Of a stretch of 64,000 bases of DNA, positions 1 through 64,000 are shown in pieces. The stretch spans positions 1,504,001-1,568,000 of the forward strand of contig CAWDFP010000006.1 of the NCBI GenBank assembly GCA_963801605.1, read 5' to 3'. The translations under genes were made by a program, and so were the position numbers. Under the pieces are notes generated by a model that was not told the DNA's origin, searched no databases, and saw only the letters and a program-made list of their open reading frames with translations. Each line of letters opens with the position of its first letter. Positions within the stretch are counted from its first letter, which is position 1. The DNA comes from an uncultured candidate division Zixibacteria bacterium. Lineage in GTDB: Bacteria; Zixibacteria; MSB-5A5; UBA10806.

Positions 1-1740
1 AGACAGGCCGACAAATATCATGTCCCTCGAATCGCCTATATCAATAAAATGGATCGTACCGGTGCTGACTTTTTCGGCGCCGTTGAAATGATGAAAAAGA
101 GACTGGGTGCCAACGCCGTTCCCATCCAGATACCCTTGGGTCAGGGCGAATTATTCACGGGCGTAATCGATCTCATTACAATGACCGCTCGTATCTATAG
201 CGATGATACCCAGGGCGTAACTTTCGCCGATGGCCCGATTCCATACAGTCTCTATGATAATGCCCAGGAAAAACGCGAAAAGCTTTTGGAGAATCTCTCG
301 GATTACGATGATCAACTCCTTACGAAGTTCGTCAATAACGAACCCATCGAACCCGAGGAAATTAAGATTGCCGTCCGCCAGGCCGTACTCGATATGAAAA
401 TCACTCCCGTGCTGTGTGGTACGTCCTTTAAGAACAAGGGTGTCCAGGCGCTTCTGGATGCTATCGTTGATTTTCTGCCGTCGCCGCTTGATCTTCCGCC
501 TGTCAAAGGTAAAGACCCGATAACCGGCGAGGAAATTGAGCGCCAACCCTCAGTTGATGAGCCTCTGGCGGCTCTGGTCTTTAAGCTGATGAGCGATCCC
601 TATGTTGGAAAGCTTTCTTATGCTCGGTTATATTCCGGCGTACTTAAGGCCGGCCAGACCGTCTATAATCCGACCAATCAGAGACGGGAGAGAATTAGCC
701 GTATCTTAGCTATGCATGCCAACAAGCGCGCCGATCTCAAGGAAGCTCAAGCCGGAGATATTGTCGCTCTTGTAGGATTAAAGAGCACGCCGACCGGCAA
801 CACCATTTGCGATGAAGATCATCCCATTATACTAGAGCAGATGACTTTCCCCAGCCCGGTTATTTATGTGGCTATTGAGCCTAAGACCAAAGCCGATCAG
901 GATAAGCTTTCGGAAGCCCTTAACAGGCTGACCGATGAGGACCCAACTTTCCAGGTCCGTACTGATACCGAAACCGGGCAAACCATCATTTCCGGTATGG
1001 GAGAGCTCCATCTCGATATTTTAGTTGATAGAATGAAACGCGAATTCAACGTAGCCGCTAATGTTGGCAAGCCGCAGGTTGCCTATCGCGAAACCATTAC
1101 GTCCAGCGCCGAGGCCGAGGGCAAATTTGTGCGTCAAACTGGCGGACACGGTCAATATGGTCACGTCAAAGTCAGAGTCTCTTCGAATGGACAGGGCAAG
1201 GGCTTCGAATTCGTCGATCGCACCAAAGGCGGCACAATTCCCCAGGAATTCATCCAGCCTGTGGCGCAGGGAGCCAGGGAAGCGCTTGAAAATGGCGTCC
1301 TGGCTGGTTATCCGATGGTCGATGTTAAAGTTGAACTTCTTGACGGTTCTTATCACGAGGTTGATTCCTCAGAATTAGCATTTAGAATCGCTGGTTCGAT
1401 AGCAGTTCAGGAAGGCGCCCGCAAGGCTTCTCCAACCGTTCTTGAACCTATCATGGATGTTGAAGTTGTCATGCCTGAAGAATATATGGGTGATGTTATT
1501 GGCGATCTCAATTCCCGGCGTGGTAAGATTGCCGGCATGGTGCACAGACCTGACGCTATTGTCGTTGCTGCTCAGGCGCCGCTCTCGGAAATGTTTGGTT
1601 ATGCCACAAATTTGCGCTCTCTTTCGCAGGGCCGGGCAGTATATTCGATGCAATTTTCGCATTACGCGCCTATTCCAGATAACCTTCAGGATGATCTGGT
1701 CAAGCAGGTGCGCGGCGTGCTTATCGGGCAAAGAAGATAA
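1..1740 (+). CDS. fusA: Elongation factor G, 5'-truncated by the window edge
   Basis: Frame open from base 1 (RQADKYHVPRIAYINKMDR); EF-G motifs EDPTF, GMGELHL, QVAYRETI, DGSYHEVDSS, EMFGYAT; followed by tuf. Confidence 0.98.
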   Translation, partial: RQADKYHVPRIAYINKMDRTGADFFGAVEMMKKRLGANAVPIQIPLGQGELFTGVIDLITMTARIYSDDTQGVTFADGPIPYSLYDNAQEKREKLLENLSDYDDQLLTKFVNNEPIEPEEIKIAVRQAVLDMKITPVLCGTSFKNKGVQALLDAIVDFLPSPLDLPPVKGKDPITGEEIERQPSVDEPLAALVFKLMSDPYVGKLSYARLYSGVLKAGQTVYNPTNQRRERISRILAMHANKRADLKEAQAGDIVALVGLKSTPTGNTICDEDHPIILEQMTFPSPVIYVAIEPKTKADQDKLSEALNRLTDEDPTFQVRTDTETGQTIISGMGELHLDILVDRMKREFNVAANVGKPQVAYRETITSSAEAEGKFVRQTGGHGQYGHVKVRVSSNGQGKGFEFVDRTKGGTIPQEFIQPVAQGAREALENGVLAGYPMVDVKVELLDGSYHEVDSSELAFRIAGSIAVQEGARKASPTVLEPIMDVEVVMPEEYMGDVIGDLNSRRGKIAGMVHRPDAIVVAAQAPLSEMFGYATNLRSLSQGRAVYSMQFSHYAPIPDNLQDDLVKQVRGVLIGQRR

Positions 1741-1776
1741 GAATAATTTTAATGATTTTGACGGAGAGGACATTCG

Positions 1777-2988
<1,212 letters not shown>

Positions 2989-3007
2989 CAGAAGGCGGGT
3001 TTTAGTT

Positions 3008-3316
3008 ATGCAGGGACAAAAAATAAGAATCAGGCTCAAAGCTTATGACCATGCTGCGTTGGACCGCTCGGCCAAAGAAATTGTTCGAACAGTTACGCGC
3101 ACCGGGGCCAAGATTTCAGGACCTGTTCCACTGCCTACCAAAAAGACGGTGTACACCGTTCTCAGATCGCCTCACGTCGACAAGAAATCCCGTGAACAGT
3201 TCGAGATGCGAATTCATAAGCGTTTAATAGACATTTATGAATCCAGCCAGCAAACAATCGATTCCTTAATGCGACTTGATTTGCCGGCAGGGGTTGACGT
3301 AGAGATAAAAGTTTAA
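3008..3316 (+). CDS. rpsJ: 30S ribosomal protein S10
   Basis: [31 protein letters not shown]. Confidence 0.99.
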
Positions 3317-3342
3317 TATATTGGAAAGTTTTGTGATTTGAT

Positions 3343-3966
3343 ATGAACTCGATCTACGGAAAAAAAATAGGGATGACTCGGATTTTCACCCCTGCGGGAG
3401 ACTCAGTTGGCGTCACTGCCATTGAAATTGAGCCGGTGACCGTGGTGCGCGTGAAAACCAATAAGACCGATGGCTACTCCTCGGCGGTGATATCCTTCGG
3501 CAAGATTAGGCCAACTCTCCTCGCCAAGCCGGTTAAAGGCCAGTTCGAGAAGAATGGTCAGGAGCTAAAGCGTTATTTGCGCGAGCTGCCGCTTGCTGAT
3601 GGCGAGACCTTCGAGAAAGGCTCGAAGATCGGTGTCGATATCTTTAAGCCGGGCGAAATGGTTCACGTCTCGGGCGTTTCTCGCGGTCTGGGTTTCCAGG
3701 GCGCTGTGAGACGGCACCACTTCAAGGGCGGTCCCAAGACGCACGGTCAATCCGACAGAATGAGAGCCCCGGGCTCAGTGGGCGCCTCAAGCTATCCGTC
3801 GCGGACATTTTTGGGTCAGCGTATGGCCGGCCACATGGGCGACGCTGGCGTGACCGTCAAAAATGTTCAGGTTGTAGCTGTCGAACCGGAACAGAACCTG
3901 CTGTTGGTTAGCGGTCCGGTGCCGGGCCATAAGAATGCTCTTGTCTACGTCAGAAAGGCAAGGTAG
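3343..3966 (+). CDS. rplC: 50S ribosomal protein L3
   Basis: GKKIGMT, GFQGAVRRHHF, RMAGHMG; synteny. Confidence 0.98.
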   Translation: MNSIYGKKIGMTRIFTPAGDSVGVTAIEIEPVTVVRVKTNKTDGYSSAVISFGKIRPTLLAKPVKGQFEKNGQELKRYLRELPLADGETFEKGSKIGVDIFKPGEMVHVSGVSRGLGFQGAVRRHHFKGGPKTHGQSDRMRAPGSVGASSYPSRTFLGQRMAGHMGDAGVTVKNVQVVAVEPEQNLLLVSGPVPGHKNALVYVRKAR

Positions 3967-3970
3967 GAAG

Positions 3971-4603
3971 ATGCCAGAAGTCAAATACATCTCCAAAGAC
4001 GGAACCGAAGCCAAAACCATAACGCTCACAGGTCCGCTTTTTGAAACCGAGCCTAAAGAATATATTCTCCAGGAATACATTAAGGGCTACCAGAAAAATC
4101 AGAGACAGGGCAATTCCTCTACCTTGAATCGTATGCGCATGAAAGGCGGCGGTAAAAAGCCGTTTCGCCAAAAAGGTACTGGTAGGGCCAGGGCGGGCAG
4201 TAACACCTCTCCGCTGTGGACCGGTGGCGCCATTGCTTTTGGGCCAACTCCCAAAGATCATTACACCAGGCTGCCTAAGGGCCTCAAGAGAAACGCGCTT
4301 CTTTCGGCTTTTTCGTTGAGGGTCAAAGAAGGCAATTTGCGTGTGGTTGAGCTTCCTGAGCTAACTGAACCGAAAACCAGAATCGTTGCCGGTTTCCTGA
4401 AGAGCCTCGGCTTGACGAACAAGAAGACCATTCTTTTACACGAGGGAACCAGCGAGCATTTAGCCATCGCTTCGCGCAACATTCCAAACTTCAGTGTTAA
4501 AAGAGCCATGCAGGTTAATCCTTATGATCTTCTGTTTCACGAAAACATTCTCGTGACCGAACAGGGGCTTGAGAAGATAAAGGAGATTTTCAAAAATGGT
4601 TGA
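3971..4603 (+). CDS. rplD: 50S ribosomal protein L4
   Basis: [21 protein letters not shown] at 3971 after AGGAAG. Confidence 0.97.
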
Positions 4604-4887
4604 TGCTGGAAAAATATTGCTGCAGGCTCTTATCTCCGAGAAGGCGACGACTCTTCAGGAACAGGCTAATTGCTACGTTTTCAGAGTGGCCAACGACAGC
4701 CAACAAGCTTCAGATCAAGCAAGCGGTCGAAAAGGCTTTCAATGTCAAGGTCAAAAACGTATCTACTACCAATATCATGGGCAAGAATAAGAAGATGGGT
4801 AGATTCGAAGGCAAGCGTTCCGATTGGAAGAAAGCCTTCGTCTGGCTCAAACCCGACAATAAGATTGAGTTATTTGAAACTGTTTAG
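4596..4887 (+). CDS. rplW: 50S ribosomal protein L23 (one frameshift near 4698, probable sequencing indel)
   Basis: N-part ISEKAT..YVFRVA in one frame; [22 protein letters not shown] in the next. Confidence 0.93.
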
Positions 4888-4899
4888 AGGTTATATACA

Positions 4900-5730
4900 A
4901 TGGGTGTGAGAAAATTTAAACCAGTGACTCCCGGACGGCGCTTTATGACCGTCTCCGATTTCGCGGAGATCACCCATGATGTTCCTGAGAAATCGCTTGT
5001 TCGACCCGTCACGAAATCCGGCGGCAGGGGAAACACCGGCCGCGTTACATCCAGGCATCGCGGCGGCGGCCATAAGAGAGCCTATCGTATCATCGATTTC
5101 AGACGCAGCAAGATCGGTATTCCCGGTCGCGTCGCCTCGATTGAATACGATCCTAATCGCACGGCCAGAATCGCCCTGATTTTTTATGCTGACGGCGAGA
5201 AACGTTATATCATCGCTCCCGAAGGCCTGCAGGTCGATCAGGTCATTTATTCCGGCGGTGTCGAGGATTACGAGATCAAGCCCGGTAATACTATGCCGCT
5301 GTCGAAAATTCCGTTGGGCATGAGTATTCATAATATCGAATTTCGGCCCGGTAAGGGCGGACAGGTAGCTCGGTCTGCTGGTACTATGGCGCAGCTTTTG
5401 GCCAAGGAGGGCGAATTCGCCCACGTCAAGATGCCCTCTGGTGAAGTCCGGCTTTTCAAGCAGGACTGCATGGCTACGATTGGGCAGGTGGGTAATATCG
5501 ATCATGAGAATATTTCTATAGGTAAGGCCGGAAGATCGAGATGGATGGGAATAAAGCCGCACGTCAGAGGCGTGGCTATGAACCCGGTCGATCATCCTAT
5601 GGGCGGCGGCGAAGGCAAGTCGTCGGGCGGCAGACATCCTTGCAGTCCCTGGGGCCAGTTGTCCAAGGGGCTTAAGACCGGCAATCGCAAGAGAGCTGCT
5701 AAACTGATCGTCAAACGGCGCAGCAAGTAG
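4900..5730 (+). CDS. rplB: 50S ribosomal protein L2
   Basis: [23 protein letters not shown]. Confidence 0.99.
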
Positions 5731-5746
5731 GTTTGGAGGAATTTAT

Positions 5747-6034
5747 ATGACTCGTTCCTTAAAAAAGGGACCTTATGTAGACGAAAGGCTGATGAAAAAG
5801 ATTGACGCCTTGAACAATACCGGTGAGAAAAAGGTCATCAAGACCTGGGCGCGCCGGACCACCATCTCTCCGGAGTTTGTGGGGCACACTTTAGCTGTGC
5901 ATAACGGTAATAAATTCATCCCGATCTATGTCACTGAAAATATGGTCGGTCACAAGCTTGGAGAATTTTCCCCCACGCGTATTTTCCGGGGACATTCTGG
6001 CAAGATAACAGAAAAAAGCACGGCGATAAAGTAG
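5747..6034 (+). CDS. rpsS: 30S ribosomal protein S19
   Basis: [23 protein letters not shown]. Confidence 0.99.
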
Positions 6035-6043
6035 GATAATACA

Positions 6044-6478
6044 ATGGAAGTTAGAGCCGTTTCGAAATATGTGCGCATGTCGCCCCGTAAAATCAGGCGG
6101 GTGGCAGATTTGATTAAAGGTGAGTCAGTTGACCGGGCCCTGGGGATTTTGCTTCTTACGCAAAAAGCCGCCAGTAAAGCCCTTTACCGGACTCTCAAAT
6201 CAGCCGCCTCCAACGCCATCGCTTCCGAGGGGACAAGCAAACTTAAAGTTGAAAATTTATTCGTCAAAGATGTTAAAATTGACGGTGGACCGACCTGGAA
6301 AAGGATCCGGCCCGTGGGCATGGGACGAGCCTATATGATTCGCAAGAGAACCGCGCATATCGGCATTACGCTCATTGAGAAAAAGCCCAAAGTAGTAGAA
6401 CCTGTTGCGGTCAAGAAGACAAGGAGGCCGAGTGGGACAGAAAGCCCATCCGTACGGTCTAAGACTGGGGATAGTTAA
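6044..6478 (+). CDS. rplV: 50S ribosomal protein L22 (3' end uncertain, overlaps rpsC start)
   Basis: [30 protein letters not shown]. Confidence 0.95.
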
Positions 6479-7378
6479 AACCTGGAAATCCAAGTGGTTT
6501 GCCACTCGGAATTTCTGCAGATCTATTGCAGGAAGACCTGCTTATCAGGCGCTATGCCTATAAAAGGCTCGAACACGCCGGTATTGCGGCTGTTGAGATC
6601 CTGCGCGCACCCAAGAAGGTGACGATCGATATTCATACCGCCCGTCCGGGTATCGTCATCGGCAGAAAGGGGGCCGAAGTCGACAACCTGAAAGGTGAGC
6701 TTGAACTCCTGACCGGTAAAGAAATTCTCCTCAATGTTATTGAGGTTAAAAAACCGGAGCTTTCCGCGACTTTAGTTGCTCAATCGATTGCCAAACAGCT
6801 CGAGGGTCGTGTCAGTTTCCGCCGCGCTATGAAAAAATCAATGGCGGCTACCATGAAATCCGGCGCTGATGGTATCAAGATTTGCTGCAGTGGACGACTC
6901 GGCGGAGCGGAAATCGCCCGCATCGAAAAATACCATGATGGTCGCGTACCGCTGCATACGCTCCGTGCCGACATCGATTACTCACCCGCGACTGCTCATA
7001 CCACCTATGGCACTATCGGTGTCAAAGTGTGGATTTGTCTCGGTGAGAAATACGGCATCGAGGAGATTGAAACCGAGGCCACCAGAGATGCAGCCCTGGG
7101 TCTTGAAGAGAAGCCGGCCGAGAGCAAACGTCGTCGGGCTCGTTATAGAAAACAACAGGAAGCTGCACCCGAGGGCGGCGATAGAATCAAGCCATCGGCT
7201 AAGGCTCTGGATAAAGCCCACAGACGTCCCAAATGGTCCGGCCCGCGCCGTCCCGAAGGCGGCGGCGGTAGGCCAGATAATCGCCCCGATAACAGGCCGA
7301 ATAGACCTGATAACAGACCTGATAACAGACGCGATAATCGTGACAAACCTCAAGGCGGTAGCTGGAGGTGGCGTCTAA
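6432..7378 (+). CDS. rpsC: 30S ribosomal protein S3 with long low-complexity C-terminal tail (indels near 6514 and 7360)
   Basis: GTG start after AAGGAGG gives [18 protein letters not shown]; core [30 protein letters not shown]; likely true stop TAA 7376-7378 overlapping the rplP ATG. Confidence 0.93.
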
Positions 7379-7803
7379 TGTTAATGCCGAAAAGAGTTAA
7401 GTTCCGTAAACAGCAGCGCGGACGCCGTCGCGGCAAAGCTTATCGCGGTTGCGAAGTGGATTTTGGTGAATATGGTCTCAAGGCTATGGAGCCTGCCTGG
7501 ATCACCAATAAGCAGATCGAGGCCGCTCGTGTCGCTCTGACACGCCATATCAAGCGCGGTGGTAAGGTCTGGATTCGCATCTTTCCCGATAAACCGGTAA
7601 CAAAAAAGCCGGCTGAAACCAGAATGGGTAAAGGTAAAGGCGCTCCGGAATTCTGGGTTGCGGTGGTAAAACCCGGAAGAGTGATGTTTGAACTCGAGGG
7701 AATCACCGAGCCGCTGGCCAAAGAAGCGTTGAAACTTGCGGCTGCCAAATTGCCGATAAAAACTAAATTCGTAACCCGTCATGATATGACGACCGGGGAC
7801 TAG
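7378..7803 (+). CDS. rplP: 50S ribosomal protein L16
   Basis: [30 protein letters not shown] upstream. Confidence 0.97.
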
Positions 7804-7808
7804 AGAAT

Positions 7809-8039
7809 ATGAAGCCTCGTGAATTAAGAGATTTGACAAAAGATGAAATCCTCGTCAGGAAAGAGGAATTAAGTCGCGAAATATTTAACCTGAAAATCCG
7901 TCAGGCTACCAAGCAGATCGATAATCCCCTGCGCATCAGGGTTCTGCGTCACGAGCTTGCTCGGATTACGACTATCCTGCATGAGGATGAGCATGATATT
8001 AGAAAATTGGCTTCTAAAGGAGAAATTAAGAATGCCTAG
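7809..8039 (+). CDS. rpmC: 50S ribosomal protein L29
   Basis: [27 protein letters not shown]. Confidence 0.95.
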
Positions 8040-8286
8040 GGGCGCGCGCAAAACCAGATCTGGAGTGGTTGTCTCCAACAAAATGGACAAGACGATCGTG
8101 GTCTCAGTAGAGCGCCTGTTCAAGCATCCGGTTTTCGGTAAGACGGTGCGGATCAGCAAAAAACTCTATGTTCACGATCAGGAGAATAAGGCCAAGCCCG
8201 GTGATAAAGTAGTCGTTGTGGAGACTCGGCCGCTGTCCAAGACTAAACGATGGAGATTACTCGAGATCACCGAAACAGCTAAGTGA
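8032..8286 (+). CDS. rpsQ: 30S ribosomal protein S17
   Basis: [25 protein letters not shown]. Confidence 0.97.
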
Positions 8287-8307
8287 TTTTAGGGGCGGGA
8301 GAGCGTA

Positions 8308-8676
8308 ATGATACAAGAATATTCTAAACTAAATGTAGCAGACAATTCCGGGGCCCGGATTGTGCAATGCTTCAGGATTCTGGGCGGGACCCGGCGGCGC
8401 TACGCCCGCATCGGCGATATTATCGTGGTTTCAGTCAAGGATGCCATTCCGGGAGCGGCGGTCAAGAAAAGCGAAGTCGTCAAGGCCGTTGTGGTTCGCA
8501 CCACTCGCGAAACCAGGCGCAAGGACGGTTCCTATATCCGCTTTTCCGATAATGCGGCCGTTATTATAAATGATCAAAACGAGCCTCGCGGCACGCGTAT
8601 CTTCGGGCCGGTGGCCCGCGAGCTCCGCGAAAAGCAGTTTATGAAAATAATCTCTTTGGCGCCGGAAGTACTTTAG
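8308..8676 (+). CDS. rplN: 50S ribosomal protein L14
   Basis: [26 protein letters not shown]. Confidence 0.99.
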
Positions 8677-8687
8677 AGGATGATATT

Positions 8688-9000
8688 ATGAAAATTCGTA
8701 AAGGTGATACAGTCAAGGTCATTGGCGGGAAACGATAGGGGCAAGGTCGGAAAAGTGCTCAAGGTTTTCCCCGATAAAAACCGGGTGATTATCGAGGGTG
8801 TCAATCTGATTAAAAGACATTCCCGTCCCACTCCCAAAAACCGCAAGGGCGGTATCGTGGAAAAGGAAGGTACCATTAACGCTTCCAACGCCATGTTCTT
8901 CGATGCCCGTTCCAACACGGTGGCCAGGCTGGGTCACAGAATATTAGCCGATCGTAAGAAAGTTCGAATTAATAAGAAAACCGGAGAGATCATAGAATAA
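8688..9000 (+). CDS. rplX: 50S ribosomal protein L24 (frameshift near 8725)
   Basis: [12 protein letters not shown] joined to [21 protein letters not shown] (KOW motif). Confidence 0.93.
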
Positions 9001-9001
9001 A

Positions 9002-9544
9002 ATGGCCAGATTAAGGAAACAATATTTTGACGAAATCAGGTCTGCCCTTCAAAAGACCTTGAATCTCAAGAACGTTATGGAAGTCCCGCGCCTTGAGAAA
9101 ATCATCGTCAATATCGGAGTTGGTGAGGCTATTGCCGACGCCAAGAAACTCGATGCCGCCGTGGCTGATCTGACTGCCATTACCGGCCAGAAACCGGTGG
9201 TCAGGCGGGCTCGCAAATCGATTTCCAATTTCAAGCTCCGCGAGGGTATGCCGGTAGGTTGTTCCGTAACCTTGCGCGCCGATAAAATGTATGAATTTCT
9301 GGATCGACTCATCAATGTGTCCATCCCGCGTATCAGAGATTTTCGCGGCATTCCTGCCAAGTCATTCGACGGTCGTGGTAATTACACTTTGGGTGTCACC
9401 GAGCAGATTATTTTCCCGGAAATTGATTATGATAAAATAGATAGAATAAGGGGCATGAACATAACGATCGTCACCACGGCCAGGACCGACAAGGAGGCGT
9501 TCGAGCTTTTGCAGGCCTTTGGAATGCCTTTTAAGAGGAATTAA
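9002..9544 (+). CDS. rplE: 50S ribosomal protein L5
   Basis: [30 protein letters not shown]. Confidence 0.99.
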
Positions 9545-9548
9545 CTGT

Positions 9549-9734
9549 ATGGCAAAAAAGTGTAAAATAGTTGCTTCCCTGAAGAAACCGAAATTTGAGG
9601 TTCGCCGCCATAACCGTTGCCGTCGATGCGGCCGGCCGAGAGCCTACCTCCAAAAATTCGGACTCTGCAGAATCTGCTTCCGCGAGCTGGCTCTGTCAGG
9701 GGAGATTCCGGGCATCACAAAGGCAAGTTGGTAG
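9549..9734 (+). CDS. rpsN: 30S ribosomal protein S14, zinc-binding (type Z)
   Basis: [23 protein letters not shown]. Confidence 0.97.
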
Positions 9735-9741
9735 GTGAAAT

Positions 9742-10140
9742 ATGAGCATGACTGATACAATAGCCGATTTCTTAACCAGAATACGCAATGCTGCCAAGGC
9801 TAAGCAGCGCCGGGTCAATATTCCGTCGTCGGCCATGAAAATCAGGGTCGCCGAGGTTCTCAAGAGGATGAATTATCTGCGCACCGTCGATTTTGTCGAA
9901 GATGGCAAGCAGGGGATCCTCGTTGTCAGGCTGAGATATACGCCTGATTCCAAGAGCGTCATCACCGGGCTGGAGAGAATCTCTAAACCTGGTTTGAGGA
10001 TATATTACGATAAAGATAAACTGGCGGCAGGTTCTCGCAAGATGGGTTCAGTGATACTTTCCACCTCGCGCGGAATCATGACCGATAAAGAAGCTCTCGA
10101 AGCAGGCGTCGGCGGCGAAGCCTTGTTCCGGGTTTGGTGA
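9742..10140 (+). CDS. rpsH: 30S ribosomal protein S8
   Basis: DTIADFLTRIRNA, ISKPGLRIY, STSRGIMT. Confidence 0.98.
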   Translation: MSMTDTIADFLTRIRNAAKAKQRRVNIPSSAMKIRVAEVLKRMNYLRTVDFVEDGKQGILVVRLRYTPDSKSVITGLERISKPGLRIYYDKDKLAAGSRKMGSVILSTSRGIMTDKEALEAGVGGEALFRVW

Positions 10141-10156
10141 GTCGAGGAGTATAATT

Positions 10157-10696
10157 ATGTCACGAGTTGGTAAACAGCCCGTCCCGATTCCGCCCGGCGT
10201 AAAATTTACCCGCGCCGGCGATAAGATTACGGTTGAGGGACCAAAGGGCAAACTTTCTCAGAATATCCATTCTGAAATCGCTACGGAAATCAAGGACGGC
10301 GAGATTATCTTCACCCGGCCTTCTGATTCCAAGTATAATCGCGCTCTTCACGGGCTCTACCGCGCTCTGGTGGCCAATATGGTCAAAGGCGTGACCAAGG
10401 GTTTTACCCGCGAGCTCGAAATTGAAGGTGTCGGATATAAAGTCGAACAAACCGGCAAGGCTTTTACCTTCGCTCTTGGTTTTTCGCATCCTATTTCGGT
10501 TTTACTCCCCGAGGGAGTAGAGATTAAAGTTAATGCGCCTACCAAATTTGTTGTCTCTGGTATCGACAAACAGTTGGTTGGCCAGGTAGCATCCAAGATT
10601 CGTTCTTTCAGGCCCCCTGAGCCATACAAGGGCAAGGGAATAAGATACGCTGGCGAACATATCAGACGTAAAGCCGGCAAGACAGCAGGAGCATAA
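10157..10696 (+). CDS. rplF: 50S ribosomal protein L6
   Basis: [21 protein letters not shown]. Confidence 0.99.
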
Positions 10697-10700
10697 TAGA

Positions 10701-11063
10701 ATGGCTAATAAACAGGCATTTAAGCGTGATGCCAGGTTAAAACGGGCCGGCAGAGTCAGAGGTAAGATTAAGGGCACAGCCGAGCGTCCGCGCCTGGTTG
10801 TTTTCAAGAGCCTGAATCACGTCTACGCTCAGCTTGTCGATGATCTCCAGAAAAAAACCATTACTGGAGTCTCAAGCTTGAAAGGCAGCGTCAATGCCAC
10901 CGGCAAAAAGATGGAAAAAGCCAAAGCAGTTGGCACCGCCATCGCCGAAAAAGCCAAAGGCTTGGGCATTAATAAGGTGGTATTCGATCGTTCCGGCTAT
11001 CTCTACCATGGCAAAATCAAAGCCCTGGCTGAGGCGGCTCGTAAAGCGGGTTTAGAGTTTTAG
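10701..11063 (+). CDS. rplR: 50S ribosomal protein L18
   Basis: [21 protein letters not shown]. Confidence 0.98.
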
Positions 11064-11076
11064 TCCTATAAGAGAG

Positions 11077-11571
11077 GTGAAATTGGCGAGGTTTAACGAA
11101 GAGCAGTTTGAATTCCAGGAAAAAGTAATTCATGTCAATCGCGTTGCCAAAGTTGTGAAAGGCGGACGGCGTTTCAGCTTTACCGCTTTGGTGGCGACCG
11201 GCGATAAAAACGGCAAGGTTGGCATCGGATTGGGAAAAGCCGCGGAGGTTTCCGAAGCTATCCGCAAGGGAAGTGAAGCTGCCAGGAAAAACATGATCCC
11301 GGTGCCTATTGTCGGCGGCACTATTTCCAAAGAAGTCATCGGCCAATTCGGGGCTGCCAGCGTCCTTTTGAAACCGGCTGCTCCCGGCACAGGCGTTATT
11401 GCCGGCGGGCCGGTGCGTGCGGTATTGGAATCCGCAGGAATACAGGATATCCTGACCAAATCGCTTGGCTCGACCAACCCTCATAATGTTGTTAGGGCTA
11501 CTATAGACGGTCTTTTGAAGCTCAAGAGCGTCGAGGAACTCGAAGCTATCAAGGATATGGAGAGTAAGTAA
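11077..11571 (+). CDS. rpsE: 30S ribosomal protein S5
   Basis: [24 protein letters not shown]. Confidence 0.98.
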
Positions 11572-11759
11572 TGCCTGGGAAATTGGAAATTAAGCAGGTC
11601 AGATCCCTGGCCGGCTCAAACGATAAACAACGGCGGGTGATGCAGGCCCTCGGCTTCAGGCATCGCGAACAGGTCGTGGTTCACCACGATTCTCCGTCCA
11701 TTCAGGGGATGATCGACAAGGTTCGTCATCTCGTGGAGGTTACGCAGAAAAATGATTAA
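11571..11759 (+). CDS. rpmD: 50S ribosomal protein L30
   Basis: IKQVRS..ALG..GMIDKVRHLV; synteny. Confidence 0.94.
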   Translation: MPGKLEIKQVRSLAGSNDKQRRVMQALGFRHREQVVVHHDSPSIQGMIDKVRHLVEVTQKND

Positions 11760-12201
11760 ACTTTCCGATTTGAAGCCAAGCCCCGGTTCTGTAAAGAATC
11801 GCAAACGCGTTGGCCGCGGCCCGGGCAGCGGGCACGGCAAGCAATCCACGCAGGGCGGTAAGGGGCAAAAGGGAAGCTCCGGCTATAAAAGCAGACGTCA
11901 CAAAGAGGGCGGTCAGATGCCGCTTCAGAGACGTATTCCCAAGCGGGGCTTTAGCAATCATTTCCGAATCGATTACCAGGAGATCAATATCGGATCTCTA
12001 CTGGCGCTCGATGTGCCGGAAATCACGGTTGAGATTTTGCGTAAAGCCGGCCTGGCCACCAGGAAGAACATGCCCATCAAAATTCTGGGCAATGGCGAAC
12101 TGGGAAAAGCCTTAACGATCAAGGCCCATGCTTTTTCGGCTTCGGCCAAAGAGAAAATCGAAAAAGCCGGCGGCAAAGCCGAAATAATCAAGAAAGCATA
12201 A
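11752..12201 (+). CDS. rplO: 50S ribosomal protein L15
   Basis: RVGRGPGSGHGK, EGGQMPLQRRIPKRGF. Confidence 0.98.
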   Translation: MIKLSDLKPSPGSVKNRKRVGRGPGSGHGKQSTQGGKGQKGSSGYKSRRHKEGGQMPLQRRIPKRGFSNHFRIDYQEINIGSLLALDVPEITVEILRKAGLATRKNMPIKILGNGELGKALTIKAHAFSASAKEKIEKAGGKAEIIKKA

Positions 12202-12262
12202 GGTCCATCATCATTGAAATTCTGACGCGGGTAATATCAGGGGGATCAACAGGTGAGGAATA

Positions 12263-13591
12263 ATGGCGTTTGATAGTGTAAGAAATATTTTTAAGATACA
12301 TGAGCTCAGGCAGAGAATTCTTTTTACTCTCGGCCTTTTGGTTGTCTATAGGATAGGCGGCCATATCCCTACCCCGGGAATTGACGTTACGGCTCTTGAA
12401 AGATTCAATCCCGGCGGTTTGCTCAATTTATTCGACCTGTTCGTAGGTGGTGCCTTTACCAAGGTCACCATCTTCGCGCTGGGCATCATGCCCTATATCT
12501 CGGCCTCGATTATCATTCAGCTTTTGGGAGCGGTTATTCCCTTTTTCCAACGGCTGCAGAAAGAGGGCGAGGAAGGCCGGCGGAAAATCACCCAGTATAC
12601 TCGTTACGGCACTGTGCTTATCGCCGCTATGCAGTCTATGGGTACCGCCATTTATCTTTCCGAGCAAACCAATCCGACCCTCCTTCTTCCCGGTATCTCA
12701 AAAATGTTTTTCATTCTGATGACGATGGTTACTTTCACCTGCGGCACGATATTTATCATGTGGCTTGGTGAAAGAATTACCGAACGAGGTATCGGCAATG
12801 GTATTTCGCTGATCATCTTCATAGGCATTATCGCCAGACTGCCGATCGCGGTTATGGATGAAATTGCCAAGTTCTTTCCCGGGCTCTTCGGCATGACCGG
12901 CGTGGCCCGCGGAAATATTATTAAAGAGCTTCTGATAATTGTGTTCATGGTTGTTATCGTGGCGGCCGTGGTGCTTGTCACCAGGGCTCAGAGACGGATA
13001 CCCGTTCAGTATGCCAAAAGGGTAGTCGGACGAAAAGTGTACGGCGGCACCAGCACTCATATACCGCTGTCGGTCAATACTGCTGGTATCATCCCCATCA
13101 TCTTTGCACAGTCGATCATGTTTGCTCCGCAAACCATTTTTTCATTCTTCCCGGATAGCAATTTTATGATGATGCTTTCCGGATGGTTCAGCCCTACCTC
13201 GGTTGTGTACATGGTGGTTTACTCGTTGCTTATTATATTTTTCGCCTATTTCTACACTGCTATCGTCTTCAACCCGGTTGATTTGGCGGATAACATGAAA
13301 AAACAGGGCGGATTTATTCCGGGTATCAGGCCGGGTCAGCGCACAGCTGAGTATATCGACCGCATCCTGACCAGGATCACTCTTCCCGGAGCCTTTTTCT
13401 TTGCAATTATCGCGGTTTTGCCGAATATCATGTCGCGGCTCGCGGATGTTCAGTTCTACTTCGGTGGAACCGGGCTTCTGATTGTGGTTGGCGTGGCGCT
13501 CGATACTTTACAGCAGATCGAGTCGCATCTGTTGATGAGACATTATGACGGATTTATTAAGAAAGGGCGATTGAAAGGGCGTTATAGCTGA
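12263..13591 (+). CDS. secY: Preprotein translocase subunit SecY
   Basis: LGIMPYISASII, GIGNGISLII, IPGIRPG, GGTGLLIVVGV. Confidence 0.99.
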   Translation: MAFDSVRNIFKIHELRQRILFTLGLLVVYRIGGHIPTPGIDVTALERFNPGGLLNLFDLFVGGAFTKVTIFALGIMPYISASIIIQLLGAVIPFFQRLQKEGEEGRRKITQYTRYGTVLIAAMQSMGTAIYLSEQTNPTLLLPGISKMFFILMTMVTFTCGTIFIMWLGERITERGIGNGISLIIFIGIIARLPIAVMDEIAKFFPGLFGMTGVARGNIIKELLIIVFMVVIVAAVVLVTRAQRRIPVQYAKRVVGRKVYGGTSTHIPLSVNTAGIIPIIFAQSIMFAPQTIFSFFPDSNFMMMLSGWFSPTSVVYMVVYSLLIIFFAYFYTAIVFNPVDLADNMKKQGGFIPGIRPGQRTAEYIDRILTRITLPGAFFFAIIAVLPNIMSRLADVQFYFGGTGLLIVVGVALDTLQQIESHLLMRHYDGFIKKGRLKGRYS

Positions 13592-14232
13592 TGCGGATCA
13601 TCTTCTTGGGGCCGCCCGGATCCGGCAAAGGAACCCAGGCGAAGAAGCTGGCGCAGAAATTTGGTCTCGAACATATTTCAACCGGAGACATCCTGCGCGA
13701 TGCAATCAAGAAGAAAACGCATTTGGGTATTAAAGCCGCAACTTTCATGGACGTAGGAGAGCTTGTACCGGACGATGTTATATTGGGGATTATCAAGGAG
13801 AAGCTCTTGACTATGATGGGCAAAGGCTTTATATTTGATGGTTTCCCCAGAACCACGGCCCAGGCTGATGGTCTGGATCGGATGCTCGGGGAACTTGGTA
13901 TAAGCATTTCCAAGGTTGTCAACCTTGATGTTCCCGATGAGGTCATCGTTAAAAGGTTGGAATCGCGAGTGCTTTGCAATAATTGCGGCCAGGATTATAA
14001 TATCGAAAGCAGGCCGCCAATCTCCTCCGATACATGCGATGTTTGCGGAGGAAAGCTTTACCGTCGGGCAGATGACTCTGCCGGAATTATCGAAAATCGC
14101 CTTAAGGTCTATCGCGAAAAGACCAAGGTGATTGAAGATTTTTATCGCTCAAAAAAACTTTTGATCGATATCGACGGCAATAGAAGTTGCGATGATGTTT
14201 TCAATTCTATCGCACAGGCCGTTGTTGATTGA
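13591..14232 (+). CDS. adk: Adenylate kinase with Cys4 zinc lid
   Basis: GPPGSGKGTQ, DGFPRT, CNNC..CDVC. Confidence 0.97.
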   Translation: MRIIFLGPPGSGKGTQAKKLAQKFGLEHISTGDILRDAIKKKTHLGIKAATFMDVGELVPDDVILGIIKEKLLTMMGKGFIFDGFPRTTAQADGLDRMLGELGISISKVVNLDVPDEVIVKRLESRVLCNNCGQDYNIESRPPISSDTCDVCGGKLYRRADDSAGIIENRLKVYREKTKVIEDFYRSKKLLIDIDGNRSCDDVFNSIAQAVVD

Positions 14233-14234
14233 AG

Positions 14235-14981
14235 ATGATACAGCTTAAGTCGCCGCGCGAAATCGAATTGATGCGCCAGGCGGGCAGGATCGTTGCTGAG
14301 GTCCTGGAATTGATCTCTGAAAACATAAAACCCGGTGTCACCACCAAAACCTTGGATCGGCTCGCCGCCGAGTATTTCAAAAAACGCGGCGCGAAACCTG
14401 CCTTTCTCGGATACCAGGGATTCCCGGCCAACATCTGCGTCTCTATTGACGACGAAATTGTGCATGGCATTCCCGGTGACCGTAAATTGGTCGAGGGCCA
14501 GATCGTCAGCATCGATGTTGGTTCCATCCTCAATGGATACTATGGCGACGGAGCCAGAAGTTTCGGGGTGGGCGAAATCAGCCCGGAATCCAAACAGCTT
14601 TTGGAGGTGACAGAAGATTCTCTTAATAAGGGAATCGAGCAGTGCCGAGTCGGAAACCAGTTAGGAGATATCTCCGCGGCTATCCAGACTTATGTAGAGG
14701 CCAGGGGATTCTCGGCGGTCCGAGATCTGGTTGGTCATGGTATCGGTCGGAAGATGCATGAGGAACCAAAGGTCCCAAACTATGGTAAACCCGGCACTGG
14801 GATGGAGCTTAAAGAGGGCCTGGTGATGGCTATCGAGCCCATGATTAACGCCGGCGGATATGATATCCGTATCCTGCCTGATGGCTGGACGATAGTTACC
14901 GCTGATGGCTCCAACTCGGCTCATTTCGAACATACTGTGGCGGTGACCGCAAACGGTCCGGAAATATTAACTGTAAGGTAG
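14235..14981 (+). CDS. map: Methionine aminopeptidase type I
   Basis: VHGIP, GHGIG..HEEP, AIEPM, SAHFEHT. Confidence 0.98.
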
Positions 14982-14982
14982 A

Positions 14983-15201
14983 ATGGCTAAAGAAGACGTA
15001 ATTGAGGTTGAAGGAAAAGTTATTGAGCCGTTGCCCAATGCCATGTTTAAGGTTGAACTTGACAATGGACATCAGGTGTTAGCGCATATCTCGGGCAAAA
15101 TGAGGATGCATTTTATTAAAATATTGCCCGGTGACAAGGTGACTCTGGAATTGTCGCCTTACGATTTGAATAGGGGCCGGATAATTTACCGGCATAAGTA
15201 G
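14983..15201 (+). CDS. infA: Translation initiation factor IF-1
   Basis: [20 protein letters not shown]. Confidence 0.99.
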
Positions 15202-15216
15202 AATAGCGGAGATAAA

Positions 15217-15330
15217 ATGAAAGTTCGTTCGAGCGTAAAAATCCGTTGTGAAAAATGCAAGATTGTTAGGCGCAAGGGTGTGGTCAGAGTTATCTGTTCC
15301 AATCCCAAGCATAAGCAGCGTCAGGGATAA
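15217..15330 (+). CDS. rpmJ: 50S ribosomal protein L36 (not in ORF track)
   Basis: Manual translation [37 protein letters not shown]. Confidence 0.97.
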
Positions 15331-15342
15331 AAGGAGGTTTTT

Positions 15343-15723
15343 TTGGCACGTATCGCTGGCATAGACCTGCCGCGTGATAAGAGAATAGAGGCAGCCCTGC
15401 CCTACATCTATGGCATCGGCCCGGCGGCAACGCAGAAAATTCTGCAAAAGTCCGGTATCGATCCCAATATTCGAGTCAAGGATATGACTGAAGATCATGT
15501 CTCGAAGATTCGTACCATTATCGAGCAGGAATATAAAGTCGAGGGCGCTCTCCGCACCGAAATAAATATGAATATCAAAAGGCTGATCGATATCGGTTCT
15601 TATCGCGGCCTTCGACATAGACGGGGACTTCCCGTTCGCGGCCAACGTACCAAGACCAACTCCAGGACTCGCAAAGGTCCCAGAAAAACAGTTGGCAGAA
15701 AAGCCAAAGCAGCCACAGAATAG
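15343..15723 (+). CDS. rpsM: 30S ribosomal protein S13
   Basis: [29 protein letters not shown] start after GGAGG. Confidence 0.98.
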
Positions 15724-15752
15724 TTAACTTTAATAATATAAGGATGGAGTAA

Positions 15753-16163
15753 TTGGCAGAACAACAACAACAGCCTGTCACAAAACGAAAAAAGGCGAAG
15801 AAAAAAGGGCAAAAGGTAGAATCCGTCGGTGTTGCCCATATCAAATCGACTTTTAACAATACCATTATCTCGATTTGCGATACCAGAGGAAATGTGATCT
15901 CCTGGTCGACATCTGGCAAATCCGGCTTCAAAGGTTCCAAGAAGTCGACACCTTTCGCTGCCCAGATGGCGGCTCAGTCGGCGGCTCGCGAAGCTATTGA
16001 GCAGGGTTTGAAGAGAATCGAGGTTTGGGTTAAGGGGCCTGGCGCTGGTCGTGAGGCTGCGATTAGATCCTTGCAGGCCGCCGGTCTCGAGATCACTGCC
16101 ATTCGCGACGTTACTCCCATCCCTCATAACGGTTGCCGTCCGCCTAAACGGCGTAGAGTTTAA
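15753..16163 (+). CDS. rpsK: 30S ribosomal protein S11
   Basis: [33 protein letters not shown]. Confidence 0.98.
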
Positions 16164-16180
16164 GGGGGCATTGGAAGATT

Positions 16181-16810
16181 ATGGCTAGATATACCGGCCC
16201 AAGTTGCAGATTATGCCGTCGTGAAGGCATGAAGCTTTTCCTTAAGGGCAATCGCTGTCTTACGGATAGATGCGCTATTGAACGGCGCGGATATGCTCCG
16301 GGACAGCATGGGCAAAGCGGTCGCAGGAAAGGCTCCGAATACGGTTTTCAGCTTCGTGAGAAACAGAAAATTCGCCGTATATATGGAATTCTTGAACGGC
16401 AGTTCCACGGTTATTTCGAGAAAGCCTCGCGCTTAAAAGGAATCACCGGCGAGAACCTGCTGGTTCTGTTGGAATGCCGCATGGATAATGTTATTTATCG
16501 TCTGGGATTCGCTCCTTCAAGAAAAGCGGCCCGGCAGTTGGCGCTCCATCGTCACTTTACCGTCAATAATAAAATTGTCGATATCCCCTCGTATCAGATT
16601 AAACCGGGAGATGTCATCAGGGTGCGCGAGAATAGCCGCAATATCGATATGATCCATTTGGCCCTTAAAGATGCCGGCAAGGGATTTGAACTTCCCTGGC
16701 TGCGCCTCGACAAAGCCAAAATGGAAGGCGAGCTGCTCGAGCGGCCAAAGAGACTGGATATCCCAACCACTGTCCAAGAACAGATGGTTGTCGAACTATA
16801 TTCTAAGTAG
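16181..16810 (+). CDS. rpsD: 30S ribosomal protein S4
   Basis: [28 protein letters not shown]. Confidence 0.98.
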
Positions 16811-16835
16811 AGCAAACTACGGGAGGCGTGTTAGA

Positions 16836-17829
16836 ATGAAGTGGAAAAGTATGCAAATGCCCAAGGATGTGGTTCTCGATGAGAAAACCGCAACTCAGAG
16901 CTATGGCCGATTCACCATCGAGCCGCTCGAGAGAGGCTTTGGGCATACCCTCGGCACGGCGTTCCGACGAGTGCTGCTCTCCTCGATCCAGGGCGCGGCC
17001 GTTACCGCTATTAGAGTCACTGGGTATTTTGCATGAGTTCTCGACTATTCCCGGTGTGCTGGAGGATGTTACCGAGTTAGTCTTAAATGTTAAAAAACTC
17101 AAACTCAAACTTTTAGGCGATGAGCCGAAGACTATCGTTCTTTCGGCAAATTCAAAGGGCGCCTTTAAGGCTGGCGATATCGAGGCCGATCCCACTATCG
17201 AAATTGTCAATCCCGATTTTCATCTCGTCACCCTCAATGACGATATCAAATTTCGGATGGAGATGGATGTCGAATCCGGTCGCGGTTTTGTTACCGCCGA
17301 CCTCAATAGAAAGACCGGACAACCGGCTGGCACGATCTACCTCGATACCAGATTTTCCCCGGTTATCAAGGTTAATTATGCCGTTGAGGACACCCGCGTC
17401 GGACAGCGTACTGACTATGATAAATTGACAATTGAAATCTGGACCGACTCCACAATCACTCCCGAGGAGGCCCTGACCTTCGCTGCCAGACTTGTCAAAG
17501 ACCACCTCAATATATTTGCCAAGGTCGACCAGGAAATGGAAATGGTCGAAGAGGAAAAGGTTGACGAGGAAGTCATGAGGATTCGCAATCTGCTCAAGAT
17601 GCGGGTCGATGAGTTGGAGCTATCGGTGCGTTCGTCGAACTGCCTGCATGCGGCCAATATTATTACCCTTGAGGACCTGGTCCGCAAAACCGAGCAGGAA
17701 ATGTTGAAATACCGTAATTTTGGAAGAAAGTCGCTTAACGAGCTTAACAGCATCCTCTCCGAATTGGGCCTGTCCTTTGGCATGGATGTCGATAAGTACA
17801 AAGAACCGGAAGAAGCAAAGGCAATATAG
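16836..17829 (+). CDS. rpoA: RNA polymerase alpha subunit (frameshift near 17022)
   Basis: [22 protein letters not shown] joined to [27 protein letters not shown]. Confidence 0.96.
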
Positions 17830-18378
17830 ATGCGACATGGAAGACATGTAAAGAAACTTGGTGTTAAAACAGCCCATCGGCATGCCATGATGGCCAATAT
17901 GGCCACCTCCCTGATCCTGGCTGGCAAGATAAGGACCACAGTCGCCAGGGCCAAGGTAGTCCAGAGCAAAGTAGAAAAACTTATTACGCTTGCCAAACGG
18001 GGCGACCTTCACGCTCGTCGGCAGGTTGTCGCGGCGTTACGTGATAATGATGCTGTCACGAAACTATTTACCGAAATCGTGCCCGAATTCAAGGATACTA
18101 AAGGCGGATTCACTCGGCGTGCTATTTGGGGCCGTCGTTTAGGTGATGGCGCCACCTTAGCCGTGGTTGAGCTTAACGTCGAAAAGAAGGTCGTTGCCGA
18201 GCCCAAGAAAAAGGGCAAAGGCGAAACCGAGGAAAAGGTTGAGGCCGCCGACACCAAGAAAGAAAAGAAAGCCAAACCCGCTAAAGAGAAAAAAGAGAAA
18301 AAGCCCAAAGCCGAAAAGAAAGAGACTCATAAAGAGACTAAAGTGGTTAAAAAGAAAAAGTCTCCTACAGCCAAATAA
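17830..18378 (+). CDS. rplQ: 50S ribosomal protein L17 with Lys/Glu-rich C-terminal tail
   Basis: MRHG..KLG..HR.AM, EKLITLAK, GGFTR, R.GDGA. Confidence 0.96.
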   Translation: MRHGRHVKKLGVKTAHRHAMMANMATSLILAGKIRTTVARAKVVQSKVEKLITLAKRGDLHARRQVVAALRDNDAVTKLFTEIVPEFKDTKGGFTRRAIWGRRLGDGATLAVVELNVEKKVVAEPKKKGKGETEEKVEAADTKKEKKAKPAKEKKEKKPKAEKKETHKETKVVKKKKSPTAK

Positions 18379-18424
18379 TCTTTTTTCTCAAATTTATTGA
18401 CCGTTCACGGTCAGCAAAATTCCA

Positions 18425-18449
18425 CCCGGCAATCAAAGCCGGGTTTTTT
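18425..18449 (+). terminator. Intrinsic terminator of the ribosomal supercluster
   Basis: CCCGGC-aatcaaa-GCCGGG followed by TTTTTT. Confidence 0.8.
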
Positions 18450-18457
18450 GTTTGTGC

Positions 18458-18660
18458 GTGCGGTCGGGTCCCCGAACCCGACCGCAACAATCCTAAGCAT
18501 TTGTGCGGCAGGGTCTCCGCACTCTGCCGTTCTACCGGTCAAACAGGATTATAATATAATGCCCCAGGATCGAAGAGTCCTTCCAGCAACATCTGAGGCA
18601 AAAGACCCGTGGCCCGGGTGGCATCTTATTGGACCGTCGCAGACGCCAGAAGCATGTTTG
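18458..18660. repeat. Cluster of REP-like palindromes
   Basis: GTGCGGTCGGGTCCCCGAACCCGACCGC, a degenerate second copy, and a GGGTGGCAT..AAGCATGT element also seen near 31695 and 42160. Confidence 0.7.
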
Positions 18661-18735
18661 CCCTGTGCCTCAAAATAATGGAACGCCTATTCACTAATAT
18701 TTTGTTACATCCTTGAATTGGTAATAATCGCGCCT

Positions 18736-18764
18736 TTGACAGCGGCATTTCTTTATCTTAGAAT
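18736..18764 (+). promoter_or_regulatory. Sigma70-type promoter of the LVIVD gene
   Basis: TTGACA-17 nt-TAGAAT. Confidence 0.7.
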
Positions 18765-18813
18765 AGCTTATTGCTATGCCGCGATCCTTCTATCTTCCTG
18801 ATCGGGAGGCAAT

Positions 18814-20968
18814 ATGAGAAAGTTTCTTTTCGTTTCATTATTAGTCGCCATATTTGCATCCGTGGCTTTCGCGCAAACGCTTGAATATGCCGGATCTGCT
18901 CTGTGGAATGGCGCATGGGATGTCAAGGTCGTTGACAACCGCGCTTATTGCGCATTTTATAGCGGTTTGATGATTATCGATATATCGGATCCATCCAATC
19001 CTTCCATTATCAGCCGCCTGTTTTGCCGTGGTAATAACTATAAAATAGCTATTAATGGAGATTATATATTTTTAGCTTCAACGCAAAATGGAATTAATAT
19101 TATAAATGTGTTAGATCAATCAAATCCTGTATTAGTGGGTAATATTGTGCCCCGTGGTATGCGGGTAAATGATATCTATGTAAACGGCGATTATCTTTAT
19201 TCTGCTGAAGATACCGCGGGTTTCCAAATAATAGATATTTCCAATATGATGCAACCAGTACGAATAGGATCGTATCACTTAGTATTTTCTTCTCCATTTC
19301 CTGCGGTATATGTTGACGGTGATTATGCCTATTTTACATGTAATAACCGACCATTGTACATAATCAATATATCAAACAAAACAAATCCTACATTAGAAGG
19401 AACGTACTATAATCCAGAGCAGGCCCTCGGTTTTTATGATGTTGTGACAATTGGTGATTAAATATACTTAAGTGCCAATTCTGGAGGGGTCATGACTCTC
19501 GATGCGCAGGATAAGAGTAATCCCGTACTATTGAGTAACCTTGGTCTTTCACATGAATGTGTAAGCTTGGCAATCTCCGGCCAATATGCGTACATGGCTT
19601 CTCCCAACAATGCCCTTGAAATTATTAATATAGCTGATCCTCAAAACCTGGTATTAAGCGGGGAATTTACTTCATCCCAATTCAATTGGGGCCTTGATGT
19701 TAGCAGTAATTACGCTTACATGACTGACCGCTATGGCGGATTCAAGATAATAGATGTTTCTGATTCCCAATCTCCGGAATTATTAAGCGATTTTAATTAT
19801 AGTCGTTATGTATATCAGGTAGGCATCACAGGAAATATGGCCATTGTGGCCGATACAACGCATTTTTTGAAAATTCTAAATTTATCTTATCCCGACAGCC
19901 TTTTTCGGTTGCCCAATTATGGCATGGGACCTTGGATTAATGGAATAGAAATAGTAGGAAATCTGGCGCTATTTTCCAGCCAAAGTGGTTATGAATCAGG
20001 GTTATATATTTTTGATATCTCTAATATTGAACGACCAGTGTTATTAGGTAGATCTCTCGATACGTTTACTTATGCAGGGGATTTGGCCATAGATAGTACT
20101 TATGTTTATTTGCTTTCTGATGCCGGTTTTCATGTGATAAATATTAGTGATCCCTCTTCACCATGGCGCCAAGGGCATTTTTATATATCAAATTATAATC
20201 GTCCGAATGATATTGCAATTAAGGATAGCATAGCTTATGTCGCTGCAAACGATTCAGGCCTTTATTGCGTATCGATATCAGACCCGAGCCATCCGGCCTT
20301 ACTGGGTCATATTATTCCCGCTGGGTACACTTATGGTGTTGCTATTCGCGATAATTATGCCTTCCTCGGCTGCGGGATTGATACGCTCATTGTATTAGAT
20401 ATTTCTGATCCCACCAATCCCATCGTTGCTGTTACCTATGAGGTCCCTGATGTCTATATCGCTTTCCGGGACATAATATTATCGGGCGATTATGCCTTTA
20501 TAACCGACAGTCACCGCGGATTATCGGTGATCGATATTTCGAATCCTTTAAGCCCATCGTTTGTGACCTTTTTTGGGACTTATGGGGAAGTTAACGGCAT
20601 GGCAGTATCCGGGAACCTCATTTACCTTGCCAATCAATATTCCCTCCTAATCCTCCGCTTCAATCCCGAAACAGGTACGATTGAGGATATCACTAATCTC
20701 CCTCAAGCGCTTTCCCTTTCCCAAAACTATCCCAATCCCTTCAACGCCCAAACAACTATTCAATATGACCTGCCCGTCGCTTCAGATGTCACCCTCTCAA
20801 TTTATGATATCCAGGGCCGCATGGTTGGAACCCCTAGTAAATGAACACCAGAAAGCGGGTCATCATCAAACTACCTGGGATGCCTCAAAGTATTCTTCTG
20901 GCGTCTATTTCTATAGAGTCCAGGCCGGGAATTTCAGTCAAACCCAAAAGGCAATCCTTCTAAAATAA
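18814..20968 (+). pseudogene. Secreted LVIVD-repeat beta-propeller protein with QNYPNPFN-type (T9SS/FlgD-like) CTD; in-frame TAA at 19459 and frameshift near 20833
   Basis: Signal peptide; many 'GDYAY..GL.IIDISDP..P' repeats; ORFs at 18814 and 19492 share a frame; CTD completed in another frame (WDASKYSSGVYFYR..ILLK). Confidence 0.8.
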
Positions 20969-21073
20969 TAAGTTTTTATTATATCCATAATACGATATAG
21001 TATCTCGATAGCCAAAGTTAGGCCGGTTTATTTTCCCTTTACAGAATGCCCCCTATTTCATAGAATTACCCTC

Positions 21074-22240
21074 ATGCGTGCCTGTGTTCTTATCTTGGAT
21101 TCCTGCGGAGTAGGGGAGCTTCCCGATGCCGCCCAATATGGCGATTCCGGTGCCAATACCATCGGAAATATCGCTAAAGCTTTGAATGGTTTGCCAATTC
21201 CCAATCTCCAGAAAATGGGCTTTGCCAATATTATCGAGATAATTGGTGTACCTCCCGCGCAAAAACCGATCAGCTTTTATGGCAAGATGGCACAAGGCAG
21301 CGCCGGAAAAGATTCTACTGTCGGCCACTGGGAGCACTTTGGGATAATCACCCAAAAACCGTTTCCTACCTATCCCAATGGCTTTCCTCCGGCCATAATC
21401 GCCGAATTTGAAAAGCGCACCGGACGCAAAGCTATTGGAAACAAACCCGCCTCCGGTACCGAAATTATAAAAGAACTTGGTGAAGAGCATCTTAAAACCG
21501 GCGCCCTTATTGTGTATACATCAGGCGATTCGGTCTTCCAGATAGCCGCCCATCGGTCGATAGTGCCCGTCGATGAACTCTATCGCTATAGCCGTATCGC
21601 CCGGGAGATAATGACCGGAGATCACGGCGTCTCCCGCATCATTGCCCGGCCTTTTGATGGTGAGCCTGGCAAATTTTATCGGACTGATGAGCGCCACGAT
21701 TTCTCTCTCGTCCCGCCGACCGACAGCGGCCTTGATATCTTATCACGTGCTGGCCACAAGGTTATTTCCATCGGAAAAATCAATGACCTTTTTGCTGGAA
21801 AGGGAATCACGGAATCCCATCCCACCAAATCTAATGCTGACGGCATCGATAAACTGATTGATATACTGGGTCAATCCTTCGATGGCCTGATTTATATTAA
21901 TCTTGTTGATTTTGATATGCTCTGGGGGCATCGTAATGATGTTCGAGGTTTTGCTGACGGTTTAATTTATTTCGATAAGAAATTGCCGGAGATTTTAGCC
22001 AAACTGTCGAGGGGCGATCTCTTCATAATCTCCGCCGACCACGGTTGCGACCCCACTACGCCATCCACAGATCACTCCCGTGAATATGTGCCGATTCTGG
22101 CCAGTCTTTCAAATTTCGACTCTTATTCGGGGAAATCGTTGGGAATCAGAAAATCATTCGCCGATCTTGGCGCCACTGTACTTGACTTCTTCGGCCTTCG
22201 TCAGCCGACAGGAGAGAGCTTCTTGGGAGACCTAAAATGA
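21074..22240 (+). CDS. deoB: Phosphopentomutase
   Basis: LDSCGVGELPDA..GDSGANT, GKDST.GHWE, YTSGDSVFQIAAH, ADHGCDP..TDHSRE. Confidence 0.96.
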   Translation: MRACVLILDSCGVGELPDAAQYGDSGANTIGNIAKALNGLPIPNLQKMGFANIIEIIGVPPAQKPISFYGKMAQGSAGKDSTVGHWEHFGIITQKPFPTYPNGFPPAIIAEFEKRTGRKAIGNKPASGTEIIKELGEEHLKTGALIVYTSGDSVFQIAAHRSIVPVDELYRYSRIAREIMTGDHGVSRIIARPFDGEPGKFYRTDERHDFSLVPPTDSGLDILSRAGHKVISIGKINDLFAGKGITESHPTKSNADGIDKLIDILGQSFDGLIYINLVDFDMLWGHRNDVRGFADGLIYFDKKLPEILAKLSRGDLFIISADHGCDPTTPSTDHSREYVPILASLSNFDSYSGKSLGIRKSFADLGATVLDFFGLRQPTGESFLGDLK

Positions 22241-22623
22241 TCGATTGGGAAAAATTGATTTCGGCCGCTAAGGATGTTAGAAAAAATGCTTACGCCAAAT
22301 TCTCCGGTTTCGAGGTTGGCGCCGCCCTTCTTACTGAGGATGGCGAAATCGTCACAGGCTGCAATGTTGAAAATAGCTCCTTCGGGCTGACAATCTGCGC
22401 CGAACGTACCGCCGCCTTTAAAGCCGTCTCGGAGGGGCATAAGAAGTTTGTGGCAATCGCAGTATATTCCGAATCGCCGCAGCCCGCTCGGCCATGTGGC
22501 GCTTGCCGTCAGGTGCTGTTCGAGTTCAATCCCGATCTCGAAATCGCCTGCGCCAATACGCAGGGCATTGTCGATAAATTTACTCTCTCAGAGCTTTTAC
22601 CGGAGGGTTTCAGACTCAGATGA
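22237..22623 (+). CDS. cdd: Cytidine deaminase
   Basis: GCNVEN, CAERTA, PCGACRQ. Confidence 0.96.
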   Translation: MIDWEKLISAAKDVRKNAYAKFSGFEVGAALLTEDGEIVTGCNVENSSFGLTICAERTAAFKAVSEGHKKFVAIAVYSESPQPARPCGACRQVLFEFNPDLEIACANTQGIVDKFTLSELLPEGFRLR

Positions 22624-22883
22624 ATTTGGGGAAAGTTACCGGCTGTCTCTGGGCCTCGGCCAAACACGGCTCGCTTAAGGGTGCCAAACTTCTTATCGTA
22701 TCGCAGATCGGTTCCGATGGTAAATTTACAGGAGGATATGAAGTCGCTTACGATACTGTCGATGCTGGAATCGGCGATACGGTACTTACTGTCAAAGGCT
22801 CTTCGGCCAAGATGACTCCGCAAACAACAAATGCGACTATCGATTGCGCAATAACAGGGATTGTAGACCATGTCCAACAATGA
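22620..22883 (+). CDS. Bacterial microcompartment vertex (pentamer) protein, EutN/CcmL family
   Basis: M.LGKV.G.LW.S.K..L.G.KLLIV, VA.DTVDAG.GD.VL, GSSA, IDCAI.GIVD; 87 aa. Confidence 0.92.
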   Translation: MNLGKVTGCLWASAKHGSLKGAKLLIVSQIGSDGKFTGGYEVAYDTVDAGIGDTVLTVKGSSAKMTPQTTNATIDCAITGIVDHVQQ

Positions 22884-23721
22884 TGAATTGATTAAAAAGA
22901 TCGTCGAGCAGGTTATTTCAGATCAACAGAAAAAACCGGGCTCCGAGGAAAATGATCACGCCTCATGTCAGGGCTGCGGGCATTGCATAGCAAAACGGCA
23001 GGATGCTGTGAAACAGATTGCTGATGCTGGAGCCAGCCGGCTATCCGCCGGAATTGGTGTTGGCAAGGATATTGTCACGCCTACCCTTATCGATCATACT
23101 CTTCTCAAACCCAATGCTACCGCGCGCGAATTGGAGCAGCTTTGCGGCGAGGCTCTTGAATACGGCTTTTATTCGGTATGTATCAATCCCACCCATATCG
23201 CGCGTTGCCGGGATATTTTGGCCGGTTCACGCGTTAAGGTTTGCACCGTAATCGGATTTCCCTTAGGCGCGAATACATCGGCCACTAAGGCCTTTGAGGC
23301 GGCCAACGCCGAATCGCTGGGAGCCGAGGAAATCGATATGGTGATAAATGTCGGCGCTCTCAAAGACAATCAGTTGTCTTTTGTGAAAGACGATATTGCC
23401 GCGGTTGTCGAGGCCACATCCAAAACTGTAATCACCAAGGTCATATTGGAAAACGCCTACCTTACCGCCGAGGAGAAAATCAGGGGCTGTCTTATGGCCA
23501 AAGCCGCCGCCGCCGATTTTGTTAAGACTTCAACCGGGTTTGGGCCGTCGGGCGCTACCCTTGAGGATGTGGCTCTTATGCGCCGAGTGGTGGGCGAGGA
23601 GCTCGGTGTCAAGGCCGCTGGAGGAATCCGCGATACAGCTATGGCCTTAAAAATGATGGAGGCCGGAGCGACTCGTATCGGCGCCTCGGCGTCTATCAAA
23701 ATAGTGACTGGAACGACATGA
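22870..23721 (+). CDS. deoC: Deoxyribose-phosphate aldolase with ~65-aa N-terminal extension
   Basis: IDHTLLKP, CTVIGFPLG, EIDMVIN, FVKTSTGF, VKAAGGIR, GATRIGAS. Confidence 0.96.
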   Translation: MSNNDELIKKIVEQVISDQQKKPGSEENDHASCQGCGHCIAKRQDAVKQIADAGASRLSAGIGVGKDIVTPTLIDHTLLKPNATARELEQLCGEALEYGFYSVCINPTHIARCRDILAGSRVKVCTVIGFPLGANTSATKAFEAANAESLGAEEIDMVINVGALKDNQLSFVKDDIAAVVEATSKTVITKVILENAYLTAEEKIRGCLMAKAAAADFVKTSTGFGPSGATLEDVALMRRVVGEELGVKAAGGIRDTAMALKMMEAGATRIGASASIKIVTGTT

Positions 23722-25022
23722 GCCCCGTTGAAATAATAGCCAAGAAGCGGGATGGCAATAAGCTTTCGCGCGATGAAATCGCCCATTTTATTAATTCGTT
23801 CCTAAAAGGCGATATTAAAGATTATCAAATGTCTGCTTTCCTCATGGCGGTCTATCTCAAAGGGATGGATTTCGAGGAAACCGGCTGGCTAACCGAAATT
23901 ATGCTCCATTCGGGTGAGGCAGTTTCCTTCGGCGAGCCGCGCCGACTTTATGTTGATAAGCACTCCACGGGCGGCGTTGGTGATAAAGTTTCATTGATCC
24001 TTGCGCCCTGGATCGCAGCTTGCGGAGCGAAGGTCCCGATGCTTTCCGGCCGAGGTTTAGGTCATACCGGCGGGACTCTCGATAAATTGGAAACGATTCC
24101 CGGCTATAGGACTAATCTCTCGCTTGATGAGTTCAAAAATGGTGTCGAGCGCGTGGGATGCGTAATCTCCGGACAGACGCCTGAAATCGCCCCCGCCGAT
24201 AAGGCTCTTTACGCTCTTCGTGATGTCACCGCTACCGTAGAATCAATTCCCTTAATTTGCGGCTCGATTCTTTCTAAAAAATTCGCCGCCGGGCCAAATG
24301 GGCTGGTTTTCGATGTTAAATGCGGGAATGGGGCCTTTATGAAAACGGTCGAAACCGCCTCCAGTCTGGCCTCGAATCTTATCGGAGTCTGCAAGGCTAT
24401 GGGTCGGAATGTCTGTGCGCTGCTCACCGATATGAATCAGCCTTTGGGGTACGCTTCTGGAAATATTCTCGAGGTCCAGGAATCTGTCGATGCACTCAAC
24501 GGCAGCTTTGCTCCCGATTTATATCGGGTTACTTTCGAGCTTGGAATTGAGATGCTGTTAATTGCGGGCCTCAAACCGAATAGGGAATCCGCTGGAATCC
24601 TTCTTGAGCAAAAGCTTAAAGATGGCTCTGCCTGGCGTAAGTTTCAGGAGATGGTTTCCTACCAGCAGGGTAGTTTGACGATTTTCGAAAACGATAGCCG
24701 GATGCCCAAAGCTCCCGTAATCAGGGAGTTCAAATCTCCTCTCAGCGGATTTGTTCAGGGATTTGAAACCGAGGGAATCGGACGGCTGATTGTCGATATG
24801 GGCGGCGGGCGAAAAACCAAAGACGATATAATCGATCCCCTGATTGGATTTATCTTCCGCAAAAAAATCGGAGAGCCGATCAACGCGGGTGATACTCTTG
24901 TCGAAATCCATGCCCGCGATAATGCCCAGGCGGAACTGGCAGCTTCACGACTTAATGAATTAATCCATTTAGGACCAGAAAAGCCCGAGGCGCCTGTACT
25001 TATAAAAAAACGTCTTATTTAA
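23718..25022 (+). CDS. pdp: Pyrimidine-nucleoside/thymidine phosphorylase
   Basis: DKHSTGGVGDK, SGRGLGHTGGTLDKLE, YALRDVTATV, DVK.G.GAFMK. Confidence 0.95.
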   Translation: MSPVEIIAKKRDGNKLSRDEIAHFINSFLKGDIKDYQMSAFLMAVYLKGMDFEETGWLTEIMLHSGEAVSFGEPRRLYVDKHSTGGVGDKVSLILAPWIAACGAKVPMLSGRGLGHTGGTLDKLETIPGYRTNLSLDEFKNGVERVGCVISGQTPEIAPADKALYALRDVTATVESIPLICGSILSKKFAAGPNGLVFDVKCGNGAFMKTVETASSLASNLIGVCKAMGRNVCALLTDMNQPLGYASGNILEVQESVDALNGSFAPDLYRVTFELGIEMLLIAGLKPNRESAGILLEQKLKDGSAWRKFQEMVSYQQGSLTIFENDSRMPKAPVIREFKSPLSGFVQGFETEGIGRLIVDMGGGRKTKDDIIDPLIGFIFRKKIGEPINAGDTLVEIHARDNAQAELAASRLNELIHLGPEKPEAPVLIKKRLI

Positions 25023-25054
25023 TTACTAACGAAATTTATTCGATAATATAATTA

Positions 25055-25568
25055 ATGAAAATCAGGCTTGCTAAAGTTGATGATGCCCCCGCCATTTCCC
25101 GGGTGCATATCGATTCCTGGCGAACGTCATATAGAGGCATAGTCCCGGACCAGGTGCTCGATAATCTCGATTATGTGCGCAATAATATCCGGTGGCGCGA
25201 GATGCTTTCCAATCTCGGCGAAATGAAGTGCTTTTTTGTTGCTGAGGATGATGATGGCCGGATCGTTGGTTTTGCCATCGGCGGGCCTAATCGGGACGAG
25301 AACACCGGCTTCAACGGCGAACTTTACGCGATCTACCTTATCAAAGAATGCCAGGGACAAGGGGATAGGCAAAATGCTCGTCTCAAAAGTTGCAGCCTGG
25401 TTGGCCAATCGACGATATGATTCCATGCTGGTTTGGGTGCTCGAAAAAAATCCTGCCAAATATTTCTACGAGTCTCTCGGCGCCAGGCCGGTTGGACGGA
25501 AAACTATCGTGATTGGTGATGCTTCACTTGATGAGCTTAGCTACGGCTGGCCTGATATTAAGACATGA
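25055..25568 (+). CDS. GNAT acetyltransferase (frameshift near 25360)
   Basis: IRLAKVDDA, ELYAIYL..QG.GIG, WVLEKNPAKYFYESLG. Confidence 0.85.
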
Positions 25569-25606
25569 TTTCCTAAAAACCATATAGTTGCATTTTTGGC
25601 CCCCAG

Positions 25607-25720
25607 TCGGATTTCTCTATCAATTTTATATCGGTTGCGTCAGTTCTTAGGCCTCCGAGAACTGACGCATTCTACACTGAGAATGGCATGCGCCTTCCCA
25701 AATCGGATTTCTCTATCAAT
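25607..25720. repeat. 18-bp direct repeat enclosing a hairpin
   Basis: TCGGATTTCTCTATCAAT at 25607 and 25703; TGCGTCAGTTCT..AGAACTGACGCA at 25636-25669. Confidence 0.75.
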
Positions 25721-25778
25721 ATAGGTAGGAAGTAATAGTGATTGTTGATGAACTCAGGTGAATATACTAAAAGCCCAC

Positions 25779-27935
25779 CTAAAATCTTTCTTTTTTGGTG
25801 CGGCCTTTTTCATCGAGTCTGAATCGGGAGTCGCTGTCGTTTTCCGGTCGACCCCCCTTGTGATTCAGCGTGCATTCCTCTTTTGGTAACGTTGACTCTG
25901 TAAAGATATCTGTCACCGTACGCGGACAATCCGCACGAGCCAATTTGCCTGAGTCCAGACAAATGGTGGTCGTATAAATTCCCGGCGGCATCGGGAAATC
26001 CTTGACCGGCATATTGGCCGTTGCGGCTATCATAAAATTTGTCCAGATCGGCAGCGCTGTTGTGGCGCCAACTTCGCCTTTTCCGATTCCAATCTTTGTT
26101 TTATCATCGAACCCGATCCAAACGCCGCAAGTGATTTGTGGTGTGAAACCCATAAACCAGTTATCGGTATTATTATTGCTGGTTCCGGTTTTACCGCCCG
26201 CGGGACGGGAAAATCCCAGGGCTCTTGATGCTGCTCCGGTGCCATGATCGACCACCGTTTGAAGCATATTGGTCATGATATATGCGGTTTGAGGGGATAG
26301 GACCTCTTCCTGGTCTGTTCGAGTCTTTTCGAATTTTACATTACCGTAACGATCTACAATTTTCGTTATGTAAAAAGGCGCTTTTCTAATTCCCCCGTTG
26401 GGGAAAACCGAAAAGGCCGGCACCATATCCCACATGGTCACTTCGCTTGAGCCTATCGCCAATGATGGCACCGCATTGAGCGTCGAGCTTATCCCCATCC
26501 TATGAGCATATTCGACTACTTGTTGCGGTGTTACCAGCGGATCCATTATCAATTTGATTGCGATCAGATTTCGCGAGTCTTTGAGCCCGTCGCGAAGCGT
26601 CATTTCGCCTCGGAACGTCATATCGAAATTATCCGGCCGCCATTCTTTGCCGCCGATTGTCAGGACTATTGGCGAATCGATAAAAAGATCCGATGGTGAA
26701 AATCCGTTGTCTATCGCTGTTGTGTAGACGAACGGCTTAAACGATGAACCCGGCTGACGAAGCGCCTGAGTTACCCTGATAAATTTACTGACATTAAAAT
26801 CGCGCCCGCCTACGAATGCCAATACTCCGCCGGTCTCGTTATCGACCGCCATCAGCATCCCCTGTATCTGTTTGTATACTCTTTTGGGTCTGCCATTGCC
26901 GGTGCTGTCCGGTACCAGCATGGTGTATTCGGGATTGTCGGAACGGTGATTGGCGACTGTCTGTCTTTGAAGCTCATCGACCTTGGCAAAAAGCGACCGC
27001 TCAGCCGCCGCCTGCATATTGGCATCGAGAGTGGTATAGATACTCATCCCCGAGGCGTAAAGCGCTTCCTCGCCATAAGTCTCTAAAAGATGCTGCCGAA
27101 TTAGCTCCGTGAAATATGGCGCCTTACCAAAATCGCCCTGATTAGGATTTACTACTAATGGAAGCCTTTTTAGCTTTTCCGCATCGTCATGAGAAAGCTT
27201 ACCGTATTCAACCAACGAATTAAAAACGATATTCCTGCGTGCCAGAGCTCTGTCTGGATGTTCGATTGGGCTATAACGGTTGGGAGCTTTAAGCAGCCCG
27301 ACCAAAACCGCGCAATCGGATAACGTCAGTTCCCAGGCGTCTTTACCGAAATATACCTGCGCCGCCGCCTGGATACCGTATGCGCCTCGCCCAAAATAAT
27401 TCTGATTGAGATACATCTGAAGAATCTCATTTTTCGAATATGTTCTTTCGATTTTTATGGCGGTCAGCGCTTCCTTAATTTTTCTGATATAACTTCTTTC
27501 CGGCGATAATACCGTCGGGAAAAGATTTCGCGCTAATTGTTGGGTTAGCGTCGAGGCCCCTTCGCGGGTTAAGCTAAGACGGGTGAGATTATGTATTGTG
27601 GCCCCCACAATCCGCCTGATATCCACTCCCCAGTGGCTGTAAAATTTGCGGTCTTCGGTCGCTAACAGGCAATCGATAAGATAGGGCGGTATCTTTTCGT
27701 AAGGAATTAGCATGCGGCGTTCATTATAGAACTCTTTTAGGAGCACCCCGTTTCTATCATAAACATGGGTTATCAGGCTGGGCTGGATATCATGCAGCTT
27801 GGCCAGCGATGGTAAATCGCGTCCCAGAGTCCTGGCTACGATTAATCCTATCACGACCACCATGGCCAGCGCCAGCAAACCTGCTATAGCTGCCCTGACT
27901 CGGGGATTGCCGCGGTATTTATAAATTTTAGACAT
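25779..27935 (-). CDS. mrcA: Class A penicillin-binding protein (PBP1A family)
   Basis: EDRKFY.H.G, GASTLTQQ, RKIKE; transpeptidase motifs SSFK, SRN, KTGT. Confidence 0.93.
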   Translation of the reverse strand: MSKIYKYRGNPRVRAAIAGLLALAMVVVIGLIVARTLGRDLPSLAKLHDIQPSLITHVYDRNGVLLKEFYNERRMLIPYEKIPPYLIDCLLATEDRKFYSHWGVDIRRIVGATIHNLTRLSLTREGASTLTQQLARNLFPTVLSPERSYIRKIKEALTAIKIERTYSKNEILQMYLNQNYFGRGAYGIQAAAQVYFGKDAWELTLSDCAVLVGLLKAPNRYSPIEHPDRALARRNIVFNSLVEYGKLSHDDAEKLKRLPLVVNPNQGDFGKAPYFTELIRQHLLETYGEEALYASGMSIYTTLDANMQAAAERSLFAKVDELQRQTVANHRSDNPEYTMLVPDSTGNGRPKRVYKQIQGMLMAVDNETGGVLAFVGGRDFNVSKFIRVTQALRQPGSSFKPFVYTTAIDNGFSPSDLFIDSPIVLTIGGKEWRPDNFDMTFRGEMTLRDGLKDSRNLIAIKLIMDPLVTPQQVVEYAHRMGISSTLNAVPSLAIGSSEVTMWDMVPAFSVFPNGGIRKAPFYITKIVDRYGNVKFEKTRTDQEEVLSPQTAYIMTNMLQTVVDHGTGAASRALGFSRPAGGKTGTSNNNTDNWFMGFTPQITCGVWIGFDDKTKIGIGKGEVGATTALPIWTNFMIAATANMPVKDFPMPPGIYTTTICLDSGKLARADCPRTVTDIFTESTLPKEECTLNHKGGRPENDSDSRFRLDEKGRTKKERF

Positions 27936-27993
27936 CGGCTTTAATTACGCATCAGGGGCATGATTGTGTCAAGGCAATTCCGTCAATATTCTC

Positions 27994-28022
27994 TTGCAAT
28001 CAGCCTTCAATCTCGTTAATTT
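27994..28022 (+). promoter_or_regulatory. Probable sigma70 promoter of tyrS
   Basis: TTGCAA-17 nt-TAATTT, upstream of a GGAGG SD. Confidence 0.5.
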
Positions 28023-28050
28023 TACCTTTTTTAAGGGAGGAGTATTTTTG

Positions 28051-29271
28051 ATGACTACGGTTAGGCCGGAAGAGCAACTTGAGCTAATCAAACGCGGAGC
28101 AGTCGAGATCATCCGCGAAAATGAACTTTTGGAAAAGCTCGAACGTAGCTTCAAGACCGGAAAGCCTCTGATTATCAAGCAGGGATTTGATCCCACCGCG
28201 CCCGACATCCATATCGGTCACATGGTTAGTATCAATAAACTGCGTACCTTCCAGGAACTCGGCCATACCGTCGTATTTTTAATTGGCGATTTCACCGGCA
28301 TGATCGGAGACCCCTCGGGACGGACCTCTACTCGAAAACCGCTTACTCGTGACGCTGTCCTCGAAAACGCCGAAACCTACAAAAGGCAGATCTTCAAAGT
28401 TCTCGATCCCGACAAAACCGTGATTGATTTCAACTCGCGTTGGGGTTTGAGCATGACTTTTACCGATGTTCTGGCTCTGACTTCGCGCTACACTGTTGCC
28501 CGTATCCTCGAACGCGACGATTTCTCCAAACGCTATAACGAGGGCAAACCGATCAGCATGTTGGAATTCATGTATCCGCTGGTGCAGGGTTACGATTCAG
28601 TGGCGCTTAAGGCCGATGTCGAACTTGGCGGCACTGATCAGAAATTCAACCTGCTTGTCGGGCGGGACCTTCAGCGTGAATACGGCCAGGAACCGCAAGT
28701 GGTCTTGACTATGCCCCTCCTTGTTGGCACCGATGGCACCGAAAAGATGTCTAAATCGCTTGGAAATTATATCGGCATTACCGACGAACCGGATCAAATA
28801 TTTGGCAAGACGATGTCGATCCCTGATACTCTTATATTTGATTATTTCAAACTTGCCACCGATGTTGATTTGGCTGAATTGGATATTATTAAAAAGCAAC
28901 TCGAATCGCCTGGCTTAAATCCCATGACTCTCAAAAAGCGCCTGGGCTGGAAACTCGTGGAGATGTATCACAACAAGGACGCTGCCGATGCTGCTCAGGC
29001 CGGTTTCGAAAAGCAATTTTCCAAGCGCGAGGTACCCGATACTGTGCCGGAGCTCTTGATAGCGTCAGATAAAGACAAGGTCTGGCTGCCCCATATAATC
29101 ACTGCTACGGGAGTAGTCAATTCTAACGGTGCCGCCATGCGCCTGATTCAGCAGGGGGGAGTAAAAATCGACGGTGAGACAGTTACCGATAAAGATTATG
29201 AACTTTCTCTTACCAATGGCCATATTATTAAAGTGGGAAAGAAAAATTACTTTAAAATAGGGAAGAAGTAA
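28051..29271 (+). CDS. tyrS: Tyrosine--tRNA ligase
   Basis: [27 protein letters not shown]-terminal S4 domain. Confidence 0.97.
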
Positions 29272-29272
29272 A

Positions 29273-30356
29273 ATGGAAACTCTAATTGATATAAACGACC
29301 TCAAATCGCGCCTCGAAAAGCTTCGGGGGTATCTTTGAGATTGATCGCTTAAGAGAAACTGCGGTTAAGCTCGAAAAGGAAACCCAGGACCCCAACTTCT
29401 GGGGTGATAATCAAAAAGCTCAATCCACGGTTAAAAAATTAAACGGACTCAAGAAAACTGTCGCCGATTGGGAATCGCTTAAAAAAGAGATTGATGACAC
29501 CGGCGAGCTAATTACATTGGCCGAAAGCGATCCGGGGATGCAACAGGAGCTATCCGCCCAGGCTGGCGTGCTGACCCAAAAACTCGATGATTTTGAATTT
29601 CGCAGTTTTCTTTCCAACGAGGAGGATTCGCAGGACGCTATCCTTGCCATCCATCCCGGCGCCGGCGGTACCGAGTCGCAGGATTGGGCTTCGATGCTGC
29701 TTCGTATGTATCTCCGTTGGGCTGAACGCCATGGTTTCCAAACCGATACGATGGATTATCAGAATGGTGACGAAGCCGGTATCAAGTCTGCCACGCTTGA
29801 AATTAAAGGCCCTTACGCTTATGGCTATCTTAAATCGGAATCGGGAGTGCATCGTCTGGTTCGCATCTCTCCCTTTGACGCCAATAAAAGACGACACACC
29901 TCGTTTGCTTCCGTCTTCATATACCCTGAAACCGGTGAAGATATCAATGTCGAAGTGAAACCCGATGATATCAAAGTCGACACTTTCCGGGCTTCTGGAG
30001 CCGGCGGCCAGCATGTCAATAAGACATCATCGGCGGTGAGAATGACACATATCCCGACAGGGATCGTTGTCCAGTGTCAATCCGAGCGTTCTCAGTTTAA
30101 GAATCGCGAATCGGCTCTCAAGGTCCTTAAGGCGCGCCTTTATCAAAAAGCCCTCGAGGAGGAACGTGCTAAGCTGGCCGTGGTTGAGGCCACCAAGAAA
30201 AAAATCGAATGGGGTTCGCAGATAAGATCCTATGTTTTCCAGCCTTATATGCTGGTCAAGGATCATCGTACTGATTTTGAATCTTCTAATGTCAACGCCG
30301 TCATGGACGGCGAAATTGATGATTTTATACATGCCTTTTTGTCGCATAAAGAGTAA
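29273..30356 (+). CDS. prfB: Peptide chain release factor 2 (programmed +1 frameshift)
   Basis: [25 protein letters not shown], continued in +1 frame EIDRLRE..DPNFW; SPF and GGQ motifs. Confidence 0.97.
29324..29339 (+). promoter_or_regulatory. RF2 autoregulatory frameshift site
   Basis: Internal SD-like GGGGG then TAT CTT TGA G; CTT is codon 21. Confidence 0.92.
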
Positions 30357-30366
30357 AGGAAACGTG

Positions 30367-31362
30367 ATGAATATCGTGACAAGCATTCAGGACAAAGCGC
30401 GTAAGCTGAAAGGACGGATCGTCCTTCCGGAAGGATCAGAAGAGAGAACCGTGCAGGCGGCTAAGAAACTTTTATCCGAGGGTATTTGCGCTCCCGTACT
30501 TTTGGGTGATATCGATCAGATCAAAAAACTCTGCCAGAATTATACTCTCAACCCCGATAAGGTCGAGATCGTCGATCCCGCCAAAGATTCCATGTTTGAT
30601 TTCTATGTTGATGACTACTACCGTCTCCGTAAAGAAAAAGGGATGACCCTCGACGAAGCCAGGCGTGTCCTGCAAAACACCCTGTTTTTCGGCGCTATGA
30701 TGGTCCGGCACGCTCGCGTTGATGGTTCGGTCGCCGGAGCCTTGAGCACCACCGGCGATGTTCTTCGCGCCGCTATCCAATGCATCGGGCTGGCTAAGGG
30801 TATCGATGTTGTCTCCTCTAGTTTCCTGATGGTTCTTCCGGAATTCCAGGGCGAACGCGGTAAGCTCTTCGTCTTTGCAGACTGCGCCGTGCTTCCCGAT
30901 CCCACTGCGGAACAACTGGCCTCGATTGCCATCTCATCTGCCGAAACCATGCGCAAACTTGGCGGCCAGGAACCACGAGTGGCTATGCTCTCCTTCTCAA
31001 CCAAAGGCTCTGCTAAACATGATAGAATCGATAAAGTCCTCAAAGCTCTTTCGATTGTTAAACAAAAAGCCCCCGATCTGGCCGTCGATGGTGAACTTCA
31101 GCTTGACGCTGCTGTCGTGCCCTCGATTGCCAAGCGTAAGGCTCCCGATTCCAAAGTTGCCGGAAACGCCAACGTGCTGATCTTCCCCGATCTCGATTCC
31201 GGTAATATCGGTTATAAGCTTACCCAGCGTTTCGGTGGCGCCGACGCTATTGGTCCTGTGATTCAAGGTTTGGCCAAACCTGCCAACGATCTCTCCCGCG
31301 GATGTTCTGTTGACGATATTGTCAACGTAGCCGCCATCGCATCGGTGCTTTCAAAGGGATAA
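30367..31362 (+). CDS. pta: Phosphate acetyltransferase
   Basis: [46 protein letters not shown]. Confidence 0.94.
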
Positions 31363-31374
31363 ATAAGTCTATCC

Positions 31375-31825
31375 GTATGCCTCAGGATGGAAGCCTTATG
31401 CGCCATCCTGAGGCATACAATCCCAGGCCAACGATAAACAATATTTTTACAATGATTAATTTATTTAGCCGTAGGTCGCTATTCATTATGCCCTGCTAAA
31501 TAAAATTATTCTTTTTTGTAGTTTTCGTAGGTCGGGTTCCGAGTCCTCTTAGGACGAGAAACCCGACAAAATAAACACGCCCTCATTGCGAGATCCCGTA
31601 GGTCAGGTGCCCCGGCACCTGACAGTTAATTATATGAGTCAGGCCGCAAGCGACTGACCTAGGACTTTTGCGAAGAGAATAACGCAGCGAAACCGGGTGG
31701 CATGCTTGTTCGACCCCGATTTTTTCAGGGGAATAAGCATGTACTTAAAACATTCTTTTTTTGCGTCAGGACGCAGAAAGTCTGTCGTGCTCCGACTCCC
31801 CTACGACGAGAAACCCGACAAACCC
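31375..31825. repeat. REP-like cluster left of the secreted-protein triplet
   Basis: Perfect 16-bp inverted repeat 31375-31418; GTAGGTCGGGTTCC..AAACCCGAC 31527-31567; GTAGGTCAGGTGCCCCGGCACCTGAC 31598-31623 with inverted partner 31638-31662; degenerate copy ~31780-31825. Confidence 0.8.
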
Positions 31826-31950
31826 GGACTAACTTGCCCCAAATATTAATTGGCAATACCTTCCGCCCGTATTATCTTGTAATTGCATTTTGTTTCTGCA
31901 TAAATAAAGTAATTCTTTTTAGCTCAGCTCATCTGATCGGAGGTGTGGTT

Positions 31951-33528
31951 GTGAGGTGCTTAACAGGTTTGATAAATGTGCTGATAGCGGTTTTTATTTT
32001 ACTTATGGTCGATGCCACATTGGCCCAGTCGCCCGGCGACACAATTGGGTGGATGCAATTTGATAATCAAAGCTGGGCTTCTATCGGCCATAAAATCGCG
32101 ATCGATGACGATGGTGGGGCCCATATTGTCTGGCATCAATCTTACCCCGATACAATTGAATGGAACATCAAATACGCTCATATCAGTAGTTCGGGTTCAA
32201 GAGAATATTTCGATCTTGGTGTGGGAGAATGTCCCCAGATTGCTCTTAATTCTCAGAATCAACCGGGCATAACTTTTCATCATGGTGATGACTGGGATAT
32301 GACTTATTGGACTCCTCAAGGCCGCTATCTTTTGCCGGATATCGGGATGTGGCCGATGGTGACTATAGACCGTCAGGATCGGGTTCATATCGCTTATTTT
32401 TGGTTCGGTGGCGGACGGGAAGGCGTCCGCAATATTGGATACGTTCGTTCCGATGATAGTGGTCAGACCTGGACAGAACCGGTAAAAGTCGATTCCGCCC
32501 TTACTCCGTCTTTTATGATCACTTCCAGCCCCGTTTCGGATAAGGTGGCAATAGTTTATTCTAATAATCTGACCTGGGAGCCTGTGGGCGTTTCATATAT
32601 TGAATCCCGAGACGGCGAAAACTGGGATTGGCAGGAAGGCGCCATTGATGTCACCAATTATCCGCACGATCCTTTTGTCACGGGGGATGATCTCGATGCC
32701 GTCTATGATTACAACGATAATCTGCATATAGTCTGGAACGCCCAGGCATGTTATGGTAACAACGATAACGACTCGGTCTATATTCGCCATTATGATTCCG
32801 CCTCGGGGCAGACTAACGTGGTTGCTGTAGTACCGCCCTGGCCGATAGATAATAATTGTATTGTAGGTTGGTGGAATGGCCCCCTCTGTAAAATGTCGAT
32901 TGCTCGTTCAATTGGATCGCTTCTGGCAGTCACATATACCAGATTTGATCCCAAGGATTGCTCGCAGGGAGGGAGCGCCGAGGGTGAAATATTCATGCAA
33001 TTATCTCGTGATGGTCAAACCTGGAGCTTCCCCTCAAACCTCACACATTCCCGGACTCCTTTTTGCGCCTCAGGGGACTGCAATTCCGATCACTGGGGTT
33101 CGCTGGCTGAAAGGCTTGACGGCCATGCACATCTGTTTTATGTCAATGACAAGGACGCTGGTGACCGCTATTTTGGTGAGGGTTCATATACCATTAATCC
33201 GATGCTTTACTACCCTATCCTGATTGAGGAGTCAAATATTGCTGATGGAACAGCTGCACTGCCAAAAGAGATGGTAATTTCCTACAACTACCCCAATCCT
33301 TTTAATGCCCAAACAACAATTCTATATTCTCTCGCAAAAGAGTCGCAAATTAAAATTGAGCTGTTCAATGTCTTAGGTGAAAAAGTTAAAACCCTGAAAG
33401 AGGGAAGAGAGATGGCCGGCAGCTATGCTGTTACCTGGGACGCCGAAGATTATCCATCCGGCATCTATTTCTACTGCCTGCAAACGGAATTCGGCGCTCA
33501 AAACGGAAAGATGGTGCTGCTGAAATAG
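31951..33528 (+). CDS. Secreted Asp-box (BNR) protein with NYPNPFN CTD, paralog 1
   Basis: GTG after GGAGG; signal peptide; RSDDSGQTW; NYPNPFN..SGIYFY..MVLLK. Confidence 0.85.
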   Translation: MRCLTGLINVLIAVFILLMVDATLAQSPGDTIGWMQFDNQSWASIGHKIAIDDDGGAHIVWHQSYPDTIEWNIKYAHISSSGSREYFDLGVGECPQIALNSQNQPGITFHHGDDWDMTYWTPQGRYLLPDIGMWPMVTIDRQDRVHIAYFWFGGGREGVRNIGYVRSDDSGQTWTEPVKVDSALTPSFMITSSPVSDKVAIVYSNNLTWEPVGVSYIESRDGENWDWQEGAIDVTNYPHDPFVTGDDLDAVYDYNDNLHIVWNAQACYGNNDNDSVYIRHYDSASGQTNVVAVVPPWPIDNNCIVGWWNGPLCKMSIARSIGSLLAVTYTRFDPKDCSQGGSAEGEIFMQLSRDGQTWSFPSNLTHSRTPFCASGDCNSDHWGSLAERLDGHAHLFYVNDKDAGDRYFGEGSYTINPMLYYPILIEESNIADGTAALPKEMVISYNYPNPFNAQTTILYSLAKESQIKIELFNVLGEKVKTLKEGREMAGSYAVTWDAEDYPSGIYFYCLQTEFGAQNGKMVLLK

Positions 33529-33636
33529 TAAGCATTTTAAAACTTGGTGACCCCTGCGGTCTTGATAAACCCGATTAAATATATCCTCTTTTATTTCCTG
33601 GGTCCTTTGCGCTACCCTTTTCATTTAAGAATTTCA

Positions 33637-33665
33637 TTGACAACCCTCTCCACGCGGCCTATATT
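33637..33665 (+). promoter_or_regulatory. Sigma70 promoter of paralog 2
   Basis: TTGACA-17 nt-TATATT. Confidence 0.7.
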
Positions 33666-33748
33666 TTTAACATAATTTGTGCCTGCATGAGCGGGAAATT
33701 TTATCACCTATCCTATAATCTGTACAAGCTCCTTCAAGGAGGAAGATT

Positions 33749-35302
33749 ATGCGATGGTTAATTGGTTCCTTTTGTTTAACTGCGATTTTCATAACGATTT
33801 TTGCCTCCACGGATGCCCTGGCCCAAACCCCGGGTGATACTGTTGGATGGACTCAGTATGATTATCAAGCCAGCTACCCAACCGGCCAGCGGATTACAGT
33901 TGATAATCTCGGACGGGTGCATCTGGTCTGGATATCCAGTTATACCTATCCCGCTAATAGACGGGTTCGTTACGTCTATAGCGATTCATTAGGCGCTTTC
34001 CACGGCTACGATCTTGGCTTGGCCGGAGGCCCCCAACTTGCCGTAAACTCTCAAAATCAGGCCGGCATCATATTCAGCGCTAATACGGGTCTCGAATACT
34101 GGACAATAGATAGCCAATCGCACGTTGCCACTGGCGCTAACTGGCCGAGCTTGTCAATCGATCATCAGGATCGAATTCATATCCTTTATTATACTCCCGG
34201 TTTTATTATTACCTATACCCGTTCGGATGACAATGGCCTGACCTGGAACCCTGCTCAGATCGTCGATTCAACTGATATGCCATCTTATATGATTACCTCC
34301 AGTCCGGTTTCGAATAAAACCGCTGTTATCTTCTACCATTTTGACTCATCATTGCAGCTTTGGACGATTAATTATATTCAATCCCTCGATGGTCAGCAGT
34401 GGGATTGGCAAAATGGCAGACAGCAAGTCGTTCCTCTATATGGCGATCTGAATCCCTACGGCGCTGATTTCGATGCTGTCTATGATTACAACGATGATTT
34501 TCACATAATCTGGAATGCCCAGCGCGGAACCCCTTATGACCCGCCCGATACTCTATATTTTTGCCATTTCGACGCCATAAGAAATCAAACCAGTATAATT
34601 TCGAAATGGGACCCGTTACCTGATCCCCTAATCCTGGGCGCCTGGAACAATGTTATTTGCAAAATGTCGATTGCGGCACAAATTATCAGCTCGCTTCTTG
34701 TGGTTACTTATACCAGATTTAATTCCAACGATGTTTCGCTTGCCGGATTTGCCAACGGCGAAATTTATCTGCAATATTCCTATAATGGTCAGAATTGGTC
34801 AATTCCGGCCAATATTACCAATTCGCCTTCACCCGATTGCGCCGCCGGAGATTGTAATTCGGATCACTGGTCGTCCCTGGCGGAAAAAATCGATAATAAC
34901 CTGCATCTTTTCTATGTAAACGATAAAGACGCCGGAGCTATTCCTCAATCCGAGGGTTCGATCACCACTAACCCTTTGCTTTTTCTTCGTTATCCGGTCT
35001 CTCAACTTGGAATAACCGAAGATGAACCTGCCGCTCCTTCTGAATTTTCGCTCTCGCAAAACTACCCCAACCCCTTCAATGCCCGCACTACCATATCATA
35101 TACCCTGGGAAAAGAATCTGACGTCAAACTTGAGATTTACGATCTCCTTGGAAGACGGCTTGAAACGCTTCAAGACGATTGTGTAGCCGCTGGTAGCCAC
35201 TCAATAATCTGGAACGCGGCAGATCGGGCTTCCGGTGTATATTACTATCGCCTTAAAATTGATGAAAAATCGCTTGCCAAACGATGCCTTTTGATGAAAT
35301 AA
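33749..35302 (+). CDS. Secreted Asp-box protein with QNYPNPFN CTD, paralog 2
   Basis: Signal peptide, RSDDNGLTW, motifs shared with neighbours, CTD. Confidence 0.88.
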   Translation: MRWLIGSFCLTAIFITIFASTDALAQTPGDTVGWTQYDYQASYPTGQRITVDNLGRVHLVWISSYTYPANRRVRYVYSDSLGAFHGYDLGLAGGPQLAVNSQNQAGIIFSANTGLEYWTIDSQSHVATGANWPSLSIDHQDRIHILYYTPGFIITYTRSDDNGLTWNPAQIVDSTDMPSYMITSSPVSNKTAVIFYHFDSSLQLWTINYIQSLDGQQWDWQNGRQQVVPLYGDLNPYGADFDAVYDYNDDFHIIWNAQRGTPYDPPDTLYFCHFDAIRNQTSIISKWDPLPDPLILGAWNNVICKMSIAAQIISSLLVVTYTRFNSNDVSLAGFANGEIYLQYSYNGQNWSIPANITNSPSPDCAAGDCNSDHWSSLAEKIDNNLHLFYVNDKDAGAIPQSEGSITTNPLLFLRYPVSQLGITEDEPAAPSEFSLSQNYPNPFNARTTISYTLGKESDVKLEIYDLLGRRLETLQDDCVAAGSHSIIWNAADRASGVYYYRLKIDEKSLAKRCLLMK

Positions 35303-35404
35303 AAGGCGTGTATGATTGTATTTAATAGATGAAACAAGAATGTAAGGTATTGACGATTAAAATTTTCAAACAATTTTCAGACCTTTTATTAAGGAGGAAA
35401 ACTA

Positions 35405-37183
35405 ATGAAACCTAAAATGCTATTGTTGTTGATTGTGGCAATACTCCTTGCCCTAACCGTCTCGGCTTTAGCGGTCGATATGGTTAAAACCAAACCCTTA
35501 CCGGTAAACCCGGCATATCTCACCGGAGACGAGATTTTGCCGAACGCTTCCTATCATCCCACCACTCCCGGCGTAATCTGCGACTCCCCGGGCGAGATTA
35601 TGGGCTGGACTCAATATGATTACCAGTCTAACGGTTCCACCGGCCGCCGGGTCGTGGTCGATCCCGCTGGCGGATTGCATTTCGCTTGGATGTGTGGTGA
35701 TCCTTTCCCGTCAATTAGAAACATTAAGTATAATTGCTTTACGCCTACTTCCCCGTCTCAATGGCCGGAGGAAGGCATTACGATTTCCTATCGTAACGGG
35801 GCAGGATATACTCAAATCGGCGTTTTGGCCGATGGCCGGGCTGCCGTTGCCTTTCATCAGGCGCCAACTAACGCGGAATCGCTGTTTTGCGCCATAGATC
35901 AGTTCCAGTGCCTCGGTGCTTTTGATGTTCGCCATCCGCCAAGCCGACTGGGAACCCTTAATAAGACAATTTGGCCCTATATTACGGTTGACCGTAGCGG
36001 CCGGATTCACCTCGTTGCCACCACAACTACTACCGGTTTGAGCTACACTTACGAACCCGTGGGATATTCTCGCTCCAACAATGGCGGCACCACCTGGGTA
36101 GCGATGGCCGCAGTTGATACCACGCGGGCAATCTCAACAATTGTCGTTTCCAGCAAGGTGTCCGATAAAGTTGCCATAGTTTATACTCATCCATTCGATA
36201 CCACTGCTGGCAGGGCGGATGTTTACTATATTCAGTCCGCCGATGGTATCACCTGGAATAATTTTACACCCAAAGTGAATGTTACAACCTATCACCGCGG
36301 TGGTGATTCTCTCTATGCCTGGTCCGAGGTTAGTGCTTTATACGATTTCAATGACAATCTGCATATAGTCTGGCCGGGGATATATGTTGCCGGCGCCCCT
36401 AATTCGCCGCCATCATTCTATTATGGCCGTTCGCATATTTACCATTGGGATGCTACCTCTAACTCAATTCATTACTTCGCCGATTTCGATTCAACCTGGC
36501 CCAGCGCCGGTTGCGATATGGCCAGCGGAGGCTTCACTCAAGCCAGGGTTTCTGTAGCTATTGACTCTACGAACAATCTTTTCGTGGCCTATACCAGTTG
36601 GGATACATCGGATTGCTCCCTTACCGGTTTCGCTAATGGCGACATCTATTTGCAAAGTTCGCATGATAACGGCGTCACCTGGTCTCCCAGAGTTAATATG
36701 ACCAGTTCTCCAACTCCGCTTTGCGCCGCAGGCGATTGCGATGCCGATAACTGGTCATCTTTGGCCGAGGTTACCACCACCGGAGGCATGCTCCATCTGT
36801 TTTATGTCAACGATAAAGACGCTGGTGGCGTTGTCAATTCCGAGGGTTCCGCCACTGATAACCCGATGCGTCATATAGAATATCCTACTACTGCCGTTGG
36901 GGATGATATCAGGCAGCCTCTATATTTCTCGCTGGCTCAGAACTACCCCAATCCGTTTAATAGCAAAACAAATCTTGATTTTACCTTGGATAAGCCATCC
37001 CATGTCACCCTGACTGTTTATGATGTTACCGGCGCGCTTATCGCTACTCTGACGGCAGGGGAGATGCAACCCGGCGCCCATTCTGTAACCTGGAACGCTG
37101 ACGGTGTTTCCTCTGGAGTCTACTATTATCGTCTTGCCACAAATACTGGTTCTCAGGTCAGGAAGATGACTCTGCTTAAATAG
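35405..37183 (+). CDS. Secreted Asp-box protein with QNYPNPFN CTD, paralog 3
   Basis: Signal peptide, RSNNGGTTW, SADGITW, SHDNGVTW, CTD. Confidence 0.88.
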   Translation: MKPKMLLLLIVAILLALTVSALAVDMVKTKPLPVNPAYLTGDEILPNASYHPTTPGVICDSPGEIMGWTQYDYQSNGSTGRRVVVDPAGGLHFAWMCGDPFPSIRNIKYNCFTPTSPSQWPEEGITISYRNGAGYTQIGVLADGRAAVAFHQAPTNAESLFCAIDQFQCLGAFDVRHPPSRLGTLNKTIWPYITVDRSGRIHLVATTTTTGLSYTYEPVGYSRSNNGGTTWVAMAAVDTTRAISTIVVSSKVSDKVAIVYTHPFDTTAGRADVYYIQSADGITWNNFTPKVNVTTYHRGGDSLYAWSEVSALYDFNDNLHIVWPGIYVAGAPNSPPSFYYGRSHIYHWDATSNSIHYFADFDSTWPSAGCDMASGGFTQARVSVAIDSTNNLFVAYTSWDTSDCSLTGFANGDIYLQSSHDNGVTWSPRVNMTSSPTPLCAAGDCDADNWSSLAEVTTTGGMLHLFYVNDKDAGGVVNSEGSATDNPMRHIEYPTTAVGDDIRQPLYFSLAQNYPNPFNSKTNLDFTLDKPSHVTLTVYDVTGALIATLTAGEMQPGAHSVTWNADGVSSGVYYYRLATNTGSQVRKMTLLK

Positions 37184-37214
37184 CTGACGCATCATTTCTT
37201 TCGATAATATTTGC

Positions 37215-37246
37215 GGGGCGTACCTTCAACGATACGCCCCCTTTTT
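37215..37246 (+). terminator. Intrinsic terminator
   Basis: GGGGCGTA..TACGCCCC followed by a T-tract. Confidence 0.75.
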
Positions 37247-37247
37247 A

Positions 37248-37560
37248 TTCGTAACCCGCCTTTCAGCAAGTCTATTGTAGTTTATTATAGGTCAAGACCC
37301 CCGAGAATCTTGACTCTTTAAATCTAATCCTGTGATAAACAATATTTTGCAATGCCTTAATTTATTCAACCGTAGGTCGGGTTCCGAGTCCTCTTAGGAC
37401 GAGAAACCCGACAAACCCAGTCTCTTTAATTCTTGCCTTGAAATAAATATTATTATTGCCAAGCCTCCATTTACTCAACCGTATGGGCACATCTCGATGT
37501 GCCCTGCTTTTTTTAAAATTCCATATTCGTCGATTTCGCGGCTTTCGTAACCCGCCTTCC
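37248..37560. repeat. REP-like cluster right of the triplet
   Basis: 41-nt element 37372-37412 identical to 31527-31567; TAGGTCAAGA..TCTTGAC; GTATGGGCACATC..GATGTGCCC; TTCGTAACCCGCCTT twice. Confidence 0.8.
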
Positions 37561-37745
37561 AATCGCTCACAAACACCCGTTTTCTAATGTCGCTAATAAT
37601 ATCGACTACCAATATCAATTATAACCGCCCTGCCAAAAGTAATCTTGACACGGACCTGATTTTTAGCTTATTTGAACGTTTGTTTTGGATGAAAATTGGG
37701 TGGTGTTAATACAGGGCCAATCAGTCCGGTCCGGGGAGAATGAGG

Positions 37746-38888
37746 ATGAAAATTCACGAATATCAGGCCAAAGAAATTTTCGGCAAGTTTTTAATACCGA
37801 TTCCCAAGGGTGAGGTCACCGGCTCTGCTGACGATGCCCGTCAATTGGCTGTCCGCTATGAACGGCCTGTGATGGTTAAGGCCCAGGTGCATGTCGGCGG
37901 ACGAGGCAAGGCGGGCGGTATCAAATACTGCAAAGACCCTGATGAAGCTTTTTTCGCCGCTCAGGATGTACTGGGGATGAATATCAAAGGGCTAACCGTT
38001 AAAAAAATTCTGGTTACCGAGGCGCTTGATATCGTCAACGAGGCTTATGTCGGCATAGTCCTTGATAGAATCACCAAAAAAGCGGTTATTATGGTTTCTC
38101 CGGCGGGCGGAATCGATATCGAAGATGTTGCCAAAAACACTCCCGAAAAGATTATGAAATACGCCGTTGATCCCATCATGGGCCTGCAAACTTTTGAGGC
38201 CACCGAGCTGGCCATGTTTGTTTATAAGGATTTCAAACTCGTTCGCCAGTGCGCTGCGATTATCAGCAAACTTTATAATGTATTTATGGGCTGTGACGCC
38301 TCGCTGGCGGAAATCAATCCGCTGGTCGTCACCAAGCAGGGCCAGCTTATCGCTCTTGACGCCAAAATCAATCTCGATGACAACGCCCTCTACCGTCATC
38401 CTGATCTCGAAACGCCTGCGCGATCTCGATGCCGAGGACCCTGACGAGATGGCAGCCAAACGGGCCGATCTCTCCTTCGTCAAACTCGATGGCAACATCG
38501 GCTGTATTGTCAACGGCGCCGGGCTTGCTATGGCTACGATGGATCTCGTCAAGCATTTCGGAGGTGACCCCGCCAACTTTCTCGATATCGGCGGCTCCTC
38601 ATCGCCTGAAAAAGTTATCGCCGCCATGCGGATTATTACCGATGATCCCAAGGTTCGCGTTATCCTCTTCAATATCTTCGGCGGTATCACTCGTTGTGAC
38701 GATGTCGCCAACGGCATCGTGAAGGCAGTGGAGATTCTCAAGCCAAAAGTGCCGATTGTGGTTCGTCTAACCGGTACCAACGAGGATAAAGGCTCGCGAG
38801 ATATCTGAAGAACGTGGGGATGGAGGCTACTTCCTCTATGGAGGATGTGGTCAAGATGGCACTCAAAATGGCGCATCAGCAGGGATAG
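37746..38888 (+). CDS. sucC: Succinyl-CoA synthetase beta subunit (frameshifts near 38412 and 38803)
   Basis: [49 protein letters not shown]. Confidence 0.94.
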
Positions 38889-38900
38889 GGGATAAAAATC

Positions 38901-39872
38901 ATGGCAATATTCGCAGATAAAAATTCAAAAGTAATCGTCCAGGGTATTACCGGACGAGATGGAGCGTTCCACACTCAACAAATGATTGCTTACGGCACCA
39001 AAGTGGTTGGCGGCGTAACACCCGGTAAGGGCGGCACCGAAATGCACGGCGTACCGGTCTTCGATACGATGGAAGAAGCGGTCAGGAAGACTAAAGCCAA
39101 CACCTCGGTAATATACGTTCCACCGCAATTCGCTATCGATGCCATCTATGAAGCCGCCGCCGCGGGCGTCAAACTGATAGTTTGCATCACCGAGGGTGTA
39201 CCCGCTAACGATATGCTCAAGGTTTATCATTATCTCAAAACCAAAGGCATCCGCCTTATCGGCCCCAACTGCCCCGGGATTATTTCGCCGGGACTTACCA
39301 AAATTGGCATCATGCCCGCCCAGATTCATAAAAAGGGTAACGTTGGCGTTGTCTCCCGTTCTGGCACCTTAACCTACGAGGTAGTTTATCAGCTCACTCA
39401 AAGCGGCATGGGCCAATCAACATGCATCGGCATCGGAGGCGATCCTGTTATCGGCACCAACTTCATCGATTGCCTGGCCGCTTACGAAGCCGATCCCGAC
39501 ACCAAAGCGGTCGTGATGATAGGGGAGATCGGCGGCTCCGATGAGGAGATGGCTGCCGAATTCATCAAAAAGAATATGAAAAAGCCGGTGGTTGGCTTTA
39601 TCGCCGGCCGGACTGCCCCTCCCGGCAAGCGCATGGGACACGCCGGAGCGATCATCTCCGGTTCATCTGGCCTGGCCGCTGACAAAATCGCGGCTCTGAA
39701 CAAAGTCGGCGTGCCGGTGGCGGATATTCCATCGCAAATTCCGGCTCTCGTAGCCGAGCGCTTGAAAGCCAAATCCAAAAAAGCCGCCCCAAAAAAGACT
39801 CAAAAGAAAGTTGCCAAAAAGGCTGTCAAATCAGTAAAAGGAAGTAAGAAAGCAGCTAAGAGGAAAAAATGA
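38901..39872 (+). CDS. sucD: Succinyl-CoA synthetase alpha subunit with Lys/Ala-rich tail
   Basis: [28 protein letters not shown]. Confidence 0.96.
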
Positions 39873-40096
39873 GCGAAGTCGAGGAGAAAAAGAAACTCAA
39901 CAGGCGAACCGACCCGATCCTTATTTACCGGAGATGGTGCAAGGCCTGTGGTATTTGCATAGAGATGTGTCCCAAGACCGTTTTCGATACCGATCCCGAT
40001 GGTTACCCCGTCGTGGCCCGTGGAATGGATTGCACGCAGTGCGCCATCTGCTGGCTGCATTGTCCCGATTTCGCAATAACATCAACTGAGAAATAA
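39869..40096 (+). CDS. korD: 2x[4Fe-4S] ferredoxin, delta subunit of 2-oxoacid:ferredoxin oxidoreductase
   Basis: [12 protein letters not shown] and [16 protein letters not shown]. Confidence 0.85.
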
Positions 40097-40111
40097 ATTT
40101 CGAGGTTAGTT

Positions 40112-41285
40112 TTGACTGAAATAAAAACACAACCGACTGCCATCTACAAAGCCAATCAACCGCTTCTGATGCAAGGTAACGAGGCCTGCGGTTGGGGTGC
40201 GTTGGCTGCCGGATGTCGCTTCTTCGGCGGATATCCGATCACGCCATCGACCGAAATAGCCGAGCTTCTGGCGCGAAATTTGCCCAGAGTCGAGGGCCAT
40301 TTCATTCAGATGGAAGATGAAATTGCCTCCATCGCGGCCGTCATCGGCGCCTCGGTTGCCGGAGCCAAAGCGATGACAGCCACTTCCGGCCCCGGATTTT
40401 CGCTCATGCAGGAAAATCTGGGTTATGCCTATATGGCCGAGGTCCCCTGCGTAATAGTTAATGTCCAGCGCGGCGGACCATCGACCGGCCTTCCCACCAA
40501 AGTGGCTCAGGCCGATACCATGCAGGCCAAGTGGGGCACGCATGGCGATTATTATCCAATCGTTTTAGCGCCATCTTCCGTAAAAGAATGCTTTGATTTG
40601 ACGATCCGAGCCTTCAACCTCGCTGAGGTTTACCGCAGCCCGGTCATTATTCTTAGCGATGAAGTCCTCGGTCACATGCGGGAAATCGTCACCCTGCCCG
40701 ATCCATCCGAGGTGAAAGTTGAAATCGCGCGCCAAGCCTATCGATCCTCCGGAATGGTACAAACATTTTGAGGTTACTCCGGATTTTCGTTCGCCCATGG
40801 CCATCTTTGGTGATGGTTATCGCTTCCACCTCACCGGCCTGACTCACGATGAATCCGGATTCCCCACTTCGAAAACCAATGAGATCAAAGCCAAGCTTGA
40901 AAAGCTCAAACTTAAAATCATGAGACACACCGAGGAAATAACGCAAATCCGAACTGATCTCATGGAAGATGCTCATATTATGGTCTTCGCTTACGGCTCC
41001 ACCGCCAGAGCGGCCCGTCAGGCGATCCGTATCGCCCGTAAGAAACGCTTCAAAGTTGGCATGGTGCAGCCGCTCACCATCTGGCCGTTCCCCGATGATA
41101 AAATTGGACCCTTTTTAGAGCAGGTTGATACTGTAGTCGTGCCTGAGCTAAACCAGGGACAGATCATCGGCGAGATAGAACGCTTGAGCCGCAAAAGCGT
41201 CCGGATTGTGCCGCTTCAAAGATACGATGGCGAATTGATTACGCCTTCGCAGATCGTAGATGTTATAAAAGAGGAGCATGCCTGA
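40112..41285 (+). CDS. korA: 2-oxoglutarate:ferredoxin oxidoreductase alpha subunit (frameshift near 40725)
   Basis: GYPITPSTE, QMEDE, TSGPGFSL, QRGGPSTG, ELNQGQ; substrate inferred from sucCD context. Confidence 0.88.
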
Positions 41286-42151
41286 TATGGAACAGTCATC
41301 GAATATCACTCATAAATATCTGCGGTCGAAAAAGAAATTCCCCAATGTCTGGTGCCCCGGATGTGGCATCGGGATCGCTATGGGTGCGCTGATCCGCGCC
41401 ATCGATAGCCTGAGCCTTAAGAAAGACGATGTCGCTGTTGTCTCCGGTATCGGCTGCACGGCCAGAATTCCGGTTTATCTCGATTTCAATACCTTGCATA
41501 CTACTCACGGCAGACCGCTGGCTTTTGCTACCGGCGTCAAGCTCGCCAATCCCAAACTCAAGGTTATCGTCGTCTCTGGTGACGGTGATCTTCTGGCGAT
41601 CGGCGGCAATCACTTCATCCACGCCGCCCGCCGCAACATGGATATCACCTGCATTCTGGTTAATAATTATATCTACGGGATGACCGGTGGTCAATATTCT
41701 CCGACAACGCCGCTCACCAAGCTGGCCTCGACCGCGCCCTATGGTATGATCGAGCAATCGTTCGATCCCGCCGAGCTTGCCAAAGCCGCTGGCGCAACTT
41801 TCGTAGCACGGGGCACGGTTTATCATGCCTCCCAGCTTTCGCGTCTGATGGCCCAGGCCATCGAACGTCCCGGCTTTTCGCTTGTCGAAGTGATGTCCAA
41901 CTGCCACACTCAGTATGGCCGTATGAACCGCGAGGGTAGTGCCGTCAAGATGATCCAATGGCAAAAAGATCACGCCGTTCCTGCTACGGTGGCATCCAAA
42001 ATGACCAAAGAACAGCTTGATGGTAAATTCGTAGTCGGCGTCCTGCATGAAACTCAGAAAGCCGGGCTACGTCGAGGAGTATCAGAAGATAATCGATCGC
42101 TTCCGCGCAGTCCCGGTGGATAAACTTGAGGAAGCACCAACCTCCGGATAA
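41278..42151 (+). CDS. korB: 2-oxoglutarate:ferredoxin oxidoreductase beta subunit (frameshift near 42060)
   Basis: WCPGCG, SGIGC, HTTHGR, GDGD..IGGNH, NNYIYGMTGGQ. Confidence 0.88.
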
Positions 42152-42154
42152 ATC

Positions 42155-42391
42155 AAACTGGGGTGGCATGCTTCCCGAGGTCCTTTGGACGAGGAAAGCA
42201 TGTGTAGCCGTAGCTCAAACCCCTTCGGTCTTGACTATGTAGGTCGGGTTCCGAACGAACCTTGTGAGTGAGAAACCCGACAGCAAGAATTGACATCCCG
42301 GGGTAGGTCGGGTTCCGAACGAACCTTGGAGTGAGAAACCCGACTTCAATAAAATGAATAATTGTAGGTCAAATCTCTTCGGAGATTTGAC
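42155..42391. repeat. REP-like cluster inside the kor operon
   Basis: GGGTGGCATGCTT..AAGCATGT; two near-identical GTAGGTCGGGTTCCGAACGAACC..AAACCCGAC (42239-42281, 42303-42344); GTAGGTCAAATCTC..GAGATTTGAC 42364-42391. Confidence 0.82.
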
Positions 42392-42422
42392 AACCCGATT
42401 TCCAAATAGGACGTGAAACTTG

Positions 42423-42989
42423 ATGAAAGACCAAAAATTCGAACGTTATGAAATCCGGCTCTCCGGTTCCGGTGGTCAGGGGCTGGTGCTTGGCGGAGTC
42501 ATTCTGGCCGAGGCTATGGGCGTCTACGAGGGCAAGAACGTCACTCAAACGCAGTCTTATGGCCCCGAAGCCCGCGGTGGCGCCTCGCGTTCCGATGTGG
42601 TTGTCTCCGATGGCGAGATCTACTACCCTAAGGCCACCGAACCCGATCTGCTGTTTTGCTTGACTCAGGAATCCTGCGATCAATACTATCCGCAGATGAA
42701 AGAGGGCGGCATCCTGGTGGTCGATAGCGAAAAGGTGCGCCAACTGCCATCGACGAAAGCTTATTCATTGCCGTTTATTAAGACCGCTAAGGAGCAGGTG
42801 GGCACTCCCGTTGTTGCCAACGTCGTCTCCATCGCGGCGGTCGCCGGGCTGACCGGACTCTGTTCAAAGGAATCGGTTCTCAAAGCCGTATTGGCTCGGG
42901 CGCCGCGCGGCACCGAGGATAAAAATAAACTCGCCTGTGAATTGGGATATGATATGGGTGTCAAAGCGAGAGAGGGTGAAAATGGCTAA
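42423..42989 (+). CDS. korC: 2-oxoacid:ferredoxin oxidoreductase gamma subunit
   Basis: SGSGGQG, QSYGPEARGGASRS. Confidence 0.88.
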   Translation: MKDQKFERYEIRLSGSGGQGLVLGGVILAEAMGVYEGKNVTQTQSYGPEARGGASRSDVVVSDGEIYYPKATEPDLLFCLTQESCDQYYPQMKEGGILVVDSEKVRQLPSTKAYSLPFIKTAKEQVGTPVVANVVSIAAVAGLTGLCSKESVLKAVLARAPRGTEDKNKLACELGYDMGVKAREGENG

Positions 42990-43389
42990 TCGAACACTAC
43001 TGATAATAAAACCCGATGCCGTTGAGCGTAACCTCATCGGCCAGATCATTGAACGGCTTGAACGTGCCCGCTTCAAAATTGTCGATATGAAAATGGTACA
43101 TCTGACTTATGATCAGGCGCGCAAATTCTACGCTGTCCACGAGGGCCGTCCTTTTTTGGATGAGCTTTGCAAATTCATGTCATCGGGCCCGATCGTGCCG
43201 ATGATCGTGGAATCTGACGGTGATACCATTAGCGGTATTCGCGCTCTCATCGGAGCTACCGACCCGTCTAAAGCCGCTCCCGGCACGGTTCGTCACGATC
43301 TCGCAGTTAGTCTGACCAAAAACTCAGTCCACGCTTCCGATGGCGAGGGCACTGCCAAAACAGAAATCGCCTTTTACTTCTCTCGATAG
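42982..43389 (+). CDS. ndk: Nucleoside diphosphate kinase
   Basis: TLLIIKPDAV, GATDP, PGTVR, NSVHASD. Confidence 0.96.
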   Translation: MANRTLLIIKPDAVERNLIGQIIERLERARFKIVDMKMVHLTYDQARKFYAVHEGRPFLDELCKFMSSGPIVPMIVESDGDTISGIRALIGATDPSKAAPGTVRHDLAVSLTKNSVHASDGEGTAKTEIAFYFSR

Positions 43390-43398
43390 AGAGGAATA

Positions 43399-44653
43399 AT
43401 GCGGCAGAAAATTCCTTATGACGGCGCTTTGGTGGATATCAATTTCCCCAAGAGCGCCGTTGTTTTGAGAGCCCAAAAAATTTCCTCTCTTAAGCGATGA
43501 TGCCGTCAGGGACAAAATTGCCGCCGGTATTATTGACTTTCCCCATTCAGCCAAAGGCCAAAAAACATCTATTGTTATAAATGATGCCACCCGGCGCCTG
43601 CCAACTCCTAAGATACTCCGCTTCTTGTCGGAAATGATTCCGCTTTCGGATGCCGAAATTATTATCGCCACCGGCACCCATCGCGCTCCCTTAAGCGATG
43701 AATATCGATATTATGCTGGGCGATATGCGCCCCTTTTTCGAGGGCAGAATCATCGTTCATGACAGCAAAAATAAATCTTCGCTCGATTATCTGGGGGAGA
43801 CCTCGCGCGGAACGCCGGTCTGGATAAATAAAAAACTGAGTCTATCTGAGAGAATCATCTGCATCAACTCCGTCGAACCTCATTTTTTCGCAGGTTTTAC
43901 CGGAGGACGAAAATCGCTGATACCGGGCTTGGCGGGTTTCGATACCACCGTTGCCAATCACAGTCATGCCAAGCATGAGGATGCTAAAAGCTTGAATCTC
44001 GCCTCGAATCCGGTGCACCTCGATCTCGAGGAAGCCGTTTCTTTTATTAAAGGTAAGAATATATTTTCGATTCAACTTGTTACTTCGCGCCAGGGAGAAA
44101 TCGTCGATTTGTTCTGCGGAATCTTGTCTCAGAGTTTCCGTGATGCCTGCGATAAAGCCCGCGATGTTTATACAGTTGATATTGAGAATAAATACGATAT
44201 TGTTTTCGCCATCGGCGAACCCCCGCTGGATATTAATTTATATCAGCTTCAAAAAGGTCAGGAGCATGGCGCCGAGGCTGTCAAAGATGATGGAATTTTA
44301 ATCGTTGTCGGTGCCTGTAATGAGGGAAGTGGCTCAGATTATTTTATTAATCTGGCCTCAGGATTATCCCGACACCGAACTCGGCTCTTTCAGCTAAAGC
44401 CTTGGCAGACAATCGCTTCGGGATACACAAATTGGTCAAGACCGCCCGACGGTTGCGTCAACATAAAAATCTGGTATGTTACGAAATTAGATGACAGCCT
44501 TATCTCCAAAGTGTATTTTAGTCCCAAGAGTTCGATGCAAGCGGCATTAGATGAGGCGCTTGAAATAAAGGGGCCGAGGCGCCAAAATTGCGATACTTAA
44601 GGGATGCATGTTTCATTGTACCTATTTTAAATAATTCTAAAGGAGGCAATTGA
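43399..44653 (+). CDS. LarA-family nickel-pincer racemase/epimerase (several frameshifts; end approximate)
   Basis: [44 protein letters not shown]. Confidence 0.82.
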
Positions 44654-45582
44654 TGAGAAAGAAAGTTGCGATCATTGGCGCGGGTCATGTCGGCGAGAGC
44701 ACTGCCATGTATCTGGCCGAAAAAAATATCTGCGATATCGTAATGGTTGATATCATCGAAGATATGCCCAAGGGGAAGGCCCTTGATCTGGCTCAGGCCG
44801 GTCCGATTCGCGGCTATGATGTCTCGATTCGTTGGTACCAATAATTTCGCCGATATCAAAGGCTCCGAATTAGTGGTGGTCACATCCGGGATTGCGCGCA
44901 AACCCGGCATGACACGCGAAGATCTCAGCAAAACCAACGCCGCCATTATCGACTCTGTCGCCGACGAAATTAAAAAGAATTGTCCCAAGGCCATGGTTCT
45001 CATGGTAGCCAATCCACTCGATATCATGACCTATCATTGCTGGAAGAAACTTGGTTTCGATAACAAAGTCGTATTCGGACAGGCCGGCGTTCTCGATTCC
45101 GTTCGTTTCCGCACATTTGTCGGCTGGGAACTCGGCGTTTCTCCCAATGATGTTCAGGCGATGGTTCTCGGCGGCCATGGCGATACTATGGTCCCGCTGC
45201 CTCGTTATACTACGGTCGGCGGCGTGCCAATTACCGAGCTTATTGCTCCCGATCGAATTAAAGCCCTTTCAGATCGCACCAGAAACGGCGGTGGCGAGAT
45301 TGTAAAGCTGCTCAAGAGCGGCTCTGCCTATTACGCTCCCGCGGCGGCCACCGTTGAAATGGTCGATGCCGTTATGAACGATCACAAGCGCATCATGCCT
45401 TGCTCGGCTTATCTGACAGGCCAATACGGTATCAAGGATCTCTATATTGGCGTACCTGTTGTTCTTGGCGCCAATGGCGTGGAAAAGATTATCGAACTCA
45501 AACTCGACAAAGACGGAACTTGCCGCGCTCCAGGCCTCTGCTAAGACGTATAAGGAAATGTTGTCTGATATTAGGATATTAG
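44653..45582 (+). CDS. mdh: Malate dehydrogenase, LDH-like (frameshifts near 44830 and 45520)
   Basis: [38 protein letters not shown]. Confidence 0.92.
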
Positions 45583-45639
45583 AATGTTAGCGTGCAGTCG
45601 GCAATTGCCGGACTGCCCAATAAATCAAGGAGAGATAAA

Positions 45640-47292
45640 ATGGGTAAAACCCTGGCTGAAAAAATTCTGAGCAGCCATTCGGGCGGGATGTACCGCCGGC
45701 GAGATTACGATCGCCAAAGTCGATCTCTGCCTGCTGCAGGATGGCACCGGGCCTCTGACTATCCGCCAGGTGGAGAAGTTGGGGGTAACGAAACTGGCCA
45801 ATCCTCAAACGTACGGTTTTCTTTTTGGATCACGCCTCGCCCGCGCCGCGCAAGGAGCTTTCCAACGATCACATGTTCATCCGGCAATTTGCCGCCAAAA
45901 TGGGTGCGCATCTCGTCGATGTCGGCAGAGGAATCTGCCATGTGGTCATTAATGAAAAATTTGTCAATCCCGGCGAGATCCTGATCGGCGCCGATAGCCA
46001 TACCTGCACCGGTGGCGCGCTGGCTTGTTTCGCGACCGGAATGGGTTCCACCGATGTCGGTATCGGAATGGCCTATGGTAAAACCTGGTTCCGCGTACCG
46101 GAGACATTTAAAATTTATGTGACCGGCGAATTTCCGCTGGGCGTATTCCCCAAGGATTTGATTCTGCATCTTATCGGCCTGATCGGTGCCGATGGCGCAA
46201 CCTACAAATCGTTGGAATTCTGCGGACCGACTATCGATAAGATGGATATGTCGGGACGGTTTACGCTTTCGAATATGGCGGTCGAGGCCGGCGCCAAGGT
46301 CGGACTTATTGCCTCCGATGAAACCACTCGCGCCTATCTTGAGAATATGGGTCGCGGCGATAAATATATCCCGCTTAAGGGCGACGATAACGCCGAATTT
46401 GAACGCGTGATCGAAATCGATGTTTCCAAGCTTACGCCCACGGTCAGCTTCCCGCATACCGTCGATAATACTCGCACCATCGAGGAGGCGGTCGGCACCA
46501 AAATCGATCAGGTTTTCCTCGGTACCTGTACCAATTCCCGAATTGAGGATTGGGAAGTTGTCGCCAAAATGATTAAAGGGAAAGAAAAAAGCGCGCGAAT
46601 ATCCGCTTCATCGCTGTGCCCGGTTCTGAGGATGTCTTAAAGGAAGCAATTTCCAGAGGGTACTATCAAACCTTAATCGAATTTGGCGCCGTAATGGTCA
46701 CACCCGGCTGCGGTCCTTGCGTAGGAATCCACGAGGGCGTGCCCGGTGACGGTGAAGTCCGTACTTTCGACTCAGAATCGTAATTTCCAGGGACGAATGG
46801 GCAATCCTGAATCTTCGATTTATCTGGCTTCACCGGCAACCATTGCGGCTACCGCTATCGAGGGCAAACTCGCCGATCCCGAAAATATGTCAAGGAGCTT
46901 CAGAGTATCGGACATCCGGATGTGATCGACACCGAGGCCTTGAAAGCCCTGGCTAAATCCGCTCAGAAAACAGTCGAACGCGTTGCGATGGATACCGCCG
47001 CATATCTGGGCCCGGCCGCCAAAGATGCTTCCGTGAAAGTTGAGGGCATGGCCAGGAAGGCGATTAGCGATTATGCTCCCAAAGCGCAGCAGGCCGCCAA
47101 AGAGTTTGAATCCAAACTTATCCAAACTAACTTCGGACGTTTCTAAAGCGGTAAAGGATGCCTTAAAATCCAAATCTGCCCCGAAAGCCGGGAAAAAGCT
47201 AGCCCGTAAAAAGATAACTGCCAGCACCAAAAAAAGCGCATCAACCAAAACGCCGCAAGGCCGTCAAAGCCAAGCGTGTGACGAAAAGGTAG
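45640..47292 (+). CDS. Aconitase-family [4Fe-4S] hydro-lyase large subunit (LeuC/HacA type) with apparent C-terminal helical and Lys-rich extension; several frameshifts
   Basis: [51 protein letters not shown]. Confidence 0.85.
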
Positions 47293-47302
47293 GAGGTGAA
47301 AT

Positions 47303-47802
47303 ATGCTTAAGGGAAAAGCCTGGAAATTCGGCGATGGAATTTCGACTGATCATATCGCTCCCGGACGGTATTTTCATCTTCGTTCCAATATGCCGGAATT
47401 GGCCAAACATGTTTTGGAGGATGCCGATCCTGAATTCGCCTCCAAAATGACTCCCGGCGATTTTGTTGTCGGCGGCAAGAACTTTCGGATTGGGATCATC
47501 GACGTGAGCATGCTCCGACCATCATCAAAATGGCTGGGGTATCGGCCGTACTGGCGAAATCGTTTGCGCGGATTTTCTTCCGTAATGCGGTCAATGTTGG
47601 CTTGCCGGTTCTCATCTGCGATACGGATAAAATCAACGCCGGCGATCAGCTCGAGGTTAATCTTGAATCCGGCGAGATTCACGATCTCACCAACGGCCAG
47701 AAACTTGATTTCAAACCGTTGCCAAAATCGATGATCAGAATTTTGAACGATGGCGGCCTGATCGCCCATTTACAAAAACACGGCGATTTTAAGCTGGATT
47801 GA
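47303..47802 (+). CDS. Aconitase-family hydro-lyase small subunit (LeuD/HacB type; frameshift near 47490)
   Basis: GKAWKFGD.ISTD.I.PGRY, SFARIFFRNA.N.GLP, GGL. Confidence 0.88.
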
Positions 47803-47812
47803 TTAGTTATTT

Positions 47813-47923
47813 CGTAACCGGGGGACCACTATGGTCCCCGGTCATTTAGGCTGTCACCTTTGTAGGTCAAAACCCCTTGGCGGTTTTGACAAACCTGTGT
47901 GGGTCGGATTCCGAAAATTCGAC
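47813..47923. repeat. REP-like hairpins
   Basis: CCGGGGACCA..TGGTCCCCGG; GTAGGTCAAAACC..GGTTTTGAC 47862-47890. Confidence 0.7.
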
Positions 47924-47955
47924 AAAAAACTAAAACCAAATACTTGCAAACAACT

Positions 47956-48147
47956 ATGTTCAAAAATTTTTCACGAATTCTCTGGGGCCTGGTTTTTATC
48001 GCTATAGGCATTGCCTTGCTGATGGATCGATTCGGATATATCGTATTTGATCTGGGCAACTTCCTGCATAACTGGTGGCCCTTGATCCTGGTCATTATCG
48101 GCTTGGGAATGATACTCGATAAAGCGCCTGAAAAACGGACGAAGTAA
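47956..48147 (+). CDS. Small membrane protein, LiaI/LiaF-like TM (DUF5668-like)
   Basis: ILWGLVFIAIGIALL..WWPLILVIIGL. Confidence 0.7.
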   Translation: MFKNFSRILWGLVFIAIGIALLMDRFGYIVFDLGNFLHNWWPLILVIIGLGMILDKAPEKRTK

Positions 48148-48149
48148 TC

Positions 48150-48732
48150 ATGCCTGTTGGCCGGGATTATCGATTTGGCGGCAGACTCCTTGCCGGGATT
48201 ATCATCATCTTTCTCGGCTTGCTTTTTCTTCTGGGCAATATCTATCCCGAATTCGATGCCGCGCGCTACCTTGGAAAACTCTGGCCGCTTATCATAATCG
48301 TTATCGGACTTTATCTGATTTTCCACCAGGCGCGCCGACAGACATCATATTTTTATAGGGGGATCATCAGGCCGCAACCGGGTTGTCGGTGATATCGATC
48401 TTGATTATTCTAATAAAGAAATCGGTAATGCCGATGCTTCCCAGATCGTGGGTGATCTTAAAATCAATTATTCCGGCGGCCATCTCAAACCTGGCATAAA
48501 TCATTTTACCATCTCCATGATTGTCGGAGATACTCTCCTGATAGTCCCGGCGGCGTTTCCCTTGAGAATTTCCGCCAGAACTATACTTGGAGATATTCAA
48601 ATCGATGGTCAACGCCAGGAGGGCTTTCTGCCCCGATTGGAACACCTGGATAGCAATTACCAAACCGCCGAGAGCAAACTATTTATCACCATAAATAGTA
48701 TCATCGGCGATATGACCGTCAGGAGATCATGA
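48150..48732 (+). CDS. LiaF-like cell-envelope stress protein (TM plus DUF2154-like C-terminus; frameshift near 48370)
   Basis: LWPLIIIVIGL then repeated '[IV][VL]GD' beta motifs. Confidence 0.7.
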
Positions 48733-48739
48733 ATTCGGT

Positions 48740-48778
48740 GTAGGTCGGGTTCCGAGTCCCTTGGACGAGAAACCCGAC
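48740..48778 (+). repeat. GTAG REP-like element
   Basis: GTAGGTCGGGTTCCGAGTCCCTTGGACGAGAAACCCGAC. Confidence 0.85.
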
Positions 48779-48834
48779 AATGAAACTTGAATATAATCGA
48801 TAATTAACACAACTCGCATCACATTGGAGGAGAA

Positions 48835-50078
48835 TTGAAATTCAAAAAACTTGAAATCCCTGCGGAGGGTACGCCAATAAAAATCGTCGGTAATAAAATT
48901 AAGGTACCTGACGATCCCATCATTCCTGTTATCGAGGGCGATGGCATCGGCCCCGATATCATGCGCGCCACCCGACGAGTGGTGGATTCTGCGGTGGAGA
49001 AAATGCTATGGCGGCAAAAAACGTATCGTTTGGTTTGATATCTATGCCGGTGATGCCGCTAACGAACGCTATGGCGAATACCTGCCAAAAGACACTCTCG
49101 ATGCTATCAAAACTTATATCGTGGCTCTCAAAGGCCCGTTGACTACTCCAATCGGAGGCGGCTTTCGTTCCCTTAACGTCACCCTGCGACAGGTGCTTGA
49201 TCTCTATGCTTGCGTCCGGCCGGTTCGCTACTTCACTGGCGTTCCTGCGCCGGTAACTCATCCCGAACGAATGAATGTCGTCATCTTCAGGGAAAATACT
49301 GAGGACGTTTACGCCGGTATTGAATGGCGCAAGGGAACTAAGGAAGCCCGAAAAATAATCAGCTTCATTAAAAGTGAGATGGGGATTAAGATTCGCACCG
49401 ATTCAGGCATCGGCATCAAACCAATGTCGGACTTCGGCACCAAACGTCTGGTGCGCAAAGCCATTAACTATGCTCTGGAAAATAACCGCAAATCGGTGAC
49501 CCTGGTACACAAGGGTAATATCATGAAATATACCGAGGGCGCTTTCCGCGACTGGGGTTATGAATTGGCTAAAGAGGAGTTCGCTAAGAAAACCATCACC
49601 GAAACCGAGCTTGACTGAAAAATATAATGGCGAAATTCCGGCAGGTCGCATCGTAATCAAGGATCGTATCGCCGATTCCATGTTCCAACAGATTCTCACC
49701 CGCACCGATGAGTACGAAGTTCTGGCCACTCCCAATCTAAACGGCGATTATCTTTCTGACGCTTGTGCCGCTCAGGTTGGCGGTCTCGGAATGGCTCCGG
49801 GCGCCAATATCGGCGATTTTATAGGGTTGTTCGAGGCTACTCACGGCACCGCGCCCAAGTATGCCAACAAAGATATGATTAATCCTGGTTCGTTGCTGCT
49901 TTCGGCGGTTTTGATGCTTGAATATCTTGGCTGGAACGAGGCTGGCCATGCTATTGAAAATGCGATTGAAAAAACGATCATGCAAAAAACCGTAACCTAC
50001 GATCTCGAACGTCAAATGGCCGGAGCCACCAAGGTTTCAACCTCGCAATTTGGAACCCACATCATCGCAAATTTATAG
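48835..50078 (+). CDS. icd: NADP-dependent isocitrate dehydrogenase (frameshifts near 49000 and 49610)
   Basis: [55 protein letters not shown]. Confidence 0.95.
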
Positions 50079-50108
50079 AAAAGTTATAAAATTGAATTCC
50101 GTTTTTCG

Positions 50109-50136
50109 CCGGGGACGACTTCGCTCCCCGGTTTTT
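50109..50136 (+). terminator. Intrinsic terminator after icd
   Basis: CCGGGGA..TCCCCGG followed by TTTTT. Confidence 0.78.
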
Positions 50137-50152
50137 ATATGGGTTGTAAGCC

Positions 50153-50297
50153 CATTGCGAGGTCGCTTCGACCGTGGCAAACTAAGTCTATTGTAGGTCA
50201 AGACTGAGCTTTACCCGATAAATTGGGTGTCATAATTTATTATGACCCCAATTTGTTTGTGGTGTCGGGTCCCCGAACCCGACACATACAGCGGTCA
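50153..50297. repeat. REP-like cluster including ~74-bp composite unit (50224-50297)
   Basis: TGGGTGTCATAATTTATTATGACCCCAA plus GTGTCGGGTCCCCGAACCCGACAC, repeated at 51029-51101. Confidence 0.8.
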
Positions 50298-50759
50298 ACT
50301 ATCCTTTTTTGATTCTAAATGCGATAGAATCCTCAGCATCAGCTCATTCTGATTTTCGAGGTGCAGCAGGATCGCCTCGATTTCTCGTTCTGCTTTCACG
50401 TTTACCTCAAAATCGGTCTCGGCCCGGATTTCCGCGTGACGTCCCTGTAAATTCTGGCCAATCATTATCAGCGGCATCAGGAAAATCTGTAACATATTGG
50501 ATATAAACAGCCAGAGTACAAACGCCGGGAACGGGTCGAATCGCAGCCCTTGAGGCGCTAACGTGTTCCAGCCCAGCCAGAGTGCGGTCCAGGCGAAAAT
50601 CACAAAGAAAAATCCCATTGTGCCGATATGCTCGGTGACGACCAGCGAGAATTTCTCAAGTCTGGTGAGAGTCTCCTGATGCGCGATATTGGCGTTCTTT
50701 ATGGGCGTACGCAGTTTGATTAGTTCCGCATGTGACAGCCTCTGCGGTTTGGTATCCAT
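50295..50759 (-). CDS. DUF1003-family membrane protein
   Basis: FDPFP..PLIMIGQN.Q..DFEVN.KAE; GGAGGAG SD before the ATG at 50759. Confidence 0.85.
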   Translation of the reverse strand: MDTKPQRLSHAELIKLRTPIKNANIAHQETLTRLEKFSLVVTEHIGTMGFFFVIFAWTALWLGWNTLAPQGLRFDPFPAFVLWLFISNMLQIFLMPLIMIGQNLQGRHAEIRAETDFEVNVKAEREIEAILLHLENQNELMLRILSHLESKKDS

Positions 50760-50909
50760 TTCTCCTCCAGCGATTAGGCGGCAATCCAAGCAAGCGTTAT
50801 CAATCATTTCAGATATTGTGATTCATTACTTAAGATATAGATTGCCATATTGCAACCGCTTTTTGACAGGCCGCCGCACCCGCCCTACCCGTGGACACTC
50901 CGTGTGCCG

Positions 50910-51124
50910 TTGTTCGTGGTGACGGGTCCCCGAACCCGACACATACAGCAGTAGGTCAGGTGCCCCGGCACCTGACAAACAGGTAAAAAGAGTCAGGTCG
51001 CAGGCGACCTGACCTACGTAGGCTAAACTGGGTGTCATAATTTATTATGACCCCAATTGTTCGTGCTGTCGGGTCTCCGTACCCGACACCTATAGTGGTC
51101 AGGTTCGGGGACCTAACCGCACAG
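50910..51124. repeat. Dense REP-like cluster (inverted doublets)
   Basis: GTAGGTCAGG..CCTGAC 50951-50976 facing GTCAGG..CCTGACCTAC 50992-51017; composite unit 51029-51101; GGTCAGGTTCGGGGACCTAACCGCACAG 51097-51124. Confidence 0.82.
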
Positions 51125-51140
51125 AATTAAGTTTATTTAA

Positions 51141-53218
51141 TTATTTCTGCTTAGTAAAGAGCGCCTTTAGAGGCTGGACTAGGATTAATCTTTCCTTTTC
51201 GTTCGTTATGAAACGAAATAATATAGATACTCCAATAAATATGGCCGTAAAATATTCCCAGAAATTTGCGGCTTTCTGAAGCAAATTACTTCCTTCAGCA
51301 TAAATATTTGTAATATACAGCATTAATAATTCTATAATAATTAATAATGTAATAGAAAATGCCAATTTATTTTGGCCTGAACGTTTAGAATCTTCGTATT
51401 CTTGCTTTGTTTCCAAATCCTTTAACTTTTGATTAAGATGATCGATTTCAGATCCCTTAATATTAATTTGTTCTTGTAACTTGTTCTCTCGTGATGAAAA
51501 TTCTACCGCTGCTTCTCCTAGGAGCTTTTCATAATAGGCCCTAATTTCTGATTTTTCGCCTTCTAACTTTAATATATCTTGCTTATACTGCCTATCAGAA
51601 CTTGCAAAAAACTTAGAAACTTCATACATGAGTTTTTCTCGATCCCTTGGATCGTGGGGATTCAACTTAGGCGCTTTCGTTTTAATATATTTTATACATT
51701 GCTCTACATCCTTTGCGGGCAAATTTTTACAGGTCATATGCATATCGTGAAAGATTTCAAAATCCTCCAGCACAAAAAATCTATCTTGGGGTAACAATTT
51801 AAATTTTAGTAATTCCGAAAATATTGCCGATACTTCGCAGTCGTCTTCGTCCGGTAGGAAGAGCGGAGATACCCATTGAATGAAGGTATCAAGGCTCAGC
51901 GCAGGAGAAGTTTCTAATGAGTTGATTAAAACTCCTGTTAAAGAAGTATCTGCCGTTATTACCCAAGCATTGCCCTTGATACTCTTTTTAAATTTAGCTG
52001 CCCAAAGCAATAGTTTGGAATCATGAATTGCACTTCCGCTCCTTTTTGGGAAATTTCCCTAATTGGAAATTTCGATGCTGCAAGACTGCCGCGAACTTTT
52101 TTATTTCATTAGATTTATCAGCATCTATAAACCATTTGTCATCATCCAACTCAATTGCACAGCCATTTTTAAGAATTTCCATTGGGTTTTCAAAATTTTT
52201 AAATAAATCTTCAATTTCAGGTTGTTCACCTTTTTCGATTTTCGATAAATAAATTTCGTAAAAAAGGGATCTTATTTCTTTTGATAATTCTTTGGGTATT
52301 TGATCTAAAGCATTAATTAAAAGAGTCCGCTGATGTTGTATCCATCCCCTTAGTTCATCCAATGAAATTTGGCATATTTTTATTTTAATTCCTAACTGCT
52401 TGCAGGCTTTAGCAAAAAGGCAATAACTATAATAATTCCGGTGGGTAGGTTCTAGTGCAGAAATTATAATATTTGTATCTAGATATAATGTTGATTTCTG
52501 GAATATTTCTTTAGAAATTAAATCGGTAGCTGAATCCATGCCAATTATTTTTGATACGAAATAATTTTGCGCGATTCTCCATTTTAATTCGTCATATGCC
52601 GGATCTACGGTTTCAAAAAATAGCAAAACTGCTTTTTCCAATATTTTAATGTCTATCAATTCATATTTAACTTTAACCTTTTCCAAGGCAGATTGGATCA
52701 AGGCCATTCCCACTAATTGATTTTTATTTATTTCTCCTGTAATTAGGTACGCACTATCTTCTCCTAATTTACTAAAAATATGGCAGATACTTAAAAGAAA
52801 TGGTTCATTATATGAATAATGATTTTCTACTGACTCTCCAAATAATCGTTTAACCACCCCATTCAAGTGGGTTTCTGCTTGATGCTCTATTGCTGTAATT
52901 TGGGTCCTTCTCTGTTCTGTCAATCGATATGCTTTGTTCCCATTAAGCGACTGGGGCGCTATGCAATTCTTGGCGACAAGTCTGTCAACTACCAGCTTAA
53001 TGGTCATTTGATCGATGTGATATCCTCCGGTTTGTTTCGCGAATTCCTTTTTGCATTTCAACAATATCAATCGGATTTGGATTAGCTAAAGCAAAAAGGA
53101 TATGTTCTATAGCTCTTTCTAAAGCAGTTTCCTTGATAGCTTGCGTTTCGGGAGAAAATCTGAATTTGGTTGATAAAAGCATTGCCTTTGTTTTGTCATT
53201 TTCAGATGAAGGGGGCAT
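51141..53218 (-). CDS. ~690-aa PIN-domain protein with putative N-terminal winged helix, coiled coil and two C-terminal TM helices (two poly-A frameshifts near 53060 and 52045)
   Basis: Removing one A from each of two A-runs joins three ORFs; PIN motifs LYLDTNII, E, AIHD, WVITAD; hydrophobic C-terminus; AT-rich. Confidence 0.75.
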
Positions 53219-53316
53219 TTAAACCTCAAATAAAAATTAATTTTATTTACAAATAAACACAAATTTATTCTTAAGCAAGATGCGATAAAAGAAATAATCC
53301 CCCCATTATGCCATAT

Positions 53317-53345
53317 ATTATTGGATAATTGAAAAGTCGTGTCAA
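53317..53345 (-). promoter_or_regulatory. Probable sigma70 promoter of the PIN gene
   Basis: Minus strand TTGACA-17 nt-AATAAT; GAGG SD before the ATG. Confidence 0.5.
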
Positions 53346-53426
53346 GCAATTTCTTTGCTTATAATAATCATTATGGCGCAAAAATAATACCCTTCGCCAA
53401 GAAAACAAGTACTGAATAAACCGGCA

Positions 53427-53456
53427 GCGGTCAGGTTCGGAGACCTGACCGCACAG
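53427..53456. repeat. REP-like element, direct repeat of 51097-51124
   Basis: GGTCAGGTTCGGAGACCTGACCGCACAG, 26/28 identical. Confidence 0.8.
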
Positions 53457-53600
53457 TTAGGCATAGGATACATGATTATCTCGGTCCAATGGACTTCGGA
53501 AAGAATGCCACCCCATGCAATAGGGGCGAGGGATTCGAACCCCCTCGCCTTCCCACAAACCCCTTGACTTACCCGCCCCAAATCTTTATCTATCCACGTT

Positions 53601-54194
53601 ATGGAGGATAATCTCGCCCCCCGGATTGCGGCCATTATAGGCTTGGGTAACCCGGGACGAGATTACGAGAAGACCCGGCATAACCTCGGTTTCGAGGTGG
53701 TCGATCTTCTGGCGGGCAACGCGCCATTCGTTGCCGGTAAAGGCAGTTACTACATCTGCCAGACAACCGTGGCCTCCATGGAAATCGTTCTTTTAAAACC
53801 GACCACGTACATGAATCGCTCCGGGTTGGCTGTCGCATCTTTCGCCGAAACGCTCGGCCTGACACCATCGCAGATACTGGTTATCGCCGATGATTTCAAT
53901 CTCCCCTTTGGGCAGATCAGGCTTCGCAAAGACGGCACCGATGGCGGCCACAAGGGTTTGGCCTCGATCATCTACTACTTAGCCTCCACCGATTTCCCGC
54001 GTATAAGATTGGGAGTCGGCCCGGTGCCGGAGGATACGCCGGCAGTGGATTTTGTCCTGGAGCGCTTCTCCGATAGCGACCGTCCCACCGCCGATGAGAT
54101 GATCAAACGATCAGCGGAGGCGAGCCTTACGTGGTTAAAAGAAGGCTATGATGTTGCCGCGGCCCGCTTCAATCGGGCCATAGAAGAAAACTAA
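53601..54194 (+). CDS. pth: Peptidyl-tRNA hydrolase
   Basis: GLGNPG..Y..TRHNLGF, KPTTYMN.SG, GGHKGL.SI. Confidence 0.96.
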   Translation: MEDNLAPRIAAIIGLGNPGRDYEKTRHNLGFEVVDLLAGNAPFVAGKGSYYICQTTVASMEIVLLKPTTYMNRSGLAVASFAETLGLTPSQILVIADDFNLPFGQIRLRKDGTDGGHKGLASIIYYLASTDFPRIRLGVGPVPEDTPAVDFVLERFSDSDRPTADEMIKRSAEASLTWLKEGYDVAAARFNRAIEEN

Positions 54195-54212
54195 AGATGC
54201 GCAAGCAGCGCG

Positions 54213-54281
54213 TCTCCCTACTCCGTCGCAATTAGAGTTAACGCGAACGGGGTCGAGTTTAACAGTCCAGAGGGAGGTTTC
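54213..54281 (+). promoter_or_regulatory. Structured rpsF leader, candidate S6:S18 autoregulatory RNA
   Basis: CTCCCT (54214-54219) can pair with the SD AGGGAG (54271-54276), enclosing a CTCCGTCGC/GCGAACGGGG stem. Confidence 0.55.
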
Positions 54282-54644
54282 ATGAGGCTCTACGAGCTTA
54301 CTGTAATCATCAATCCTACGCTCGACGATACCACCGTCCAAAGCGAAATCGACAAAATCGAAAAACAGATAACCGGCGGCGGCGGACAGATCGAAAAGAT
54401 CGACCGCTGGGGCATGCGGCGTTTCACCTACCGCATCCAGGGCCACCATCAGGGCCTCTATGTCCTGTTTATCTACAAGGCTAATTCCAGCCTTAATCTG
54501 GAGATTGAGCGCGCTATCAGACTCAATGAGAATATCCTGAGATATCTAACCATCCTGTCGCCGGGGATCGCCCCGCCCAAGCCGATTAAGGTAGTCGATG
54601 ATGATGATGGGCGTTTTGAGGATTTTCCGCGTGATCGTGAGTAA
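54282..54644 (+). CDS. rpsF: 30S ribosomal protein S6
   Basis: MRLYELTVIINP, WGMRRFTY.I, ILRYL. Confidence 0.95.
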   Translation: MRLYELTVIINPTLDDTTVQSEIDKIEKQITGGGGQIEKIDRWGMRRFTYRIQGHHQGLYVLFIYKANSSLNLEIERAIRLNENILRYLTILSPGIAPPKPIKVVDDDDGRFEDFPRDRE

Positions 54645-54674
54645 GATTCCTCAATATTAAACGTGAGAGGGATT

Positions 54675-55088
54675 ATGACGTTGACGAGATTGCCGAATTT
54701 AAATCGCGTGATGATCGTGGGTAATCTGACCAAAGACCCGGAGCTCAGGTCCACCACCACCGGTGTGCCCGTAGTCAATTTCCGGATTGCATCCAATCGC
54801 CGTTTCAAGGATAACTCCGGGGAATGGAAAGAGGATGTGTGTTATGTCGGAGTAGTCGCCTGGCAAAAGCTGGCCGAATCCTGCTCCACCAGGCTCAAGA
54901 AGGGAAGCGCCGTCTATGTCGAGGGCGAACTGCGCTCGCGCACCATGGATCACGACGATGGTTCCCGTCACAGCTTGGTTGAAATTCGCGCTCATCACAT
55001 TCAGTTTCTGGATAAATCCGAGCGCTTCGATGAGATTAAAGGTTTCGAGGACGGCGATGAGCTGCTCGAAGCCAATGGGTTGGACTAA
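54675..55088 (+). CDS. ssb: Single-stranded DNA-binding protein (short)
   Basis: LNRVMIVGNLTKDPELR, W..LAE, KGS.VYVEG.L; between rpsF and rpsR. Confidence 0.92.
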   Translation: MTLTRLPNLNRVMIVGNLTKDPELRSTTTGVPVVNFRIASNRRFKDNSGEWKEDVCYVGVVAWQKLAESCSTRLKKGSAVYVEGELRSRTMDHDDGSRHSLVEIRAHHIQFLDKSERFDEIKGFEDGDELLEANGLD

Positions 55089-55122
55089 AGAGTTGCGAGT
55101 TACGAGTTATTAAAGCGCAACT

Positions 55123-55161
55123 GTAGGTCGGGTTCCGAGTCCCCGGGACGAGAAACCCGAC
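55123..55161 (+). repeat. GTAG REP-like element
   Basis: GTAGGTCGGGTTCCGAGTCCCCGGGACGAGAAACCCGAC. Confidence 0.85.
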
Positions 55162-55207
55162 AAAACGTGATTAGCAGATGAATTATTACTTTCTTGAAGG
55201 AGAATAA

Positions 55208-55432
55208 ATGGAAAGACGTAGAAGAAAAGTATGCCGGTTTTGCGAAAGCAAAGCCACCTTTATCGATTATAAGGACGATCGCCTGCTGCGCAGGTTCATC
55301 TCCGAACGCGGCAAGATCATCCCCCGTCGGGTAACAGGAAATTGCGCCAAGCATCAGAGACAGCTTACCACCGCCATCAAGCGCGGACGTATCCTGGCGC
55401 TGCTGCCGTACACCTCGGAATCCCGCGACTAA
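55208..55432 (+). CDS. rpsR: 30S ribosomal protein S18
   Basis: CRFC, IDYKD, ERGKI.PRR.TG, AIKR.R.LALLPY. Confidence 0.97.
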
Positions 55433-55448
55433 GGTCACCATACGGCTG

Positions 55449-56445
55449 ATGTCATCCGTTGAATCCAGAATATTTCTCTGGGGCGGAGTTGCCGTAGGCG
55501 GCTCCGGCCTGCTGTGGATCGTTCCCGGTATTAATGCGGTCTTCTCCGTGGGCGCCATTGCCGCGCTGGTGCTGATCGTTTCGCGATTGGGCTACCTGCG
55601 CGCCTTGTGGGCCGCGCTGGGAGGATTAATCATGGTCATGGCTACCACTACGTTTGCCATGGGTGAGGCTGTCGGAATGCTCAACGCCGCAGTCTTTGCC
55701 ATAGCGGTATTGGCTCCGGGATTCATGATGGGCATGGCCTCCCGAGGACTGTTCTCAGCGGTTAAGACAATCTGGTACGGTTCCATCCCGATTTTAATTC
55801 TCTTCGGTTTACTTCTGACATTCTATTCGACTCTGATAAGCAGCGTTCCATCGATTACCCGTCAGGTCAATACAATCATGGAAACGAGCCTCGATCAAAG
55901 TCCGGTGGCATCAAAGATGCTGATCGATAAATACGGAGCAGAGGGAGGCAAAGAGAAATTTCTGGCAGATCTGGACCAGTATATTGTCTTTTTTATCAAG
56001 GTAATACCAGGAACAATCGTAATCGGATTTTTGACGATCATAATCATCAGCCTGTACGCTGGCGGGAAATATCGGTACGAGGATAAGCCTGATGATTCCT
56101 CGGCTGCAGCCGTTTTATCTCTGGCATGCCAGCGATTGGTGGCTGATACCTACCGCCCTTGGACTGGCCCTGACTATTTTCGTCACGAACGATTTCTGGC
56201 GCTATTTTGGCATAAATATTCTGGTCGTAACAGGCAATGTTTACGCCATAGCCGGGTTGGCAGTGGCGGCGGCTTTTATGCGGCGCCTGGCAATCCCGAT
56301 GCCATTGCGGGTGGCATTCTATTTGGTTTTGTTTTTCATGTCTTTTGTGGGTCTGCTCTCGCTGGCAATCCTGGGATTGGCAGACAGCAGATTTCGCTTC
56401 CGGCGCGAAACTCCGGAAGAAAAAGATGATTCGCAAGAAAATTGA
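55449..56445 (+). CDS. YybS/DUF2232-family membrane protein (frameshift near 56065)
   Basis: Multi-TM; C-terminal LGLADS.F.FRR; typical position between rpsR and rplI. Confidence 0.78.
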
Positions 56446-56463
56446 TAGTATAAAGGAGCAAGT

Positions 56464-56925
56464 ATGAAGGTTATTCTCAGAGATGATGTTGAGAAATTAG
56501 GGACGACGGGCAATATCGTCACCGTGGCTGACGGTTACGCCCGCAATTTTCTGTTCCCGCGAAACCTGGCGGTGCCCGCCACTAAAGGCAATGTCAGGTC
56601 TATCGATGAAATCAAAAAACAAAAGCAGTTCCGTGAGAATAAAAAGAAGAAAGACGCCCAGCGTCTCAAAGACCGCCTCGAAAAGCTGTCGCTGACCGCC
56701 GAGGTCCAGACCGGTGAGGAAGATAAGGTCTTTGGATCGGTCACGGCCGCCAATATCGCCACCCTTCTGGAAAAGCAGGAGTTCGCGATTGACCGCCGGA
56801 AGATCATGCTGGAAGAACCACTCAAAGCTCTCGGTGTTTATACCATCGAAATTAAACTGGCGCCGGACGTGGTTGCCAGCGTAAAACTATGGGTGGTTAA
56901 AAAGGAAGAACCGGAGCAGTCTTAA
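56464..56925 (+). CDS. rplI: 50S ribosomal protein L9
   Basis: MKVIL..DV..LG, V.DGYARNFL.P, FGSVT. Confidence 0.98.
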   Translation: MKVILRDDVEKLGTTGNIVTVADGYARNFLFPRNLAVPATKGNVRSIDEIKKQKQFRENKKKKDAQRLKDRLEKLSLTAEVQTGEEDKVFGSVTAANIATLLEKQEFAIDRRKIMLEEPLKALGVYTIEIKLAPDVVASVKLWVVKKEEPEQS

Positions 56926-56938
56926 AAAGGAGTAGTAT

Positions 56939-58729
56939 CTGCGTTATCTCGATGGCAAAAGGCTTCGCAAGGCGGTTAACGCCGGTTGGCAGTGGCTCAA
57001 TCATCATCGGGAAAGGTTGGATGCCATTAATGTCTTCCCGGTAGCCGACGGCGATACCGGTACCAATATGTCCCAGACCCTGCGTTCTGCGGCGCTGGGC
57101 GCCAATTCGGCTAAATCGAACTCCTTAGCCGACGTGGCCGATTCGATCGCGCTTTATTCGCTTCGCGGCGCTCAGGGTAATTCGGGAGTTATACTCTCGC
57201 AATACTTCAAGGGTGTCGCCGAATATATCGGCAATCGCAAGCGCCTGTATGCTGAGGACCTGGCTGCAACTTTCGCCGCCGGAGCCGAATCGGCATACAA
57301 GGCGGTCAGAGAACCCCGCGAGGGCACCATACTCACAGTCCTGCGCGAGATGGCCGTGCATACCGAAGAAACCAAGACTCGTCATAAAGGCATGAGCCAG
57401 ATGCTTGAATCCGCTATCGAGCATGGCAAGCGCACTCTGGCATCGACCAAATACAAACTGAAAGCTTTATCCGATGCCAACGTTGTCGATGCCGGCGGCC
57501 TGGGGTTTGTGCATTTTATGGAAGGCATCCATCACCTTATTAAAAAAGGTGAATACGAAAAGGATGTATCGCTGGAATCATCCGAACCCAACATTCCGGA
57601 AAAAATCGAAAAGTACACTCGTTATAGATTCTGTTCGGAGTTTTTGGTTAAAGGGTTTGACTATGATATCGACGCCATCCGGCAGAGTCTCGAGGGCGCC
57701 GGTGATTCCCTGATCGTGGCCGGAACCGCTTTTGGAAACGATTCGTATCTCAGGATTCATATCCACACCGACCGTCCGGATGATGTTGAGGCGCTGGCAA
57801 AATCTATAGGCGTGCTCGAAAAGCGCAAAGTCGAGGATATGCTTGCTCAGAATGAGGCGATGCGCAGTTGGCGCGCCCGTTATCGCGGGAATGCCGTCCG
57901 AACCATCAGGATAGTATCCGATTCGACTTGCGATCTCCCCGCCGAGGTGGCTGCCTTTCACGATATCGAGATCGTGCCGCTTAAGGTAGCTTTCGGCGAT
58001 GAAATCTATCGGGATGGTGTCGATCTGGACAATCATTCCTTCTACGAAAAATTGACCCTTTCGAAAATTACACCCAAGACATCGCAGGCCACACCATCGG
58101 AATTTGAAGAGCGATATACTGAAATGCTCGATAGGGGAGACTGCGATCAGATTTTATCGATTCACATTTCGTCTAAATTATCAGGCACCTATAATTCGGC
58201 GTTATCAGGCGCCAAAGGGCTTAAGGTTACTTGCTTTGATTCCGGTACAGTCTCTCTCGGTTTGGGATTAATGGCCATCGCCGCGTCGGAACTTGCCAGG
58301 GAGGGAAAAAGTCTTGATGAAATTCTCGCCCGGCTTGAGCTGATGAAAAAAAATCAGGGATTGTTTTTTACCCTGGGAACCATCGATTATCTCATCAAAG
58401 GCGGTCGGGTTGGCAAGGCGCGCGGCTATCTGGGACGGTTTCTGGGTTTGAAACCAATACTGACTTTACAGGATGCCGAGGTCAAACCGGTAGCCAGAGT
58501 CAGAAGCGAAGAAAAAGCGCTGGCGAAAATTATTTCGCTTTTGCCGGAAAATGGGCATGGTTACCGGTGGGCAGTGGCCCACGCCAGTTACCCGTCGGAA
58601 ATAGAGCTAATCAAGGAGATTTTAAGGGAACGATTTGGCGCTAATGACGTTTTAGCAGGTGAAATAGGCCCCACGGTCGGGACTCATATCGGCCCGGGTT
58701 CATGGGGAATATTCTACATGAGAGGTTGA
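56939..58729 (+). CDS. DAK2 (FakA-like)-DegV (FakB-like) fusion, fatty acid kinase family
   Basis: INVFPVADGDTGTNM, GNSGVILSQ, EGTILTV, VDAGG; DegV motifs DSTCDLP, KTSQ, ISSKLSGTY, GGR, H.GPG. Confidence 0.9.
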   Translation: MRYLDGKRLRKAVNAGWQWLNHHRERLDAINVFPVADGDTGTNMSQTLRSAALGANSAKSNSLADVADSIALYSLRGAQGNSGVILSQYFKGVAEYIGNRKRLYAEDLAATFAAGAESAYKAVREPREGTILTVLREMAVHTEETKTRHKGMSQMLESAIEHGKRTLASTKYKLKALSDANVVDAGGLGFVHFMEGIHHLIKKGEYEKDVSLESSEPNIPEKIEKYTRYRFCSEFLVKGFDYDIDAIRQSLEGAGDSLIVAGTAFGNDSYLRIHIHTDRPDDVEALAKSIGVLEKRKVEDMLAQNEAMRSWRARYRGNAVRTIRIVSDSTCDLPAEVAAFHDIEIVPLKVAFGDEIYRDGVDLDNHSFYEKLTLSKITPKTSQATPSEFEERYTEMLDRGDCDQILSIHISSKLSGTYNSALSGAKGLKVTCFDSGTVSLGLGLMAIAASELAREGKSLDEILARLELMKKNQGLFFTLGTIDYLIKGGRVGKARGYLGRFLGLKPILTLQDAEVKPVARVRSEEKALAKIISLLPENGHGYRWAVAHASYPSEIELIKEILRERFGANDVLAGEIGPTVGTHIGPGSWGIFYMRG

Positions 58730-58731
58730 CT

Positions 58732-59230
58732 ATGGACGAAGGCAAGATGGTAAAATCACAGATCGGGGGGTTGGCCCTGGATGTTACCACCAATTCTCCT
58801 GTCATTACGATATCGCCAATAGGATCGGAAAAGATTTTGCCGATATGGATCGGGCACTACGAGGCCTGGGCAATCGGTATGGAAATCTCCGGCATCGCCT
58901 CCAAGCGCCCCTTGACCCACGATCTCATGTATAGCGTAATTAAGGCTATGGGGGGCACCGTAGAAAAAATCGAAATAACTGATCTTCGGGAACAGACATT
59001 TTTCGCGGTCATTACAGTGAAAGCTCGATGGCAAATCGATCGGTATCGATGCCAGGCCATCGGATTCACTGGCTCTGGCGCTTAAAGCTAAAGCCCCGAT
59101 ATTTGTCAATGAGAACCTCTTCAATCTGAAAAAGGAAGAGAGGGAAAGCTCAGGCATGCCCGATCAGGAAACACTGCGGGATCGGTTGCGAAAAATTAAT
59201 CCAGAGGATTTCGGCAATTATAAATTATGA
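58732..59230 (+). CDS. Bifunctional nuclease family protein (DUF151; frameshift near 59024)
   Basis: LPIWIG..EA, RPLTHDL, FFA, DARPSDSLALAL. Confidence 0.88.
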
Positions 59231-59733
59231 TAATCCCTTATAATGGGAAAAGTCCGGTTATCGCAGAGGGATGCTTCATTGCTCCCGATAGCGTGATTAT
59301 CGGTGATGTCGCCATAGCGTCAGAATGCTCAATTTGGTTCGGAGCGGTTATACGAGGCGATATCAACTGGATTAAAATCGGAAGTTATACAAATATTCAG
59401 GATAACTGCGTGATTCATGTCACCGGCGGGACAGCGCCGACCGATATTGCCGATCATGTCACAGTTGGACATGGCGCTATACTTCATGGCTGCACCATTG
59501 AATCAGGTTGCCTGATCGGGATGGGCTCCATCGTTCTCGATAAAGCCGTTGTTGGCGAGGGTTCTCTGGTGGCGGCCGGCTCTGTGGTTAAATCCGGAAT
59601 GATTATTCCTCCTCACACTCTGGTGGCCGGAAATCCGGCAGTGATAAAGCGCAAAATCTCGAGCGATGAGAGGGAATATTTTATCGAATGGGCCAATAAT
59701 TATCGCGGTTATTCGAAAGGATTTCAGTTTTGA
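59227..59733 (+). CDS. Gamma carbonic anhydrase family hexapeptide-repeat protein
   Basis: IWFGAVIRGD, NIQDN..IH, VGH.A.LHGC. Confidence 0.92.
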   Translation: MIIPYNGKSPVIAEGCFIAPDSVIIGDVAIASECSIWFGAVIRGDINWIKIGSYTNIQDNCVIHVTGGTAPTDIADHVTVGHGAILHGCTIESGCLIGMGSIVLDKAVVGEGSLVAAGSVVKSGMIIPPHTLVAGNPAVIKRKISSDEREYFIEWANNYRGYSKGFQF

Positions 59734-61520
59734 AAGCGGCACTTTATATTGCCCTGTTTTTTATCGGTTTTGTTGCCATTTCGGTTTCAGCCCAGGATTA
59801 CCTGGCCGATCCTGTCTCAGGCCTTAATATCGCTATGGAAAATTTCCATAATGGGGAATATGATCTTGCCTATAATAAATTCAAGGCCTTAAATGAGAAA
59901 TTTCCCGATGACAGCCGCAACAGCATCTTCAGATTCATGGCGGCTAAATCGTTATACGAAGCCGGTACTTATGCTCTTTCGGATTCCCTTTGGGATGATT
60001 TTATACGGACTTTCTCCGGTTCGCTGCTTCTTCCTGAAGCACATCTTTTCAAGGGGCATTGCTTATATAAACTCGGGCGTTATTCCGATGCAGCCGGCGA
60101 ATATCTGACATCGATTGAAATTGATCCTAAATCGAAAACCGCCCTGATCGCCAACGATAATTTCATGCCATTAGCGCTCCGCGGTCTTACCCCGGAGGAG
60201 CAACGGGAACTCGTTAAAAATCGTCCAGCATCGGCCGCTATCGAGCCTCTTGAATTCGAGATCGCCAAAAAGGAAATTAATTCCGGGCATTATCGGCAAG
60301 GTATCGCGGCTTTGCAGGTTTTTATGAGCCGCTATCCGGGAAGTCGGGAATTCAAACAGGCCAGGCTTCTCATGGAGGAATCGCAGGATAAGGCAGATAG
60401 ACAAATTTCAATTGGGCTATTAGCTCCGGCCAGCGGCAGCTATCAGGATTTCGGACGTTCGATGATCGAAGGCGCTCGGTTAGCAATGAAAGAATTTGAT
60501 AGCGATGAATACAAAGTTGATCTCGAAATAAAAGATACCGGAAGCGATCCCATTGACGCCGCCAAGAAAGCGCTCGAAATGGCCGATGAGGAACCTTTGG
60601 CGGTTGTGGGTCCGCTGAGCTCCGAATCTGCTATCAGCTCGGCGGTCATTTTCAATGAACGTAAAATTCCGATGATTACACCGACAGCATCTGAATCCGG
60701 CTTATCGAGTATCGGGCCGTATGTATTTCAAATATCATCATCGATAGAGCATATCGGCGAGGCATTGGCGCGTTATGCCATAAAGAATCTGAAATTATCT
60801 GAGTTTGCAATTATTGCTCCCGATGAACCTGACGCAATCAAAGTAACCAATGCATTTGCCGAGGCGGTTTACAGACAGGGCGGAGAGGTAATTTTCACCA
60901 CTTATTATGAATCGGGCGCCACTGATTTCAAGCCGCAGATAATGCCGCTTCACGATATCTTGGTTGCCAGGACTGAAGCAATGCTAGCGGCGGGCAAACT
61001 CGATAGCAGTATCATTTTCGATCCTAAGACACATGAAATGCTGACCAAAGACGAGTGGCCGGTGAATCTCGATGGTCTTTTTCTGCCTGGTTACGCCGAC
61101 GAACTTAAGATGCTGATTCCGCAGGTGCGTTATCATGTTATCCGCACCCGTTTTCTCGGCTCGGATAGCTGGGATTCGCCGGAACTCCTTCGCGAAGTTA
61201 AATCGTACGTGGAAAACGCTATCTTCGGCGCCGATTTTCACGCTGATCAAAATAATATCCAGTGGCGCAAGTTTTCGGATTCATACAAATTAACCTATGG
61301 CCAGTCGCCCGATAAGGCCGCCGCCACTACTTATGACGCGGTGCGCTTGATTCTTGATGGTATCAGTGCCGGCAACAAAAGCCCCGAAAAACTTCAGGAC
61401 TATTTAAGCCAGATCGAGGATTACAAAGGGGTATCGACGAATATAACGTTCAAGGAAACTAATCGCGCCAATGATGCGGTCGGCATATACTCTGTCGATG
61501 GCAAGAGGCTGAATAAATAG
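59730..61520 (+). CDS. Exported TPR plus periplasmic-binding-fold protein (LpoA-like)
   Basis: Signal peptide, TPR-like helices, then IGLLAP.SG, VVGPL.S, P.ITP.AS, YDA..L. Confidence 0.75.
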   Translation: MKAALYIALFFIGFVAISVSAQDYLADPVSGLNIAMENFHNGEYDLAYNKFKALNEKFPDDSRNSIFRFMAAKSLYEAGTYALSDSLWDDFIRTFSGSLLLPEAHLFKGHCLYKLGRYSDAAGEYLTSIEIDPKSKTALIANDNFMPLALRGLTPEEQRELVKNRPASAAIEPLEFEIAKKEINSGHYRQGIAALQVFMSRYPGSREFKQARLLMEESQDKADRQISIGLLAPASGSYQDFGRSMIEGARLAMKEFDSDEYKVDLEIKDTGSDPIDAAKKALEMADEEPLAVVGPLSSESAISSAVIFNERKIPMITPTASESGLSSIGPYVFQISSSIEHIGEALARYAIKNLKLSEFAIIAPDEPDAIKVTNAFAEAVYRQGGEVIFTTYYESGATDFKPQIMPLHDILVARTEAMLAAGKLDSSIIFDPKTHEMLTKDEWPVNLDGLFLPGYADELKMLIPQVRYHVIRTRFLGSDSWDSPELLREVKSYVENAIFGADFHADQNNIQWRKFSDSYKLTYGQSPDKAAATTYDAVRLILDGISAGNKSPEKLQDYLSQIEDYKGVSTNITFKETNRANDAVGIYSVDGKRLNK

Positions 61521-61522
61521 AA

Positions 61523-62359
61523 ATGAATACAACGGTTGTCAATAAATTCGATAAACTTTCATCTCGTTTACGTGAGCTAAAAAAAGTTGTCATCGGTTTT
61601 TCGGGCGGAATCGATTCTACTTTAATTCTCAAAGTGGCGGTTGATATACTCGGTAAAGAAAATGTCTGGGCGGTTACCGGAGATTCGGAATCTCTGCTTC
61701 CCGAAGAGCTGGAATCATGCCGCAATCTGGGCAAGGTGATAGGTCTGGCGCCTGAAAATTTCATCGAAATAAAAACCAATGAGTTATCTGACCCCGATTA
61801 TAAAGCTAATCCGATCGACCGCTGTTTCTATTGCAAACGGGAATTATTCACTCGCTTGCAGCAGGTCGCCAAAGAAGTCGGAGCGCAATATGTTCTGGAC
61901 GGCTCCAATGCCGATGACCAAAACGATTGGCGTCCCGGGCGGCGGGCCGCCGGGGAGCTATCCGTTGTCTCGCCATTAGCCGAGGCCGGAATAACGAAAG
62001 CCGAAATTCGCGATATCGCCAAAAGCCTGGGTCTTCCCAATTGGGATAAACCGGCCTTGGCCTGCCTTTCATCGCGTATCCCGTATGGCTCCGAAGTGAC
62101 GGTCGAAAAGCTTACTCAGATTGCGCAGGCTGAACGGTTTCTGCGCTCGCTGGGATTTACGCAATTACGGGTACGCCATCATGATAAAATTGCGCGGATC
62201 GAATTACTCAAGGATGAAATTCCAAAATTATATAAGGACGGTCTGGCCGAGAAGATCGCAACCAGATTTAAGGAGATCGGTTTTGTTTATATTGCGGTGG
62301 ATCTCGAGGGATATCGCAGCGGCAGCATGAACGAAAACCTAAAGAAAGAAGGAAATTGA
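61523..62359 (+). CDS. larE: ATP-dependent sulfur transferase LarE (nickel-pincer cofactor biosynthesis)
   Basis: PP-loop SGGIDS, RCFYCK, DG.N.DD..D.RPG, CLSSRIPYG, RVRHH, GYRSGSMN. Confidence 0.9.
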   Translation: MNTTVVNKFDKLSSRLRELKKVVIGFSGGIDSTLILKVAVDILGKENVWAVTGDSESLLPEELESCRNLGKVIGLAPENFIEIKTNELSDPDYKANPIDRCFYCKRELFTRLQQVAKEVGAQYVLDGSNADDQNDWRPGRRAAGELSVVSPLAEAGITKAEIRDIAKSLGLPNWDKPALACLSSRIPYGSEVTVEKLTQIAQAERFLRSLGFTQLRVRHHDKIARIELLKDEIPKLYKDGLAEKIATRFKEIGFVYIAVDLEGYRSGSMNENLKKEGN

Positions 62360-62571
62360 TGACCGACGATCCATCCAAACGCGTGGCGCTGAAGGTTAGT
62401 ATCGGCGATAAGGTTCATGATGTAACATTTGATGAACTAACATTATCAAACAATCTGGGATTGGAAGCCATAGTAACTTTGCTTGTCCAAAAGAGCGTTT
62501 TTACGGCAGAGGAGCTTCAAACGATAATGGAACGAATCCGTCACGATAGATATCAGGAACCAGAGAAATAA
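62359..62571 (+). CDS. Small hypothetical protein
   Basis: Overlaps the larE stop and the next start; acidic helical sequence. Confidence 0.65.
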   Translation: MTDDPSKRVALKVSIGDKVHDVTFDELTLSNNLGLEAIVTLLVQKSVFTAEELQTIMERIRHDRYQEPEK

Positions 62572-63029
62572 TGGAATCATTAACATGGGTATCACATCCC
62601 GCCCGCGAGCGTCCGCTGACCGCCGTTCTGGTCACGATATTTATCATTCTGATAATGACCATTGTTTATTTCTTCATGGATCACAGCCTATTTATGATGA
62701 TAATCGCGGGGATGATATTTACCATATCGCTTTCGGCATTTTATTTTCCCACGACTTATACAATTGACGAGAAAAAGGTAACAATCAAATATCGATTCTC
62801 GATCAAAGAACGGAATTTATCGGCTTTCCGTCAATATTATCCGGAAACAAGAGGCATTCTGTTGTCGCCGTTTTTATCGCCGTCGCGGCTGGAAAACTTT
62901 CGAGGGTTCTATTTGAGATATGGCAAAGATAATAAAGCCGAAATCGACGCCATGGTAAAAAAGCTGATCGATATGCAAAAGGCAAATACTAATGCCAATC
63001 GAGATGAGGTGAAACCGGATGCAGCCTAA
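62571..63029 (+). CDS. Hypothetical membrane protein (2 TM plus soluble domain)
   Basis: W.SHPA, two TM helices, YFPT.Y, LSPF..PSRLE.FRG. Confidence 0.75.
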   Translation: MESLTWVSHPARERPLTAVLVTIFIILIMTIVYFFMDHSLFMMIIAGMIFTISLSAFYFPTTYTIDEKKVTIKYRFSIKERNLSAFRQYYPETRGILLSPFLSPSRLENFRGFYLRYGKDNKAEIDAMVKKLIDMQKANTNANRDEVKPDAA

Positions 63030-63504
63030 TACGCCGCTGGGAAATCAGGATCTGCCGCCTGAGGAAAAAGCACTGACCGAAGAAGAGCAGGAATTACTCA
63101 ACAGGGTCGCCGCCAAGATTGTCCAAAAGCAGATGACGGTTCCGGCGATCATGTTTTTGGAATCGGTCAAACCGCTCAACTGGATCGGCAGCCAGGTTAT
63201 GGTTTTTTTGGATCCATTCGTCGGCGCCATTGTCGGCGAAAGATCGTCAATTCTTTTCAGTTATAAAGATTATAATCTACTTCGACAGATGATGGAGCGC
63301 CGCGAAAATACCGAACGCCTGCTTCAAAAGATCGAGGAGCTTGACGCTATCCAGGATGTGAAAGAACGCGAGGAGAAAAGAAAGCGCAAAGCTGAGAAAA
63401 AGGCTAAAGGCGGCGGTGGAATCACGCGTCTGTGGCGGAAGCTATTCGGCAGGGAAGGTCCAACCAAAGTAAATCCTCCGGCAGATAACGATACCAAGCA
63501 GTGA
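63019..63504 (+). CDS. Hypothetical protein
   Basis: GAGGTG SD; PAIMFLES.KPL..IGSQ; overlaps the upstream gene. Confidence 0.75.
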   Translation: MQPNTPLGNQDLPPEEKALTEEEQELLNRVAAKIVQKQMTVPAIMFLESVKPLNWIGSQVMVFLDPFVGAIVGERSSILFSYKDYNLLRQMMERRENTERLLQKIEELDAIQDVKEREEKRKRKAEKKAKGGGGITRLWRKLFGREGPTKVNPPADNDTKQ

Positions 63505-63509
63505 TATTT

Positions 63510-63616
63510 GGTCAGGTCGCCAGCGATCTGACTTATTAATTTGGGCTAAATTTCATTTCATATTCAACTCCTTTTTGGTGATTAATCTGTCAAATCTCCG
63601 AGGAGATTTGACCTAC
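63510..63616 (-). repeat. REP-like elements
   Basis: 63589-63616 is the reverse complement of 42364-42391 with one mismatch; degenerate GTCAGGTCGC..GATCTGAC at 63511. Confidence 0.75.
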
Positions 63617-63691
63617 TATCTTCAGTCCCCTTGCGGTATTGTAAGGGGGAGGTCCCGGGACCGATAATCCCGCCAGAAAGAAGGCGGGTAA

Positions 63692-63857
63692 ACCCTTTAC
63701 AAGATGGGACCTGTCCTGACCTGCCTCCAGTTTCTCCTCTCTTTGGGGAGTCAAACTGACCTCCTGTGGGAGAAGCGATCCTGGCTGCCGGTTGAATCGA
63801 CGGCGATTCCGGGGGACCCCTGTGGATCCCGAGAGGACAGCCATCTGTAGGGAAGGT
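63692..63857. ncRNA. Candidate structured RNA of unknown class
   Basis: Long-range pairings AGATGG/CCATCT and CTGTCCT/AGGACAG closing several internal hairpins. Confidence 0.3.
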
Positions 63858-63892
63858 CTTGTGGCCACAATTGTCCTTCCACTTATAAGCCT

Positions 63893-64000
63893 CTATAAAT
63901 CAAAATGCACTTTGAACGCGTTTTGGAGGATTTCAAGAGCGTGGAGGAAATTAGAGAAATCGGCGTTCACGGAGAGAGAGTTTTTTTCGAATTGGGCAAA
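63893..64000 (-). CDS. Possible 3' end of a gene entering from beyond the window
   Basis: Open frame FAQFEKNSLSVNADFSNFLHALEILQNAFKVHFDL-stop. Confidence 0.4.
   Translation of the reverse strand, partial: FAQFEKNSLSVNADFSNFLHALEILQNAFKVHFDL

Follow-up and report, generated by a model that had tools for sequence, protein, structure and literature searches.

Why does a gene for a microcompartment vertex protein (BMC-P) lie within a complete set of genes for nucleoside breakdown? The question is raised by the window analysed here, a 64-kb stretch of contig C6 from the genome of an uncultured Zixibacteria bacterium (G000, with sister genomes G001 and G002). We consider it quite probable that this deo operon, with its vertex gene and a likely packaging tag on DeoC, supplies substrate to, and encodes the signature enzyme of, a scattered, SPU-like metabolosome. 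SPU organelles are among the most widespread microcompartment types and, to our knowledge, the proposal that nucleoside breakdown supplies their substrate has relied on lists of enzymes alone. That idea gains direct genetic linkage from a shell gene in translational coupling with deoB, cdd, deoC and pdp.

The deo operon and its tagged aldolase

Five open reading frames on the plus strand encode phosphopentomutase (deoB, 21074..22240, 388 aa; TIGR01696, 458 bits, cut-off 341), a tetrameric-type cytidine deaminase with zinc motifs (cdd, 22237..22623, 128 aa; TIGR01354, 149 bits, cut-off 114), an 87-aa BMC-P vertex protein (22620..22883), DERA (deoC, 22870..23721, 283 aa; TIGR00126, 261 bits, cut-off 117) and pyrimidine-nucleoside phosphorylase (pdp, 23718..25022, 434 aa; TIGR02644, 531 bits, cut-off 409). 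The four enzymes were identified by curated NCBIfam cut-offs, all of which were exceeded. The initial annotation had described these genes as overlapping and the 87-aa frame as an EutN/CcmL-type vertex. A script check verified the coordinates and all four overlaps (ATGA at 22237, 22620 and 23718; 14 nt at 22870), and the vertex assignment was borne out by PF03319 (92.7 bits, cut-off 25). We infer co-transcription of the five genes, and a role in DNA scavenging. The best sigma-70-like site of the region (21038..21066, plus strand; 10/12 match, 17-nt spacer) ends 7 nt before the deoB start, and a message from it would be leaderless or near-leaderless; the scan, a consensus match only, gave 13 sites against 6.3 in shuffles. 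Terminator-like sites were no more numerous than in shuffles.

The window operon is the ordinary deo operon of its lineage with an embedded vertex gene. Shell-less Zixibacteria have the same genes in the order deoB-cdd-deoC-pdp (kept in G003 and G008) or keep cdd-deoC-pdp (G006 and G009), in each case, unlike the window, without a vertex gene, and their ordinary operons lack the SPU-type tag. In G003 and G008 the operon also occupies the same place as in the window, with rplQ ahead of it and a PBP1A-like gene and tyrS behind.

DeoC alone among the operon enzymes bears a tag, a 73-aa N-terminal extension like that of DeoC from intact SPU loci. It includes a predicted amphipathic helix (residues 3-20; 22876..22929, plus strand) that is likely an encapsulation peptide (EP). 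The remaining SPU-type extension (22966..23052, plus strand) holds a CxxCxxC motif (Cys33, Cys36 and Cys39) followed by a helix-GAxR segment similar to the last helix-strand unit of DERA itself. The extension scored 36 bits on a tag profile trained on nine non-Zixibacteria DERAs out of contiguous shell loci (threshold 9 bits), and it is likely a packaging tag. AlphaFold gave a confident barrel, ~80 pLDDT for helix 3-20 and mostly 39-68 for residues 21-70, while an ESM Atlas search with residues 1-72 returned no usable match. A ~70-residue extension and activity have been shown for the SPU DERA of a Chloroflexi species (PMC11585597). The catalytic Asp156, Lys219 and Lys248 are invariant across the alignment, and this is the single DeoC found in the whole genome. 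Its core groups with DERAs of shell-less relatives, apart from the RpiB-DERA fusion proteins found in SPU3-like loci of Zixibacteria (AU p = 0.001), in quick trees for which the AU test group was named after a first tree and a short G002 fragment was dropped. Tree and test reject horizontal acquisition of deoC from a contiguous SPU3-like locus.

Shell and partner genes elsewhere in the genome

The initial annotation had noted that the window holds no hexamer or aldehyde dehydrogenase gene, and our searches of the 64 kb gave no match to either. Its suggestion of a satellite locus agrees with what lies elsewhere on the same contig. A BMC-H gene is found ~170 kb past the window (C6:1736544-1736744), directly followed by a gene for an EutE/PduP-type aldehyde dehydrogenase (PRK15398, 584 bits, cut-off 403) which is remote from the operon and has an amphipathic N-terminal helix, as expected of an EP-bearing SPU enzyme. 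Each member of a BMC-P triplet (C6:209427-210252) groups with a different SPU vertex branch. This BMC-H, the only one in the G000 assembly, is interrupted by a single-base frame break that is likely an artefact of assembly; the gene is intact in G001 and G002.

BMC-T, BMC-Hp, PduS and an ACT protein were not found in the G000 assembly, and the absence of the BMC-T locus is likely an assembly gap. BMC-Ts are present in G001 and G002, both of which also encode a PduS-like enzyme and a PduT-like trimer; an EP-like ACT-domain protein is found in the trimer locus of relatives. The BMC loci number three in G000 and four in the sister genomes, all separate, and no main locus in G000 unites BMC-H, BMC-P and enzymes as in SPU1-7. 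Shell genes at several genomic locations together with a BMC-P triplet are instead the pattern of the fragmented (FRAG) types. Of the further partners for which the initial annotation had proposed a genome search, BMC-T, PduL and an SPU-type RpiB were not recovered from G000. Its two RpiB loci lack an extension and shell context, and one of the genes precedes glyA; both were rejected as SPU partners. EutB, a glycyl-radical enzyme and PduL were likewise not found in this 87%-complete genome. The pta gene (30232-31362) was discarded as an organelle enzyme: its product matches PF01515, and its position downstream of prfB reflects synteny alone. A class II aldolase that ends in a C-terminal tail may be an alternative cargo. 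When an EP profile from 16 dehydrogenases was run against the six-frame genome, the BMC dehydrogenase came first, although weakly (11 bits, E 0.8), and DeoC fell outside the top 15; the profile is too weak to reveal or rule out other cargo.

Cdd converts (deoxy)cytidine to (deoxy)uridine, Pdp acts on thymidine or deoxyuridine to free deoxyribose-1-phosphate, and the product of DeoB is deoxyribose-5-phosphate. In the proposed scheme, these three enzymes would yield deoxyribose-5-phosphate in the cytosol, and DeoC and the dehydrogenase would process it inside a fragmented, SPU-like shell. For NAD+ recycling, the scheme would rely on the PduS-like enzyme and the PduT-like trimer whose genes occur in the two sister genomes. 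The fourth vertex, if co-expressed with DeoC, would link shell capping to nucleoside supply.

The deo-linked vertex and known microcompartment types

The window BMC-P is a fourth paralogue of G000, sharing 35-40% identity with the three vertices of the triplet. Compared with the G001 orthologue, its gene shows 38 synonymous and 15 non-synonymous codon differences. The deo-linked subfamily occurs in 14 of the 285 genomes of the phylum, in every case directly before a tagged deoC. The gene-order survey that the initial annotation had called for found deoB-cdd-P-deoC in 13 of these 14 genomes and P-deoC in all 14, which makes the arrangement more than chance, with the proviso that the genomes compared are related and the counts overstate independence. 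In family f10, the deo-linked vertex and BMC-H are both present in the same 10 of 15 genomes. An additional vertex tied to an operon in this way lends itself to the question of why cells retain several BMC-P paralogues.

SPU metabolosomes (subtypes SPU1-7) are treated in Sutter et al., 2021 (PMC8217296) and Dwyer et al., 2024 (PMC11585597). G000 shares with them a DERA (PF01791) that has the catalytic Asp, Lys and Lys and an N-terminal extension of ~70 aa, an EP-bearing acylating-type aldehyde dehydrogenase and the BMC-P triplet, and its sister genomes share the PduS/PduT-like pair. It differs in having no contiguous main locus and no detected SPU-type RpiB or PduL, and in a DERA placed within a housekeeping deo operon beside a fourth vertex. 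An EP-bearing RpiB-like protein is found in most SPU subtypes and absent in SPU5.

The closest fragmented type is FRAG3, which in Supplementary Data 2 of that survey comprises loci of Calditrichaeota, KSB1 and LCP-89, and for which DeoC beside BMC-P was already flagged as a functional clue in 2021 (PMC8217296). Both systems have scattered loci and DeoC adjoining BMC-P. The G000 system belongs to a different phylum, however, and its vertex comes in addition to the triplet (making 4 or 5 vertices per genome); this vertex is flanked by a full deoB-cdd-(pdp) set, and the aldehyde dehydrogenase gene adjoins that of BMC-H. The single FRAG3-like locus compared (L094) has the order P-deoC-pdp and a vertex outside the deo-linked subfamily, in a genome with three vertices. 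The FRAG3 shell set is one triplet plus two BMC-H by the authors' colour-clade HMMs (PMC8217296). We do not file the G000 system as FRAG3 because of its extra vertex, a distinction made by gene count.

A Zixibacteria shell set, A2W25_08510 and six others, is listed as 'fragmented (sat) (omitted)' in Supplementary Data 1 of the same survey (PMC8217296). A2W25_08510 is an 87-aa vertex protein 72% identical to that of the window, and the set amounts to four BMC-P and three PF00936 proteins (95, 173 and 183 aa). It was left untyped there, with no function assigned in the parts of the survey covered; our reading gives this organelle a specific, testable function. For the HO-type BMC, whose EP-bearing DeoC is remote, the authors of the survey proposed nucleic-acid catabolism (PMC8217296). 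HO, FRAG5 and FRAG8 resemble G000 in that their tagged DeoC is encoded apart from the main shell locus, but no shell gene lay in the deo operon of the Myxococcota and Eisenbacteria loci examined. A shell gene inside a complete deo pathway was not found in the literature, with the locus diagrams of PMC8217296 Supplementary Data 3 outside the search. The surprise is limited, since the chemistry is established and the pairing of deoC with a vertex gene had been noted before (FRAG3). The G000-type shell set had also been catalogued, among the survey's fragmented, omitted cases.

Competing readings and distribution of the tag

Thirteen of the 19 DERAs from shell-positive Zixibacteria reached 9 bits on the tag profile, compared with none of the 16 from shell-negative ones. 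Another BMC-type feature is present in five of the six shell-positive genomes below the threshold; G031, G040 and G036 carry a domain otherwise matching only proteins of shell or SPU-type loci, and G028 and G037 have an RpiB-like protein with an EP-like start upstream. This bears on the reading that the shell serves another aldehyde-producing enzyme, with DeoC a secondary or former cargo and the vertex in the operon only for a convenient promoter. In f9, the largest Zixibacteria family, 37 of 108 genomes have BMC-H and none has the deo-linked vertex, and among 27 of its genomes DeoC was untagged in 23 and unmatched in 4. The same scattered shell is therefore possible without a tagged DERA, and a claim that all Zixibacteria shells are DERA compartments is ruled out. 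The tailed class II aldolase of G000 and the EP-like ACT-domain protein of its relatives point the same way. Against this stand the convergence of three different BMC-type features on the deoC locus in four families, the lack of the tag in all 16 shell-less relatives scored, and the failure to find EutB or a glycyl-radical enzyme in G000, so that we regard another primary cargo as unlikely. Decay of the organelle in this strain, with BMC-H truly broken, the trimer locus lost and vertex gene and tag as recent leftovers, would account for the frame break and the missing genes. Shell loss does occur in the family, as the shell-less G003 and G008 retain long, degenerate DeoC N-termini. Yet frame changes affect 6 of 56 genes tested in the G000 assembly, including rpoA and prfA, and beyond the break BMC-H differs from that of G001 by 34 synonymous and 3 non-synonymous codons. 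Moreover, prmC, which in G002 directly adjoins the locus in question, is likewise missing from G000, the other neighbours reach the end of contig C1, and BMC-H and BMC-T are intact in both sister genomes. Decay is distinctly unlikely.

The initial annotation had inferred a DNA- or nucleoside-scavenging organelle whose whole upstream pathway is co-transcribed with the aldolase. DeoC alone has a targeting extension; DeoB, Cdd and Pdp have none and the same lengths as in shell-less relatives, and therefore are probably not cargo. The three might still be packed in or on the shell, for example by riding on DeoC, given the tight translational coupling of all five genes and the complex that SPU DERA forms with a partner protein (PMC11585597). 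With no extension on any of them and pdp not following deoC in G031, G040 and G036, we rate such packing as very improbable. The same annotation had allowed for a pentamer with a shell-independent role alongside the deo enzymes, an idea that suits the separate branch of deo-linked vertices (SH-aLRT 85) and their never occurring away from deoC in the phylum search. It lacks support because BMC-H is present in all 14 genomes with this vertex, while the search found it in none of the shell-less genomes, whose operons have no vertex gene, and is hardly credible.

In other phyla, BMC-P was found in 39 of 39 genomes with the tag and 1 of 11 without it. An exception is an Anaerolineales DERA with an EP-like helix and no BMC-P found in the genome (L056/G090). 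Returning to the metabolosome reading, it is conceivable, at a little under even chances, that many FRAG organelles without an assigned function serve as deoxyribose-phosphate compartments, their aldolase being encoded in or near housekeeping deo genes and marked by the EP + Cys + GAxR tag. Zixibacteria would be the outright case, with a dedicated fourth vertex within the operon.

In the class surrounding an Ignavibacteria genome, 42 of 44 BMC-P-positive genomes carry the tag and none of the 77 BMC-P-negative ones does. As a sequence marker that predicts shell genes (39/39 and 42/44), the tag is usable for assigning other fragmented loci. The tagged organelles of this class are presumably FRAG1, published as 'shell protein only'. 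An EutE/PduP-type dehydrogenase was found in only three genomes of the tagged set; if the deoxyribose-phosphate reading holds for them, theirs would be an aldolase compartment in which the aldehyde has another sink or none.

The deo operon and its tagged aldolase

The operon runs on the forward strand through deoB (phosphopentomutase, 21074-22240), cdd (cytidine deaminase, 22237-22623), a BMC-P vertex gene (22620-22883), deoC (DERA, 22870-23721) and pdp (pyrimidine-nucleoside phosphorylase, 23718-25022), and its four enzymes score above their curated cut-offs. As the initial annotation had described, neighbouring ORFs overlap, three times at ATGA and once by 14 nt, and its assignment of the vertex ORF to EutN/CcmL is borne out by PF03319 (92.7 bits; cut-off 25). 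Active-site motifs were seen in the operon enzymes, using patterns for Cdd, DeoB and Pdp that we take to be the standard ones. Cdd, DeoB and Pdp equal their orthologues from shell-less kin in length. Among named relatives, a Zixibacteria MAG comes closest to the DeoC locus (82% identity) and has the same gene order. DeoC lacks the C-terminal Tyr (window:23700-23721) found in most aligned DERAs, as do the shell-less kin at loci L013 and L016; in E. coli DERA, this residue aids catalysis.

The DeoC barrel is preceded by 73 residues comprising a predicted amphipathic helix (residues 3-20), a CxxCxxC motif and a helix-GAxR segment. An extension of ~70 residues has been reported for the DERA of sugar-phosphate-utilisation (SPU) microcompartments (PMC11585597). 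A profile of this extension (the tag), trained on nine DERAs from contiguous shell loci outside Zixibacteria, gave 36 bits for the DeoC extension studied here. We scored 35 Zixibacteria DERAs from 41 genomes, six genomes having no usable locus, and at least 9 bits were reached in 13/19 shell-positive and 0/16 shell-negative genomes; SPU3-type RpiB-DERA fusions account for ten of these 13. Within the extension, residues 46-61 (window:23005-23052) are a near-copy of the last helix-strand unit of DERA. A profile of that unit, built from 52 untagged DERAs, reached at least 5 bits in 41/61 extensions versus a mean of 0.13 after shuffling, the segment having been picked after the likeness was seen; the accessible part of PMC11585597 does not mention this likeness. 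The long DeoC N-termini of shell-less genomes G003 (L158:7472-8395) and G008 (L159:7641-8459) no longer match the tag profile and are possibly relics.

Shell and pathway genes elsewhere in the genome

The assembly (3.06 Mb, 87% complete) contains a single BMC-H match (C6:1736544-1736744, on the contig that holds the window), interrupted near the beginning by a one-base frame break. After it comes an aldehyde dehydrogenase gene; the 478-aa product has an amphipathic helix at its N-terminus and belongs to subfamily PRK15398 (584 bits; cut-off 403), presumably the EutE/PduP type. Three further BMC-P genes lie as a triplet at C6:209427-210252, each 35-40% identical to the operon vertex. The hexamer and dehydrogenase that the initial annotation had found lacking in the window, and the additional vertices for which it had suggested a search, are encoded elsewhere. 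Of its other candidates, RpiB was located at two loci, neither bearing an extension, and PduL was not found in this 87% complete genome, nor were EutB and glycyl-radical enzymes. There is one deoC gene.

The frame break in BMC-H is probably not real, judging from the sequences compared. Downstream of it, BMC-H differs from that of sister genome G001 by 34 synonymous and three non-synonymous codons. Frame changes occur in 6/56 genes tested against relatives, rpoA and prfA included, and the assembly has many indel errors; genes split in this way, one of them rpoA, are found at window:16671-17829, 18814-20968 and 25055-25568, along with prfA on contig C1 and purD (L006).

A fourth BMC locus adjoins prmC in sister genome G002 and encodes BMC-Hp, a PduS-like protein, a PduT-like BMC-T and an ACT-like protein; G001 has its PduS-like to ACT-like part on a 3-kb contig. 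None of these genes, nor prmC, was found in the genome studied here. Because prmC is also missing and the neighbours of the locus run up to the end of contig C1, we read its apparent absence as an assembly gap. The end gene of this trimer locus encodes a protein that has an ACT or ACT-like domain and, at its N-terminus, an EP-like (encapsulation peptide) helix (L170:9407-9937, L174:5431-5958, L164:557-1000, L165:7738-8190), resembles the ACT protein described for FRAG4, and is followed by DUF711 in G031 and G030.

Taken together, these genes quite probably serve one mechanism. From deoxycytidine, deoxyuridine and thymidine, Cdd, Pdp and DeoB would produce deoxyribose-5-phosphate, likely in the cytosol; tagged DeoC would cleave it within the shell, the tagged dehydrogenase would convert acetaldehyde to acetyl-CoA, and PduS/PduT-like proteins would recycle NAD+. 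A concentrative nucleoside transporter match (C6:337424-337829, three pieces with frame changes) is, if intact, the likely uptake route. A second, divergent aldehyde dehydrogenase (C6:14596-16059; PF00171, E 2.4e-28), AdhE-like by eye and with no shell genes nearby, is a possible cytosolic aldehyde sink. A class II aldolase carrying a tail at its C-terminus (L262:1474-2211; C6 near 1120700) might be an alternative cargo.

The operon vertex across Zixibacteria

Of 41 relatives, one and the same set of 20 yielded BMC-H and BMC-P matches; Zixibacteria genomes are related rather than independent, and all such counts should be read accordingly. An operon-vertex profile (E 1e-22) matched 14/285 genomes of the phylum: three in the same genus (g1), 10/15 in family f10 and one in family f6. 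Up to deoC, the gene order described initially recurs, the vertex directly preceding deoC in 14/14 genomes and following deoB-cdd in 13/14. All 14 have BMC-H, 13 at E 1e-24 and the present genome with its frame break. In a quick tree of 94 columns, one branch holds the operon vertices of six genomes (SH-aLRT 85), the set from which this profile was built.

The DeoC of f10 and f6 carries a different N-terminal domain from the tag. Among 6523 ORFs of fetched loci, its profile matched only these DERAs, two RpiB-like proteins beside deoC and, within contiguous shell loci, four ORFs. This domain (~45 aa; L152:8178-9107, L153:8359-9225, L154:828-1670) also occurs in SPU-type RpiB-like proteins, with a weak PF15953 match in one (E 0.007). 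G028 and G037 each have a short DeoC preceded by an RpiB-like protein whose start is EP-like; binding to SPU DERA has been demonstrated for this type of partner (PMC11585597).

Within the family of the genome studied here, shell-less members retain the operon but have no vertex gene in it, and the DeoC core of this genome clusters with theirs (SH-aLRT 95-96). A DeoC clade with SPU3-like fusions was rejected (AU p = 0.001; group defined after the first tree). The simplest history suggested by these comparisons would be an old link between native operon and shell, lost repeatedly; a gain of the link within g1 is a tenable alternative. In family f9, BMC-H occurs in 37/108 genomes and the operon vertex in none. 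Of the 27 BMC-H-positive f9 genomes tested, 23 have DeoC (no match in four), in every case without the tag and with no shell or RpiB gene in the 1.5 kb around it. In Zixibacteria, the scattered shell can therefore be present without a tagged DERA. An f9 example, G030 (L174, L181, L157), has BMC-H with dehydrogenase, BMC-Hp with one vertex, the only BMC-P found, and a plain DeoC.

Known systems and other phyla

SPU systems are defined by DERA and aldehyde dehydrogenase, with deoB appearing merely as an upstream step in the accessible part of PMC11585597; for Asgard archaea with SPU-type operons, upstream enzymes were found genome-wide (PMC12747264, accessible part). Fragmented (FRAG) loci are called enigmatic in the parts of PMC8217296 available, where DeoC adjoins BMC-P in FRAG3, is noted in FRAG5 and FRAG8 and is remote, with EP, in HO genomes, while FRAG1 is termed shell-only, with no EP-profile matches. 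In the same source, a Zixibacteria vertex that shares 72% identity with the operon vertex is catalogued as 'fragmented (sat) (omitted)', and Supplementary Data 2, as far as accessible, mentions no phosphorylase, mutase, deaminase, pfam01676 or pfam00591. No description of a deo operon that contains a shell gene turned up in the full-text, largely non-subscription literature, although the locus diagrams of PMC8217296 may show one. Judged from its genes, the system would work like an SPU metabolosome, and its layout is that of a FRAG locus; belonging neither to SPU1-7 nor clearly to FRAG3, it is a variant on a known type.

The tag and BMC-P are also linked in the class of Melioribacteraceae genome G044, which we take, from the record lineage, to be Ignavibacteria. 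Among its 121 genomes, the DeoC alignment starts at or before query residue 26 in 42, the query coming from a shell-positive lineage and thus being biased to long alignments with its kin. BMC-P is present in 42/42 of these (44 BMC-P-positive in total), and no long alignment occurs in the 77 BMC-P-negative genomes. This link offers a lead on FRAG1 function with the aldehyde sink missing: a PRK15398-type dehydrogenase (E 1e-80) occurs in only 3/121 genomes, a rarity that the SPU model leaves unexplained. Outside Zixibacteria more widely, 50 of 79 loci were tested, leaving out nine training loci, 15 untagged ones and five others with extensions, four of which have shell genes in the locus. BMC-P was present in 39/39 tagged versus 1/11 untagged genomes. 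Eight of the tagged deoC genes have deoB, cdd or pdp as a neighbour; they come from Myxococcota, Eisenbacteria and a record titled Deferribacteres.

What the first reader, a model, noticed from the sequence alone, without database searches (positions are those of the whole stretch)
51141..53345. AT-rich standalone wHTH-PIN-coiled-coil-2TM gene: candidate undescribed anti-phage effector
Seen: three minus-strand ORFs merge into one ~690-aa protein after removing one A from each of two A-runs. It has PIN-like acidic motifs (LYLDTNII, AIHD, VITAD), an N-terminal segment resembling a winged helix (VVDRLVAKNCI..AYRLT), a coiled-coil stretch and two terminal hydrophobic helices. Two sampled 60-nt lines are about 12% and 25% GC versus about 50% in core genes. 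It has its own promoter and no adjacent antitoxin. Known: PIN domains are RNases; large single-gene nuclease-plus-TM proteins are frequent in defence islands. Inference: horizontally acquired membrane-anchored RNase, plausibly abortive infection.
Basis: partly seen in the sequence, partly recalled or inferred. Interest (0 to 1): 0.7.

Follow-up and report, generated by a model that had tools for sequence, protein, structure and literature searches.

The report
Membrane-anchored PIN nuclease, likely anti-phage
One gene, split here by two probable sequencing errors, encodes a predicted membrane-anchored RNA-cutting enzyme of an unnamed family that is scattered across bacteria and archaea, sits repeatedly beside known defence genes, and likely protects cells against viruses.

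Summary
The three ORFs are one 691-residue gene. Intact 616-706 aa homologs switch frame at the two A5 runs, and neighbouring core genes carry frameshifts at a rate predicting 1.9 here, so assembly errors are likely.

Models of homologs give a PadR/MarR-like winged helix, a VapC-type PIN domain (Z 11.4) within a compact helical core (pTM 0.90), a long coiled coil and two C-terminal membrane helices. The four PIN acidic residues are 96-100% conserved in 163 sequences.

The family is large (435 clusters at E≤1e-30), unnamed, patchy and has no conserved partner gene. It lies within 6.5 kb of defence genes in 12 of 53 contexts; DNA methyltransferases are about 20-fold above genome average. In 10 of 53 contexts it abuts attC-like sites, which suggests integron cassettes. 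The window copy itself has neither feature, only REP repeats.

Best reading: a standalone, self-restrained, membrane-tethered RNase acting in anti-phage defence. The defence role is about 70% likely; the abortive RNA-cleavage mechanism about 50%. It works like DS-3 and Cosus but has an architecture I did not find described. Activity, trigger and substrate are untested.

The parts
51141..53218 (-). Single gene, 691 aa when read through: wHTH - helical domain - PIN with helical insert - helical domain - coiled coil - two membrane helices
53317..53345 (-). Sigma-70-like promoter consensus (11 of 12), 99 nt upstream of the ATG; function not shown
53223..53227 (-). Shine-Dalgarno-like site before the ATG at 53218
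   Evidence: sequence
53048..53052 (-). A5 run, first frame break (one extra base relative to homologs; probable assembly error)
52043..52047 (-). A5 run, second frame break, on the lysine conserved in all 162 full-length homologs
52918..53143 (-). Winged helix-turn-helix, residues about 26-100 (PadR/MarR-like fold)
   Evidence: model of homolog P0001; 5h20_A Z 11.7, rmsd 3.7, 98 aligned
52513..52917 (-). Conserved helical domain, residues about 101-235, part of the compact core
51882..52491 (-). PIN (VapC-type) domain, residues about 243-445, with a roughly 70-residue helical insert; acidic tetrad D247 (52479), E288 (52356), D399 (52022), D423 (51950)
   Evidence: 5x3t_B Z 11.4, rmsd 3.2, 136 of 137 aligned; conservation 163, 157, 163, 163 of 163
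51597..51842 (-). Conserved helical domain, residues about 459-540, part of the compact core
51372..51596 (-). Long helix, predicted coiled-coil stalk, residues about 541-615
   Evidence: continuous helix 542-643 in the model
51309..51365 (-). Predicted membrane helix 1 (residues about 618-636)
   Evidence: hydropathy 2.36
51207..51263 (-). Predicted membrane helix 2 (residues about 652-670), weaker
   Evidence: hydropathy 1.56; two C-terminal peaks in 118 of 162 homologs
53426..53456 (.). REP-like palindrome upstream of the gene
50991..51124 (.). Cluster of REP-like palindromes downstream; the hairpin at 51014-50991 also fits a terminator pattern
53524..53544 (-). 21-nt exact copy of the 3' part of tRNA-Ser(TGA); possible integration scar, unexplained

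Best explanation
This is one gene for a predicted membrane-anchored PIN ribonuclease that likely acts as a standalone anti-phage effector, held inactive until infection and then likely cutting cellular RNA to stop translation. Shown: one reading frame broken at two A runs; a conserved PIN acidic tetrad; a family with no conserved partner gene; patchy, mobile occurrence; repeated placement beside restriction-modification, Argonaute, OLD, SIR2 and helicase defence genes. Predicted from models of homologs: winged helix, PIN within a compact helical core, coiled-coil stalk, two membrane helices with the bulk of the protein in the cytoplasm. Inferred: the helical domains and insert around the PIN replace the missing antitoxin by self-inhibition. 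A phage cue, sensed either at the membrane hairpin and passed down the stalk or by the winged helix binding nucleic acid, would release the active site. Metal-dependent cleavage of tRNA, rRNA or mRNA, as in VapC toxins, would then arrest the infected cell (abortive infection or dormancy). Defence role of any kind about 0.7; this mechanism about 0.5.
For: Fold: the top 12 of 48,161 chains for the core model are all PIN/VapC-type proteins (model pLDDT 92, pTM 0.90); winged helix. Active site: D247, E288, D399, D423 in 163, 157, 163, 163 of 163 rows. Standalone: no recurring neighbour family among 285 ORFs from 51 loci. Defence context: 11 of 51 loci within 6.5 kb, 7 of the 15 with at least 8 kb of flank; 12 of 53 after adding two contexts first merged as duplicates. 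Examples: L017 pAgo-gene-OLD in tandem; L003 SIR2-like, gene, Mokosh-A-like helicase; L032 type I RM upstream with a ZacA match downstream; L019 type II RM, a TrlF/Ppl-like ATPase and two TIR-like genes. PF01555 plus PF00145 methyltransferases: 9 genes in 7 loci in 310 kb against 0.41 expected from 71 matches in 53.1 Mb of 13 carrier genomes. Defence-adjacent loci occur in several separate branches of the tree. Mobility: found in 1 of 60 relatives, as a fragment, and 0 of 400 other genomes of G062's class; GC below flanks in 29 of 34 loci; attC-like sites abut the gene in 10 of 53 contexts; L017 and L019 share DNA exactly between the cassette ends. Precedent: standalone PIN anti-phage proteins DS-3 (PMC13092281, passages) and Cosus (10.1101/2024.07.02.601719, abstract and passages), both weakened or abolished by PIN mutations.
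Against: 41 of 53 contexts show no recognised defence gene, many being housekeeping neighbourhoods (16 of the 51 had under 2 kb of flank). The window copy has no defence neighbour among those checked and no attC-like site, and it branches outside the cassette clade. The enrichment control is the genome average, not other mobile genes; 10 of 51 loci carry transposases, integrases or conjugation genes, so part of the signal is general island bias. No PADLOC or NCBIfam defence model matches convincingly. Self-inhibition, the trigger, oligomer state and substrate rest on analogy; model coordinates could not be inspected. All folds are of homologs about 40% identical, not of the window protein.
Confidence: 0.5

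Rival explanations
1. It defends without killing the host: tethered at the membrane, it destroys incoming phage nucleic acid or early phage transcripts at the entry site, with the winged helix holding the substrate.
For: Membrane anchor plus nucleic-acid-binding fold plus nuclease in one chain. For the PIN12 system Cosus, a T7 escape mutation mapped to tail protein gp12, which the authors link to genome injection (10.1101/2024.07.02.601719, passage).
Against: The closest folds are VapC RNases, whose known targets are tRNA and rRNA (PMC13092281 passage for tRNA; rRNA from the 5wz4 entry title). No helicase or ATPase partner is conserved.
Confidence: 0.18
2. It is a self-regulated stress or selfish toxin unrelated to phage: a cassette-borne dormancy or addiction gene that accumulates in islands alongside restriction systems.
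For: VapC-type fold; a PadR/MarR-like domain could regulate it; mobile contexts in 10 of 51 loci and cassette ends in 10 of 53; most contexts lack recognised defence genes.
Against: No antitoxin gene, which addiction normally needs (general knowledge). No conserved palindromic operator upstream of 42 genes (best motif in 3 loci against 1-2 in shuffles). Tandem placement between pAgo and OLD, and between SIR2-like and helicase genes.
Confidence: 0.2
3. It is a housekeeping membrane-tethered RNase for RNA turnover, analogous to RNase Y (anchor, coiled coil, RNA-binding domain, nuclease; recalled).
For: Similar parts in reverse order (recalled comparison); several copies lie between housekeeping genes (L002, L004, L024, L054, L055, L059).
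Against: Not found in 59 of 60 relatives searched and 400 of 400 other genomes of another class; no conserved synteny; GC below the host.
Confidence: 0.04
4. Whatever the family does, the window copy is a true pseudogene and both frameshifts are real.
For: Accessory genes decay often (general knowledge); L010 is also split and L013 appears truncated next to a transposase; no reads could be laid.
Against: 8 of 19 conserved genes in the same 23 kb carry 13 frame switches (0.9 per kb, 1.9 expected in this gene), against none in 15 genes elsewhere. Both breaks are single extra bases in homopolymers, there is no in-frame stop and all catalytic residues are intact.
Confidence: 0.08

Closest known systems
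DS-3 (PIN8), single-gene PIN anti-phage system of E. coli (PMC13092281; passages and supplementary table rows seen)
   Same: One protein, PIN ribonuclease split by intervening sequence, no antitoxin, proposed to be auto-inhibited until infection.
   Different: About 340 aa (1,023-nt CDS) with the first catalytic aspartate at residue 7, so no N-terminal winged helix; the passages seen describe no coiled coil or membrane helices. Sequence relationship not tested: its record was not in the collections.
Cosus (Brc24), PIN12-domain integron cassette (10.1101/2024.07.02.601719; abstract and passages seen)
   Same: Single-gene PIN system borne as an integron cassette; 17 of 40 members of this family match Pfam PIN_12 weakly.
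   Different: PIN starts at the N terminus (T12, D14); the passages seen mention no winged helix or membrane anchor; PIN_12 match here is weak (best E 4e-6) and absent for the window pieces.
VapC toxins of VapBC systems (PDB 5x3t, 5wz4, 3zvk, 2fe1)
   Same: PIN core fold and D-E-D-D tetrad (tetrad definition from a passage of PMC12065111).
   Different: VapC is about 130 aa, soluble and paired with VapB; this protein is about 690 aa with an insert, flanking helical domains and a membrane anchor, and has no partner gene.
Agp (TPR-GreA/B-PIN) of the Bab/Agp system (10.1101/2024.11.07.622273; passages)
   Same: Large multidomain protein with a PIN nuclease acting in phage defence.
   Different: 1,094 aa, TPR and GreA/B sensors, needs the partner Bab; no such domains or partner here.
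RNase Y (recalled, no call)
   Same: Membrane anchor, coiled coil, nucleic-acid-binding domain and nuclease in one chain.
   Different: HD nuclease and KH domain, N-terminal anchor, conserved housekeeping gene; not homologous.

Membership tests
PIN-domain superfamily (VapC-like) | PIN alpha/beta fold | tested here: met
   Models of homologs P0001 and L017: 5x3t_B Z 10.4 and 11.4, rmsd 3.1-3.2, 136 of 137 residues. Foldseek listed PIN proteins at ranks 2-5 but with E above 0.001.
PIN-domain superfamily (VapC-like) | Acidic catalytic tetrad D-E-D-D at canonical positions | tested here: met
   D247, E288, D399, D423 in 163, 157, 163, 163 of 163 rows; positions follow strand 1, helix after strand 2, helix before strand 4, and after strand 4.
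PIN-domain superfamily (VapC-like) | Metal-dependent nuclease activity | not testable with these tools
   Needs an assay.
VapBC toxin-antitoxin systems | Small stand-alone toxin of about 130 aa | tested here: not met
   691 aa; homologs 616-706 aa.
VapBC toxin-antitoxin systems | Adjacent, co-transcribed antitoxin gene | tested here: not met
   None in the window; no recurring neighbour among 285 ORFs of at least 100 aa in 51 loci. ORFs under 90-100 aa were not scanned in the homolog loci.
PIN_12 (PF16289) / Cosus type | Pfam PIN_12 match above the curated cut-off | tested here: inconclusive
   17 of 40 members at E up to 0.01, best 4.4e-6, bit scores not shown; none for the window pieces. No direct comparison with Brc24.
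DS-3 | About 340-aa protein beginning with the PIN domain | tested here: not met
   PIN begins at residue 243 of 691 against D7 in DS-3.
DS-3 | Sequence homology | not tested
   Record not in the collections.
Named systems in PADLOC 2.0.0 / NCBIfam 20.0 | Significant full-length profile match | tested here: not met
   Best PADLOC E 1.3e-5 in 2 of 40 members; best NCBIfam E 0.0011 in 1 of 40; window pieces best E 7e-4. DefenseFinder was not available.
Integron gene cassette (family members) | attC-like site after the gene and complementary core sites at the two cassette ends | tested here: met
   Ends 10 of 10 complementary in L019 and L029, 9 in L031, 8 in L026; bottom-strand folds z -1.3 to -7.3 for 5 sites; a model trained on 7 sites found 8 further sites in L003, L023, L026, L029, L060.
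Integron gene cassette (family members) | Integron integrase nearby | tested here: inconclusive
   None recognised among the flanking ORFs scanned; flanks were at most 10 kb.
Integron gene cassette (window copy) | attC-like site flanking the gene | tested here: not met
   No match of model R1 in the 64-kb window at E up to 0.05; the model is narrow (7 training sites).
PadR/MarR winged-helix regulators | Winged-helix fold | tested here: met
   5h20_A Z 11.7, 5x11_A Z 11.0, 5h3r_A Z 10.6 rmsd 1.9.
PadR/MarR winged-helix regulators | Binding to a palindromic operator upstream of its own gene | tested here: inconclusive
   No shared exact palindrome in 200 nt upstream of 42 genes; the test would miss degenerate sites.

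The most novel reading that the evidence does not exclude
A one-protein membrane-to-RNase relay: the membrane hairpin with its conserved outer loop senses phage injection and signals through an 80-residue coiled coil to unlock a caged PIN RNase, and this module travels between bacteria and archaea as an integron cassette.
Probability: 0.2. Interest if true: 0.72.

Novelty: new variant of a known kind. Interest (0 to 1): 0.52.

Why it matters
Standalone PIN anti-phage proteins have been validated only recently and how they stay off without an antitoxin is open. This family offers hundreds of intact, unnamed members with a confident core model, four fixed catalytic residues and separable parts (winged helix, core, stalk, anchor), so sensing and self-inhibition can be tested by simple deletions. 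It would add a membrane-tethered RNase architecture to the defence catalogue of uncultured sediment and subsurface bacteria and archaea, and it links that catalogue to integron-like cassettes. It is not a new kind of immunity, and function is so far inferred.

Tried and rejected
Sequencing runs: none was listed, so the frameshifts could not be checked against reads.

Homodimer prediction of residues 232-689 of P0013: no verdict, score 0.14 against a mark of 0.42; not used for or against anything.

Sequence search of solved structures: nothing better than E 0.28. Foldseek on the full model: no match at E up to 0.001. The two helical domains flanking the PIN got no clear structural match but were not folded alone, so they are untested rather than new.

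No relative was confirmed in viral contigs (44 candidate stretches), plasmids or phages (single-protein tblastn). The protein atlas gave only unnamed clusters; its nearest named family (MCU, 29% of members, score 0.85) was set aside as a probable chance match.

A home-made attC heuristic missed the visible sites and gave scattered hits, so it was dropped (first half). No upstream operator was found. A simple empty site could not be shown: in the relatives examined the two flanking core genes are not adjacent. DUF1003 was rejected as a partner: it was not found beside any homolog and has a separate 94% copy elsewhere in the genome. DUF4238 (E 5e-5, below cut-off) and Tmemb_cc2 matches to the pieces were set aside.

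Rows dropped before counts: L015 and L016 (short, 21-23% matches), L014 and L064 (23%), and 9 near-duplicate loci, of which L003 and L020 were later restored as distinct contexts.

Literature: ten searches returned no description of this architecture in the listings or in the passages read. The library lacks most subscription papers, bioRxiv supplements were not available, and the DefensePredictor supplementary PDF and Table S1 were too large to read; a prior description or prediction there cannot be excluded.

Full report
OBSERVATION. The minus strand of 51141-53218 holds three consecutive ORFs. A search with the middle piece, limited to long proteins, returned 40 proteins of 616-706 aa at 31-43% identity among 4,311 candidates. 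Read through with X at the breaks the protein has 691 residues and no stop. The gene is 34% GC in a 48.6% window, has a promoter-like site at 53345-53317 and no adjacent small ORF. Its neighbours are peptidyl-tRNA hydrolase, divergent, and a DUF1003 gene.

ERROR OR DECAY. Orthologs from four relatives were laid on the genome. In the 23 kb around the gene, 8 of 19 conserved genes show 13 frame switches (0.9 per kb, so 1.9 expected in 2,078 nt); 15 genes elsewhere show none. A few of the 13 may be alignment artefacts. The broken genes are core metabolic ones (isocitrate and malate dehydrogenase, isopropylmalate dehydratase, succinyl-CoA ligase; names recalled from sequence). With no in-frame stop and every catalytic residue intact, assembly error is the likely cause. 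No reads were available to prove it.

ANATOMY. AlphaFold2 on homolog P0001 (pLDDT 77, pTM 0.54) gives a three-helix, two-strand unit at 26-100, helices to 225, an alpha/beta unit at 243-445, helices to 537, one long helix 542-643 and a last helix 657-682. Structural search matched the first unit to PadR/MarR winged helices (Z up to 11.7) and the alpha/beta unit to VapC (Z 10.4). A second model of residues about 100-545 of L017, with 150 sequences, reached pLDDT 92 and pTM 0.90, so these parts fold as one body. Its top 12 matches among 48,161 chains are all PIN/VapC-type proteins, the best 5x3t_B at Z 11.4, rmsd 3.2, 136 of 137 residues spread over 202 model residues, implying an insert of about 70. 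In 162 full-length homologs (of 188 held) plus the window protein, D247, D399 and D423 are invariant and E288 is kept in 157. Two C-terminal hydrophobic peaks occur in 118 of 162, one in 41, none in 2, three in 1. Basic residues flank the hairpin on both sides (5 before, 1 in the loop, 5 after), which suggests the enzyme lies in the cytoplasm and only a short conserved loop outside (inference). Pfam PIN_12 matches 17 of 40 members weakly; PADLOC, NCBIfam and PDB sequence searches give nothing convincing.

FAMILY. The profile finds 435 clusters (50% identity) at E up to 1e-30 and 853 at 1e-10 (only the best 150 were seen). Names given by sources are 'hypothetical', 'predicted nucleic acid-binding protein' or 'predicted transcriptional regulator'. 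Genome records include Aminicenantes, Dehalococcoidia, Anaerolineae, Desulfobacteraceae, Planctomycetota, Acidobacteriota, Zixibacteria and Thermoplasmata archaea. It was found in 1 of 60 relatives of the window's genome, as a contig-end fragment, and in none of 400 other genomes of G062's class. A Dehalococcoidia and a Desulfobacteraceae copy are 92% identical in DNA over 1,716 nt with unrelated flanks, pointing to recent transfer, with mis-binning as a caveat. The gene is poorer in GC than its flanks in 29 of 34 loci.

CONTEXT. For 51 non-redundant loci, 285 ORFs within 6.5 kb were scanned with Pfam and 148, chosen as unannotated or defence-like, with PADLOC. No neighbour family recurs as a partner. 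Eleven loci hold restriction-modification, Argonaute or OLD genes; among the 15 with at least 8 kb of flank, 7 do. L003, first merged as a duplicate, carries PDC-S09, SIR2-like and Mokosh-A-like matches; L020 lies among housekeeping genes, giving 12 of 53. Two methyltransferase families occur as 9 genes in 7 loci over 310 kb, against 0.41 expected from 13 carrier genomes. This control does not correct for the general tendency of mobile genes to gather in islands, the E-value scales of the two searches differ, and 41 of 53 contexts show no recognised defence gene.

CASSETTES. The flanks of several homologs resemble integron attC sites. The two ends of the unit are perfectly complementary over 10 nt in L019 and L029. 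Four of five sites fold better than shuffles at z below -2. A model built from 7 sites found 8 more in L003, L023, L026, L029 and L060 and none in the window or in seven regions of relatives (63 sources, 728 kb). L017 and L019 share DNA exactly from one cassette end to the other. Such sites abut the gene in 10 of 53 contexts, nine of them in one clade. No integron integrase was recognised nearby. Integron cassettes are a documented store of phage-defence genes (10.1101/2024.07.02.601719, abstract; PMC13434031, one passage).

THE WINDOW COPY. It is a long branch outside that clade, 26-41% identical to the other loci. It lies where two core gene blocks meet that are not adjacent in the relatives examined, between REP-like palindromes with about 30 copies in the genome, and 180 nt beyond its promoter is a 21-nt piece of tRNA-Ser. 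It has no defence neighbour among those checked. Earlier AI notes call the genome Zixibacteria and describe its REP repeats (not verified here beyond the repeat count).

MECHANISM. Shown: one gene, intact PIN tetrad, no partner, mobile, enriched beside defence genes. Predicted: domain order and membrane anchor. Inferred: a latent RNase whose own helical domains stand in for the antitoxin, released by a phage cue at the membrane or at the winged helix, then cutting RNA and halting translation. I put any defence role at about 0.7 and this mechanism at 0.5. Rivals are destruction of incoming phage nucleic acid at the membrane (0.18), a phage-independent selfish or stress toxin (0.2) and a housekeeping RNase (0.04). 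Separately, the window copy may be dead (0.08).

COMPARISON AND VERDICT. It belongs to the PIN superfamily by fold and active site, is not a VapBC system, and is not a member of any PADLOC 2.0.0 family. It works like DS-3 (PMC13092281) and Cosus (10.1101/2024.07.02.601719), which are single-gene PIN systems, but adds a winged helix, a coiled-coil stalk and a membrane hairpin. Ten literature searches and passage reads of ten papers showed no description of this arrangement, within the limits of the library. New variant of a known kind; interest 0.52.

Noticed in passing
window 53524-53544 (-): Exact 21-nt copy of the 3' part of tRNA-Ser(TGA), whose gene lies 58 kb away on the opposite strand (G000 C6:1615967-1616051); the only other copy in the genome. 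May be an integration scar displaced by inversion, or a chance REP-like hairpin.
   Followed up: partly
window 50224-50866 and G000 C13:29-673: The DUF1003 gene with its flanking REP repeats has a 94% identical copy on another contig, as if a REP-bounded unit had moved.
   Followed up: no
G000, REP-like repeats genome-wide: 7 of 50 one-kb flanks of REP copies are under 40% GC against 3% of random windows; two are this gene and two are one site counted twice. One Y1 transposase gene is at C6:524629. Y1 transposase genes also lie just downstream of homologs L010 and L013.
   Followed up: partly
G000 C6:1,541,000-1,564,000 (window about 37000-60000): Locally error-rich stretch of the assembly: 8 of 19 conserved genes frameshifted against 0 of 15 elsewhere; other split-gene findings in this window should be treated with care.
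   Followed up: yes
L017:7697-14104: Long prokaryotic Argonaute, this gene and an OLD-family nuclease in tandem, with an attC-like site between the first two.
   Followed up: partly
L003:7393-15840: PDC-S09-like gene, SIR2-like gene, this gene and a 1,184-aa Mokosh-A-like helicase bounded by attC-like sites on both sides.
   Followed up: partly
L019:722-21351: Island with TIR-like genes, type II RM and Vsr, a coupling protein, RadC, a TrlF/Ppl-like ATPase and a serine recombinase around the cassette.
   Followed up: partly
L014:3714-8054 and L064:1001-3217: Longer, distant relatives (799 and 739 codons, 23% identity); in L014 the gene follows a LmuA-like gene (Lamassu, PADLOC E 5e-16) by 13 nt.
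   Followed up: no
L009:1736-11593, L030:3469-6152, L048:4687-8439: Large neighbouring ORFs (666-1,251 aa) with no match in the libraries scanned; possible further undescribed genes of these islands.
   Followed up: no
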